Source: Pseudovirgaria hyperparasitica
Lineage: Eukaryota
Assembly: GCA_010093815.1 (NCBI GenBank)
Contig: ML996566.1
Direction: 5' to 3' (one strand)
Length of the DNA: 64,000 nt
The position numbers and the translations under genes were made by a program. Of the stretch, positions 1-64,000 are shown piece after piece. Positions within the stretch are counted from its first letter, which is position 1, and each line of letters begins with the position of its first letter. The notes under the pieces were generated by a model, which was given only the letters and a program-made list of their open reading frames with translations, was not told the origin of the DNA and did not search any database.

Positions 1-1269
1 GCAGAAGAACGCCTCGCTGCATAGAAGCCTGCACGGAAATCAAACAGAAGCCGCTACGATCTCCCTACTTACTTCTCCGCATCCATGGAGTTTATAATAC
101 GTTAATTCGAAACGCCACTGCACCGGCACCACACATATTCTATAAAGCTGCATCAAACACACGAGAAATCCTGGAGATCTGCACGCGCCTTGCCATGTTC
201 GATTATATATCCGTAAGTTTGGCCAATCGCCTATGGATAGGTGCCTCTTCGCACGTAAAGATGCAACTAGACCCTTTACAAATAACCTCGAAACACTTAC
301 TATATAGTCTCTGCTTGGTTCCATTGGCCACGGCGTCTTGTTATTTCCGTTCCCGGTAAAAGCACCCAATCCCGCGTAGTAGTGCACCATAGCTATGCAA
401 GCCTCTGCTATACGATGGTGCCATGGCTGGCTTTAGTGGCCATCCCGTCGCAACGCCAAGGGGGTAGTAGTATCCTATAATATCACAAATCGAAGCCTGC
501 ACAGAACGTCTAGAAACATTGCCCCGGGGCGAGGCTAGGGCGGATGGATAAGCTTGTTGAAACATAAGCGATGAATGTGCAGCGGCATGTCGGGAGTCAC
601 AGCAAGGACTGACACATAACAAGGTGCGGCGCCCGCGGGCGGCTTGAGGAATGGTATTGGATCATTCTCCCCTTGAGCTTCTAATGGCCGATCCTAGAAA
701 AAGCCACCCACAGCCACCAGATTCTCCTGGCTGATGGGCTAACACGCCACTAGTTAGTCAGGTGTACAGCCTTGAGGGGGGGCTGTAAAAGCCTCGGCCG
801 CTGAGAATGTACAGAATAGCTCCAAGCAGTAACCGTGAATAGCCAGCTTGATCGATACACGTGACTAATATTCTAGTCTGCTTTATAGTGAAAAGTGCGA
901 GAGGACTATCATCAATACTCGAACTGGCAAGGCGTGGTGTGTGGGTCTTTGCAGCCCGCAAGACCGCTCTATCCGCTCTATCAAAAAGCTGATGACTGTC
1001 TACACATGCATGCATAGTACTTTCCTTCGCATGTGCTTCCCTTCGAGTCAGTGACTTTCAGTCCACAGCATCATCCCAGAAGAAATCATCCAAGGAAGCC
1101 CTGTATCAAGCACGCAAAATGCTAAACAGAAAACCATGACTCTTAACACAATGTAAAATATTGGCACCATCTCTCGAGTCTCGACCATTCATCCGGAGGT
1201 CGCCGGCAGATAAGTCCTTGACCATGGACCGTCGACTATTGCATAGATCTCAAGCAGCAGGGTTTACCT

Positions 1270-1446
1270 ACCTTCGATCCCTGTATCCCGTTTTGTTTCA
1301 TTTATCGCATAAGAACATCCTTGAGCCTTCTAGAAGGAAGTCCTGCATTCTGTAGGGTTGACTAACTAGCTAATGACTCGCATTTCCAGTAGTCTCCCGT
1401 TCGTCTTATCTTCTGCTTCAACGCTTCTGCAGGATACTGTAGGCTC
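1270..1446 (-). pseudogene. Possible RIP-inactivated coding fragment
   Basis: One minus frame reads SLQYPAEALKQKIRRTGDYWKCESLAS*STLQNAGLPSRRLKDVLMR*MKQNGIQGSK. Its two stops (TAG 1364-1362, TAA 1304-1302) can both arise from CAG/CAA by C>T. Confidence 0.25.
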
Positions 1447-2060
1447 TTTACTACTAGTATATGAGTCAAGTGGTAAACTTCAAGCATATTATGCTTAGCA
1501 ACAGTGGGTGCAAGCAGTCCCTGGTCGCTCTTTTTTAGATAAGGACCTTACTAAATAAAATCACTTACTATACCTAAACTTTTTTTTATATAGAGTTAAT
1601 GGTTTGAAGAATATAGATTGAAGGACTTTATTCCTTTGTGGTATGTACAGATTATTTACTTTATTCAGCTATGGGAGTGCTACGGAGACTAATCTAATTC
1701 AAAGATTAACGTTCATCTTTGGCGTAAGTATTGTTCTTACATATAAAGGTTATGCAATATTCAACTCTATTACATAATCAGTATAGATAGACCGCGAGAA
1801 TCTCCATATAGTTGTATTAAGTTATATCTATGTTACTACTAGATCGTGGGCCAGCCTTTTAATCCAGTAAGTTACTATTATACTATATCTAGAGGCCTAT
1901 GCTAACTTCTCGGAGACGTTCTTAAGCCTTACCTAGTTAATAGAATTTACAAGTTAGGTGCGACCGCGTCTTAGTAGAGGGCTAGTTTAAAGAATTATAC
2001 AAAAGCACCTTCGAGCTATAATGCCTCATCCTAGAAGCGTCGTAGGTACTTACTTAGCTG
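1440..2060. mobile_element. AT-rich, RIP-like degraded repeat or transposon relic (family unidentifiable)
   Basis: Visibly TpA-rich and CpA/TpG-poor stretch (e.g. tactactagtata, ttatatctatgttactactag), no ORFs, contrasting with the roughly 50% GC genic background. Judged by eye, not computed. Confidence 0.5.
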
Positions 2061-2323
2061 TGAGTGGCGTCATGTCTCTTAGAACAGCTTGTGAGGGGCG
2101 TCAAGGATCTTGAACGACCTGTGAGCTCTGAGGGCGGTCAAGGATCTTGGAAGGTGAGCGCGAGCCTCGCCAACTCGAATTCTATATTCTCTCTTTCCGG
2201 GGTCATCAGATTCGCCGGCTTTGTCGCATCGTGACGCGGAGCACTTCATGCCCACGTCCATTCCCAAGTTCATATTCGATTCCATCCTACCGACCTAGTA
2301 AGATCTATCTTACGAAACTCCAA

Positions 2324-3119
2324 ATGGCCGAGATCTATGACACCGACAGATTTGCGCAATTGTACTACGCAGAAGGACTCACCTTGGATAATCTGGCTCT
2401 CGCAGCAAGATTTCTAAATACTCTCTTTTTCATGGGAGACATCGAGTCAGCTTTTGTCGGAGGCTGGGCGCTTCTCCTGCGCGGAAACACAAGACAGACA
2501 CGAGATATCGATATAGCTGTTGGGACAGATATGCCCACGCTGAAAGCCTATCTCGTCCAGCAGGCAAGGTACGTATACTTCGAAAGCTGTGTCTCTGACT
2601 AAGTGAGAGTTTAGGGTATGCTTCCCACAAACTCATGGAGAAAGCACTGTCACAATTTTTGTCCAAACTGGAAAGAGCTTTGACGCCGACTACCCGGATG
2701 TTGTCGACTATCCAGTATATGTGGACATAATCATAAGCGGTGAGTGATATAGATCATTGCTGCTTGCACATAGAGTCGCTTACTTGGAGAAAGGTTATCT
2801 TAACACGCCTCGTCCGTTACACGAAGGTACAGAGTTTATATTTCCAGAAACGGAGAACATTCAAGGAACAGGCCCGTTTCAGGTGCTCAATCTCTTCAAT
2901 CAGATGAAAGCAAAGCTCTCAGCTTTCCGCACTCGCGGTAAATTGTCCAAAAATGACTTCATAGACCTGATTTTCTTGGTATTCCGGTACTATGACGACA
3001 TTCCTACTTTCAAGCATAGCTTGAACTCCGAAGAGATTGCCATGTTTGTAGAGGAGTATCAGGAGGTGTACGGCCAAGACGAGGAGTCCGTCGCATGGGT
3101 AAAGGAGGTCTTACAGTAG
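2324..3119 (+). CDS. Pol-beta-fold nucleotidyltransferase-like protein (AbiEii/MenT-like motif), about 231 aa
   Basis: Exons 2324-2568, 2615-2739, 2794-3119 with GT-AG introns. Motif AFVGGWALLLRGNTRQTRDIDIAV (GG...RxTxDxD), a third acidic strand VYVDII, and C-terminal KAKLSAFRTRG..KNDFIDL. Confidence 0.75.
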
Positions 3120-3401
3120 ATCAAGGGATTATGCAACGAATTCGAACCATAATGCTTCACGCTCACGTCGATGCTGCTTATCCTTATCTGCTTAGCTTAG
3201 GGAGACAGTATAATGTTATAAAGTGAGTGAACAAGTCTGCAGGGTTGAAGTGAGCCGGAAGCCCGGGGGAAATCAAAGAGTGTTATCGAATGGATCCAAT
3301 CATTTTCGTTCGGCGGATCATTTCTCCGCTCACCGTGTTACCTTATTCATGAATGAAGCGCGTCGCCTGTCTTGAACAACTCCCTTACTAGACTATTTAC
3401 C

Positions 3402-4194
3402 ATGGCACACAAAACTCAAGAGATTTCACAAATCATCGTCGCCCTAGAGACCCAGCATATCACCTGTTGCATCGTGGGAACAGCTGCACTAATCCATTAC
3501 GGTGCTCAACGAGTGCTTCATGTAAGCCTGCAGCTCTAGAAAACAGCGCCCGAGCTGAATTTCATAGGACTGGGAACTTTGTGTTCCATCATCGCTCTAC
3601 CACCAGGCTGTCGAGTACTTGTCTTCCGAGGATGAATCATCTACTCCTATACACGCTTGCCGACCATCCCGTCCACAACCTAGCTCGACTAACCATCTAC
3701 ATGCGCGTTTCCTCTGCCCGTCCGATCGTTCAATATTCGTTGTATTACCTGACGAGGAAGTCCATTTGGATCTGAGCCGTACTGAACGAGTTTACGATGC
3801 CAATAACATCCCATACCCTGCTTTGCGCGATCTTGCACAGAGCCTCCTTGACACAAGTAATGAGGTTGGCCTATGCGACCTAGTTGATGGGGCAGATATC
3901 GATATTGAATGGGGCGTGACGAATCTCGACCTTTCCGGTACCAAAGATGTGGACTGGGCTGTTCAGATGAACTCGAGAATCAAGCGCCTGTGCGAACATC
4001 CGTCTGATAGAGTCGCCATTTTCCCCACTTGTTCGAGGCCTAGGCGGGAATTTTGGTCGCACATTGCGAATGCGAGCTCAAAGAAAGGTAGACTGGGCTG
4101 CCAAAAATCGCCAAGCTGCTTTGACACACGATTTCGTCTTGCTGCTAGACCAGCAAATGTTGCATCTTTGACGTCGGCCCACGGGGCAGGCTGA
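3402..4194 (+). CDS. Divergent nucleotidyltransferase-fold fungal protein, about 248 aa
   Basis: Exons 3402-3521 and 3568-4194 (46-nt intron gtaagc..ctgaat..tag). The spliced N-terminus reads CCIVGTAALIHYGAQRVLH|DWELCVP, a G..AL..YG..R...DxE NTase-like signature. Confidence 0.65.
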
Positions 4195-4809
4195 CGTTGC
4201 AACCAGGCTTGGTCGATGACAGGGAGAGCACTACTTTTGGTCTCGTGTGTATGAGCTCGGAGTGAGTAGATATCATTGAATATCGCGATACTGGGGTCGT
4301 ATATGCGAAGGGCTGACCTGCTGAGCAATGATCGTAATGATCGTTGTCCGTAATGAAGCTACCACACTAAGAACTTCATTACTGATCATGCTAGACGTGA
4401 GAAAGCAAGCAGGCACACGTTGCGACCAGAAATTAATGTTTCGTAGTAGCTGGTCTGGCAAGCAATACGTGTGGTGCGAGTGGGAACATTCAGCAGTGTT
4501 GCGACAGATGCATCCTTGGAATGTCAATGCACTGAAATTACTGTCAAGCCAGGCCGATGGACAAGCCACCTGATTACTGGACACACCTTGCAGATGTTTT
4601 CAGGATTCTTATCGGTCATGTACAGTTCTGCAGCCTGCTCGGCTTGCAGAAAGGCAAGGCTGTACAGTTGTTTGTGTAGTAACGAAAAGGTACCCTCTTC
4701 AAGGGATTATCGCTGGCCAGGCTCGTGTTTACTTGCCAGTCAGGCCTCAGATTCGAACTTCAAGTGGGTTCTTGGATGGTAGTGCCAGAGACTGCTATCT
4801 GCTACTGTG

Positions 4810-5153
4810 TGTTGTAGGGAAAAGGTTGCAGTTGGAAGGGCTTTCTATGGAGCACAGGCCTAGATATATATGAGTGGATGAATGGACATCATTGTAGTTC
4901 GACATCTTCCTCTCTTCTCACATACATCAAGAGCCCACTGTCATCTGACCATTCACTCTGCTCCGGAGGAGGGAGGGGGACTCCACTCAAGCATAATCAG
5001 CAGCCTCAACATACTCGGGAAACGAACAAATATTAGACAAAACACGAATAACAAGCACAAACGGTTTACATCTACTACAACACATAATCCTTCTTTCTGT
5101 GCTTTTGCCCGTAGCAAAACAATCCCCCCCTTCTTCCCCCTTCTCTCACAACA
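4810..5153. mobile_element. Candidate solo LTR (TGTTG...CAACA ends)
   Basis: 344 bp bounded by tgttgtagggaaaagg and ccttctctcacaaca (imperfect inverted ends), with an internal TATA-like tagatatata. No 5-bp TSD is visible. Confidence 0.25.
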
Positions 5154-6212
5154 TCATAGCTGTAGTGTAGCGAGCTATTGAAATATTCAACCTCCATTAG
5201 CTGAACCTCTACGCCTAGCCCTTGTGTGTCCCCGTACCGTAGACATAATTATATCTCGTCACCATCATTACGTAGACTGTCGTAGAATCACTACCGCCCA
5301 TTGATTTAGTCTTTGTTTCCACAGTGTTATGTGCACCCCGGAATGTATTGTTGCTTCAATGGGAGGAGGAGATGTGTATAGGGAGAGCTTAGCTTATTAT
5401 GTTTTTATCTAAGCTCGTCTTTGAGTCTCTGATTGACCACGACCCCTGCCTGATATGCACTATGGCTCTTAACTCACTGCTCACATGTTCGCTTTAGAGA
5501 ATATCTGCATGCTCATCCTCATGCTCACGCTTACAGTTGGTTGCTAGATATATATGTGTGCAGTGTATATATTCTCAAATAGTGCGAGGACAACAAACAT
5601 TTGCATGTGATATGTAGGACAAACTATATAGATAGACATCCGATTTGGGGTATAGATATGGAGACTAGGCTGTGGACTGTGGACTGTGCAATGCTGGTCG
5701 AATGCATAGGACAATCCGAGGGTATATTTATAGATCAGAGTTCAAGCAAAGTCAGGGTAAAGCGTCAAGTCCAAGAAGTATAAGAAGTTTAATCTTACCT
5801 CCTGACCATATGCTTAAGAACGGACAGATAGACAGTTAGTCAGAAGGAAAATGTGTCATTATAATCTCTGCCAACGGTATTCATTGACCAACCCCTCCAC
5901 TCAGTCTATGTAGTGCTTCGCCTGTATCTACCATATAAATCACCAATTCTATCCATGTACATCCAAAGGACATGGGTGTAGTGCCCACTGACGGCAAAAC
6001 TTTTCGTATATTCGTACACACTAGCATCATAGTCAGACACGCAGCGCACCACATCATACCATACCACACTGCATAAACCCCACCGCATGAACCGAGCTAA
6101 GTCCAAGCCCAAGCCCAAGCCTAACCCATAGCATCATCATGTCATTGCAAAAAACCCGACAACGCTAACCCAGGATATCCTGATCAAAGGAACATCCTTC
6201 TCATACGAGCAG

Positions 6213-7872
6213 CTATAACAAGGCATCATACTCCGGATTCACCCAACCAGGCTGCCCACACGCGCCACGAATCCGCGCGCCGAAGAAATGCAACGCCGCA
6301 AGCGCCGGAACACTGACGAAGAAGGTGATAATACCCTGCGCCGCAAACGTCCAGGTATACCCCACCGCATCAACCCAGGGCACGATGAAGAACGGATTGA
6401 CAAACGCGGACAGGTTGAGGATGACGGCGTAGAATGTGACCATGGCCATGGATTGGAGCGGGTAGCAGTCGACGACATACGCCGCCACAACGGTGTTGCC
6501 CATCTGGATGCCTGCGCCGAAGAGGAAGAAGGCGATCTGCCCGACGATCCAGTGGTAGCCGCGGTCGATGCTGATGCCCCAGATAACGAGGCCGATGGCG
6601 CTGAGCAGGGCGGCCGGGTACGCGAGCCAGAGGCGCATCTCGGCGGTCCTGACGCCGGCGTTCCGCTTTGCGAGCTTGACAACGAGCCAGTCGGATAGGG
6701 TACCCGAGCAGAGGATTTCGGAGAGGAGGGTGCCGAGAATCAGGCCGATGAAGAGGAGGCCCTGGATCTGGGGCGCGTATTGGGCGTAGGCGACGGGGAT
6801 GTAAGTGATGACGCTGAGGATCCACCAATACCAGGCGAACGAGTAGATGCCGAGAGCGAGCGGGACGACGGCGTACTTGAAGGTGATGAGGAAGCGGGTG
6901 AGAGCGCCCCAGATTGGAGGATGGCGCATGCCCGGGACGGGTGTGAGGTTTATGAATGGGAGCTGCGTGGTCCGCTTGATGGAAACCTCAGATGCGGCAT
7001 GCTTGCGTCGGTCGGCCTTCTCGACATCGACGGCTGAGGCATGACTGTCTGTGAAGGGCATTTTATGCAGCATCTGGTTCCTCGGATACAGAGTCTCGGG
7101 CAGGAAAGCGATTTCCGCGGCAAGAATGACGCCGAAAAAGATGGCACTCAGCCATTGGATCCAGAATTGGTCGACAAGCCAGATGAATCCCCCGATCAAA
7201 GGACCAACTAGCAGACCCATGTCGATAGCCAGCACCCAGAGACCAACTTTCTGGCCACGTTCATGCTCGTAGAACATGTCGTTGATGATTGCGAGACCGA
7301 CCGTGGACGCGGGAGCTACACCAAGGCCCTGAAAGAACCGAGCGGCCATGTATCCGGCGTAGGTCGGAGCTTTCGCAGCGCCTATGGTCGAGGCAAAAGC
7401 CATGACTGTGCCAATGATGAAGATCAAGCGGCGGCCATATATGTCGGCCAAGGACGACCAAATGAGAGGACCGACTGCAAGACCAAGCGCCGGGATCGCA
7501 ACGGTCCAATTGACCTGAGCCAGGGAGATGCCATAGTATTCCTGCAGATCAGGAAATGCAGGCACAGTCGTTGTTGTGATGTAGGTAAACATGAAGTATC
7601 TATTCACGAAAAGTCAGCACTTTATTGCTGTGCATATTAAGTTTTCGGCAAGCTTACAGGGACATGACAATTGCGAGGATCGAATGCTTCTTGACCCATG
7701 ACCAGTTCAATGGGTCGAGAGGATCGCTCGTCGGTTGAGGATGCATCTTGAAGCCGTCCTTGAGCAGGACCGGAGCATCAACCTCTGCATCGTCGCCAGA
7801 AAAGACGGTGGACTTTTCTTGTACCGGCGATGGGGTTTCATGCTCGCAAGCGTTATCTTGTGAGGTCGCCAT
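6213..7872 (-). CDS. MFS transporter, DHA1/HOL1-like drug or polyamine:H+ family
   Basis: Exons 7872-7658 and 7599-6213. N-terminal PQPTSDPLDPLNWS motif, motif A (SLADIYGRR), about 12 hydrophobic segments, AEMRLW and YVVDCYP motifs. Confidence 0.9.
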
Positions 7873-10140
7873 GTCGTCAGATGTACTGGGGTATCTTATC
7901 GCAGGCTGTTGTTGAGAATAGTAGGGAATGCAGGGATCATTCTACAGCCAGCCGGATAAGTTGATAGAAAGAATGATGGACGAGGAGAATGAAGCATGTA
8001 GATTTACAAATACAACAATCCCCCGACAACGAAGCACACAGCGGTGTGTAGGACTGTGAAGGTGCAAATGTCTTCGTGGTGAGATCTGTGACAGACTGAC
8101 TTCTAAAGACGACAAAATGAAGCAGAACAGACGGACATAAGAAAAGACTGGTGAACGGGACGGCCGACGCAGGCCTTTGCCCACACTCGCGGGAGATATC
8201 AGACTATACTACTAGTAGGCAGCCAGCCTTGCACGAACGAGACGTAAAAGGGCCGTTTATTGTTGCATGCATCAGACTCGCGTGGGAGTGGCGCCCCAGT
8301 TCGGTCTTCTATACTCTTTCATGCTGGAATGCGTATCTACTAATTACAGTGGGGCTAAAAGCTAGAGGGGAATGGATGGAGCGCGACGAGGTCCCGCAGC
8401 TTCGAGGGACGTAGTTCGCGAAGTTGAATCTGCTATTATATGCCGCCGCCGTCATTAGACTGATGTTGGTCGACGCCCCGGCGTGGGATAACAACAACAC
8501 AGGGTGAAGATTGGCAGTTGATGAACCAGCCGAGAAACCAGGTGCTGATCACTGCTACTGACTGATAGCAATATGTTGTAAGGATTATAACGAAACAACT
8601 TCCCAGGAAGACCGCTACAGACAGACTCCTGTCGAGCCGCAACTTGATGAGTAGGGAGAGTGTCGTGAAACAGATGAGGCACAGTGGTTGGATGAGATGT
8701 TATTGCGACATTACTGTGGCATCGATCCTCGTGGAGGCCCAGGGTAGGCACAGACGTCAGTGACAAATGCAATGGGCTCCCTTTAAGAGAATCGATTGGA
8801 CGAGGTCGTGCGAGGAGGCATTGCATTGACAGATATGGATTTTTGGTTGTTCTTCAGTTGATCATCATAGTATGAGGGCTGGAGTTTGGGAACGGACTAA
8901 GGAGGTGATGTTGACTATGAACCGTCACTAACTTAGGGAGGGAATAAGGGAACAGGCGCCGCTAATTAGCTGCCTCTGTCCCCCCATTCTCCCGCCGGGC
9001 CGCCGCGACGTTTCTATTGAGTTTCTGCCCACTAATTACCAACCACCACTACTACTACTTCACTCACCCCCCTGTGGCTTACGGACTAGAGACGCCTTTT
9101 GATACGGGTTGGAAACTGGAGTGGAGACATGTTCGATACTCAGCTGCTTCCTTGAGACGCCTGGTCAGACGCCTAGAATGAAAAAATAAAAACCCGTTAT
9201 TCTCGTTGTCTTCTGCGTTGATATTCTGCTTTGCATCTCTTCACGCGTCTTCTCGTAGTCCTGATCACCGCGGATAACCATCTGTTTCAAAAGACAACAT
9301 GAACACGCTGCTTATGCTATAGAGCGCTCCAAAGGAAGACCTAATCATCATCACCAAGACGCGCGCGGTTGGCTCCGTTTCCGGCGCCACCCTTTTGCCA
9401 ATGGGGCCTTCTTCGCCCGCGCCGTCGACCAAGTACTATCATCTGCCATCACTCGAGTCTCGCCAGCCACTCGCTTGTACCTGTTCCCTTAGTCATATCA
9501 GTCATAGCCAGTTGGTCTTTGACATCATAGGTATAGCAAGTCCCTGATGCTCATCACCCGGAGCATGCAACTTCAGTCCATTGCATCAGCCTTTGATAAA
9601 CAGACACTCGAACGTTAATGATGTTTACGACTCCTTCATCATGGTCATCTTAAAACCCAGTTCCAGTCGCCGGTGCCTCTTACAGCCGAGGACAGCTTAT
9701 CAATACGCTGTGGGCCGACCCCAACTAAGATCCACTGCCTTGCATACTCAACACGGTTTATGTCTCACCCAAAAAGTACTCCAATTGACCAATTGACCAA
9801 TTGGGCACCACTGCTCGCATTACTCGCACTGCTCTCCAATTAGGTGTCTGCTGCGTGCTTGAGAACATGCGTCTAGCAGCAAGTTCTGGAGAATTTGCAA
9901 CCCCAATCGAGAACGATTCGCCATCTATTTTGACCTTCTCCCTCTTCGTGAAGACCTCGATCCATTGCGCCATTCACGAGGACTTCTCCTAGCCTGCGGG
10001 CAGAACTCCGAGCTTCTGCCTTAAGTATCCGTGATATTGAAACTGTTCCCCTCATTTTATCGGACACTGTACGTCTCAAATCTGCCGCGGCCAAACCCCA
10101 CCCCGATTACCCGGCACTTTCCCCGACACGGCACCGGCCC

Positions 10141-11792
10141 ATGGAGAGCCAGGACAATATCTCGAGCGCGACGTCGTGGCTCCCAAAATTTTTGCGGACG
10201 TCGCCAAAGGTGTCAGACTCGTCAAGTGCCACGCCTACAGAGCGTACTTCACTACTCCCAAGGCCTGATGATAATGATAGTGATGCTGATGATGATGATG
10301 GCACTGAAGTGTACGATCTTGAGGATGGAGACCGCTCCCAGTACCAACTGGTTTTGCAAGAGTTTTGGATATTGCTAAAGGGTTCTATTCCAGTCATCCT
10401 GGCATATACCCTCCAGAATTCATTACAGACCTTCTCCGTTCTCATCGTCGGACGTCTCTCTCCAGAAGCGCTGGCTACAGCTGCCTTCTCATACATGTTC
10501 GCAATGGCTACTGGATGGCTGATTGCACTGGGCGGCACCACTGCGATCGATACACTGGCCTCCGCTAGTTTCACGGGGAGCAAAAATAAGCATGATCTCG
10601 GCATAATTCTACAGCGTTCCTTCATCGTGCTGGCTTTTCTGTATGTTCCCGTTGCTATCCTATGGATCTGTGCCGAGCCTGTCTTCAGGCTGTTGGGCCA
10701 AGAAGAATACATTGCGCGTGACTCTGCCAAATTTTTGACTGTTTTAGTGCCCGGTGGTCTGGGTTACATTTATTTCGAGGCTCTCAAAAAGTATTTGCAA
10801 GCTCAGGGTATGTGCATGCGTATCACCTATCTCTCTGTTGGGTACACCACTGATATTGACGCTGGGCAGAGATTATGCGACCTGGTACTTACGTGTTGCT
10901 CATCACGTCACCACTTAACGCTGGCCTTAACTACTTGTTTGTATACACGTTCAAGATGGGTCTTCTGGGCGCCCCCCTTGCCACTGGTATCTCTTACTGG
11001 CTCTCTTTTGCCCTTCTACTTGCATACACGCGCTTCGTTGCTGGCTGGGAATGCTGGGGCGGCTGGAGTCGCAAATGCGTTCAGAACATGTGGACATTCA
11101 CCCGCCTTTCCCTTCTCGGAGTCATCCAAGTAGGCACTGAATGGTGGGCATTCGAGATTGTAGCCCTCGCGGCAGGCCGCCTTGGAACAGTCCCGCTTGC
11201 CGCGCAAAGTGTCATCATGACAACCGATCAGGTCATGAACACAATCCCCTTTGGCGTCGGCGTTGCCACATCAGCACGCGTTGGTAACATGTTAGGCTCG
11301 AAGAATGCAAAAGGGGCTGCTCGATCGGCAAACACGGCTGCCTGGCTCAGCATGCTCCTCGGCGCCCTCGTCCTCGCTGTCCTGATGGGCGTCAAGGACT
11401 TCTACGCCAAGATCTTCAACGACGACGAGGATGTAGTTCGGCTTACCGCCCTCGTCATGCCATACGTAGCGCTTTTCCAGATTGCCGACGGGCTGAATGG
11501 TAGCTGTGGAGGTGCTCTCAGGGGCATGGGACGCCAGCACGTTGGCGCTGCAGTCAACATCGTTGCTTACTACTTCGGTGCACTGCCCTTTGGCATCTAT
11601 CTTGCCTTCCACGGCTGGGGTCTGGTCGGTCTCTGGATCGGTCAATGTATTGCTCTCTACCTCGTCGGCTTCGTTGAGTGGGCGATTGTCGCCTTCAGTG
11701 ACTGGAACTACCAGGTCAAGAATGCCTTTGCGCGGATGGATCACGATGAAAGGGCTGAGATTGGGGAAGCTGATGATGAATCTTCTCATTGA
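10141..11792 (+). CDS. MATE efflux transporter (ERC1/ethionine-resistance-like)
   Basis: Exons 10141-10807 and 10870-11792. Motifs TAIDTLASASF, EWWAFEI, RVGNMLG, GALRGMGRQ. Confidence 0.92.
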
Positions 11793-13075
11793 AACGGAAT
11801 TTATGACTTCCGACAGCATGTATATATATATGTATATATATATACCTTATAGCGACATGCATGGACGAATTTTGATCTAAAAGTAATGAGACGTTGTATG
11901 AGGGCATGGATCGAACTATGCACAGCAATGTTGATCGTCGTATCTGATATACATTCCATGGATCTCCAGTACTCGATTTCAACCAAGAGAGCTTGTACGA
12001 CCACCAGTACACCCCGAGAAGTCAAACTTCAGGCAGAGAGTGACACAACCATATTGACGTATTCGCACTGTACTCCTTTCGTCCTGTTAGCCATGCATTT
12101 GGACTAATGGGAAGCATTCTAGGTGTATTCCGTGAGAGCTTGCTGACCAATGGCATCCATGCCACCTATTCTTAGCTGCTTTCCTACTACGCTATCTGGA
12201 TTAGCTTGTGAATCCCCATGCAGTGCAGTTCGTGAACCCGCGTAGAGACACGTGGGGACAAGCTGTTGTTGGGGAAAGGTCACCGTCACGGAAATCTGTG
12301 ATAACAAATATGCTTGTAAGAAATGTCATACCAAGCAGAGTCGCCCTCAGACCTGATCCTTCACGAAGGTAGATACCTCAGAAAACGTGCATCATTCCAT
12401 ACAGTGCCAGCCTTGTGTTGTCGGCATCCGCTCCCGGTATCTTGTTACCACTCTCCCCGGGTCCGGCATCCAGCCAGACAGGCATTGTATCCATCTTCTG
12501 CCCACAATCCTTATCATACCTCCGTTCAGGATGCTCGCGGTTACGTATAGCCAGGCACATCGCTGATTCGCGCGCTTGCGCCATCGAGCTGTCATCGTGC
12601 GTGGATCCAAGCCCAAGCTGCCCCTCATGGCTGCTTCTTTACTTGTAATCCATTAGCTAGAAAGCAGAAAACACACTACGCTGGCTCGGCATATGCAGTC
12701 TCCATTCATCCCCACTCAGCCAGAACGATACGGTTGAAGCTATGCACTGCAGTGTCACAGTCATTGGTAATCGCCCCCAGCCTACCTCATAAGGACGAAG
12801 TACAGGGTCGCCATGACGGCACCCAATTCTGGGGGAAAGCAGCCTTTTCGCCATTTCGACGCTGCTCCATCGGCGTTACATAATGGCAGACGGTTAGATT
12901 GCATTTGATGAAGTTGAGATCGAGACCGAAACCTTTCCGTGCTCTTTTGATGCAAATTCTCCCTCTTCTTCCTTTTACACAGCTGCAGATCTGTGTGATT
13001 TCATCAATTGACCCTTAGTCTGCTCCAACAATCTCCCTCAAGCTCCCCATTCACTCGTCGCTTGATTAGCTCGCC

Positions 13076-14845
13076 ATGAGGTACTTTTCACTGCTCGCGT
13101 TTGTGGCTACAGTCCTAGCTCATGGAGACCATGATCAAGAGCCCATTGAGGGCCCACACAAGCATCTGTGGTATAACACCCTGCCTGGTGATGGTGGGAA
13201 GCAGGTATGAGCTCCAGCAACCCAAGTGGCACTTATGTCGTTGGTTTTTCGTTGGTCTAAAGCCCTTTCCTGGTCATCGATGAGCTGAAGGGCTGACCAG
13301 ATGTGAATGCAGGCAGACTCCATCTTCTCTGGGATTTCCACCTTCGGCCGCCTCGATTACTTCCCGTGCCTTGCCAGTGATGAGAAGAAATACGACATTG
13401 CCTTCATTGGTGAGTTCTCACAACGCATTTCGCTCCTGGCTCTTAGTAGTGTCCTTAGAGTCGAATATTAAACACACTTCTCAGGCGCTCCTTTCGACAC
13501 CGGGACCTCCTACCGCCCAGGAGCACGCTTTGGCCCCAGTGGCATTAGGCAAGGTTCTCGCCGCCTCAATCTCTAGTACGTCTTCCGAACATATGCTTAC
13601 GAGCGCGATGGTGGGATACAGGCTCACACAAAGTACGATTCAGTGGTGGATACAATGTCCCACTCGAGGCGAATCCGTTCAATTCGTGGGCAACTGTGAT
13701 TGACTGTGGTGATATTCCTGTGACTTCGTAAGTGGTCAATGCCTTCAGCTTCAATTCGGATTCTGTGCTCTTCCCGGTGCCATTTTGACAAAAAGGCTAT
13801 AACGACGGCTCTACTACGTATCCTCAAGCCCGCAAGGTTCAACGATAGACGTCAGAGAAGTCGTCTAATGTACTTTTTCTAGCCCAATCATCCATCACAG
13901 TACTCAGATCGACCCCACAGATCGGCACTAACGTCTGTCTCGCAGATACGACAATGCCTGGGCTCTCCAGCAGATTGAAGAAGGCCATAACAGCATTCTG
14001 TCTCGTGCACCGAAGACCGATGCCCATGCAAAGGGCCCCTCAAAGAAGGGCAAGACACTTCCCCGTGTCATTACTCTCGGTGGTGACCACACCATCACCT
14101 TGCCCCTGCTACGATCCATCAACCGCGAGTATGGACCAGTCAGTGTGATCCACTTCGATAGCCACCTGTAAGACAAACCATCCCGATGCCTTCGCACATC
14201 ACAAAGCTAAATAAGCCCAGCGACACCTGGAAGCCAGCCGTGTTCGGCGGCGCACCTAGCAAGCAAGCCTCCATCAACCACGGCACATACTTCTACCACG
14301 CCTCCCAGGAAGGTCTGCTCGCCAACGACACCAACATCCACGCCGGCATCCGCACCACACTCTCCGGGCCCTCCGACTACGAGAACGACGGCTACTGCGG
14401 CTTCGAGATTGTCGAGGCCCGCGAGATCGACTCCATTGGCACCGCCGGCATCCTCAAGAAGATCAGAGACCGCGTCGGAACCACGAAGCCCGTGTATTTG
14501 AGCATTGACATCGACACCCTCGATCCAGCCTGTAAGTGCAGCCAACATACAAACTACCCTTGAGATACGACAATGGAAAAATTGACCTCTGACATAGTTG
14601 CTCCTGCGACCGGTACCCCGGAGACGGGAGGATGGTCTACACGTGAGCTCCGCACTATTATGCGTGGTCTTGAGGGCATCAATCTGATTGCAGCTGATAT
14701 CGTTGAGGTTGCACCCGCGTACGACACTAATGCTGAGCTCACCACCATGGCGGCTGCTGACACCTTGTATGAGGTCATGACCCTCATGGTTAAGAAGGGG
14801 CCCCTGAGCAAGACCGTCGGAGATAAGGAGGAGGAAGAGCTATAA
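13076..14845 (+). CDS. Agmatinase/guanidinobutyrase (ureohydrolase family) with signal peptide
   Basis: Seven exons reconstructed. Motifs GAPFDTGTSYRPGARFGP, GGDHT, HFDSHLD, SIDIDTLDPAFAPATGTPETGG, DIVEVAPAYD. N-terminus MRYFSLLAFVATVLA; C-terminus EEEL. Confidence 0.92.
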
Positions 14846-15883
14846 GGCAAGTTGTCGCTATGGACTCGATGTCGTAGGGACCACACCAAGGCAGCAAGCA
14901 GACTGCTTATCAAGCCATACGTAGAGACGAATGTGAATGAACAAAACGCCGGGAGATATTTAACTTATATCACCTACCGCATAACTGTCAGATTCTTTAC
15001 ATGTCAAGCACGCACTCAATGAGCCATGTATCCATAAATTGGGAAAGTGGAATAGACTGCGCATACACACCATCCTGGCTCTGTGATTGGCTCATTACAT
15101 CCGAAACAGGCAAGTCATGTATCACATATTATCATGCAACGTCTGAGGAGCGTCGCGCCGGAGCGACGCTCCATTCGCTCATTTGTGGGTATATAGCTAC
15201 TTCAAGTTAAAGCTGCCTACCTATCAGCTGAAGTATGTCCTTAGGTTGTTGTGAAATCGTGCAAAGCTGTCCACACACGGTGTCATGGCTTCATGGTGTC
15301 TTTCCGGTTCGAGGAACTCTCAGCGTTCTGACGAGTAGTATTCCTTCTTTCATTCTCAGAGTGGTATGGCTTTGTATATCAATATAAACTCAAACTTCTC
15401 CCGCGATGAGACAGTGTATAGTGAGCAATGCTCGCGAGATGGTCTTTCGCATGTTATCTTAATTAAGTAGAATAATGATGGTACTAGCTTAAGAGATAGA
15501 AGCTCGACGACGTTGTGTGGAATGCAGTACTGTTGTTTGACTAGACTCTTTAATCAGTGTATCCATGAGAGCCCATGAGAAGGATTATTTGGACGTGGCG
15601 ATCGCGGCGTATAAGTGCATATGTAGGTATTAGATAGTTGCAGTAGCGAGCTTGGTGGGAGGAGAACTGAATTCCGCGACTACTGGTATAAAAAGTTTAT
15701 GCCTTCAGTACGGAGGGCGTCCGCGGGGCGGAGCTTCATGTCGCACGTTTATGACCGAGCCCGTGCCCGCCCGTAAGGTACGGCAGTGCTAGTCGGAATA
15801 GAGACTAGTCCACTAGCTACTTTATGCGACGAGTTTGTTTGTGATCGCTTGCCTCAACATCGAGAACATGCAACGGGCGCAAC

Positions 15884-17602
15884 ATGGTGGCATGCCCCAT
15901 CTGCGGCGAAAAAGTACGAGAAAAGGACATCAATGCCCACATTGACTCGGAGTGCAAAGAATACGTCAATATCGAATCAGAGCTCCCACAAACGGCACCT
16001 CCAAGCTCGACGCAGAAGGCATCCGGTGTTGCGAATTTTTTCTCGACACAAACCCCTCGACGCGTCAACACTTCTTCTCATCTGAAAAATGGATTACCTT
16101 CGTCGCCCTTGGCCCCGTCGCCTGCCGCCAGCCAACGACCACTGGGCCTGGCGCCTGCCAATTCGAATAAACGCTCGTTAGAAACAGTCAATGGCGAAGA
16201 AGCAAATGACGATTCTATACCATCAGAACCCGTGAAGAGGCAACGGACAAACGTGTTCCAGAAGGTGGCTCCACTGGCAGAGCGTATGCGACCACGTACG
16301 CTCGACGAAGTGACTGGGCAGGAACTTGTTGGCGCGACAGGAGTCATCAGAGGACTCATCGAGCAAGACCGTGTGCCGTCTATGATACTCTGGGGAGGAC
16401 CTGGCACAGGAAAGACCACAATCGCGCGTCTGATCGCGAATACTGCCGGATGTCGGTTTGTCGAAATCAATAGTACAAGCAGCGGTGTCGGCGAATGCAA
16501 GAAGCTCTTCGCAGAGGCCAGAAGTGAACTGGGTCTGACTGGAAGGAAAACAATCATCTTTTGCGATGAAATACACAGGTTCTCAAAGAGCCAGCAGGAC
16601 GTTTTTCTAGGGCCTGTTGAAGCTGGTCAGGTTACGTTGATCGGGGCAACGACAGAAAATCCGTCTTTCAAGGTTGTCAACGCTCTTCTATCGCGTTGCC
16701 GCACTTTCACGCTTTCCAAACTCACGGATGCCGACATCACGAGTATCTTGAAGCGTGCTGTCGAAGTAGAAGGTGTCTCCTCTCCTCTACTTGACGTGGC
16801 TATGATTCAATACTTGGCCGCATTTGCTGATGGCGATGCTCGAACCGGACTAAATCTCCTCGAGCTCGCCATAGACTTGTCCCAGCGACCATCAATGACT
16901 GCAGAATCCATAAAACAGTCACTGACACAAACACTGGTCTATGACCGCGCCGGCGACCAGCATTACGACACCATATCAGCTTTTCACAAGTCCCTTCGAG
17001 GTTCGGATGCAGACGCAGCTCTATATTACCTTGCCCGTATGCTTCAGTCTGGAGAGGACCCACTATACGTCGCTCGGCGCTTGATCGTTGTTGCGAGTGA
17101 AGACGTAGGCCTGGCCGACAATTCAATGTTATCGTTGGCGACTGCGGCGTACACGAGCGTGGAGAAGATTGGCATGCCAGAAGCACGCATACCGCTTGCG
17201 CACGCCACGGTAGCTCTAGCCTTGTCACCGAAATCAACACGTGCTTACAGAAGTATGAACAATGCGTATGCGGCACTGCAGGAGCCTGGTGTCGCGGGGC
17301 TACCCATCCCCTATCACATCCGAAATGCACCTACACGCCTGATGAAAGACATGGGTTATGGCAAGGAATACAAGTATAACCCAGACTATGTCAATGGAAA
17401 TGTCAAACAGGAGTATCTTCCAGAAAAGTTACTTGGGAGAAAGTTCTTGGAAGTAGATGATCTCGGTACAAAGATCGATCCAGACCTTAATGGTGCCCTT
17501 GAGGCTAAGGAAGAGTCACCATGTGACAACATCGAAGAAGAGGAAGATGAACGACTGCAGCAGCTAGAGAATCAGGATCTCATCCCTGAAGTTGACGGAT
17601 GA
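15884..17602 (+). CDS. MGS1: DNA-dependent AAA+ ATPase Mgs1/WRNIP1 with N-terminal UBZ zinc finger
   Basis: CPICGE..INAHIDSEC zinc finger, PLAERMRPRTL, Walker A GGPGTGKTT, DEIHRF, GATTENPSF, YDRAGDQHYDTISAFHKS. Confidence 0.95.
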   Translation: MVACPICGEKVREKDINAHIDSECKEYVNIESELPQTAPPSSTQKASGVANFFSTQTPRRVNTSSHLKNGLPSSPLAPSPAASQRPLGLAPANSNKRSLETVNGEEANDDSIPSEPVKRQRTNVFQKVAPLAERMRPRTLDEVTGQELVGATGVIRGLIEQDRVPSMILWGGPGTGKTTIARLIANTAGCRFVEINSTSSGVGECKKLFAEARSELGLTGRKTIIFCDEIHRFSKSQQDVFLGPVEAGQVTLIGATTENPSFKVVNALLSRCRTFTLSKLTDADITSILKRAVEVEGVSSPLLDVAMIQYLAAFADGDARTGLNLLELAIDLSQRPSMTAESIKQSLTQTLVYDRAGDQHYDTISAFHKSLRGSDADAALYYLARMLQSGEDPLYVARRLIVVASEDVGLADNSMLSLATAAYTSVEKIGMPEARIPLAHATVALALSPKSTRAYRSMNNAYAALQEPGVAGLPIPYHIRNAPTRLMKDMGYGKEYKYNPDYVNGNVKQEYLPEKLLGRKFLEVDDLGTKIDPDLNGALEAKEESPCDNIEEEEDERLQQLENQDLIPEVDG

Positions 17603-19235
17603 TCCTGATGCCAGCGCTACTATCCCAGCTATTGGCAAATGAAAAGAGGCACGGGTGCTTCCACTGATAACCGGAACAGCCCGTGTTATGGGGCTAAACC
17701 CCCTGGATCGACAATAATGTTCCGTCCAGGACGGTGTGCAAACCAGTGGATCTGCAATGCGTTGCCGGGAACCACGTTAGCGCACCCAAGGATGCCCCGG
17801 AATTCGGGAAGTGATAATTAGCCGAAAAGCGTTAGCTCCCGCCGGGGAGGCACGTTTGGGGCTCCTTCGAACCTATTTGCCAATTTCCCGTCCACCTGGT
17901 CTCACCTCACGCCAGCACTTTGTGAAATTGGTGCTCTGCCCGATTCAAGAATTGGTGAGGCCATCACCATGGTAAGAATCTTTCTATTGTGTAGTGTGAA
18001 CCCTGTTTGGGCCATACCATAAGCTCTAGGATGTTATTATCAATATGATGATCTGCTCAGCTCAGGGGAAAACAGCCAAGAGTACGACTATCGACTGCGG
18101 TATTTTGACAGAGCAAACAATTACTATTTTTATCCGGCACTTCATAACGTTTCTGGTGATACGCCCCTGGAACATGCCGTAGAAACACGCTGAAGGTTTA
18201 GATGTTAGTCTCTCACAAGAAAGACGGGGCCGCGGGCTACACAAGATCTCTTATGGGCGAATTATAGGTTGTAGCGGCACGCTTCATGAACATTCGCAAG
18301 GCTGGAGTTTGATGGAATACCACGTTCGCACCAACCTTCACTAATCATATCCTTCTGCGGCCTCTCACCGCTCACCTAAAGTAGACTAGTATCGAAACAT
18401 CTACGACTTTTTACGGCACTGGATGCAACTTATCGCACATGTTTGGGTAAACTCTCGCAACCCTAGAGCTTCGAAGGTAAAGTGTTGGGCAATTATTCAG
18501 AGGGCACGGGCTGAGAGCTACATTGTTCTAGGGGCCTTGAGCTTTACCGCTTAAGGTAAGGGTTTAACCTCTTGAAGCTGGGATCTAACTCAACGTAGTA
18601 ACATACATATAATTTGACTTTGGAGCAACGCGTTGCATCTTTGCACGATTCCCCACTCAATGGAACCTTGGCTCTGTCCCCAAACTGGAGCCGTGCATGA
18701 GATCCCATGCTCGGACGTAGAATTGTATCTGTGCACTCCACGAATAACTTCATGATGCGGCTTCTGCCAGGTTAGCTCCATATCTTACTGCATTTTGAAA
18801 GTATACTGTGATGGTCTGCCCATACATTGCGAGCAGACTACTGATAAACTTTCCTCATTAAGGCATGGGTATAATGTCTGGATGCCTGATGATTAACGAC
18901 AAGCTCCCAGTAGGGTGGGACTCTAGGATGCTGATCAATAATAAGCAAAATGATAATCATTTCACAGTAACGGCAACTAGCATTAACGATGAGCAGATCA
19001 ATAGTCCACCATGGTTCGCCCCTGTGCCGCTTGTCTAGAGCAACACTCAAATTCCTATAAAGGAGCCTCATCTCGCACCCTCGAGTATCTTTTTTCAGCA
19101 TCCAGCATCTACTTCTACACCGCGTCTATCGACTGCTTCCACTCGTTAACAGTACTCTTTACTGACTTAATACACTCTTTACATTTCAATTAATACCTAA
19201 TCAACCAACCCACCACCTCAAACCCAATCACCAAA

Positions 19236-19745
19236 ATGCGTTTCTTCGTGCCAACCGTCCTCCTCTGCCTCATCGGCGCCCAGGCTCTGCCCCACGAGCT
19301 CCCAGTTGACCCTACCTGCGGCTCTGGCGTCGGTGTCCCGTCTCTCCCCGAGGGCGGTCTCCCCAACCTCCCAGGCACCCCGGGTCTCCCAAACCTCCCC
19401 GGTACCCCGGGTCTTCCAGTCGACCCTGAGGACCCCACCTCCAACCTTCCTCTTGACCCCGAGGAGCCGGAGCACGACGAGCCCGAGCACGATGAGCCCG
19501 AGTACCCCTCCGAGGGCGACCACGACGGCAGCGACAACAACAACACCTGCTCCACCGGTGAGCTCACCTGCTGTACCGGTGACGCTCTCATCTCTCTCTC
19601 CTGTCTCCTTCCCGGCCTGCTCGCACCTGCCTGCGGCCAACAAGTTTGCTGTATCAACAACGGCAGCGGTGACCAGACCTGCACCACCACCTCCGGCCTG
19701 AACATCAACGTGCCAATCACCTTCGGTGACATCGACATCTTGTAA
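19236..19745 (+). CDS. Hydrophobin-like secreted protein with Pro-rich and acidic repeat N-terminus
   Basis: Signal peptide, GLPNLPGTP x2, HDEPE x2, and an 8-Cys core C-X6-CC-X9-C-X9-C-X4-CC-X9-C. Strong C3 codon bias; TATA-like cctataaa near 19054. Confidence 0.8.
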   Translation: MRFFVPTVLLCLIGAQALPHELPVDPTCGSGVGVPSLPEGGLPNLPGTPGLPNLPGTPGLPVDPEDPTSNLPLDPEEPEHDEPEHDEPEYPSEGDHDGSDNNNTCSTGELTCCTGDALISLSCLLPGLLAPACGQQVCCINNGSGDQTCTTTSGLNINVPITFGDIDIL

Positions 19746-22306
19746 GGAACGACAGGAGTTGAACTGGGTGGGAAACATCGGCTCGGCGATGGCATTGGCA
19801 GCGGTGGATCTAATAGACTTTGGTGGATTGGTGAGCGTCGGTTGTTTACTTGACAGGGGGGTTTCACGATTCCCATGTCTGGTGTGATAAATATAAATCT
19901 TTGCTTGGCACGCAGACGGACAGTTCATAAGACTGCTTTCCTGTAGCGACAAATATAGGGCTCTCGCCCAATTTACTGTGCTGGTAAACAAAGCTTCGTG
20001 TGCTTGACTTGTGACTCTACTCCATTTGGTAACTACATGCTTGGTTTCACGACATTCCATAGTGACGACTTCAGCTCGTGAAGGCATTCTTGAGAATCTA
20101 GTAATTAGATGGCCTCATCTTCTTGTCAATTTTGCCTCGAAGCCTTGTCGTGACTAGATATGTGCCAAGATCTGTGACTTTGACCCATAACTTTCGTGCG
20201 ACGTGAAGTACGTATCAGGAGGTTTTTTCTTTCACAACCAACATGATATTTTGCTAGTGCAAGTGATGTCCACCATTCGTCCCTTCGATAGTGTTTTCCC
20301 CCTTAGCTAGCCATGCACCGTATACAGGTGGCAAAATATTATGTATCATCACATGTGATTCCATATCACATGCTGCGTTCAATCAATCACATTACCTACC
20401 ATGTGGCGTTACCCGCCCGTTCTCCCAAACTATCGACTTAGAACAAACAATGTTCAGATTAGACTATTCCTGTCAAAGGCGAGGCAATTACACTCGGCCG
20501 CTTTACTTTGTATCTATCCTAAACACCGTTGTTGGAAGGTCTAGAGCCGCCGAAACGTGGAGTACGTTTGCCGATCGATGTCTTGAACTGTGAGTATGTT
20601 TGACGTGGCGATTTATACTAGTAGAAAAGACCCTTCGTGGTCAGCTAATCTAGAACTTGAGGAGAACTCGACGCTAAGAACGTGGTTCTGGTCGGTTTAT
20701 TGTCGTGATTGAGTCCAGCGGAAACACACTGACACGTCGTGTGGTTATATGCTCGTGATTAATGTCTCTGTTTTCAGTCTTATTATAATGAAAATTTAGT
20801 GTTCTGATTGTAACACCACAAACATGTACCGATACCAGCGGCTGGTATTACTCCAACATAGACAAACCGGACTAGCTCACCCCTTAACGACACAATCATG
20901 AAAGATGGGAAAAGTTGTTCTGGTACTTGTAGTCATAGGCGGCGGAGCTGAGCTGAGCACTCGATGCAATCAAGAACGATCCAGAGTTTGAGCTCACAGC
21001 TCCTGTATGGCAAGTCCTGTGTGGAACACGCTGCTGTAGCTCATGAAAGCTCAAGCAGGAAAGAGAGGTATCACACAGACGGTGACGTATTCCGTCAGTG
21101 TACGTCGTCGGGCCATTCCAAGTTTGTGAAAAAATTTTCCAGCTTGCATTTACTCTCCGCGGACGAGAAAGAGTTCAAGTTGATTAGCGTGAGGATGTGA
21201 CAAGACTATCATTTTCAGACTGCCGTTAGTTCGACTTGACTTATCATGTGCCTGGACTATTCCGGGAATCATGCGAGATCTAGACGTGCCCTGATGATCA
21301 CCACGGAACAATAGTGAACAACGGTGGGCTGTTTCACCTTGACATTAGCCTTGTGGATCAAGACCAGTTACTAGGGAGCCACGATGTGACATGTGATCCT
21401 GACCACTTCTTAGTAGTACTAGACCTTCAGATGTCGGGCAGCACTACAATTCTTAATTGAGAATGTACGGAATGTGTGCAAGTCTTTGATAGCTTATCCC
21501 TCCTGCCAGAAAGAAAACTTCGAGGACACCAGAGACGCCTGCACATGTACTATCTTGGCTTCACCTATCAAAAGTTTCTGATACACGCTCTTCTGCTCTA
21601 GTCACTCGTTACCATTCACGACTTGTGTGCGCGGTAGACATAGTCGGCATCATTTAAGTAATAAATACTGGCCCTTCCGTTGGACGACATGCGTCATAGA
21701 ATGCAGGCATCGAGAAAGACCTGGGCGGTGAGCTTACAGATTCTATGAAAGCGTCAATAGATGCCGATCCGCTACCGCATCAGCATTCAAACACATTTTA
21801 CTGTTCACGTCGAAGACTAGAGTCTAGGGGAATTGATTTGAGATGTAGTGTCTTGCACCCCTAACTTATATGAGTGTTCTCTTGGAAGATCCTCAACTCG
21901 AGCGGCGTATTTTATCGCGTGTGATGGAGAGAGTAGACAGATATCGAAAGATAATCGCGAGCGTCATTAGTGATAGAACCTAGTCCGCTGGGAAGGTCCG
22001 ACTAAGTTAATGGAGGTGAAAGTCGACGTCATGTCTAATAAGTTGATGAAAAAGGCATGAAGTTGATTGAGTGCTACACGAATTGAACTAGATCAATACT
22101 CTTAACCAAATGCAGACTAGCACAACGGCGTTATCTACGATGATGTAATTTGGGAATCGTGATGGCAGCATTTGTTAGTCAGTGTTGAGGAGTCGCTCTG
22201 TATCATTTACCATTGGCTAACTTTATACAGAAGTGTGATACTTGGACAAAGCTTGGTTGTTCTCAGCCCTATAGATTAACGTAGCCAACGGACTCCATTC
22301 ACGAGA

Positions 22307-23364
22307 ATGTCACTAAGGGACCAGAATGCTATCGTTGTGCGTGTGATATCAGTCACGTTAGATTCACAAACTGATACATGTTTAGACAGGGGCGTCTATG
22401 GGAATCGGAAGAGAGATCGCCAAAAGCCTCGCCGCCGAAGGGTGTAATGTGGTCTTATTCGCTCGAACAGCGGTAAGAGCATCGATACAAGTGTGAGGGT
22501 CCACTACTGAATAGTGCGACAGGAGAAACTTGAGGATCTGACTGCCGAAATCCAAAAGACTGCAACCTCAAAGGTGATCTACAGATCCGTCGACGTACAG
22601 CAATACGACTCTGTCAAAGCCGGGGTAGATTCTGCGGTCAACGAGCTTGGTGAAATTGACATTCTCGTGAACAATGTAGGATGTCCATGCCTTACATATG
22701 GATGAAAACGTTCTGATCGTACTCACAGGCTGGCCTCGCCCTGGGAGCCCCAAACCGGTTCCACGAACTCTCGATCGACCAGATTGTTCAGATGAACGGG
22801 ACCAACATGAACGGATATATGTTCGCTGCGTATGCGGTTTTAAATGCTTCTATGGCGAAACGTAAGACTGGCACGATTTTGAACGTCTCGTCCACAACCG
22901 CGCTCGAGGCCCCTCCCTTTCCTGGAGAAGCGGTCTATCACTCCAACAAGGCTTTCCAAGAAGGCTTCAGCAATTCTCTGAGAAATGAACTGTGCGGAAC
23001 GAATATCAGGGTGCTTGTGTTGCGGCCAGGTGTTGTTGCCACGAACTTTCACGAGCAGCGAGTCGGATATGACAAAGACTCGTACGATAATTTCATGCAG
23101 GGGTTCCAGTTAGTAGCCATAACCACAGAATCTCACAAACCAGGTTGCTTCTCCCTAACAAGTCCAGGCCTTTGACACCAGACCAGATTGCTCCGCACGC
23201 GATTTGGATGCTAAAGCAGCCAAACGGATGTTCCGTCAAGGCTCTGGATGTTATACCGACGGGTAAGATATGCTCGACAACTACAGGACAGCGCAAGTAA
23301 CATATTGGTAGCACAAAGATCTTTGAATGTGTTTGACCGAGAGTGGAACTCTCGACACTCGTAG
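22307..23364 (+). CDS. Short-chain dehydrogenase/reductase (YdfG/YMR226C-like)
   Basis: Six exons. AIV|TGASMGIG, DILVNN|AG, NVSS, YHSNK (YxxxK), RPGVVATNF. Stop TAG at 23362-23364. Confidence 0.88.
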
Positions 23365-23868
23365 AGCCTGATGCATATGAACCCAGACGAGTCCCCAGAT
23401 ATTGAGAGTATCTTTTATCATGACACTATTGCGAATGAAGACCCAAAACCATTCCTAGGAAAGTCGTATGCGGCATATGGTGATATGCGAAAGCGGATTT
23501 GTACGAGGTCTGTGATTGGTCAGGATCGCCACGCTTCATGCCACTAATCACGTTTGAAAGGCGAAATCAAATCGAAAATATGAACAAAGGAGGTGCTTTG
23601 TGTTTCTTATATTACTGCCGGTCTGTTTAAAGTCGGGTATATAATTCGTGTATACATATCAAATTTGAAATATGATCGCCGTTATCCCTGATGCTATAAC
23701 ACGGCTCGTGCTTGTAAACTGCGGTGTCGCGGTGAGAGAGCGGTGTTCGATGTCCCGGAATGGTAAGGCGCGGAGCTTGACTCTAACACCGAGCCAGGAC
23801 TTGACGCGAGAAGTCAGGATGCGGACAAGATGGAGGATTGAGTCCTGTTATATCTCATCAGGCTGATG

Positions 23869-23875
23869 TGAGTCA
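23869..23875. promoter_or_regulatory. Candidate Gcn4/CpcA (AP-1-like) element TGAGTCA upstream of eEF2
   Basis: Exact TGAGTCA about 385 bp upstream of the ATG. A 7-mer can occur by chance. Confidence 0.3.
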
Positions 23876-24259
23876 TCCAAAAAGCAGCAGTCAAGATGAA
23901 AAAGTCGACAGTTGAGGCTGAAACAGCCGGAGTTAAGGTTAGGCGATGGCGATTCCACCGTCAGTGCGCTCAAAATTAGCTAGCGCCGTTGCCCCGCCCC
24001 TCGCCCGCTTGCATCGCACGCATCGCAAATTCATTTCTCCACCTTCACCCTCTGTGTTCTCTCTCGTCAACACTCCCACCAGAGGCATCGAAGGCCGTCC
24101 TTAAAGAGAGTTCGACCTCCCTCCATATTTCTCTCAAACTTTTCAACACCTCTCTTTCGTAACATATCCCAAAAGACCCACGCGCCACTAAAGCGGGGCA
24201 TTTGAAATCAACCCCTCCAACGAAAATTCTTCTCTGAAGCACTTTCATCAACCGTCAAG

Positions 24260-27071
24260 ATGGTTAAGTATGTCCACCCTCTTCCCCTCCTACCTCTGGT
24301 TATCTCTCTCTGAGTGCTCTCATTTAAATTGAGATATCACATACCAATTCAATCCTATCGATAGAAACTTGCTGACATGGATACAGCTTCACGGTCGAAG
24401 AGGTATATACCACCACCCGAGTTCGCGACCGAGATGACATACTGACAATACAACAAGATCCGTGAGCTCATGGACGATGCGGCCAACATCCGTAACATGT
24501 CGGTCATTGCCCACGGTGAGTCAAATTGGCGGCTATGGTGGAAAGTACCAGGAGTCTAATCATGGAACAGTCGATCACGGAAAGTCCACCTTGACCGATT
24601 CGCTAGTCCAGCGTGCTGGTATTATTTCGGCTGCAAAGGCTGGTGAGGCGCGTTTTACTGATACGCGTCCGGATGAGCAGGAGCGTGGTGTGACCATCAA
24701 GTCCACCGCCATCTCTCTGTACGCCACCCTGAACGACCCTGAGGATCTCAAGGATATCCCCGTCAAAACCACCAAGAATGACTTCTTGATCAACTTGATC
24801 GACTCACCAGGTCACGTCGATTTTTCTTCTGAAGTCACTGCTGCACTCCGCGTCACTGACGGTGCCCTTGTCGTCGTTGACACCATAGAAGGTGTGTGTG
24901 TGCAGACCGAGACTGTACTGCGCCAGGCTCTTGGTGAGCGTATTAAGCCTGTTGTCATTATCAACAAGGTTGATCGTGCTCTCCTCGAACTCCAACTTGA
25001 GAAGGAGGATCTGTACCAAAACTTCTCCCGTGTTATCGAGTCAGTCAACGTCGTTATCGCTACCTACTTCGACAAGGCTCTTGGCGATGTCCAAGTTTAC
25101 CCAGAGAAGGGTACGGTCGCCTTCGGCTCTGGTCTTCATGGCTGGGCCTTCACCGTCCGCCAATTTGCCACAAAATATGCCAAGAAGTTTGGTGTCGACA
25201 AAACCAAGATGATGGACCGTCTTTGGGGCGACAACTACTTTAACCCTAAAACCAAGAAGTGGACCAAGACCGGTACCCACGAGGGCCAAACCCTTGAGCG
25301 TGCCTTCAACCAGTTCATTCTTGACCCCATCTTCCGTATCTTCAACGCGGTCATGAACTTCAAAACTGACGAAATTCCTAAGTTGCTCGAGAAGCTCGAG
25401 ATCAAGCTGGCCAGTGATGAAAAGGAGCTTCAAGGCAAGCAGTTACTCAAGGTTGTGATGCGCAAATTCCTCCCTGCCGCCGATGCCCTCTTGGAGATGA
25501 TGATTCTCCACCTCCCATCGCCCAAGACCGCTCAGAGGTACCGTATGGAGACATTGTATGAAGGTCCCAATGACGATGAGAACGCCATTGCTATCCGTGA
25601 CTGTGACCCTAAGGGCCCTCTCATGCTGTACGTGTCCAAGATGGTGCCGACTTCAGACAAGGGACGTTTCTTCGCCTTTGGCCGTGTTTTCGCCGGTACT
25701 GTTCGCTCCGGGTTGAAGGTCCGTATCCAGGGCCCCAATTACACCCCTGGAAACAAGCAGGATCTTTTCATCAAGGCTGTGCAGCGTACCATCCTTATGA
25801 TGGGTCGCTTTACCGAGCCCATTGAGAACGTCCCAGCTGGTAACATTTGCGGTCTCGTCGGTGTCGATCAGTTCTTGCTCAAGTCCGGTACGTTGACCAC
25901 CAACGAGACTGCCCACAACTTGAAGGTCATGAAATTCTCTGTCTCTCCTGTCGTGCAACGTTCCGTTGAAGTCAAGAACGCCCAAGATCTTCCCAAGCTC
26001 GTCGAAGGTCTTAAGCGTCTCTCCAAGTCCGACCCTTGTGTCCTCACTTACATCAACGAATCTGGTGAGCACATTGTTGCCGGTGCTGGTGAGCTGCACT
26101 TGGAAATTTGCTTGAAGGATCTCGAAGAGGATCACGCTGGTGTGCCTCTCCGGGTTTCGGACCCTGTCGTCCAGTACCGCGAGACCGTTGGTACCGATTC
26201 TAGCATGACTGCTCTGTCCAAGTCGCCCAACAAGCACAATCGTCTCTACGTCACCGCGACCCCTCTTGCTGAGGAAGTCTCTGTTGCCATTGAGGCCGGA
26301 AAGATCACTCCCCGAGACGATTTTAAGGCTCGTGCTCGTATCCTGGCTGATGACTTCGGCTGGGATGTCACCGACGCCAGAAAGATCTGGTGTTTCGGCC
26401 CAGACACCAATGGTGCCAACTTGCTCGTTGACCAGACCAAGGCTGTGCAGTACCTGAACGAAATCAAGGACTCCGTTGTCTCTGGTTTCCAGTGGGCCAC
26501 CAAGGAAGGTCCAGTTGCTGAGGAACCTATGCGTTCAGTCCGCTGGAACATTCAGGATGTCACCCTCCACACTGACGCCATTCACCGTGGTGGTGGCCAA
26601 ATTATCCCCACCACACGTCGTGTGCTCTACGCGGCCGCTCTATTGGCTGAGCCAGGTCTCCAGGAGCCCGTCTACTTGGTCGAAATCCAGGTTCCCGAGC
26701 AGGCCATGGGTGGTATCTACGGTGTTCTTACGCGGAGAAGAGGACACGTCTTCGAGGAGGCCCAGCGTCCTGGTACTCCTCTGTTCAACATTAAAGCTTA
26801 CCTTCCCGTCAACGAATCTTTCGGTTTCACCGCCGATCTACGATCCAACACTGCCGGACAAGCCTTTCCCCAATCAGTGTTCGACCACTGGCAGATCCTT
26901 CCTGGTGGCTCACCTCTTGACAAGACGACCATGCCTGGTAAGATTGTTGAGGAGATGCGAAAGCGTAAGGGTATCAAGCCTGAAGTACCGGGCGTCGAGA
27001 ACGTAAGTTACGAAAATACAATATTTAGTTACTTTGCTAACATCACACTCCAGTACTACGACAAGCTATAA
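24260..27071 (+). CDS. EFT1: Translation elongation factor 2
   Basis: Spliced start [47 protein letters not shown], diphthamide loop [16 protein letters not shown], last intron 27003-27053, ends YYDKL. Confidence 0.99.
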
Positions 27072-27927
27072 GGAGATGCTATCGAAATTGATAGATTTTC
27101 TTTCGTCCAAGTATACCTCTTTCCTGGATCAGTGGGGATCCTTTGTACGGCGCTTCTGATGTCTTAGCTCACCTGTTTCTGACGGATGAGCAAAATATAT
27201 TCGGGCCACACCTAAAAGTACCGACATGAACGCGAATGGCCGGCGGTGATGGTCAAGAATATGAGTCCCCCTCCCCTTTCATATTCTCCGAATACCTACC
27301 TTCTTCTTACTCTCCCATCTGATGCATGTTTCTTTTGTGTACCTATCCGATCAAGTAAGAACGAGATAAATCACACCTTCTGTGGCATTTTTGTGATACC
27401 CAAGTGAAGAGCGAATTGTCGGCCCGACCTAGAAAGGCCACACGAAAGGAGAAGAATAGGACAGTTCCATTCTATCCGCACGCGCGGAACCATACCGAAA
27501 GTGGATCTAGTGCATCCCGTCTCGTGCGCTCCATTCAGAGCTCCAAGCCCAGTCAGGAACTGTTCACCCCACATAATCACCCAACTCACAGCTTCTGATG
27601 TGACCGACCCCTCACTTCGTATCATGAGGGTACAGCCTTCCCCCCGCCCGGTAATGGGTCATGGTTGTGATGACGATCGTTTGGTAAGCGCTGCCGGTAG
27701 GTGCACAGAGCTATATATATTCTTTACGGATCTGTTTATGCGTGTATCATACTTCCCGCAAGTAATCGGCTGATCTCCGCTACCCAGTTACTCCACTGCG
27801 AATGTTCATTCGACTGACCACGGTCGCTAATTTCCCCTCCTGACTGTTCAATTGACTTCATATTTCGCCTAGCAATCACCTTCAGAGCACCTGGAGATCA
27901 CTTTTCGAGGGCCTCACTATTTACCTA

Positions 27928-29958
27928 ATGGCTTCAATTGAAGTTGATTCGCCTGTTCACGTGAAAAAGTATGCCGGTGAAGGCGCTGAACGCTCGGAGC
28001 CTGGCAGCGTCAACCTGACGGCCGCATCCTTTCCGATAACTGTCACTCCAAGTGGTAATGTGGATGAGATCGCAGCAGATATTGTGGACCGCTTCAATAC
28101 TAGTCTCAAGAATAAGGACTGGGCTGCTATTGCAGATCTCTTTCATGACTCTAGCTATTGGCGTGATCACCTCGTCTCAACATGGGACCTTCGCACTATC
28201 AAAGGTAAAGCTTCTATTAGGTCGTACCTTGAGGCGACATGCAGCATTATCGAAGTCTCTATCCGCCGCGGGGACCCCTTCCAGAGGCCACACTTCGGTC
28301 CGCTCGACGGTGTGAGTGATCCTCAAGGTATCACGTTCTTGATTGACTTCCAAAGTAAAATCGGAAGAGGTCAAGGTACTGTTCGACTTGGTGACGACGG
28401 ACAAGGTTGGAAGATCCTGACCTTCTTCGTTACACTTCAAGAGCTGAAGGATTTCGAGGAACCGATAGGGCACCGGAGAGTACAGGGGGTACAGCATGGC
28501 GGGGACCCAAGTAGGAAAAATTGGCGTGAAAGAAGGACAGATGAATTCAACTTTAAGGATAGAGAACCCATTGTTCTGATCATTGGTATGCTTACGTCAT
28601 TCTTGAAAGAGGTAGCTGACTCTTTGAATAGGAGCGGGCCAAGCTGGCTTGACGGCATCTGCTAGGTTCAAGATGCTAGGCATTCCTGCTCTTGCCATTG
28701 ACCAGAACGAGCGTGTGGGTGACAATTGGCGGAAGCGGTATCATCAGCTTGTGTTGCACGATCCGGTCTGGTACGACCATATGCCTTACTTGAAATTCCC
28801 TTCCAATTGGCCCATCTTCACGCCGAAGGACAAACTGGCAGATTTCTTCGAGGCCTATGCTAAGCTTCTCGAGCTCAACATCTGGACTAGGACGAGTATC
28901 TTATCAAGCAAGTGGGACGAGGACGAGGCTAAATGGACTGTGGAAGTGGGACGCCTGTTGGATGACGGCAGAACTGAGAAGCGGACGTTCCACCCACGGC
29001 ATATCATCCAGTAAGCCTTGTCGTCTCGATGATTGCGTTTAGTGGCTAACATGTCGATCTCAGAGCTACAGGCCATTCCGGCAAGAAGAATTTCCCAAGT
29101 ATCAAAGGCATGGAAAATTTCAGAGGTGATCGCCTTTGCCATTCATCCGAATTCTCCGGGGCTCAAGAGAACAGTAAAGGGAAAAAAGCTATCGTCGTAG
29201 GTGCCTGTAATTCAAGTCACGATATCGCACAAGACTTCTACGAGAAGGGCTACGACGTGACAATGGTACAGCGCTCAACCACTTGCGTCGTGTCCAGTCA
29301 TTCCATCACTCATATTGGACTCGCCGGCCTCTATGACGAAAATGGCCCACCTGTTGATGACGCAGACCTCTGGCTCTGGGGCTTACCTAGCGAGCTATTC
29401 AAGACGCAACAGGCTCGAGTCCACCGTCTACAACGAGACAACGACAAAGAACTCCTCGATGGGTTAGAGAAAGCAGGCTTCAAGGTGGACAAAGGTCCAG
29501 GTGATGGAGGACTTTTCATTAAGTACTTCCAACGTGGAGGCGGCTACTACATTGATGTGGGGGCTTCCAAACTCATTGGGGAGGGAAAGATCAAAGTCAA
29601 ACAAGGCCAGGAGATTGGGGAGATTCTCGAGCACGAGATGCTCTTTGCAGACGGTACCAAGCTGCCTGCGGATGAGATCATCTTCGCGACTGGATACCAG
29701 AATATGAGAACTCAAGCTCAGCTGCTGTTTGGCGATGATGTGTATAATCGGACCGGAGACTTCTGGGGCTTTGACGAGGAGGGCGAGTTCAGGGTTGACT
29801 GTAGGAGGAGCGGTCATCCAGGGTTTTGGTACTTTGGAGGCAATCTCGCGATCTGTAGGTATTTTTCGAGGATTCTGGCGCTGCAGATCAAAGCAATTGA
29901 GACCGGATTGGCGAAGAGAGAGCCTGGTGGTGAGAAAGAGAGGACTGCCAAGGCCTAG
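27928..29958 (+). CDS. Flavin-containing monooxygenase (FMO/YUCCA/CzcO-like) with N-terminal extension
   Basis: Introns 28586-28631 and 29011-29063. Motifs IIGAGQAGL, GDNWRKRY..LVLHDPVW, ATGHSG, FRGDRLCHSSEF, VVGACNSSHDIA, FATGY. Confidence 0.92.
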
Positions 29959-30370
29959 TGCTATTGACCCTCAAAGGCAATGTAGGATTCTATATGAGCT
30001 ATACATCTCTTTCGGGGCTTTATTCTGTACATTGAATGTGACTAGTAACGTGACGTTCAGATGAGAAAGGGAGTGAGAGCGTCACGTGCACGTGCCAAGC
30101 CTAGCAGCGCGACTGCATATTCCATCATCCCCGTGTCTTTCGCGCTATCTCTAGCAGAAGCGCCACTCGCAATTTGTCTGAGCTGTTGACAACTTTCGTG
30201 CAGCTTGTTCATGCCCGCGATCAACGACTGATGAAGCTTTGCGCCAGCTTGGACTCTTGCCGCTGAAACGCTACATAGACGGCGATACTAGTCCCCTTTC
30301 TCAACCCGCCTACGCGCATGCCACTTCTTACCCTCGCTTGATCACGACTTCATACACTTCTCGCGGCAAG

Positions 30371-32793
30371 ATGCACGTTGACGAGGCAGACACACCTCTA
30401 CTCAAAAAATGGATCGTAAAGCGACTTGAGGACATGTAGGTCCAGACTGTTGTAGCACAAGGTTTTAAGAAGACTGACCATTAGCACAGCTCAGACGCAG
30501 ATTCTGATGTCCTTGCTGACTACGTCCTCGCGCTCGTAAAGTCGGATGACCCGGACGATCAAGTCCGAGCGACTTCGTTAGAGAGTTTGGAGGATTTCTT
30601 GAAAGAACGTACGCGATACCTTTATAACCATCTCGCGGGTGCAGACTGACGACGGTAGATACCTCAAAATTCGTTGACGATGTACTTCAAACCATCCGCA
30701 CAAAATCATATGACTCAACAAAGCCCTATCCTGTGATACAGCCTCCGACCGGTCCAGCGTTCAACCCACCAAGTGGGCCGTCCGACCCGAACCGAAGGTC
30801 TAGCTTGCCAGGTCAAAATCCACTCCACGGCTCAGCGAATGGTGCCGGTGATCAATCGCGAAAAAGAAATTTCAATCAGACAGGACTGGGCGAAGGGCAA
30901 GATGGTCAATTTGGACGAGGCCCTGGTGACCGTGCAATCAAACAAATGCGAAGAGGTGGCAGGGGCGGCATCCCTACTGGTCCTGCAATGGGGACTGGGA
31001 GAGGAAACAGAGACGCGCACATGAGTGGCCAAAGGACTTCGATGTCTGCAATGCCGAGCATGCCTACGCCGCCGGGCTTTCCACCGATCGACCCTAATAA
31101 CCCTCTGGCGGCTATGATGGCTATGCAAGCTATGGGCTTTCCTATGCCTGGATTTCCTGGTATGCCTGGAGCTGGCTCGCCCTCGTTCGGTCAGACTGGA
31201 TCGTCACAGCAAAACGGTCCGCCTAAGAAGCCTGGTAAAAGATGTCGGGACTACGATACGAAAGGGTTCTGTGCTCTTGGCACTTCGTGTCCATATGAAC
31301 ATGGACCAGACAGTATAATGGTTGGAACAGAAGGTAGTAATAGCTCAACAACAATCCCTCATACGTCGCTAATAAAAGTTGTAGAATATGATCCCACGAA
31401 AGGCTCACCCGGTCATGAACAACGACAAAACGGTTTCGACCACGCAAGAGGAAGCGAACGGGGTCGTGGAAGAGGCCGCGGCCGTGGCGACAGAGGAGGT
31501 CACAACAAGAGCAACCGTGCAGCCTTCTCACAGGCAGGACCCAATTTTGACAAGTCAAACACAACCATTGTCGTCGAACAAATACCTGAGGACAAGTTCG
31601 ATGAACCAATAGTGCGAGACTTCTTTTCGGAGTTTGGAAACATTACAGAGATCAAGATGCAAGCGTACAAACACCTTGCCATTGTTACGTTTGACGATTA
31701 CTATGCTGCGCAGAAAGCATACGAGAGTCCAAAAGTCATATTCGATAACCGTTTCGTAAAGGTGTATTGGTACAAGCCAGACACCGTACCGACTCCACCA
31801 ATCAACGGTCAAAATACTAGCTCTACAATATCGGAAACCAAGCCTGACGAAGAGATGATTGACCCTGTGGAGTTCGAGAAGAGGCAAGCTGAGGCACAGA
31901 AGGCACACGAGGAGAAGCAAAAGCAGATAGAAGCAGCCAAGAACGAGCGTGAAGAGCTCGAACGAAAAGTAAAAGCACAAGCAGAAGAGCGTAAGAAGCT
32001 CCTAGAAAAGCTCGCTGCCAAGACCGGCGGAGTTTCTGCTGGCCCTGCAGTTGGAGGTGCACAATCGCCCACTGCTGAAGCCGCTGGCGAAGAAGGCAAG
32101 CAATCGCAGACCGAAGCTCTCAAAGCCAAGTTGGCTGAACTCGAAGCTGAAGCTGAGCGCATTGGACTTCCAGATGAGCATAGTACTGGCTTCCGGGGCC
32201 GTGGTAGAGGTGGATACCGCGCTCGCGGCTTCCCATCTCGAGGACGAGGATATGACCCCGGCTTCCGCGGTTCATATCGCGGCCGTGGGGCCTTCAACGG
32301 GGGCGCACGCGGTGGCGTGATGAGACTAGATAACCGTCCCAAAAAAATCGTTGTCACCGCTCCGGAGCTTACGACGCCGGCGAAGGATGAGGCATTCCGC
32401 CAATACCTTTTTGTAAGTTTAAGTCCAACAAGGTGATCAGAGAAATTTGCGAGCTGATACTCAACACAGAACAACTATGAGTTCGATGCCATCGAGACCC
32501 ATCCCTCCAAGCCGAGCTCTCTCATAGTTGGCTTCAAAGAACGTTATATTGCTGAGCAGTTCATAAACTCGACATTTGACGTCCCTAACGTTGGAAAGTT
32601 GGAGCTCACGTGGCATAGCGGCCCTACATCAACAACGACTACGCCGTCGGTCAATCCTGGGAATAAGGAGCTTGGGCTTGGGAGCGATGTGCATATGAGC
32701 AGCGAAGCGAACGGGGCGGGAACAGAGGAAGCGCCGAAAGCAGAGATGGATTACGATGTTGCAGATGATGAGGATCAGTGGATGGCTTCGTAA
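30371..32793 (+). CDS. RBM26/27 (Rmn1-like) PWI-CCCH-RRM RNA-binding protein
   Basis: Spliced PWI domain (LKKWIVKRLEDI|SDADSDVLADYVLALVK), CCCH finger CRDYDTKGFCALGTSCPYEH, RRM (IVVEQIPED..FDNRFVKVYW), RGG boxes, LDNRPK. Confidence 0.9.
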
Positions 32794-35631
32794 GGAACAG
32801 GGCCGCGCAAGATGGAAAAGGGGGAAACATTGGCAGACATGAGATGTAGAGGGGCTTTGTAATATTACCGCATACTGGGTGGCATATCGTACATTTCAGG
32901 ATGAGTTGTCCACAACCGTTGCGCACTGTATGTGCTGTCTCCTCGACTAAGAATAATATGTGACCATTACCGTGATTAGTACCCGGTCTCACCGCATCCT
33001 TTTATACCTGTCGTTTGTCACTCCCATCTACGTCCCTGTTCAGTATTGTCTTCATGGGGCACCGCAAGCTTCGGAAAGCTTAGCCACGACGCCACCAGGA
33101 TCGTCAATCGATGTCAATATTTGGGCTTCGGCCATCCATCCAAGCGTCTGATCTACATAATGGCACTTACGTTGCATTCCTTTATTTAGCAAGCATACCC
33201 AGCGAGCATTGTATGCCGACGCTTTGTGGGGCTGGGGGTTCATAAGAGGTCATACTCGGGTAGCTAGTATACTATAGACTCGCTGTATTTGGCGTTGGTG
33301 TGTACACATACGTGCAACGTCGAGAATGCCTCCATACCGTCATCTTTGATTGACATAACCGTACTAGATGTAGACCCTAACGCTCCGAGACATCCGTTGA
33401 TGATGTAGACCGCCGTTCAAAGATGCTGAAGTATCTAATAGAGTCCTCTCGATGCATACCAAAGCCGACAGCTTCTCCAATCACTCTACTCCCATTTTCA
33501 GTCTCCAGTAACGGCTACATTGGCTTTACGCGGGCGAATTTTTGGAACACAGCCCTTTGTCTAGCTCGAACATATTCTTAATGAGACCTTTACTATTTTG
33601 TCCTTGTCACTGGATGATTTCTATTGTTGGATGTAGTGTAAAGCGATGGAGGAGGGTTCTGGTCTTGGATCGCGTTTCTCAACGCTGTTTCAAGCACAAG
33701 TAATCTGAGATGCCGTATATCTCGGAGAGTGTATTGATACACTAGCTACAACATAGTCTGAAACTTTTGGCTTAGGAATGACAGTTCTGTATGGGTGCGT
33801 CCATCTTTCGAGGCGGACATTGTGGTTGTTGTTTCTATGACATGTTTTGGATTGATTGACTTCGAACCTCGTTAGCGGAGCACAGAACTGGTAGATTAAT
33901 AATATGTTTGCGGGATCCATCAACATAACGCTATAGTCATTGAGTGCGTCTCTGTATACCCCAGAATACCGACGATGTCAGCCGGAATCTACACAATAGC
34001 CATGAACTCCTGTTGCCTAGAACGAGGAAAGTATACAACGAACAAGAATAGAAAATGACAAAAGTGACTGAGAACGACCAATACAGCCTCACATGGGCGC
34101 CTGAGGGTCGGAGAGGTATTGACCATGTCATGGTGTTGCATTCGTAATCGGCCACTGGTCTTAGCAAGATACACTACAAGGGAATATAGCCGATTCGGAG
34201 TTGTGTTGAGGAGAGACACCATGACGCTAAAGAAGAAACAAGGGTTTCTCGATGTGGTATGACAGTAGTATATATCGGAATAGTAGCCCTGAAACCGGCA
34301 GTCGTACAGCAATGCCAGACCGTAGCGAAAGAGAGTGGGCGGCCACAAGAGCACACCAAATGTATCTCAACAGCCGGCTGAACAGAAAGTACATGACATG
34401 CTGAGGACTTACTTAAAATCCCCTCGTATTGAAAGCATGTCTGGTCCAGGATCGAAAGGCTGCACCTGGGTATTCGTGTAATGTGCGCTGCGGTCCTGTC
34501 GAAGTCCGCGGTCATAGAGCTACAACCTGTCACATTTTCGAAAAGAGGCAAGGCGAAGATTGGCTAGATACAGGCTGTAAGCTCACCGGAGAGCTCAGCA
34601 GAGTGTCCAGGATACATGCAAGTAACCGATGCTTACGTTGTGCCAACACTGTAGCATCAGGCTCTCCACCGATCTGACAGACACCCGCCCTCGGTGTGGC
34701 GTTGGCGTAACCGGCATTAATGCTTCAGGTTTCAAACAATGCATACACAACGCAAAGGCGGGAAGACCTTCGTGGCAAATTAGGCAACCGCAGCGCCATC
34801 CTTCGCGCCCAAACACAGGGGCCACATGATGCCCCGTGTACAAGGCAAACAGTTGGAGAATGTCGCGCGGTAATATATGATGAGCGGACTACCGTCAATG
34901 CGGCCACTGAGTGGTAAGCACGGTGAGGGGCTCGATATGGAATATAAGTACCCTACGATATTACTGCTGCGTTGGGTCAGAGTTTATACTATGACTGCCT
35001 GAGGCAGCAAGCCTGATAAGGTATTCAATTTAGGGCGCCTCATTGGCCACGTCCGTTACCACTGGTTCACCGCTGGTTGCATCCCTAACACTTTGGATGC
35101 AGGCGACTATGCAAGCGAGAGCCAGTCGCACACATTTTGTTGTTTAACACAACGTTTCGTATATTTGCTAATTCCAGGTCCCGAAAGCGCAACCAGTTGA
35201 ATACGACGGGGGGGTATAATGAAACAAGGAAGAAAAGAACAGTGAATGAGAAAATTGGGCATGTTTCGGTCATATCTCCTCCGAGTATATTTTATCAGTT
35301 GCTGGCGCCTTCTTTGGAAACCTTTCCTTTGCGAATACTGACAATTAAACAGTTTGATGTAGGGAATCCAGTCGTTGTGCAATGCTCATGCGCCTAAGCA
35401 ATTCGGTCATATCGTCATTAGTCGTCAAATTCGTTCGATTGGGAGAGTGAAAACACTACGTTTAAATGATGTGATGGGGAAAGAAGTATGCAAGCAGGTC
35501 GGGCATGAAGGTTGGAGGTCGGGCTCAGAAAAAAGAAAGTGAAGAGTGCCGAGAAGAAACGATCGAAAGAGCCAAAAGTACCGGGAGATTCAGAGAGCTT
35601 CCTCGGTGGCTGCTAGTCATCATATCAAACT

Positions 35632-36864
35632 TTACTGAAGTCTTCGGTAGGCCCCAGACGGCCTGCCCCTACGTTCGATTTGCCGACCGGCAGTCACCGT
35701 AAAATGTTCGTGGGGAGCAGATTGCAGAGTTCCAGTGGTCTGTAAGTCCTTGAGTTCCTGGTCGCTGATGAGTTTTTTGTTCCACAGAAACTTAAACAGT
35801 CCACGGTCTTTGTGGCTGCCTATAAGTGGTTCATTTCGCCGAAGATGTAGAGAAATGTGTGCCATTCGCCATTCCCAGGCCTTTTCGCCAGTCTCAAACT
35901 CCTCTACTCGCAAGCAGATTGGACATAATGATTTCTTCGGGGGTGTATTGCATCGCAAATGCGCTAGACAGTGTGTCCACCATTCCTCTAAGTCCGTGGA
36001 GGCGTACGAACACCTAAGGAACCAGAAAACACAGGGATGATTAGTTAGAGGTCTTCGTGGTCCCGAGTAGTCTTCAGCAGTTTCATTATAGCGGACCAGA
36101 AGATTGTCATCTTCGACCTGTAGAACCTCTTTGCCCCGGAAGTTGCGTGCTTCGTGGGTATCTGCGCTCATGCTTGTCAGCGTAGACACATCTGAACCTT
36201 CGAGCGAAGGTGGAGACGAAGCTTCTAACGTAGACGTCGAGGTAGGCCGTAAGGACAGGCTCTCAAAAGCAGAGGAGGTGGAGGTGACATTCTCCTCATC
36301 TAACGCAGGCATGGCGGAACCAGTTATTGATGTGCCCGACTGTGAGCCGCTGGACAACGATATTGCTCTAGGATACCGGGAGCTCGATCCCAGCTCTGAC
36401 TGTGCTCCGAGATGCCTCAAGTTCTGCTCTTGAGCTGCAGTGATTCCAGGAGTCCCTCTCTCATAACTTTTAACCAGTGGGGTATCAGCTTCGGATGTGC
36501 TCAGGCAGTCTGAAATGGACAGTGTAGTCGAGTATCTCGTGACGGAATCGGTCACTGACAGGGTGTCAAGGTCATCGACCGCTCTTAGGATTGCCGGATC
36601 GTTCGACCGTCTTCCAAGTATCTCAGCCAGTGAAAGTGCTAATCGGGGAGGGCTTGCTGAATTGTGCAAAATTGCCCTGCCCCTCGACGCGTGTGGAGCG
36701 GGGAGCCCGCCCTCCTGGGGCCTACTTGGAGGAGCCACTGCAGGACATCAGCGATCTGTATGGAACGAACGAGACGATAGGCCCTTCAACGCGAGGGGAG
36801 GCTGCCATGCTGAAAGAGTACCAGATTGCACAGCCCACTACAAGGCTGCGAGAGTATACGTACT
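35632..36864 (-). CDS. Ser-rich hypothetical protein with C-terminal C2H2-like zinc motifs
   Basis: 368-codon ORF containing PCVFWFLRC..WWTHCLAH and CPIC..RMAHISLH. The ORF begins at a splice acceptor (gctgat..ctgcag, 36738); the start codon is probably formed across intron 36863-36738. Confidence 0.7.
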
Positions 36865-38087
36865 GGTCTCCGGAAATGATAAAGGGCGCTGCTGAGTCGA
36901 GCGGTGTCATTCCCTTCAAACTTTCGCCACAGGATGGGGATTGGGAGGCAAAAACCTTATTGCCTAGAGGCGCACTCGTTGTTGACGAAAGGCGTAACCT
37001 ATTTCGCAAATGTCAGCTTGTGAATTCTGGAGTAAGCCGTATCGAGCGAAACTCATGGTCGTACTTGAAACTGCGCAGTCGTGCTGCCTCCAACCTGACG
37101 TGCTTAGGCTGCCTGGGAGATTCAACGACTTCAAGCTGATAGACTTGCCCCTTCTGGAAGAGCGTAGCCAACCACAGAAAAGTCGCAATTAGAATATAGT
37201 CTACAGTTCTTGCTAGAGAACCAATAATAATGGTTAACAAATCTTCCGTCGCTAGTTCATATTAAACCATGAAATATCTTTAGATTCATGCGAACCAGTG
37301 TTTCATGCTCATGTCAAGATATCCGATTCAAACTTGGATGTATCACGATTCTTTTGATCGTTCACGTAGCATTACACGGCAACGTTTCTCCCCACCTAGT
37401 GATTGTTACTATGCTCTAGCATTTGATGGCCTACGGCTCCTACTCCACTCACCATCCCTGGTATTTGCCTTACATGGAACCGAATCACATATTTGCACAA
37501 TTCCCTGCATCCCTGGGTGGCATAACGATTCGTCTATTTCTCTTGGCTGCTTTTCCAGACTTCCGAATGGCAGCGAGGAGAATCAAGGCAGCAATCGTCT
37601 GGATGTCCTTCATATGTGGAGAATTACCCTTCGTGATGGCGCCTCTTGTTAGGCGGCCTCGCTCTCCATCACATATCACTATCGCTTGCTCAGTTTTCTG
37701 CATTAGGGACCTTACGTACATACATTAGCCATCGAGATCGGACGAAGTACTGTTTGTCTACTATGGCTGATAACGTACTGGAGAAGGAGGAAATTGGAAT
37801 TCACTTGGAAAGTAGTAGTTAAGCGCCACAATCGCGCCACTCCTGCCCCACTGGCTGGGATCTCCACCTGCCATGCACTTTCCACTAGCTATCCAAACCT
37901 ACGATCTTTGACTTCCTCTCCAGCAGTCAGCAGTAATATACTGGTTGCCCATGGGGATTGTAAATACCAGTGCATTTGAAACTACTGGCCCAATCACTTT
38001 CCATCTGTATCATTCACTTGACAATCGCTCGTCCAAAATCGGCCACTCGCTCTCAACATCACTCCCAAGTTCGAGGTATATAGTACG

Positions 38088-38897
38088 ATGCCTCTAAACA
38101 CTACACCCCATCCTTTGTGGACACAACCACCGTCTACAATCAATCCATCGGGACCAAACACCAATAGAAAGTACCACGCCTGCGCAACACTCCTCAATAC
38201 GCCTCCCGGCCAGTCCTCGAAAGCACGATCCCCTCTCGCACTTAAACCTCGTGAAAGCCATGAGTCGCTGGCGAAGCGCGTCGAAGCGGCGCGTATATTA
38301 GAAAGCAACGAGATGTTGATATGGTACAGTGTGGCGCGGGACGAGGTAAAACACTTCACTTTATCCCCAAAGACGTTCGTCGCAAGGACGACTGCTGCTG
38401 CTGCTGCAATTCCCCGTTGCAAACATGCTGACAGCGTTATATTGCATATGAAGACCGTCCCGCAAACACGCCTACATTTCCAACGCATCGTCTCCGGTAT
38501 GCCCGCGCCGCCTGAGCCACCCTCGCCTACCTCGACAGTATCCTCCTTGTCGAATTCTCCGTTGCGAGAGTCGCCGCTACGCAACAACCCCTCGCTCACA
38601 TCTCCGTCCACATCATCAAGGAAAGGAAAGGCTCCGTGTAGTCCTCGCCAAAATCCTCGCCAAAACCCTACTGAACCAGCTGTCGACAACACAGACGCAC
38701 TGATGGCAGCAATGTTGGAAGCTGCTACAAGCGAGTCACTTGAGATGAATCCAACGCAGTATGCTACTGAAACTGCCGCAGGTCGGGCACGATACCCGCA
38801 AGCCAATGCATCAAATGTGGCCGGGCCTTCAACTGCAGCGGATAGACTCGATTTAGATGCAGATGATATTGATGATCACCTGTTTGACGAAACGTAG
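38088..38897 (+). CDS. Hypothetical fungal protein (Pro/Ser-rich)
   Basis: 269-codon ORF. Probable in-frame 108-nt intron 38346-38453 joins AARILESNEMLIWYSVARDE|TVPQTRLHF. Confidence 0.6.
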   Translation: MPLNTTPHPLWTQPPSTINPSGPNTNRKYHACATLLNTPPGQSSKARSPLALKPRESHESLAKRVEAARILESNEMLIWYSVARDEVKHFTLSPKTFVARTTAAAAAIPRCKHADSVILHMKTVPQTRLHFQRIVSGMPAPPEPPSPTSTVSSLSNSPLRESPLRNNPSLTSPSTSSRKGKAPCSPRQNPRQNPTEPAVDNTDALMAAMLEAATSESLEMNPTQYATETAAGRARYPQANASNVAGPSTAADRLDLDADDIDDHLFDET

Positions 38898-39133
38898 AAC
38901 GAGACTGTGTATAGTGAACATGACGAGTGTGTTTGAGAGAAGAAGTGAGTTTAGGCTAAGATGCGCCATGCTGATGACCTGTTTCTTTAGGCAATTCTTC
39001 TGGGCGGTAGTTGGGGATGTGTAACAAGTATTATGAGCGACAGGCATGCCAGAGATACCCGTGCGAATAAAATTGTAACATAGGATAACAAGCACATGTT
39101 TCAGTGAACGTTGACTGAATGATACGTATATGC

Positions 39134-39630
39134 TCATTCACCTTCTGTGCTTTTTGCTGTACATATATCTGGTGCATACTCCCCTACACTGACTGATGCA
39201 TGGATCCATCCCACGCCTAGCCCTCCTATGCAAATACATCCCAGCAGCCCCAAGACAACCATTTTTCTCTGAATGCTTTTCCTAACAGCCTCGCTCCTAT
39301 TCACACGTTAACTACCCCCTACCAAGCTCACATATATGCTTCCCCGCCATAATAGGGTCGGATTGTCCTTAGGATGCAATGGACTTACATCCCCTCCTCC
39401 ATGCCCACGTTGCGCCACCACGCCCCCCGATCGTCGTCCTTAGTCCGATTCACCATGCTCTCTGCGTCACCGACCTGTCGCCGCTCACTCACCTCCCACT
39501 TGTGTGCGTTCAGCTTGAGTTTCATGGCTCGAGCGGCCAGGGTGCCTCCACGCTTGAGCTGGTCGCGTATGCGCTCGGCCTCGGTCCAGCCGTTTGAAGG
39601 ACTAGAAGAACTTCGGAGGACCGGTAATTG
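39134..39630 (-). CDS. Putative readthrough C-terminal extension of PDK (81 aa unspliced; 134 aa with a TM-like helix if intron 39388-39297 is spliced)
   Basis: CAA TAG CAA TTA context and an open in-frame run to 39385. A gtaagt..gttaac..atag intron keeps the frame open to TGA 39136-39134. Confidence 0.55.
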
Positions 39631-41223
39631 CTATTGAAGGGGCTCAGAAGAAGAGGAGAGGCGGTTCAAATGGAGATAAACGTCAGTACCATACCTGAGG
39701 GTGTTGTTAGTAATGGCACTTGGCACGTGTATTTTTGACGTTGGAGAAGCTTTACCCTTCCATGCTAATGAGCTTGAGGTCACCGCCAAAGTACCGCGCA
39801 TACAGACGGGAAATGGGCAGACCATATCCAAAGCCCGCCATTGGTGCCTTGAAATCGCTTTTATTGAAGTCTGGGTCGAGATTCGGTGTTTGATCGACCG
39901 TCGTGTACATATATGTCCAAACAAGAGGTATTGAACTTCGCGGAATACCACCACCCTCATCACTGATCTTTATAGTTATATCTTCTTTGCCCTCTGCGAC
40001 GATGACTTTGGTCACGGGAAACTCTTCCTTGTCCTGACCGTGAGTTTCGACAACGGCGCGCAGCGAATTCTTCAGGGTCTCAAAGAGCATATGTGACAAA
40101 TGGCCAGGGACATACATAAAGTTGATATCGGGATTACAGATGAGTTGTACTTTAGGCGCATCAAAGAGTCCGTAGTGGTCTTCGCATACGAATCGAGCAT
40201 TCTCGATGGCTTCCATGGCGAGGTCTTTGACATTTGTCTTTGTGCATATAATTCCTACGTAATCCGAATCTGTGCGTTTCTTCTGATCCGTCAATGCGAT
40301 ATGCTGGCCGATCAACATTCGTATGCCGATGCGAGACATGTAAAAACGGTCAAGGAAGGCCTGGATGTTGTGATCAATTTGCATCCGTTGACGCTTGCGC
40401 TTGTACTCTAATATGCCTTGAGCTATACTTATAAGTCAGCGGATTGTTTGCGAAAGGTTCGTAACAACACTGACCAACAGTCGTTACAACACTGTCATGC
40501 CTCCTTTTGATTGTGTCCAGCGCCGCAGCGAAATTACTGTTGTATTGCGAAAGCTCCGGTGGCCAGTCTTCACCGTCGTCGGCAGCAACGTAGTATCTCC
40601 TAGCGGCAGTCACTTGCTTTCCGTGGCCGTTTCCATTCCCATTGGTGGCTGGCGCTGATTTGTACTGGCCCTGCTTGACTGAAGGGTTCTGTGTGGTCTG
40701 GCTGAGCATTCGCGTGTCCCGCGCATTCTTTTTCGCTGGCTTCAGCAGTCTGTCGCGCACTTCTGTGGTCAAAGATGGCCGAGGTAATGTTGTTAATTCC
40801 TGTGCGCCTGTGAGTCTTCAGAATAACAACGTCAGAGGGTGATAGTGCATACCTCGAACGACTGTGCGTACCAATCCTGTACTCTTTGTATAGATGGCAT
40901 ATCATTCAGCCCATCGGGGAGATCATTGAGTTCTTGCACACGATGTGCCAGCCGTATGGGAAGTTCTTCGGACAGAAATTGTGATGCGCGAAAGAGAGTG
41001 CCCGTGGATGGTCGTTCTCCAAACTGCACCATTTGTCGTAGAGACACACCTATAGCTGTCAGACATCTTGAGCGCAATATAGGTAGCCATGCAAGTCTTA
41101 CCTGTGGCAGGAAAGTTGCTGTAGTGCTGCGATTGATTAGCACACCTAGTCATACAGTGATGTCCAGCGACAAGAGCATACCTTGATGGTCTCCATCAGC
41201 TCTCTAGACTTCTTCCATGACAT
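39631..41223 (-). CDS. Mitochondrial pyruvate dehydrogenase kinase (PDK/BCKDK family)
   Basis: Six exons: 41223-41182, 41126-41102, 41049-40853, 40799-40475, 40422-39756, 39694-39631. Motifs ELPIRLAHR, RFYMSRIGIRMLIGQH, FETLKNSLRA, DEGGGIP, MAGFGYGLPISRLYARYFGG; ends RLSSSSEPLQ*. Confidence 0.96.
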
Positions 41224-41920
41224 GACGGGTATGAATCTTCAAGGGCAATGTGCCCTCGAACGCGTCCTAAGCAGTCAACGTTGAGGTGCAGCCGACGTGG
41301 GGTGAGTCGTGTTGCTCTGACTATGACGCCGTTCCCATGGAAGCTATACGTGAAGCTACCAAGGTGGATATATACGGTTTAGAAATTGTGGTGTGCGGTC
41401 ATAAATCACGAAGTAATAGCAGACATGGTAGATAGAGTGAGTAGGAAGCGAAAAACAAGCAATTGGGTCGACTATCGGGCGACGATGGTGTGTATAGGTA
41501 GGCGACGCTGTCCCTTGAGTGACTACAGCCCAGGGTATGAGCGGACAGTCTCACTTGCAGGGAGCTCCGCGGTGGGCAAAGTTGCCGAACCCTCCCCCCT
41601 CCGTGCGTGTGCCGTCACCACCTCGGAGTTCACGTGCCCTGCCTTTTTTCTGATTCGCTGTCCATTCCAGACTACCAAAAGCTGTCTTTATTCACATTGT
41701 AAAGTGGTGATGTTGTCGCATGTACTGGCTGGAACGGGCAAGATACGACTCCCAAATCTGACTATGGTTCGGAATGACATCTTCTGCCGCGCCCATGGAT
41801 AGCACACCTCAAGCATCGTGAAGCGTTATAAAGCCAAGACCTGAAGCTGTACTAATGCAACATGATATCCACAGATAATCCATAGTCACAGAATAGGTCT
41901 TGCATCAATCACTGATAATA

Positions 41921-41960
41921 ACCACCTTATAGCCAGCCCAACCACCTTATAGCCAGCCCA
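41921..41960 (+). repeat. Exact 20-bp tandem duplication (accaccttatagccagccca x2)
   Basis: Directly visible. Confidence 0.9.
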
Positions 41961-42540
41961 GCTCAGGTGCCCCTGGAGTGTAGCCTCGGTAGTGTTCGGG
42001 GCGACATCGCCTCTCATCCGCTTGAGCTGGCTGCGCTGCACGTCACACTACAGCTCCAGTTCCACCTCCTTGGCTGCGGCTCGGCGCATCCTGGTAGCTT
42101 CATGGGAGGGTATGCGCGTGACACTTGAAATTTCTCATGAGGTATTAGTCGCTAGAGATAGAAAGGCGAGCCGTATACGTGTCATTGATTTCCAACAAGT
42201 CTTGGAGTGAAACCCTATACTAGTACCGGTATGAAATGATTGCTGCTGCTGAGACCATGCTGGCTGCGAATACAGATGCGTATGGCCATGTCAACGACCA
42301 GAACACAGACTAGGTTGTAGCTCTATCGTCTATTTGACGTGAAAGTGGAGAATCTGAATTTACGGCAAAGTGCACCCATCAGTAGCACACCTAACCCCGG
42401 TCTAAATGCAAACAAAAGTAGTATATACAAAATCAGCGTTTCGGGTTCTAGACAGGAAGCCTCCTATCGTACGTCTTTTCAGGAATGTTGGTACATGAGG
42501 TTGCTCGGAAGAAAGGAATCGACGCATCTCATTATAACGT

Positions 42541-43181
42541 TTATTTGGTCGATTCGCGGAGGAAGGTAATCAGGTCATTTCGCTCCTTGGGCTTCTTCAG
42601 GCCACCGAATGCCATCTTTGTTCCAGGAATGTATTTCTTGGGGTTCTCAAGGTAGTCGAACTGTATTGGCGTTAGTGACTATTATCAAGAATGACGCGAT
42701 AGCGACGAGCCGCAGACACATACCAGAGTGTCCTCCTGCCACTCTACACCCTTCTCCTTGTTGGCATCGGTGTAGGAGAAGCCCTCGACCTGGCCGGACT
42801 TGCGGCCGAACAGACCATGAAGGTTAGGGCCAATCTTGTTGGCCTCGCCCTTCCCTAAGGTATGACATTGTGCGCAACGAGTCTTGAAGAGGCCAGCTCC
42901 TTTCTTAGCATCGCCTGAAATTGCATATTAGCTTCGTTCTAGTAGTCCGCAAACGCCACTTCAAGAAAATTGAAAGCCTTCATGTTCCATCTCAATCAAG
43001 CGATTCTTTCGGGAGCGCGAAGCTTCAAATGTAGTTGCGCAGTTTATGCAACTGAGGCCGGAAGCTTATGATACAGTTGCACCGTATACTGTGGTCGCTG
43101 GACGATGTATACGTATTCTTATCGTCGAGTATGGATGACGTCGTAGAGTCAAAAGAATGTCTTACCGTCTGAGAAGCCCAT
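42541..43181 (-). CDS. CYC1: Cytochrome c, 108 aa (not in the ORF track)
   Basis: Exons 43181-43166, 42914-42724, 42660-42541 give [47 protein letters not shown]...[18 protein letters not shown], with the CxxCH heme motif and Met ligand. Confidence 0.98.
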
Positions 43182-43376
43182 TGTGGATGGTTATGTAGGT
43201 GAATAGCACAGGAAATGTGGTTGGTGAGATGGCGAGGTGGTAGAGATGTATAAGGCGTTGTCTGATGGATTATGATGATGTTATGGAGTAGTAGAGGATG
43301 AGAAGAAAGTTTCGAGCGCAAAAGCCAGCTTTTTCTATGAAGGCGATCGAAATGGCGCTAAAAGGACCCGCCGCAT

Positions 43377-43396
43377 CCAATCAACAGCCGAGTGAT
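43377..43396 (+). promoter_or_regulatory. Bipartite CBC:HapX-type motif CCAAT-N12-GAT in the cytochrome c promoter
   Basis: CCAAT caacagccgagt GAT fits CSAATN12RWT. Further CCAAT boxes lie at 43398 and 43483-43487 (minus). Confidence 0.65.
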
Positions 43397-44728
43397 TCCA
43401 ATCTCCCGGCAAATTCTCGCAGATTCCCGTGACGCGGGCCCGTCATCTCCCTTCTATGACAGCCACAGCCACAGCTACATTGATTGGCACAGCTCCACTC
43501 GGCTGTTTAATGTTCTCTGTCTTCTTCTTCATCATTCACTATGATATCCCACACAGGCACCCTGACACATTGACTATCTCATATGTGTCTCAGTTGTACC
43601 GATTCCACTCATTTCGACATGTTCGAAGATTCCCACAGCGACTGTTAAACAACCGTCATTTACCGTGGGCAACAAAGAGTCCGACGCTACGCTTGAGATC
43701 TCGCAAACGAACGAGAAAATCGATAGCACAAAACCATTTCATTAAGCTTACATATGATACAGGTGGATTCAGTCTTCTTTTCCTTAGTCATCATCGATCG
43801 ATGCTGTCCGGTAGGATCTCGACCAGAAATTTTACTAATCGATCACGATACCCGTCGCGTCATGACCAGTATATTTGCTGTGCCTTCCACACAAAGTCAA
43901 CAATATCCTGTGTTCCTCAATGACCTATCCCATATGGTAAGGTAGTTAAGTGAGACATTCAGTAGATGCTCGAGTTGCGTCAATAGGCTTTTATGCTCTG
44001 GCGTAATCCTCTCTCATTCAACGACGAAGCCCTTTGGACTGGTATGACTTATGAACATATCCAATGCTGTTCGCAGGCGTCGTCCGTCACTCTTCTCTCA
44101 TGTTACGTGTGGACACTCAACGCGACATAGGTGGATTCGGAAGAATCATTACGCGGTTGCCTTGGCATTACTGTCGGCAGTGTCTAGGATGAGGTTCGGT
44201 TATGTTGCAGGACGCAAGAGATACAATACTCCTGTACATACGGTACCACCCAGTGCTAAGATGACAGCTGAAGGCTCAGTCTCATATTTATAGGTGCATT
44301 GTCAGGTTCAAGCACGACTTCGAACACCTCACTGCAGAGATCTACGTAATTGACCGTCGACTGACGACCGTTGTAGTGTTACTACCCGGCTGCAGCTAAT
44401 ATAATATTAACCTTGGAAAGGTGCCAATTTCAAGGGTCGGGTACGGCGATCTCGCCAATTCTTTCCGGCAGCAGAAAATGGACAGGGATAGGTAGGAAAA
44501 TAACCTCGTTGACATGTACCCCGCTAGCACTTACACGTATAATATACAGGGCTTATTCTTACAACACATATATATATATCTCCTATACCGAAAGAGACTT
44601 CTTATATAGTTACTGATTACTTCAACCACATCCTAGCTTACCATCACTCGCTCGCCCTTTTCGCTTCTGGCCAACATCACAAAGAATTCAGATCATGCTC
44701 TAATTCAGCTCACCTGGTGTAACAAAGT

Positions 44729-45888
44729 ATGAACCGTATCCCTGACATCCTCTACGCAGACCGCAAAGCAAGCACATGGGTCATTGTTGGCGCCTCGCGT
44801 GGTATAGGACTTGAGTTTGTACGACAGCTACTTGATCGTGGGGAGCGCATCATTGCGACCGTACGTGAGCCTGTCGCGAGCACTGCCAGAGCTCTGTGGG
44901 GTGTGAGTGGAAGCGACCACGGGAGAGCGCAGATGTACGTATGCGATGTGATCAGTGAAGCCAGTATCAAGGTACGTTCTGTAGTATGGACACATTCAAG
45001 GAAACTCCAGAGGAAGTGTACAACCCTAACATAATGTCAGAATTTTGTCAACCAACTTACCTTGATACCGAATCTGAAGATCGACTATGTGGTCGTCAAT
45101 GCGGGTGTTTTGCAATATCCTAATGTTTGTTTGTATATCATATATCTCTGAGATGTTCCACTGATGTTGCACAGAGAGCTACTGAGCTGTAGGTCTCCGG
45201 ATTTCAATTTCGATTGGTTATGTTTTATTACGTCCTTTAAAAACTACCACAGATCCTTCGACCAATTTGCCTTTCATTTACATACCAACACAATCGGGCC
45301 GATAATCACAGCTCAGAAGCTGCTCCAAACACGCATTCCGATCGGAACCATCGTTTTCATGTCAAGCGACTCAGGTAGCGCTACTCTATTTCGGGATATG
45401 GAAGATGGGTATGTACGATGCTTACAACCTTCTTGTAGAGACAGCTTTTACGTGCCAAACTGGATAGGATCCTGACGTGGTACATCAGGTTTGCGGCATA
45501 TTCAGCCTCGAAAGCGGCCCTGAATCAGATGTTACGACATATGGCCGCAGAGCTGAAACGTACGGATGACGATACGATTATCTTGGCTATGCATCCAGGA
45601 GAGGTAGCTACGTGAGAAGCCACTCTTTAATGTTCACCCGTTAAACGCATTCGTTGACGTAAGGATGCTAATATATAGCAGTGATATGGGCAACATCGAG
45701 ACGCCCTTCGAAGTCGACGGCGTTATCACAGCCCAAGAATCAGTCAAGTGCATGATCGATGTTATCCAAAGTAAAGGCATACAGCATAGTGGGACATTCT
45801 GGACGTGGGAGAACAAGGTACGTGACTTCATCATGTCGGTAGTCCGTGCAAGGATATGACTCATGTGGTATAGGCATATCCATGGTGA
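44729..45888 (+). CDS. Short-chain dehydrogenase/reductase, CsgA/C-factor-like
   Basis: Seven exons including a 14-nt micro-exon at 45175-45188. Motifs VGASRGIGLEF, VVNAGV, MSSDSGS, YSASKAALN, MHPGEVAT|DMG, GTFWTWENK|AYPW*. Confidence 0.9.
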
Positions 45889-46088
45889 GGACTGTACGAA
45901 AGGCTCGCTATGCGTTATATGCATTATAGATCTATAGAGATGCATGGCTCAATTCCTTGTCTCCCACCTCACCCCAGTATAACTTACATCCCATCTCAGA
46001 TCACCGGGCTCACTTTCCAGAGCTAGATCTAAGTGCGACCAATATAGATCCGGTTGCATACAAGCCACAAACCCAAGACGCCTCTCAA

Positions 46089-47645
46089 TCAAAGCTCACT
46101 GATCAAAATCTCACCGCTGTGGCCCTGCCCAAACAGAAATGCCCACTGCCCGGTCTTTTTGAGTCCTTGACTAACATCCGCCAGTCCATCCTTGATATCC
46201 TTCTCAGTATACGCCTTGGTGGATTCTTCATTTGCCTCTGGAAAGCCTTGGAGGAACCACTCGGGGCTCTCGTTGATCTCACCTTCTTCTTGACTGGGAG
46301 CCTTTTCGTCTTGATCCTGGAGAATGGTTTTGGCGGATACGCTGGAGAGGAGTGGACGCACGTTGTAGCGTGGGTGATCCTTGACGGAGTAGGATTCTGG
46401 GTAGTTTCTTGCGTCATGGAGTTGGGTGGTTCGGGTGTCTGTTTGGTTGCGACCACGATGAGCATGCTGATGGGCGTAATGACGCATATCACGCATCTGT
46501 TTCCTCCCCTGGGCTCGTTGTTCCCCTCGTGCCACATCTCCTTTATTCATGCCCTCCCTGCGAGCATCTCGGCTATGCATCAACTCCCCTGTCTGCATCC
46601 TGGCCCGCTCACCGCTATCAAAATCCTTTGTTTGTTTCCGGAACTTCGGAGTGTTCCGCACCTTCCCGATCCCCAATCTCTTCCGATCCTTCGCCTCAGC
46701 TTCACGCCTTCGATGCTCGATGCGACGTAGACGCTTTGCGCCATCACGTTCGCGCATAGAGACGCGACGGGCAGAGTGGTGATTCGCAGTCTGATTGTTG
46801 CGATTGTTCGTAGTTCTCAACGGGAGCCTCTGCTTGTTTGTGGCCATTGGTGACGAAGGCTCATCGTGCCCACGTATCTCGTCTTTCTCCTTCTCAAAAT
46901 ACGGTAGCTCAACCTCATAGTGGCTTCCAGCACTAAAATCACCATGCGCGTTCATCCCACGAACGGCAGGTTCATCCCTGAAGACAGTCCGCAGAGGACA
47001 CAGCGAAAGCATGCATATGCGGTGATGCACAAACCCCGGTGGCGGAATAAGCGTGAACCGCGAGGATATGAAATGTCGGAATCTGCATATGTAATGAGGA
47101 TTGCGGCGCACAAGACGGCAGTCGCCGTGGTGGTACCAGAACGAGCAGATGGTTCTGCTATAATCAACGGCGTCAGCAGGTAGGGCGTCGCGACCTTGGC
47201 CTGTTGCTGTTGGTATTTGAAAGGGTGCAGTATGAGAGTCGTGGTGGCCTGTAATCTCTGAGTGTCGGGAGACTAAAGTGGAAGTCTGAGCCGAACTCGA
47301 TGGCAAGATCAAGGCTGGAGAAACGGGTTGAGGAATCATGGATGGAGATGTTGCTGCGGTGATACAAGCAATAGTCTCCGGGGAAAGGTTAAGCTGGAGA
47401 AACGCGAGACTCGGTACTTTTGCCGAGTCTATAATTGACAGCAACTGCTTTTCTGGAAGTGGTGATGTAGGTGAGATGCAGTCGGTCAGAGACGGCGTAT
47501 ATGAAGTCGTGGACGAAGCCGTTGAAGTTGGTGACGACATCTCCGCAAGTAGAAGGGTAAGATCGTATTCGATTGAATGTTGATCGTATAGAGTGTTTTC
47601 AAGACGTGGTGGTGGGCAGCAGGCAGCAATATTGATCGAGACCAT
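46089..47645 (-). CDS. Hypothetical protein with a CCCH-like zinc finger and an Arg-rich region
   Basis: 518-codon ORF containing CSFWYHHGDC..ICRFRH. The true start is uncertain (could be MSSPTST). Confidence 0.6.
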   Translation of the reverse strand: MVSINIAACCPPPRLENTLYDQHSIEYDLTLLLAEMSSPTSTASSTTSYTPSLTDCISPTSPLPEKQLLSIIDSAKVPSLAFLQLNLSPETIACITAATSPSMIPQPVSPALILPSSSAQTSTLVSRHSEITGHHDSHTAPFQIPTATGQGRDALPADAVDYSRTICSFWYHHGDCRLVRRNPHYICRFRHFISSRFTLIPPPGFVHHRICMLSLCPLRTVFRDEPAVRGMNAHGDFSAGSHYEVELPYFEKEKDEIRGHDEPSSPMATNKQRLPLRTTNNRNNQTANHHSARRVSMRERDGAKRLRRIEHRRREAEAKDRKRLGIGKVRNTPKFRKQTKDFDSGERARMQTGELMHSRDARREGMNKGDVARGEQRAQGRKQMRDMRHYAHQHAHRGRNQTDTRTTQLHDARNYPESYSVKDHPRYNVRPLLSSVSAKTILQDQDEKAPSQEEGEINESPEWFLQGFPEANEESTKAYTEKDIKDGLADVSQGLKKTGQWAFLFGQGHSGEILISEL

Positions 47646-47884
47646 CGGCAGAATGGTCGAGCAAACGGGTAGATAAGCCTGTTAAAAGACTGATATAATG
47701 AATGTGAATAAGAACGAGAACTGAGTCGAAAAGAGCCGGAGCTATAAGCGAATAATATGTAAACACTGCTCGCGATGCAGAGGGTGAAGTCAGGACTAGT
47801 GATAATTTGCGGTTCAAGACTACAAGAAAAGGAGTGAATGACGAGATCCGACCAAGGGATTGAAAGACTAAAAATTCACATGCA

Positions 47885-49389
47885 TTAATATCGAGCCCCC
47901 AATCCAGCAATGGCAAAGACTAATTTAAGCAAACCCCAAGAGACCAATGCCAATCCACCGAAAGCAATAACAAGGGTCTGTAAATTCTTCCTCTCTATCT
48001 TACTCCATTTCCCTGGCTGACCGACTTCACCCATATTCGTAATAGTCTCATACTGTGGAATATACTTCAACTCGAACAATGTTTCCACTCCACCCAGGCC
48101 GACTTTACTCTTCACAACCAATTCATAGTACAGCCTCTTCAACCAGGCAATCTTTCTTCGATCCAAGTAAGAGATACTTCGCGCCGTGTAGCACATAAAC
48201 ATAAAGAACAAACACTGTCCAGCCATTAAAGCAGAATAATATAGACTGGGTCGTGGCAAAGCAAGTTTATCTGCCAAGTCATTCCCATTCAGCCATCTTG
48301 CACTGGCAGTCAACATCTCGGCGCTTGCGAACGCTGGAGGCTGCCCTTGCAAGCATATGATGACGTTGTTGGCTAGAATCTTGCTTGTCTCACTGGGCTG
48401 TACTTCATGTAACAGTAAAGTCTCCACGATTGCTTTGGCCTTGCTCGGACTTGCGAAGGTCTCGTGTGGTGTGCCCATCAGGTATGCAACGTACCGCCAC
48501 AAGGCTAGGTAATCTTCAGTTTCCTGCTTTCGAAGGAAAATACCTTGACGGGGAAGTGATATCCAGATAAGGGTAGAGCTGAATGTTGCAATCGTGCCGA
48601 TGCAGTCTAGGTCATTGATTGGCACACCCCATTGCTCAAGATCATAGTAGTCTGGCCGAGTAGCACGCATAGCCATGATGCGTTGACGAACAGCAGCGTG
48701 AAGTAACCGCACACGAATGGAAGCTTGGAAGCCGGCGCCATTAGGCTTGATAGATTCGAGGGATTGTGTGCATTGGAGGATGTGCTGTGTGGTTTCGAGG
48801 AGTCGACGTCGTGCGACCTTCGGCGCAAATCCTCCGGTACGTGCAAGGGTTTCCACGACACGAGCCGCACCCATACCACCGAGAAGCGATTGGTATGTGA
48901 GACCTGTAAGAGCAGGACCGCCGTATCTGTAGAAGACATCCTGTCCACGCTGTATCTGGTCCCAATCGACCCAGTCCGGAACAGTTGTGACTTCGGCCCA
49001 CAGCGTGGAAAGAGATTCGTCCGAATGGGCATGCTCCTTCAACAACGCATAGAGGTCACGCTGGACTACAGACTTCAGGTCGGGAGGCTTGGTTGAAGCG
49101 TCATCCTGAAGGGTATCTTTGACAGGCTTGGTAGCTTTGACATCACTGTTACGTGGTAAAGTCCCTTTTGGGGGACATATCTCATTCAGCTTGAGGAGGG
49201 CATCTTCAGCGAGACGGTCGTAAGTGAATTTCAGGGGCTGTAACTCTTCTTTGCTAGGGTGATCATCAGTCAACTCGTACGTATAGCCCCAAGCCCTATG
49301 ACCATATCAGTACAACATTCCTAATCAGGCTAGTGGAGCAGTAGACAAACGTCCGAGTGTTTGGACCCTTCCAAAGCGGCCCCAACCAT
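47885..49389 (-). CDS. MpaB/Lcp-like (DUF2236) heme oxygenase-family protein with C-terminal membrane anchor
   Basis: Exons 49389-49351 and 49295-47885. Motifs PDWVDWDQIQRGQDVF, RRLLETTQH, RVRLLHAAVR, WGVPINDLD, hydrophobic C-terminus. Confidence 0.88.
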
Positions 49390-49942
49390 GTCATCGTATG
49401 TGGAAACTACGTCTATACAAACGATGCAGAGCAGTAAGATTGAAGGATAATACTGGCAGAAGAAGAGCAGCCATCGGCCCGTTTGGCCACGAGCCGAAGT
49501 GCATTATATCTGTCGTAGCGTCATCATGTGGAGTTTGGTACTGCCGAGGATTTAGCTTCATATCTAGAGAGGGTGGCTAGCATGACAGCCGAAAACAAAC
49601 ACCCATGGCCCTGCAAAGAAACCTACATCCATACAGGTGGAAGACATCCATGTTTTGATGCTCGAGTAGTTGCAAGGAATATCTCGGATGTTGTTGATGC
49701 CTGCGGGGTTGACAGCCATGACACTGATGACAGCCAGGGTAGTCGATTTAGGCTTGCCCCTGAGGCATCAAGGCAGCATTTTGCACAAAGCGCTAAGCAA
49801 CTGGAACGACGTCGGACTCGCAAGCAACCTGACCTTTAAAAAATTCACGAGGGCTCGACAAGGCTCTGCAGCTCGACCCCAGAATCTCTTGTTCTACACC
49901 ACAGCGCCACAACTGATGGCCGGCACGCATTTTTCATGATCC

Positions 49943-51013
49943 ATGACGTGTCGCTATCTTTACCGATGTCTCCAGCCGACTAGTCGAGTGTTTCTGTCGT
50001 CTACGTTCCCCAAATGGCAGTCCGCTCTTACCATTCCGTCACTTGAGCCATCACGCTCTTACGCCTTCAACACGAGCCGCAAAAATCGCAATAAGACTAC
50101 TGGCAATGCCACCGATCCGAAGCTCGCTCAGTACTGGGCTACTATCCACGATGCTGAAGCCTACCTTAAATTACCCTTGTCAAAAGTCGATGGTCGATGG
50201 CGCGCGAAACGCCTGAGAGGGCGGGCGAGGGCTTTGTTGCAGCAGAAGATCGACAAGAAGATAGAAAAATCTGGTGATGACCCAAAGGAGCGCTCCAGGC
50301 TCGTCAAGAAGATGAGCGCATTCGAATTAGAACTTTACCACGAGGACGAAGGGACCGTTGCCTCTGCAAGCACCATACCAGATCTTATAGGAAAAGCTTT
50401 AGACGAGTCTTTAAAGATGGAAGCAAAGGCCCACGTGAGGCCGTCTCCCGGCAGTTCAGAACCGAACAAGACCAAGGATGTTGGAAATACCAGGCACGAG
50501 AGACCTGCGCGTCCAAACAAGAACAAGGAGCCCTGGCAGGTGCAGAAAGAGGCGCTCAAAGACAAGTTTGGCGATGAGCCTTGGACACCCAGGAAGAAGC
50601 TTTCACCAGGCACCATGGACGGTATGCGTATGTTGCATCAATCGGACAAGGCGAAATATACAACTGCGGTTTTGGCCGACTCTTTCAAGATCTCGCCCGA
50701 CGCGGTCAGACGCATTCTAAAGAGCAAATGGGAACCTTCTGAGGAGGAGGCCGATGAAAGACGAGAACGGTGGGAGCGCCGAGGCCAGAAGATATGGGAG
50801 AATAAGGTTGAGATGGGCATGAAGCCACCTAAGAAGTGGCGCGAAAGGGGTGTTGGCCGTGCAGAGCCTGGCTTCTATCCCAAGTGGAAGAAAGGAGGGC
50901 AGGCGAAGCCGTTCGCTAGTGACGACCCGTTACCGTTCGGTGAATCATATACTGAGGTCAGAGCACGCAAGGAGCCCAGGGATATCAGGACCGTCTCGAG
51001 TCAGATCCTGTAA
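49943..51013 (+). CDS. RRG9: Required for respiratory growth protein 9 (neugrin domain), mitochondrial
   Basis: [43 protein letters not shown]; Arg/Ser-rich presequence-like N-terminus. Confidence 0.88.
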
Positions 51014-51451
51014 AGTTCGAGATGTATTGTAATTACTGTACCATAAGGAATAAATGAATGTATAAATATCCAATAGACGCAACTAAGTGCGTGTAGTGGA
51101 GGTAGGGTATGTAAATTAGAGAAAGTGCAAGGCATGTGTCACGGGTGTAAGCCAAGACGTAGATCCATCCGATGTAGTGGGTGGGTCAACTCCATCCATA
51201 GTCCAACGCGGAGCTGTTAAGGTTGTGGACTGTAGTACCAGCCACAACTTATCCTCGTTCTCCAAGTTTCACCAACATATCAGCTTGTGGTGTTGAGTGA
51301 ATACAGCTACCGGAACAATCGAAAGCACAACTATTCGGATGTCCAATTGAATTCGTGCACGGCAAAAGCATGGCGCACCCTCGAACTCCATGACCGCACT
51401 CCTCCGCAACCCCTACCCCCCAATGGTTGAGCTCCTCAGAGAGCTTGAATT

Positions 51452-53958
51452 ATGTCCTCCAACATCAGGGTCTTCGTTCAATGGAAAGACGCGACGGTAT
51501 TTGCAGGCGAAGATCTCGAATGCACAATAACCTTCAAGAACGTGGCGTTGCTTCCACAGGCAGATCGATCGCCCAATCGAAGACAGAACGGCTTCCTTGC
51601 AGCCGTTGAACGACAGCAACACCGAAACCCTGCCCTCAGACCTTCTGTGAAGCCCTCGCTGTCTCGAAACTCCTCGTTCGGCCCACAACTACCTACACAG
51701 CATGCGAAAGGGCATCGGCCCACCCTGTCCTTGAGCACCTCCGCAACTACTGTTCCCTCAATATCGCAATTCGCCGGAGGAGCCAACACGCCCACGAGTG
51801 CAGGTCCACATGGGAGATCATTGTCGATAGTATCACTTGGTAGCGGAGGCAACAGAGATCCCGATCGAGCTTCACATAGCAGTCCGCGAAGACCAACTCG
51901 ACCGCATGGCCGGTCTGCTAGTCTACAGGTAGTACCAGGCAAGAAGACTGGAAGTCCTCATACAGGTAAGACAGGATGGTATACTTCTCGGGACTGTGCT
52001 TACGATTTCAAGGCTCACACAGAGCTCAGTCGGCCACACAGACGCCTACTGTCTTCAGTTCAGCAGCGCCTGCTTTGACGACTCCTTCACGGTTTTCCGG
52101 CGCAAAGCGAAGCGGCATAACACACATCTCAAGTACCGGTCGTCGAGGATCAGGTTCTTTGACACCACACTTCAAGTTTCCGCAAGGAACAGTGGACAAT
52201 GAAAATGAGACAATATCAGAGCATCCAGTAGGAGTGTATGGGCGGCCGCCACGTGTGAGAGGGAACAGCCCTCGACCGGCAGATGAGATGTCTGCAACAG
52301 GCGAAACGTTGTCACCTGTTGCGCGACTTCTATCGGGTACGAGCATGAATGGAACACCTCGGAGCAGCGGAGAATTCTATTCGATGAGCAATCATTCTTC
52401 AGAGACCCTCCCCTCTGAATACATTACCCAACCTATGGCTCGCTTACTGCCTCCCTCACATTCACGGCGATCCTCTCAAGCTCCGCAGCCACGTGTTGGG
52501 CCGGAATCGCTGATGATGGGCTACGCTCAAGTCATGGGTTCCTTCACCTTGGACGGGTCTCTCATCAATCAAGCTCCATTTGAGGAAGTGAAACGCAAGG
52601 GCGTACTTGGAGGACAAGGAGGTGGTGGTGTGGTGGGCGTAGAACGATTGAAGAGGGACAGTGGATTATTCGGCGCTCTAGGATGGGGAACTCTAGGAGA
52701 GTCTTTGGGTGGCCTTCTTGGAACATCAGAGCCAAGCAGCATGCGAGAGATGCGTGGTATAGCTAACAGCAAAACCGTGCCACTCTTAACAACACCCCAA
52801 TCCATTCTGTTCGTTGACCTTAGGCTAGCCCCTGGAGAAAGCCGGAGCTATCGATACAAATTCAAACTACCACGAGGCCTACCACCAACGCATAAAGGAC
52901 GTGCAGTCAAAGTAGCATATCATCTTGCTATAGGAACTCAGAGACCAGGAATGGTAAACGGGCAGCAGCAAGTGCGGCATGTCGATATTCCTTTCCGAGT
53001 TTTCGGAGGGGTCACGGGTCAGCTCTATCGTACAGTCCGAAGTAGTTTCGCTAACTCTAATGCAGGGGAAGGAGAAATACTGGGTCACGATCTGATGTCT
53101 CCATATATCATACTTCGGGACGAAGCCCAGACGGAGAGGATAGATGTCGAAGTCGCTACTCCCCATCAACGCAAAACACCTAAACCATCACCGCGCATCG
53201 GATCAGGATCAGCAGATTTCCTAGACTATGTCAATAATCTCCTCGACAAACCAGACGACAACTCTACAGCCGGCCTTCTCTCCCCAACAGCCGAAGACCC
53301 TCGCCGCAAATCGATCGCGGAAGAGCTCCCCAATACGATGAAGGAGATCATTGATCTGGCCATAATGCGCTGTAACAACGTCGCATCATCCTCCCAAAGC
53401 ACCTCACGATTTGATATCGCTCGTTCTGGGTATCGTGTTGCGACCATTAACCTCGGCCGGCCCGCCTACCGCCTCGGGGAAACGATCTCCGTTGTCATCG
53501 ACTTCTCAAACACCGACATTCCCTGCTACTCTGTTATCTTCTGCCTCGAGACTGCCGAGCGCGTCGACCCCGCCATTGCTCTGCGCTCTCACTCGAGTAT
53601 ATATAGAGCGACGCGGAAAGTACATGCTGTGTTCTCCGATAATGCGCTCTATTCGCAAAGACTGACATTTGCGCCTACGATACCTCCGAATGCGACACCG
53701 GATTTTGTTACGTCGGGTGTGAGTCTGGAGTGGCGCCTAAGAATTGAATTTACGACACCACGCCTGACGTACGAGGAAGTAGAGGAAGGTGCATGGACGG
53801 ATGTGCTTGAAGAGGTGGGGAATGATGATCGAGGAGTCATCCTAGCAGCGGCTGAGAAACTACCATGCGAGACCTTTGAGGTTTCGGTTCCGATACGGAT
53901 TTATGGGGCCGTGACAGGATGCGTAGAGAACGTGAGCGAGGGAGGGTTGGTGGTGTAA
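51452..53958 (+). CDS. RGP1: Rgp1 subunit of the Ric1-Rgp1 Rab6/Ypt6 GEF
   Basis: Introns 51966-52012 and 53018-53065. Motifs VFAGEDLECTITFKN, LMMGYAQVMGSF, TPQSILFVDLRLAPGES, RLGETI, LEWRLRIEF. Confidence 0.9.
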
Positions 53959-54851
53959 GGCCAGGCCAGGCACTAGATGAAGAAAGATGGCAAGACGGAG
54001 CAGAGCAGAGGAATGTCATGGATACCCGGCAAAGAACTCAGATAGCATGTGTGTAATTAAAGAAGAAACATGTGCTCATACACTGTATATACCTCATCCA
54101 TGAATAGATCGCGGACATATACACGACGCACAGTTCTCCCTAACGTGATGATTAAACACCTATACCATGAATTTTCTACAATTTTATACTCCGCCTAGGT
54201 GTCAAGTAGTCTGGCGAAAAGCAACGGAACTGCCTCTGGCGCTGTTGGCAAGTACCTGATTTCCGGGAAGCCGGAGGGGGGGGCTTGGCGGGAATGTGGA
54301 CGATAGCGAAATTATACGCTTCACAAACAGTTCAGGTACTCAACGACTTACGAAAGTACAAGATTTCCGTTTTAGGCTGGGGTGTGACCAATAGCCAATC
54401 ATACGCAAGTACCGGCGCTTCATGCCTTGGTGCCTTAGGTAAACCTGCCAGCCATGGAGACGGGAATAGGCTACACCAATGGCAAGAACGGATTGATCAC
54501 TATCAACCAGGCATGGAGAGTAAGTTCGTAGGCCGCTCTACTACTACCTTAGCGAGAAAACTATATACTTTCTGTGGTGAATCAGTACCAACAAAATTTA
54601 TAAGTTTGATCTATTATAAGTATTATTAGGTACTTGTTTAACCCTGGCTACACCCCTGCGCCCCTACTTTGCGTGTCAAACTCCAACTTGATCACATCAG
54701 TCTTCAGCTTTGCTGAGCATATGACCACCTTTCGACAGTGAAAAGGTGGTTCTAGCAAAGAGGCCCTGCTGGGGCACAATACACAAAGTATCTTGAGTCA
54801 ATAGAATGCCCGACATTACAAGTATGTATAATAACTCCGACTCTGGAGATC

Positions 54852-56873
54852 TCATTCGTCATCTATATGCCTTGGTGCTGGAAAATACGTAGTTCCGGGC
54901 AGGAGCTGGTCCTCCGAGTCTCCGTTGGCTTTCTTCTCTTCATCGCTCGCATCGTCCGGGCCCCCTGACTTATCAAGCGCTAGGTTGCTGAAGAGACGGC
55001 CGACATGATCGGCGCCGAATATCCAGAACAAACATGCGAACGCGATTGGTGCCACCCCCACAGAGAAGCCGAACTTGGAGTAAAACACAATATCTACCCC
55101 ACCCACGACGCCAAGTACGATTGCAACGATCGTTACATGTACACGCGCGGCAATCGCGATCCACATTGATATGTCGAAGGCTGTTCGACGAGAGAGAAGA
55201 TTCAGGACAACGGTAGTTGCTGCAAACAGTGCTAGTGCGCCCCAGAAATAGCTGTATGCTGGCGTGTAGAGGTCTCGTTCCAAGCCATGTATTTGCTCGG
55301 CTGTCGGAACTTGGTTGTCCACCAGCGTCGAGGCGTAAATACCACCGGCCACTGATGAGAACAGATTGTAAATGGGTTCTGTTAGCGCTGATACCCAGTT
55401 CGAAGAGCCAACAGGAGAGGCGAGAATGTCACGTGTGTTTTCTGGATTGCAGATCCCCGTCGTATTCGCGACGCGTTGCAAGGAGTCATTAATCAGCGGT
55501 ATAAGTTGTAGAGAGTTTGCTTTGTCCTCAAGCTTGAGATTGTCGACCACAAGTTGTAATGGGTCCACAAGCTGGGACCCTTCGAGATGCTGGTAGGCGC
55601 AGAGATCCTGTATATCATCCGCAAAATCGAGGATGGTGTTATGAAAGTATCGCCCCCGTACTAGCTGCTGCACTCCTTCTACCACACCGATGATCGATAG
55701 GTGAAGTGGGAAATGCAAAAAAGCCCAGAACTGTTGTCGTAGAGTACCGATCAGGCCATCAGGTGTACTATCAAAGTAGATTGCGTACATCATGAAGATG
55801 ATCTACCCCACAGTCAGGATGTTTGTGTTCAAGGACGAATGGACGATGTAATAGAGATAGTACTGACCAAGAGGATTACCAATGTCAGTCCATAGTACTC
55901 TGATACTTGGGTTGTACGGAGGATAATCGATATCGTCTTCCCAATTCCAAGAATACCTTCGCCAATGACAATGAGTGTCAAAAGTCCCATTCTCTCAACA
56001 AGATGTGTGTGTTTGAAGCTGATGTCGCGCCACTTTGCTGACACACCCAATACACAGATGATTTCGATGACCATTGTGGCGTACCAGACGACGTAAACAT
56101 ATCTTAGATAATCCGGAGTACGAAACGCGAGACTCAGAAGCCCGAGTGCTGTTGCCGAGATAGAATAGCACAAGACGTTCAAGACGACTGGTAGAATGAC
56201 TTGCTTGAGACCGCGAATGTAACAGAAATATGCTACGTTGAGATACTGAATTGCGAATAACGCGCGACTGGCAGCAAGAGCATAGCTCAGTATTTGAAGA
56301 GTCTCGTTGGAAGGTGTTTGGCTGATACCGTACGTCCGACTACCGGTTGGCTGGAAATGTGATCCGACAAGTGAGAACACGACGAATACGGCACATTGTA
56401 CCAGTTTGCATGCACGCTCATACATACAGTCATCTGCGAAGCGAACGTCAAACATGGTTATCGAGAACCATGTGCCCCAGAGAATACCGAAGAAAGCTAT
56501 TAGGGTTAGTCGGTTCAAGCTTGATCGGAGTCTTCCACGTCAAATCGACACGTACCAACATAGTTCACAAAGCCGTCATTATCCACTATGATGTGATATT
56601 GGGTGAACAGAGCCAAGTTAGCCACGAAGAAAAGGTCAAAGAATAGCTCCATTGAATTGGCTTCGTGGCGCTGGGAAAACGAGAAATGCGTCGGCCCTTC
56701 TTTCACATTAAGAGTCGGATCTGTGATCCATGGTAGTAACGGGTATCGCTTCTTCTGTGCAGTGGGCTTTCCATCCCGAGCTGCCCTATAAACGGTCAGC
56801 CCTGTCCACCAGAGTATAATCTTTATGAAGGAAGTGTGACTTACTGACGAAAAGTTGGCATCCTAGTGACCAT
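54852..56873 (-). CDS. LtrA-like (low temperature requirement A) multi-pass membrane protein
   Basis: Four exons. Motifs ELFFDLFFVAN, DVRF..D, HLVERMGLLTLIVIGEG, WAFLHFPLHLSI. Confidence 0.8.
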
Positions 56874-58054
56874 GTTGTGTTAAAATCGAATTGAAGTCTG
56901 TATAGGAATAAGTGACCAAGGAGCTAGATTTTGGGGGGTCCTTATGTAGATGCCAGCGGGTCTAGCTGAGATGTCGCTGTGTCGGGACTCCATACGGGGA
57001 ATGACGCAGCATTGCAGCTATGCCGTCTAAAGATCGTGTAGGTGCACAGCTGATGCGAAGCCACTGGGTTGGGGGCTCTGTCATAACGTTACTCGATTCG
57101 TAGTAACCACGAGCACGTCCACACCCACTCCTCGCTTCTAATTTAAGAGATGAAGATGGGTCTGGTTGATCGATCGGGGTGTATGCACCTAGCCAGCGGC
57201 AATGCTTAGTCTTGTGAGGCGTTACGCTCGCGAGCTCGTGTTGGCTTGCGGTGCGATGATCAGATCTCTTCCTAATTGAGTAGATACGCGTATAGTACTT
57301 CATAGTATTAGTGTTTAGATCGTATCCTGCAAGGCTTGTTAAGTCTCAAAGTAGACTAGTGTACGTCTAAAAGCTTAGCCACCAGATCAATTGCTGACTT
57401 ATTGCGAGCCAAGTACGATGACGTAGTGGTCATACAAATTGAGTTGGTTATAGTACGCGTAGGGAACGCAAGTCCAGTGGGTACAAGGAGTGTCTGTTGA
57501 TATCGAGTAAAGGTCTCCGGGCTGAAATCTGGCAGTCAACAACGCACCCAGTCGATGTTGCAAGCTACACTAGACCTCTCCTTGTGATATCCATGAAGCC
57601 TTCGAAGCTCTTGGTTAACCATTTTCCTCGCTCTCCATTAATCCAGGCTCTTATTCGTCAATCTTAGACCCCATGGCACAATTGTGCCGCTCCAGCCTTT
57701 GTTTATACTGGATGAAAGTGACAGCGGATGGTGGTCGGACCGATACCATTATCAGTACACTTAATTGGGAGCAACTATATGCATGCAAGCTGTATGACGC
57801 GTTGCAGAGAAGACTTTTACAAGACGAACGCGTATGAGGAAGCGTAGTAAGTATTGTACATAGCTAAGTGTACGGTGGTGGTTGATATTGAGGTATCGCG
57901 GTTGTCTCTTTTTAAGGTGGTGCCATGGATCACCCGCCAGAGCCCAGGGTCAGGCTATCGAGAATTGTGGTCCGGTGGCCGTTACCGGCTAAATAATGAT
58001 TGCAGAGGACTCCCGCATCATCAATTGGCCGTCCACGTTTCTAAAGCTGCACTG

Positions 58055-58061
58055 TGACTCA
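58055..58061 (+). promoter_or_regulatory. Gcn4/CpcA response element TGACTCA upstream of tryptophan synthase
   Basis: Perfect TGACTCA about 130 bp upstream of the ATG of an amino-acid biosynthetic gene. Confidence 0.6.
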
Positions 58062-58191
58062 CTACTCTCCACAGAGTCTATTGTAGAGTTGAGCTGTCGT
58101 CCTTGTCTGTCCAAGGGATTCTGTTATCCTTTTACATCATATATACAATACGATTGATCATTCCTGAAGTACCAATTGCCCCTCTATCGCC

Positions 58192-60486
58192 ATGGACGCC
58201 ATCAAACGCACATTTGCGCAGTGCCGCAAAGAGCAGCGAGTGAGTTTTCGACGCTTACCCACAAGGTCGTCCACTGATTACAATGGCAGTCCGCCCTCGT
58301 GACTTATGTCACCGCTGGTTATCCTACCATTGAGGAGACGCCAAATGTCCTCCTTGGCATGGAAGCTGGTGGCGCCGGTATGCATTGTAGCACCACACTC
58401 TGGTGGCAAGATGTTAACGAGAAAATGACCAGACATTATCGAACTTGGAATGCCATTTACCGACCCAATCGCTGATGGCCCAACGATCCAGAAGTCCAAC
58501 CTCAAAGCCCTCCAGAATGGGGTCACGACTGAATCCTGCCTCCAAATGGTTCGCGATGCACGCAAACGTGGACTCAAGGCTCCGATCCTTCTGATGGGAT
58601 ACTACAACCCGGTTCTCAGCTATGGTGAAGACAAGATGTTGAAGGACACGCGTGAAGCTGGAGCCAATGGTTTTATCCTCGTTGATCTGCCTCCTGAGGA
58701 AGCCGTTCAATTTAGAAACAATTGTGCCTCTGCAGGCCTCTCTTACGTTCCTCTAATTGCACCAGCAACATCTGAGGCTCGTATGAGAGTCTTGTGTGGC
58801 ATTGCCGACTCCTTCATTTACGTCGTGTCAAGAATGGGTGTGACCGGTGCAACTGGTACCATGAACGCTGCTCTACCGCAACTTCTTGAGCGAGTCCGCA
58901 AGTACTCAGGCAATAAACCCGCAGCTGTTGGCTTCGGCATCAGCACACGAGATCATTTCTTGAGCGTAGGAAAGATCGCAGATGGTGTAGTCATTGGTAG
59001 CCAGATCGTCAACGTTTTGTCTGAGGCCAAAGAGGGGGCTGCTGCCAAAGCAGTGGAAGACTATTGCAGTGATATAACCGGTCGACGACCCGGGAATGAC
59101 TCTACGACTCGCGAAGTTGGCATTGTTGAAACGATGGCCGAAGCTGCGGAACCGACTGGCGTTCACCCAACCAAGGTCATCCGTGACGGTGACGTTCCAG
59201 ATGGCCCTGGTCTCATGGATCAGATTGATGACCTGAACATCAACGGAGTTAACGAGCATACGAATGGAGATGCCAAAGGAGTCGCAGGCCCATCTCGATT
59301 CGGCGAGTTCGGTGGCCAGTACGTCCCTGAATCACTGATGGACTGTCTTGCTGAGCTTGAGACTGGCTTCAACGAAATGAAGGACGATCCCAAGTTCTGG
59401 GAAGAGTATCGTACGTACTATCCGTACATGGGCCGCCCTGGCCAGATGCACCTCGCTGAACGTCTCACTGAGCACGCCGGCGGGGCGAATATCTGGCTCA
59501 AGCGCGAGGACCTCAATCATACGGGTAGTCACAAAATCAACAATGCTCTTGGCCAAGTTCTCCTTGCCCGCCGCCTCGGCAAAACTGAGATTATCGCTGA
59601 AACGGGTGCTGGCCAGCATGGCGTCGCGACCGCGACTGTATGCGCGAAGTTCAATATGAAATGCACAATCTACATGGGCGCCGAGGACGTCCGTAGACAG
59701 GCCCTCAATGTGTTCCGAATCAAGCTTCTAGGCGCAGATGTCGTCGCTGTCGAAGCTGGCTCTCGCACATTGCGCGATGCAGTAAATGAAGCTCTACGCC
59801 AATGGGTCGTCAACCTGTCCACGACGCACTATATCATTGGATCTGCTATCGGGCCACACCCTTTCCCAACCATTGTTCGCACTTTCCAATCCGTCATCGG
59901 AAACGAGACGAAGGAACAGATGCTATCTAAGCGCGGTAAGCTCCCCGACGCTGTGGTCGCATGCGTTGGCGGTGGAAGCAACGCCGTTGGCATGTTCTAC
60001 CCGTTCTCCAAGGACCCCAGTGTCAAACTTCTCGGCGTCGAAGCCGGAGGCGACGGTATTGAGACTGGACGACACAGCGCTGCGCTGACAGGCGGCACGA
60101 AGGGTGTGTTCCACGGCGTCCGCACATATATCATGCAGGACAAGCACGGTCAAATCCAGGACACGCACTCAGTCTCCGCAGGACTGGATTATCCTGGTGT
60201 TGGGCCAGAGCTGTCGAGCTGGAAGGACTCGGAGCGAGCGAAATTTATTGTTGCTACCGATGCCGAGGCGTTTGCCGGTTTTAGACTCATCTCGCAACTC
60301 GAAGGTATAATCCCGGCCCTTGAGACGGCACATGCTGTCTGGGGTGCGCTAGAGTTGGCGAAGACAATGTCCAAGGATCAGGATATCGTTATTTGTGTTA
60401 GTGGACGCGGTGACAAGGATGTACAGAGTGTTGCTGAGGAGTTGCCCAAGTTGGGTCCTCAGATCGGCTGGAATTTGAGGTTCTAA
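58192..60486 (+). CDS. TRP5: Tryptophan synthase (fused alpha-beta)
   Basis: Two 5' introns. Alpha motifs [17 protein letters not shown] and LMGYYNP; beta motifs [27 protein letters not shown] (PLP Lys), [17 protein letters not shown]. Confidence 0.99.
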
Positions 60487-61096
60487 GAATCACCATGTTA
60501 GATTCATGATAGATATGTACGGACATGCACGGACGTAGTTGACTTCTCCTCTTCTGACGGAGCTCTCTGTAGCTTCGACCCACTTCAATCGAAAAGAAAC
60601 GGCCCTTCACTCGCTCGGGCATGCTTTTGAATCTTTCTCAGTGCACTTCTAACATACTTTCTCTGTTCGTTCGATGCTAGTGCTAGATCCTGCTACTCTG
60701 GTGCTATCCATGTCACACACAGTTCACCCATCTCCTGCAATAGCTACAGGTGTTGTGACAGGTATGGCAACACACCGGGTCGCTCCTTCCGTAAGGAGTC
60801 TACTTCGCCTCGTCACACTATAGCGTCTCACATGTGCTGACTGCGATTGGTTTTATTAGTACAAATATATATTCTCAACATTGTAGACCAGGTGCTAGTA
60901 TACTATGTTATTATATCATGTCTTCGCATTATATAAGACCTATCATTTGCGCCCAAGTCGTCTATGCTCTTCCTCATCTACATGCCCTATTAAAGTATAG
61001 GCCCACGGAGGGAGTCTTATCATCGTTCAGTTGGTATCAATGAGTGGATTAGGCTGATCCTGCTTCGTCGTCATCATCATCGTTCCCACCTTCTAG

Positions 61097-62572
61097 TCAG
61101 TGACTCCGAATGGCCTCTATCGTTGTGAACCCTTTCGCTGCCGCCTGCAACTCTTCCTCCTTTGATGTGTCCGACTGGTCTAGGACCCGGACCGCCGCAA
61201 GCGCAGCATCGACTTCTTCCTCGGCACGATAGCCGTATATCCACGGCTGCACCTCCGGACATGTCCACCGACTTGGAAATGCGCCGGTCAACTCCTTCCC
61301 GAGCTGGGACAGGAACAGCTCGTCCCGGGCTTCTTGCTCAGGGCCGTTCTCCATGTGGAAGTCTCGTCGTTGCTTGAATGTCTCGCGGACGATGGCCTCG
61401 CCGCGTGATTTGCGAAGCCGTTGGAAGATCTCGAGGAGTTTGGGGAGGTCGGATCGGTGCTCTAGGCTGCCGAGGAGGCGCCCGAGGACGGCGCCGTCTT
61501 CCATTGCGGAGTTTGCACCCTGGGCGAGATATGGGAGCATGGGATGGCATGAATCGCCGCTGTGGGAGATCAGTGTGGACTCTTTGCACTTGCGAAATGT
61601 TCTTACATCATGACAAAGTTTGACTGTGCATTGACCCACGAGTCCATCTCGTCCCGATGCATCAGCTTCCACTTATCCACAGTAGTGACGCATTTCAGAA
61701 ATCTGGTCAAAACGGGATCCCAGCCGTCGAAGAGCTTCATCATTTCATCCACCGACCCCTGTTGCTTCGACACATGTTCTGGTAGGTCGTCCGGGACTAG
61801 CAACACAATGTTATAGATGGTACCATCCCGAATAGAGTACGCAACAACGTGAGCTTTCGGCCCAACCCAGAAGCGACACGCAGGTTTCGAGACCATGTCT
61901 CGAAGATCCTGATCCTTTATCTGGTCCAGTGGCAGAAGGATGCGATACGCCAGATCTCCGGTTGGCAGGGGCGTGTCTTTTTTCTTGAGCAGACACTCTC
62001 TACATTTCGACCATAATCCGTCCGCAGCAACAATCATGTCGCAATGGTACTCCGCACCGGATTCAGTGGTCACTCGTGGTGCATCAAAGTCGATATTCGA
62101 TACTCTCGTGCCTAGCTTCACAGCTACGCCCAGTTCATTTGCGCGTCTGGCCAGTTCCCGTTGCACATCTACACGATGCAGATCCCAGAACGGCGCGCCA
62201 TATCTTTCACGCATGTGCACGTTGAACTGATCGTCCTTTGCCAAGAGCTTTCCGTCGGAGTATCGATGGACTGATAGGACGGTGGGCTCTGCGGCGGACT
62301 GTTTGAGGCGATCATACACTCCCCATGCCTGGAATAGCCGGGATGCATTGGGAGTTATTTGTAGGCCAGCTCCAACCTATATCGTTTGGATCAGTTTCTG
62401 CGGTCGATATTGCGAGGTTCAATAGTTTTACCTCAGCGAGCTCCTTGGCGCTTTCTAATATGGTCACTTTGTGTCCATGAAGAGCGCATGATATTGCAGC
62501 AGCCAGACCTGCAAGTCCAGCTCCGACGACGATGATGTCAAGTTGAGAAGATGAATGTGTCCTGGCAGCCAT
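61097..62572 (-). CDS. FAD-dependent monooxygenase (salicylate hydroxylase-like, group A)
   Basis: Three exons. Motifs VVGAGLAGL, E|VGAGLQITPNASR, VAADGLWS, GDSCHPMLPYLAQGANSAMEDG. Confidence 0.93.
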
Positions 62573-63772
62573 TGTCACATTGAACGTTCGTGGGCACTCC
62601 AGACAGACTGATTATAGATACATGATGAGTTGATGAGGGTGTTTATGGTTATGAGAAGAGATGCGATCACCTAAATCACAGACATCAAAGTAGTTACGGG
62701 CAAGTCGGCACCTTTCTGTGGATCATGTCACGGCGTTGACGGTGAAGCCTCGGAAAAGCCAGATGAGATATTTTGCCAGTTCGGTTAACCGTTACATCGA
62801 GATGGAACGGTCGAGGCCGTGAGCCCTGCCTATTTGCCTGGAAAGGGCCAGCCTGTTGCGCCACTGGACTTGCGAGCTGTGATAGATGTGGTCCTGGTTC
62901 AAGAGGTAACATGGAAGAGTTATGACGGAGCGCGGGCTTCGAAAGCGGGAGGTAAATTTCGAGATCAAGCATGCCGGAGAGGCGTTGTCCAGACGGGCAA
63001 GAACTCCCGTAGAGGTTGTTGCAACAAGGTGGAGATGTGGAGATGTGGAATGTGGCTTCGGAATTGCCGACTGTTATTGTAACAGTTGTGTAGACCTTAA
63101 TAGATGATAGGAGCATATGTCGGGGTCGGTGTCGGCTTGCTGACATAATACACAGGCGGCAGTACTTCGGTGAGTATCATGAATAGGCCTGAAAATACAG
63201 GCATCAAATAGTGCCCTCGCCGATTGGTCAGACGTTGCTACAGCTGCGCTAAACTTCGTTAGGATGTGCACACTCCGTGTATGTACGAAATGAGAAGTCA
63301 CGTGCTTTGCTGTATCAGTTACCCCCGGTCGAGCGTTTCTCCGCCTCCGCCTCCGCCTCCGCATCCGCATTGGGAAGATGAAGACGCACGTGGTGGATAA
63401 TGCTTCGGGCACGATCTGAGCCTCAATCAGACTGTTTGCAGTCAACTTCACCTACTATCAGACGTTCCTGGTCAGGGACAGTGAGGTGTCTGCATGCTGC
63501 AAAGCGACAGAACACGAGAAATCCGAATCAAAGTTCAAACCTCTGCCGAAGGGGGCATAGCTCGAATTTGGTAGCTTGCAGCAAGGTTCCAACAGACACC
63601 TCACCTTACCGCACCACACCCGCTCTGTCGATCTGCCTGTTGCGAAAACCTAAATCGACCTCGACCATTCCTCGTGTTTCCAAACGCCAACCTCAATTGA
63701 AACGGAGGATTTTCTACCTTCGTCCTCGATGTCTCTTCTTCTCTCAGCACATTCTTCCTCCGTGGCAGCACC

Positions 63773-64000
63773 ATGAATCCTCAACAGATGCCGGCTGCCG
63801 CAGCGAGCAGCTCCGCTGCAACAGCCCCCAAGAGAACGAGACGCCCACGCGCTATCCAGGCTTGTAACTTTTGTCGATCCAAAAAGTACAAATGTGATGG
63901 CGCATGGCCGTGTGCGCCATGCCAGAGTAAATCTCGCATGCTGAACTGACATCCACAATCACCACTGACCACCCATCTCAGAGCATCGCGAAGAATGTGT
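63773..64000 (+). CDS. Zn(II)2Cys6 transcription factor, 5' part (truncated by window end; not in the ORF track)
   Basis: MNPQQ...KRTRRPRAIQACNFCRSKKYKCDGAWPCAPCQ|KHREEC, with intron 63927-63981. Confidence 0.92.

Follow-up and report, generated by a model that had tools for sequence, protein, structure and literature searches.

The window, a 64,000-nucleotide stretch of contig ML996566.1 (assembly GCA_010093815.1) of Pseudovirgaria hyperparasitica, carries on its minus strand a gene for pyruvate dehydrogenase kinase (PDK). Its coding region up to a putatively leaky stop (39634..41223) is divided into six exons (41223-41182, 41126-41100, 41047-40852, 40798-40475, 40422-39753 and 39691-39634) and encodes MSWKK...YGTDVYLHLNRLSSSSEPLQ. 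The joints were taken from transcript-like contigs, from which the five minus-strand GT..AG introns are absent, confirming the gene model. The joined exons translate without a stop, and the product matches residues 1-427 of the public 504-aa model P0186 exactly. Pfam assigns P0186 the domains PF10436 (6.7e-59) and PF02518 (6.6e-10), and this combination of a BCDHK_Adom3 N-terminal domain with a HATPase_c domain places the protein in the PDK/BCKDK family of mitochondrial protein kinases. In the PDB it matches PDK3 (1.2e-81).

The kinase frame ends on the minus strand at ...GAG CCC CTT CAA TAG CAA TTA CCG, exactly as quoted in the original prediction, with the TAG at 39631..39633. Termination there would give a short PDK and readthrough a tailed one. 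The stop is followed by the hexamer CAATTA (39625..39630), of the CARYYA / CARNBA type, and preceded by CAA at 39636-39634. Beyond it the same frame stays open for 81 codons (39388..39630), as had also been noticed, encoding a tail that reads QLPVLRSSSS...AWWRNVGMEEGM and closes with a TAA (39385..39387) lying within ATGTAAGT. The long isoform is taken to end at this TAA, and the tails of relatives end at the aligned position. Two segments of the tail stand out. The most conserved core, EVSERRQVGDAE (tail residues 46-57, 39460..39495, minus strand), contains columns that do not vary in alignments A1 and A3, and the C-terminal motif WWRNVGMEEGM (residues 71-81, 39388..39420, minus strand) has W71, W72, V75 and E79 invariant in alignment A1.

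The transcript-like contigs come from two runs of one sample in one study that is not on record as RNA; they were treated as transcript contigs because introns are skipped in them, and as assembled contigs they are blind to depth, transcript ends, rare isoforms and low-level editing. All five PDK introns are removed from those matching the window, which are colinear with the genome over 38452-39691, stop and tail included, and so run past 39400, the point before which polyadenylation would have counted against the original prediction. Two contigs from relatives, L016 and L028, match the genomic loci L019/L020 and L031 in spliced form (98.5-100% identity), and they too retain the stop and continue colinearly through the tail. 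The kinase and the tail are carried on the same mature mRNA, from which the stop is neither spliced out nor edited, minor forms being outside the reach of such contigs.

The original prediction had extended the frame further, through a spliced 92-nt intron (39297..39388, minus strand) into a membrane-anchor-like piece. The sequence elements are present as described, with 'atag' ending at 39297 and an in-frame 39389/39296 join leading to SEAVRK...TEGE and a stop; they amount to a pattern match, and use of the splice finds no support, since no junction at 39388/39297 occurs in the transcript-like contigs and the GTAAGT donor at the tail stop is not conserved. The hydrophobic open reading frame that would form the anchor (39134..39296, minus strand) lies in the 3' UTR and is a chance ORF specific to the window. 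It is not conserved, as a tblastn search of it against 80 related loci gave nothing better than E 0.55, and in every relative the tail ends at the site corresponding to the window's TAA. The spliced membrane-anchor extension is not real.

The 80 related loci lie on metagenome contigs and cluster phylogenetically, and the relatives with names all belong to the Dothideomycetes. The site is seen in 78 of the loci as a last PDK exon, one in-frame stop and then Q-x-P-V...; in the remaining two it is truncated where the contig ends. As stop the 59 distinct sequences have TAG (30), TGA (26) or TAA (3), and never a sense codon. The position of this stop is constant, 21 codons past the Y of YGTD, and its identity switches at least six times on the tree. 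Exactly one internal stop is found in 55/59 sequences and a second in-frame stop in the other four. The last PDK intron is absent in 18 loci, all of which retain the stop. A tendency for TAG to go with T, and TGA with G, at the +8 base could be followed in 4-6 independent pairs and was not significant there (sign test p 0.5-1).

The tail itself has many homologues. When the 81-aa frame was compared with 1.84 billion representatives, 93 proteins matched at E<=1e-3; 91 of these are 42-133 aa in size, and the ends mostly correspond to query residue 81. A second homologue search with the tail gave 236 matches among 262 candidates. In the relatives the tail is 59-141 codons long and always in frame with the last PDK exon, and the other two frames over the tail are stop-free in just 2 of 118 cases. 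The pN/pS ratio is 0.071 in the core, where synonymous divergence is 0.7-0.9, and 0.154 in the last 10 codons, against 0.957 in the 10 codons past the tail stop (53/59 sequences); nucleotide diversity directly past the tail's TAA is flat (0.72-0.73). These ratios indicate that the tail is under purifying selection at the protein level. The comparison of orthologous 3' flanks, which the original prediction had put forward as a test, finds the stop context and the open frame kept and pN/pS below 1 in the tail. The tails of relatives end in MEEG followed by M, L, V or I, which is not a PTS1 tripeptide, and the MRDEW motif has been lost from the tail in the window. Pfam searches with the tail and five relatives gave one sub-threshold match in one relative (E 0.042, 13.6 bits; cut-off 27), and in the ESM Atlas the best score, 0.77, lies under any useful level. 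An AlphaFold2 model of the read-through PDK, built on an alignment of only 20 rows, has a mean pLDDT of 46.9 with the tail below 50 and is too poor for use. A complex prediction of PDK core and tail scored 0.00 and 0.00 and, with controls absent, is no evidence either way.

The start of the tail recalls the animal enzymes. Pairwise and profile alignments to the human PDK2 and PDK3 chains cross the position of the stop and reach about 13 residues beyond it, pairing ..seplqXqlpvm.rggw.. with human ..DSV---ERLPVYnKSAW.., and HMMER comparison with the tails of animal PDK1-4 (PDB 1y8n, 2btz and others) shows the same likeness between fungal Q-L-P-V-x..W and human ..E-R-L-P-V-[YF]-N-K-S-A-W. The cross-stop alignment appears only when the kinase domain serves as an anchor; a PDB search with the last exon and tail alone (99 aa) gave 0 matches. 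The alignments indicate homology between the start of the tail and the C-terminal tail of animal PDKs, which the original prediction had missed. The animal tail differs in being uninterrupted coding sequence of about 40 residues, whereas the fungal one lies behind a stop, is longer and has an extra conserved module. In animals the distal DW motif holds the tail on the partner subunit, and mutants of the tail show altered docking on the PDH complex or altered kinase activity. The human alignments end before the region of the DW motif, and the ..PWW.. of the fungal tail lies beyond the aligned part.

The sequence following the stop is constrained at synonymous sites as well. The hexamer after the stop fits CARNBA in 55 and CARYYA in 28 of the 59 distinct sequences. 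Synonymous sites past the stop are nearly frozen (+6 A 98%, +9 A 98%, +15 C 95%, +21 G 86%; n=57), whereas those upstream of the stop vary freely. Conservation extends through nucleotides +10 to +23 (CCN-GTC-ATG-AGG-GA), exceeding any described readthrough hexamer. RNAalifold found 0 predicted pairs in the 93-99 nt around the stop in 38 of the 58 available sequences, with an alignment that is poor past +30. The window's CAA-UAG-CAA-UUA had been recognized as the leaky-stop context of tobacco mosaic virus (TMV), and the likeness to this type I (tobamovirus) UAG-CARYYA signal and to the yeast CARNBA signal holds in the relatives as well. In the available portions of PMC3542737 and PMC4132726, CARYYA is described as stimulating readthrough of UAG, UGA and UAA, with CARNBA acting likewise in yeast, and the type I signal as working on UAG and UGA and less well on UAA; with a signal of that range, as far as those portions describe it, the mix of stops found here fits.

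Public annotation deals with the stop in a different manner. P0186 includes the tail, a fact that had escaped the original prediction, by way of a 51-nt in-frame 'intron' GTTTAT...CAATAG (39631..39681, minus strand) that would delete VYLHLNRLSSSSEPLQ together with the stop and produces the junction ..YGTD/QLPV... Nine other annotated Dothideomycete PDKs bridge the stop as well, at differing, non-homologous places (MEG/DEW, YGTD/DEW, SSS/ELIRS, PLQ/PMVDE...). The 51-nt intron is judged to be an annotation artefact, because the contigs lack the joint, the deleted residues are near-invariant and the bridges of the other models are inconsistent. The error is systematic: the tail is cut off, called a separate 'hypothetical protein' or bridged by invented tiny introns that get past the stop at the cost of conserved kinase residues.

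These models nevertheless embody two alternatives to readthrough. A short in-frame intron containing the stop (39681-39631, 51 nt in the window) could be spliced in some transcripts to give the long isoform, and the window does have GT at 39681-39680 and AG at 39632-39631, the very junction that P0186 uses, besides the bridges in the nine other models. Those bridges fall at non-homologous places, however, and in the 29/59 sequences with TGA or TAA no AG is left at the stop end. On both sides the residues that would be lost belong to coding sequence that is near-invariant, and the segment is present in spliced contigs of both the window's organism and its relatives. The conserved GT..AG borders and junctions that an exitron-like segment would have are not found, and this explanation is very unlikely. 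Alternatively, the tail might be a separate small protein with a start codon of its own (in most species the ATG at +5; Met36 of the frame in the window), which would arise by reinitiation after PDK termination or from a transcript that begins internally. An ATG stands five codons past the stop in 47/59 sequences, with a purine at -3 and within a GTC-ATG-AGG context of fixed synonymous sites, and gene callers repeatedly predict stand-alone proteins of 42-133 aa starting MRDEW... Yet in 12/59 sequences, the window among them, this ATG is absent while frame and motifs are kept; in-frame ATGs are entirely absent from the tail of locus L075, and the first one in locus L076 lies 3' of the conserved core. 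The Q-x-P-V between stop and ATG is near-invariant and aligns with human ..RLPV.., a start at Met36 would drop 35 in-frame residues of the window that align with the S-x-G-L-T region of the family, and the tail is carried on the full-length spliced PDK mRNA. A separate protein is improbable on these grounds, although separate initiation may occur in the species that do have the ATG.

A-to-I editing of the mRNA was offered in the original prediction as another way to open the frame. It would convert the stop to UGG at particular stages, as happens during sexual development in Sordariomycetes. The window's TAG is the favoured editable stop, and functional stop-loss editing is documented for the kinase DBF2 in the accessible part of PMC13123824. 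The same part of that source places the phenomenon in Sordariomycetes, with TAG as the edited DBF2 stop in 94% of species. The relatives with names are Dothideomycetes, and only 30/59 of the sequences here have TAG, without the strong preference for it that editing would entail. At the stop the window's contigs show only the genomic letters, and low-level editing would be invisible in them; the cDNA-like contigs of the relatives carry the genomic stop. The conserved CARNBA context is moreover a readthrough signal. As a general route editing is unlikely, because TGA and TAA make up 29/59 of the stops and the contigs lack A>G, and as the explanation of this locus it has a very low probability indeed. 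The open frame might be taken for a product of chance or for a functionless, decaying remnant, given the loss of MRDEW in the window and the composition, which alone would give an 81-codon open run with a probability of about 0.015-0.06 (1.5-6%). Against this stand the core pN/pS of 0.07 at such high synonymous divergence, a stop kept in 59/59 and a context in 55/59 sequences, and a tail that varies in length and never loses its frame; the probability of this reading is negligible.

Programmed stop-codon readthrough, giving short and tailed PDK, is the probable explanation. The comparative evidence, namely the fixed stop, its context, selection on the tail and the presence of the tail on the spliced mRNA, strongly supports the main proposal of the original prediction, and the locus has the features expected of context-driven readthrough: CARYYA/CARNBA directly after the stop, and a stop that is kept while the ORF downstream evolves as protein. 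One PDK reading frame would yield two proteins from the same mRNA. The majority of ribosomes would stop at the TAG (39633-39631) and release a short kinase ending ...SSSSEPLQ, and in a minority a near-cognate tRNA would read the stop and translation would go on for 81 codons to the TAA (39387-39385). The stop would be leaky because it lies in a poor-termination context, CAA-stop-CAA-YNA (here CAA-TAG-CAA-TTA, TMV-type CARYYA / yeast CARNBA). The tail would be the fungal counterpart of the animal PDK tail joined to a fungus-specific module, ..AARAMKLK..EVSERRQVGDAE..WWRNVGMEEGM. That the decoding is ribosomal readthrough, and the rate at which it occurs, we infer, and by analogy with the animal tail mutants the two isoforms may differ in PDH complex docking or kinase activity. 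A more speculative extension, which we hold only tentatively and think rather unlikely, is that the stop acts as a tuned switch, in which termination efficiency would set the ratio of tail-less to tailed kinase and hence the docking or activity of PDK toward the pyruvate dehydrogenase complex. Release-factor level, tRNA supply and stress could be its inputs, the fungus-specific EVSERRQVGDAE...PWW would be a new element of regulation or docking, and the conserved nucleotides to +23 an undescribed extended readthrough enhancer. If true, such a switch would tie translational fidelity directly to carbon entry into the TCA cycle.

To our knowledge, well-supported and deeply conserved cellular readthrough is represented by few fungal cases, and the known ones mostly add short peroxisomal signals. 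A search of the literature, fungal PDK papers included and subscription journals outside its coverage, found no description of PDK readthrough. The present case would concern a central metabolic regulator. The extension is long, strongly conserved and related by homology to a segment that matters for the function of the animal enzyme, the signal at the stop is the classic TMV/yeast hexamer, and the PDK stop could serve as a clean natural system for the study of context-driven readthrough and PDH control in fungi. Compared with the type I signal of tobamoviruses, the context here belongs to a cellular, nuclear-encoded gene for a mitochondrial kinase, is shared throughout a fungal class, and has nucleotide conservation that reaches about +23. 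Work by Freitag in 2012 and Stiebler in 2014 reportedly showed that fungal readthrough adds a cryptic peroxisomal PTS1 to glycolytic enzymes. There, as here, a metabolic enzyme gains a conserved C-terminal extension through its stop; those extensions, however, are short, end in a PTS1 and follow UGA-CUA, whereas the PDK tail has 59-141 residues, lacks a PTS1, follows a stop in the CAA-YNA context and corresponds by homology to an ancestral segment of the enzyme. In S. cerevisiae, readthrough of PDE2 is said (Namy, in 2002) to modulate cAMP, a similar case in that readthrough of a stop in a metabolic or signalling regulator alters the protein, and a different one in the protein concerned. The edited DBF2 of Sordariomycetes, as far as the accessible part of PMC13123824 describes it, is likewise a kinase extended past its stop to give two isoforms, but its extension is poorly conserved, disordered and destabilising, while the PDK tail is strongly conserved and lies behind any of the three stops.

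In the window, the kinase gene on the minus strand ends in ...GAG CCC CTT CAA TAG CAA TTA CCG (TAG at 39633-39631). Beyond this leaky stop, the next 81 codons in frame (the tail, 39630-39388, minus strand) contain no stop, up to a TAA inside ATGTAAGT (39387-39385). The gene is a pyruvate dehydrogenase kinase (PDK): its product matches PF10436 (6.7e-59) and PF02518 (6.6e-10) in Pfam, and human PDK3 and PDK2 are the best solved relatives in a search of PDB sequences. The RNA-defined exons give a stop-free translation ending in YGTDVYLHLNRLSSSSEPLQ before the stop. The tail has a coding-like GC content by codon position (0.64/0.49/0.72), and an open run of 81 codons is expected from composition alone at 1.5-6%. 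An antisense open frame of 93 codons (39356-39637, plus strand) shares third codon positions with the tail; such a shadow is expected opposite a real coding frame, and the antisense frame is not taken for a gene.

When the 81-aa translation was searched among 1.84 billion representatives, 93 matches were obtained at E<=1e-3 (best 4.7e-13), 91 of which are small proteins of 42-133 aa with C-termini that for the most part align to query residue 81. In a second database, 236 of 262 candidates matched. The family has no Pfam model and carries the signature Q-x-P-V-[M]-R-D-E-W ... S-Q-G-L-T ... A-x-x-A-M-K-L-K ... E-V-S-E-R-R-Q-V-G-D-A-E ... P-W-W-R-N-V-G-M-E-E-G-M; on sequence grounds, the open frame is not a chance one. 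Among the 120 matches listed, 20 are tail-only metagenome ORFs (P0002, P0104, P0107 and 17 others) that have been named 'pyruvate dehydrogenase kinase 2/3/4' by JGI, which suggests that names were drawn from reference PDK entries whose artificial gene models already contain tails.

When the tail alignment was used to scan metagenome contigs, 148 stretches matched; 89 of them encode a relative, and the best 80 of these 89 were kept (L001-L080). YGTD of the last PDK exon and the tail core (residues 46-57) lie in one frame in 74 of the 80 loci and in the window. Four of the other six have the same architecture allowing for a motif variant or contig end and two are cut upstream; the site is visible in 78 loci, and all 78 have the architecture. 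Across 59 distinct sequences (58 loci and the window), the first stop always falls 21 codons past the YGTD tyrosine. Thirty have TAG there, 26 have TGA, three have TAA and none has a sense codon; exactly one stop precedes the tail's own in 55. The hexamer 3' of the stop is CARNBA in 55/59 and CARYYA in 28/59. Tails are 59 to 141 codons long and in frame in every case; of 118 cases in the remaining two frames, only two are free of stops. Stop identity changed at least six times on a tree built with stop and hexamer masked. The window is placed there among TGA-CAACGA sequences, implying that it reached TAG-CAATTA on its own, on a long branch whose placement is not secure.

Several loci deviate in their tails. 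In a divergent lineage (L078, L079 and L080, about 2300-2700), the TAG of PDK is followed by GTGTAAGTC, which creates another stop two codons later together with a donor-like GTAAGT. A Pro/Ser-rich run of about 90 codons then leads to a tail core, REISERRQVGD, and these tails lack the usual ..WW..MEEGM end. These loci may have a real intron just past the stop or a different arrangement. In L039 and L069, whose tails are otherwise conserved, the variable linker contains a second in-frame TAA, which could be decay, assembly error or a second readthrough. The tails of L075, L076 and L077 are short (59-65 codons) and retain EVSERRQVGDA but not the PWW..MEEGM end. L070 ends in WWKNVGMGEFFPCNELFLL rather than its relatives' ..MEEGM, suggestive of a frameshift or indel close to the tail end.

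Selection was estimated from 53 of the 59 sequences, six being filtered out for a non-standard core or C-terminus. The pN/pS ratio is 0.044 in the 20 codons ahead of the leaky stop, 0.373 in the nine past it, 0.071 in the tail core EVSERRQVGDAE, 0.154 in the tail's last 10 codons and 0.957 in the 10 codons past the tail's own stop, where nucleotide diversity is flat (0.72-0.73 in all three codon positions). Synonymous diversity is unusually low in the nine codons 3' of the leaky stop; of 57 sequences, 98% have A at +6 and likewise at +9, 95% have C at +15 and 86% have G at +21. Since synonymous sites are fixed 3' of the stop whereas third codon positions ahead of it vary freely, the conservation is that of a nucleotide motif, CAR-stop-CAA-YNA-CCN-GTC-ATG-AGG-GA. 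Synonymous sites within +10 to +23 (CCN-GTC-ATG-AGG-GA) are fixed in L001-L080 well past the hexamer; the window has diverged there (CCG-GTC-CTC-CGA-AG, 39624-39611). No consensus RNA structure was predicted for the 38 of 58 sequences tested.

Two public runs, from one sample of one study and not recorded as RNA, cover the stretch and were examined over 38300-41700. Their contigs skip five GT..AG introns of PDK on the minus strand (41127-41181, 41048-41099, 40799-40851, 40423-40474 and 39692-39752) and one plus-strand intron of the convergent neighbour, and therefore behave as transcript assemblies. They are colinear from 39691 to 38452, with neither a joint around the TAG nor a letter other than the genomic one at it, as far as assembled contigs, which drop rare forms, record. 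The window contig gives no transcript end because it runs on into the neighbouring gene. This neighbour (38022-38897, plus strand; no Pfam match) contains a 108-nt GT..AG intron (38344-38451), removed in the RNA contigs, that is in frame and stop-free, so that a stop-to-stop ORF of 291 aa spans it. The contig passes directly from PDK into this gene, and the two 3' ends may overlap.

The stop could be removed by splicing. Longer proteins with the tail do exist in databases (8 of 277 candidates in one search and 8 of 552 in another; 10 distinct, all Dothideomycete PDKs). P0186, a 504-aa model that NCBI lists under Pseudovirgaria hyperparasitica, matches the window's tail at 100% identity and joins ..MEGYGTD straight to QLPVLRSS.., implying a 51-nt in-frame intron (39681-39631, minus strand) that would remove VYLHLNRLSSSSEPLQ and the stop. 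Other models bridge the stop at MEG|DEW, YGTD|DEW, SSS|ELIRS, MEG|FLASK and PLQ|PMVDE. Because these bridges are non-homologous and remove residues near-invariant across relatives, and because the P0186 joint is absent from the window's RNA contigs, they are read as devices by which gene predictors reach a tail with an obvious coding signal. Eighteen loci lack the last PDK intron. L016 is 98.5-100% identical in blocks to the genomic L019 and L020, and L028 is 99.6-100% identical to L031, with gaps in the genomic copy only; L044, L048, L022 and L058 show a like pattern against relatives at 83-93%. By these alignments, the six are spliced transcript copies. All retain the stop and are colinear through the tail and beyond, which places the tail on the mature PDK mRNA and shows the stop unspliced in the assembled form.

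Separate initiation of the tail could use an ATG that lies five codons past the stop in 47/59 sequences; however, the other 12/59, the window included, have T, L, V or R there, the L075 tail has no in-frame ATG and the first one in L076 falls past the conserved core, so the tail cannot depend on it. A-to-I stop-loss editing, offered as an alternative in the original prediction, has a precedent in the Sordariomycete kinase DBF2, for which part of PMC13123824 gives a TAG usage of 94%. It fits PDK poorly, as the stop is TAG in only 30/59 and another stop in 29/59, and the contigs are unedited.

The sequence features described in that prediction (TAG, 81-codon frame, TAA, 'atag' and joined ORF) are all correct. 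Its extension of the tail through a 92-nt intron is another matter. Joining 39389 to 39296, past the acceptor-like 'atag' (39297, minus strand), would add an in-frame ORF of 53 residues that includes a hydrophobic stretch, and this fails every test: the colinear contigs have no joint at 39388/39297, all relatives end at ..MEEG[MLVI] and a stop, the GTAAGT donor at the tail's stop is not conserved, contexts past it being diverse, and tblastn of the hydrophobic ORF against the 80 loci gave no match below E 0.55.

Context-driven ribosomal readthrough, the core of the original prediction, is in our judgement, held with considerable confidence, the best-supported reading of the PDK stop. According to PMC3542737 and PMC4132726, readthrough is promoted by CARYYA at UAG, at UGA and, to a lesser extent, at UAA, and by CARNBA in yeast. 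The stop would be partly read through, so that a tailed kinase would be made in minor amounts alongside the short one. That it is kept in 59/59 while its identity drifts argues that both products would matter; how often readthrough occurs, which residue it inserts and how the isoforms differ in function are inferred. PDK readthrough would be conserved across a fungal class and affect a central metabolic regulator. In agreement with the claim of novelty, no description was found in the full-text literature, including PDK papers on Aspergillus nidulans and Fusarium graminearum, subscription journals being outside coverage; the mechanism is of a known kind and the PDK case appears new.

The animal enzymes offer a comparison. 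In animal PDK, the C-terminal tail reaches over to the partner subunit and contributes to binding of the E2 lipoyl domain; it also bears a 'DW motif' that matters for activity. When the L016 PDK, translated through with X at the stop, was searched against PDB sequences with HMMER, the alignment to human PDK2 and PDK3 ran across the stop (..lsssseplqXqlpvm.rggwtssel vs ..LSTDSV---ERLPVYnKSAWRHYQT) and ended ahead of the fungal ..PWW.., a possible counterpart of the DW motif; that of a 20-sequence profile likewise crosses the stop. The post-stop residues are therefore the counterpart of the animal tail, which in animal PDK is encoded uninterrupted, whereas in the PDK of these fungi a stop precedes it.
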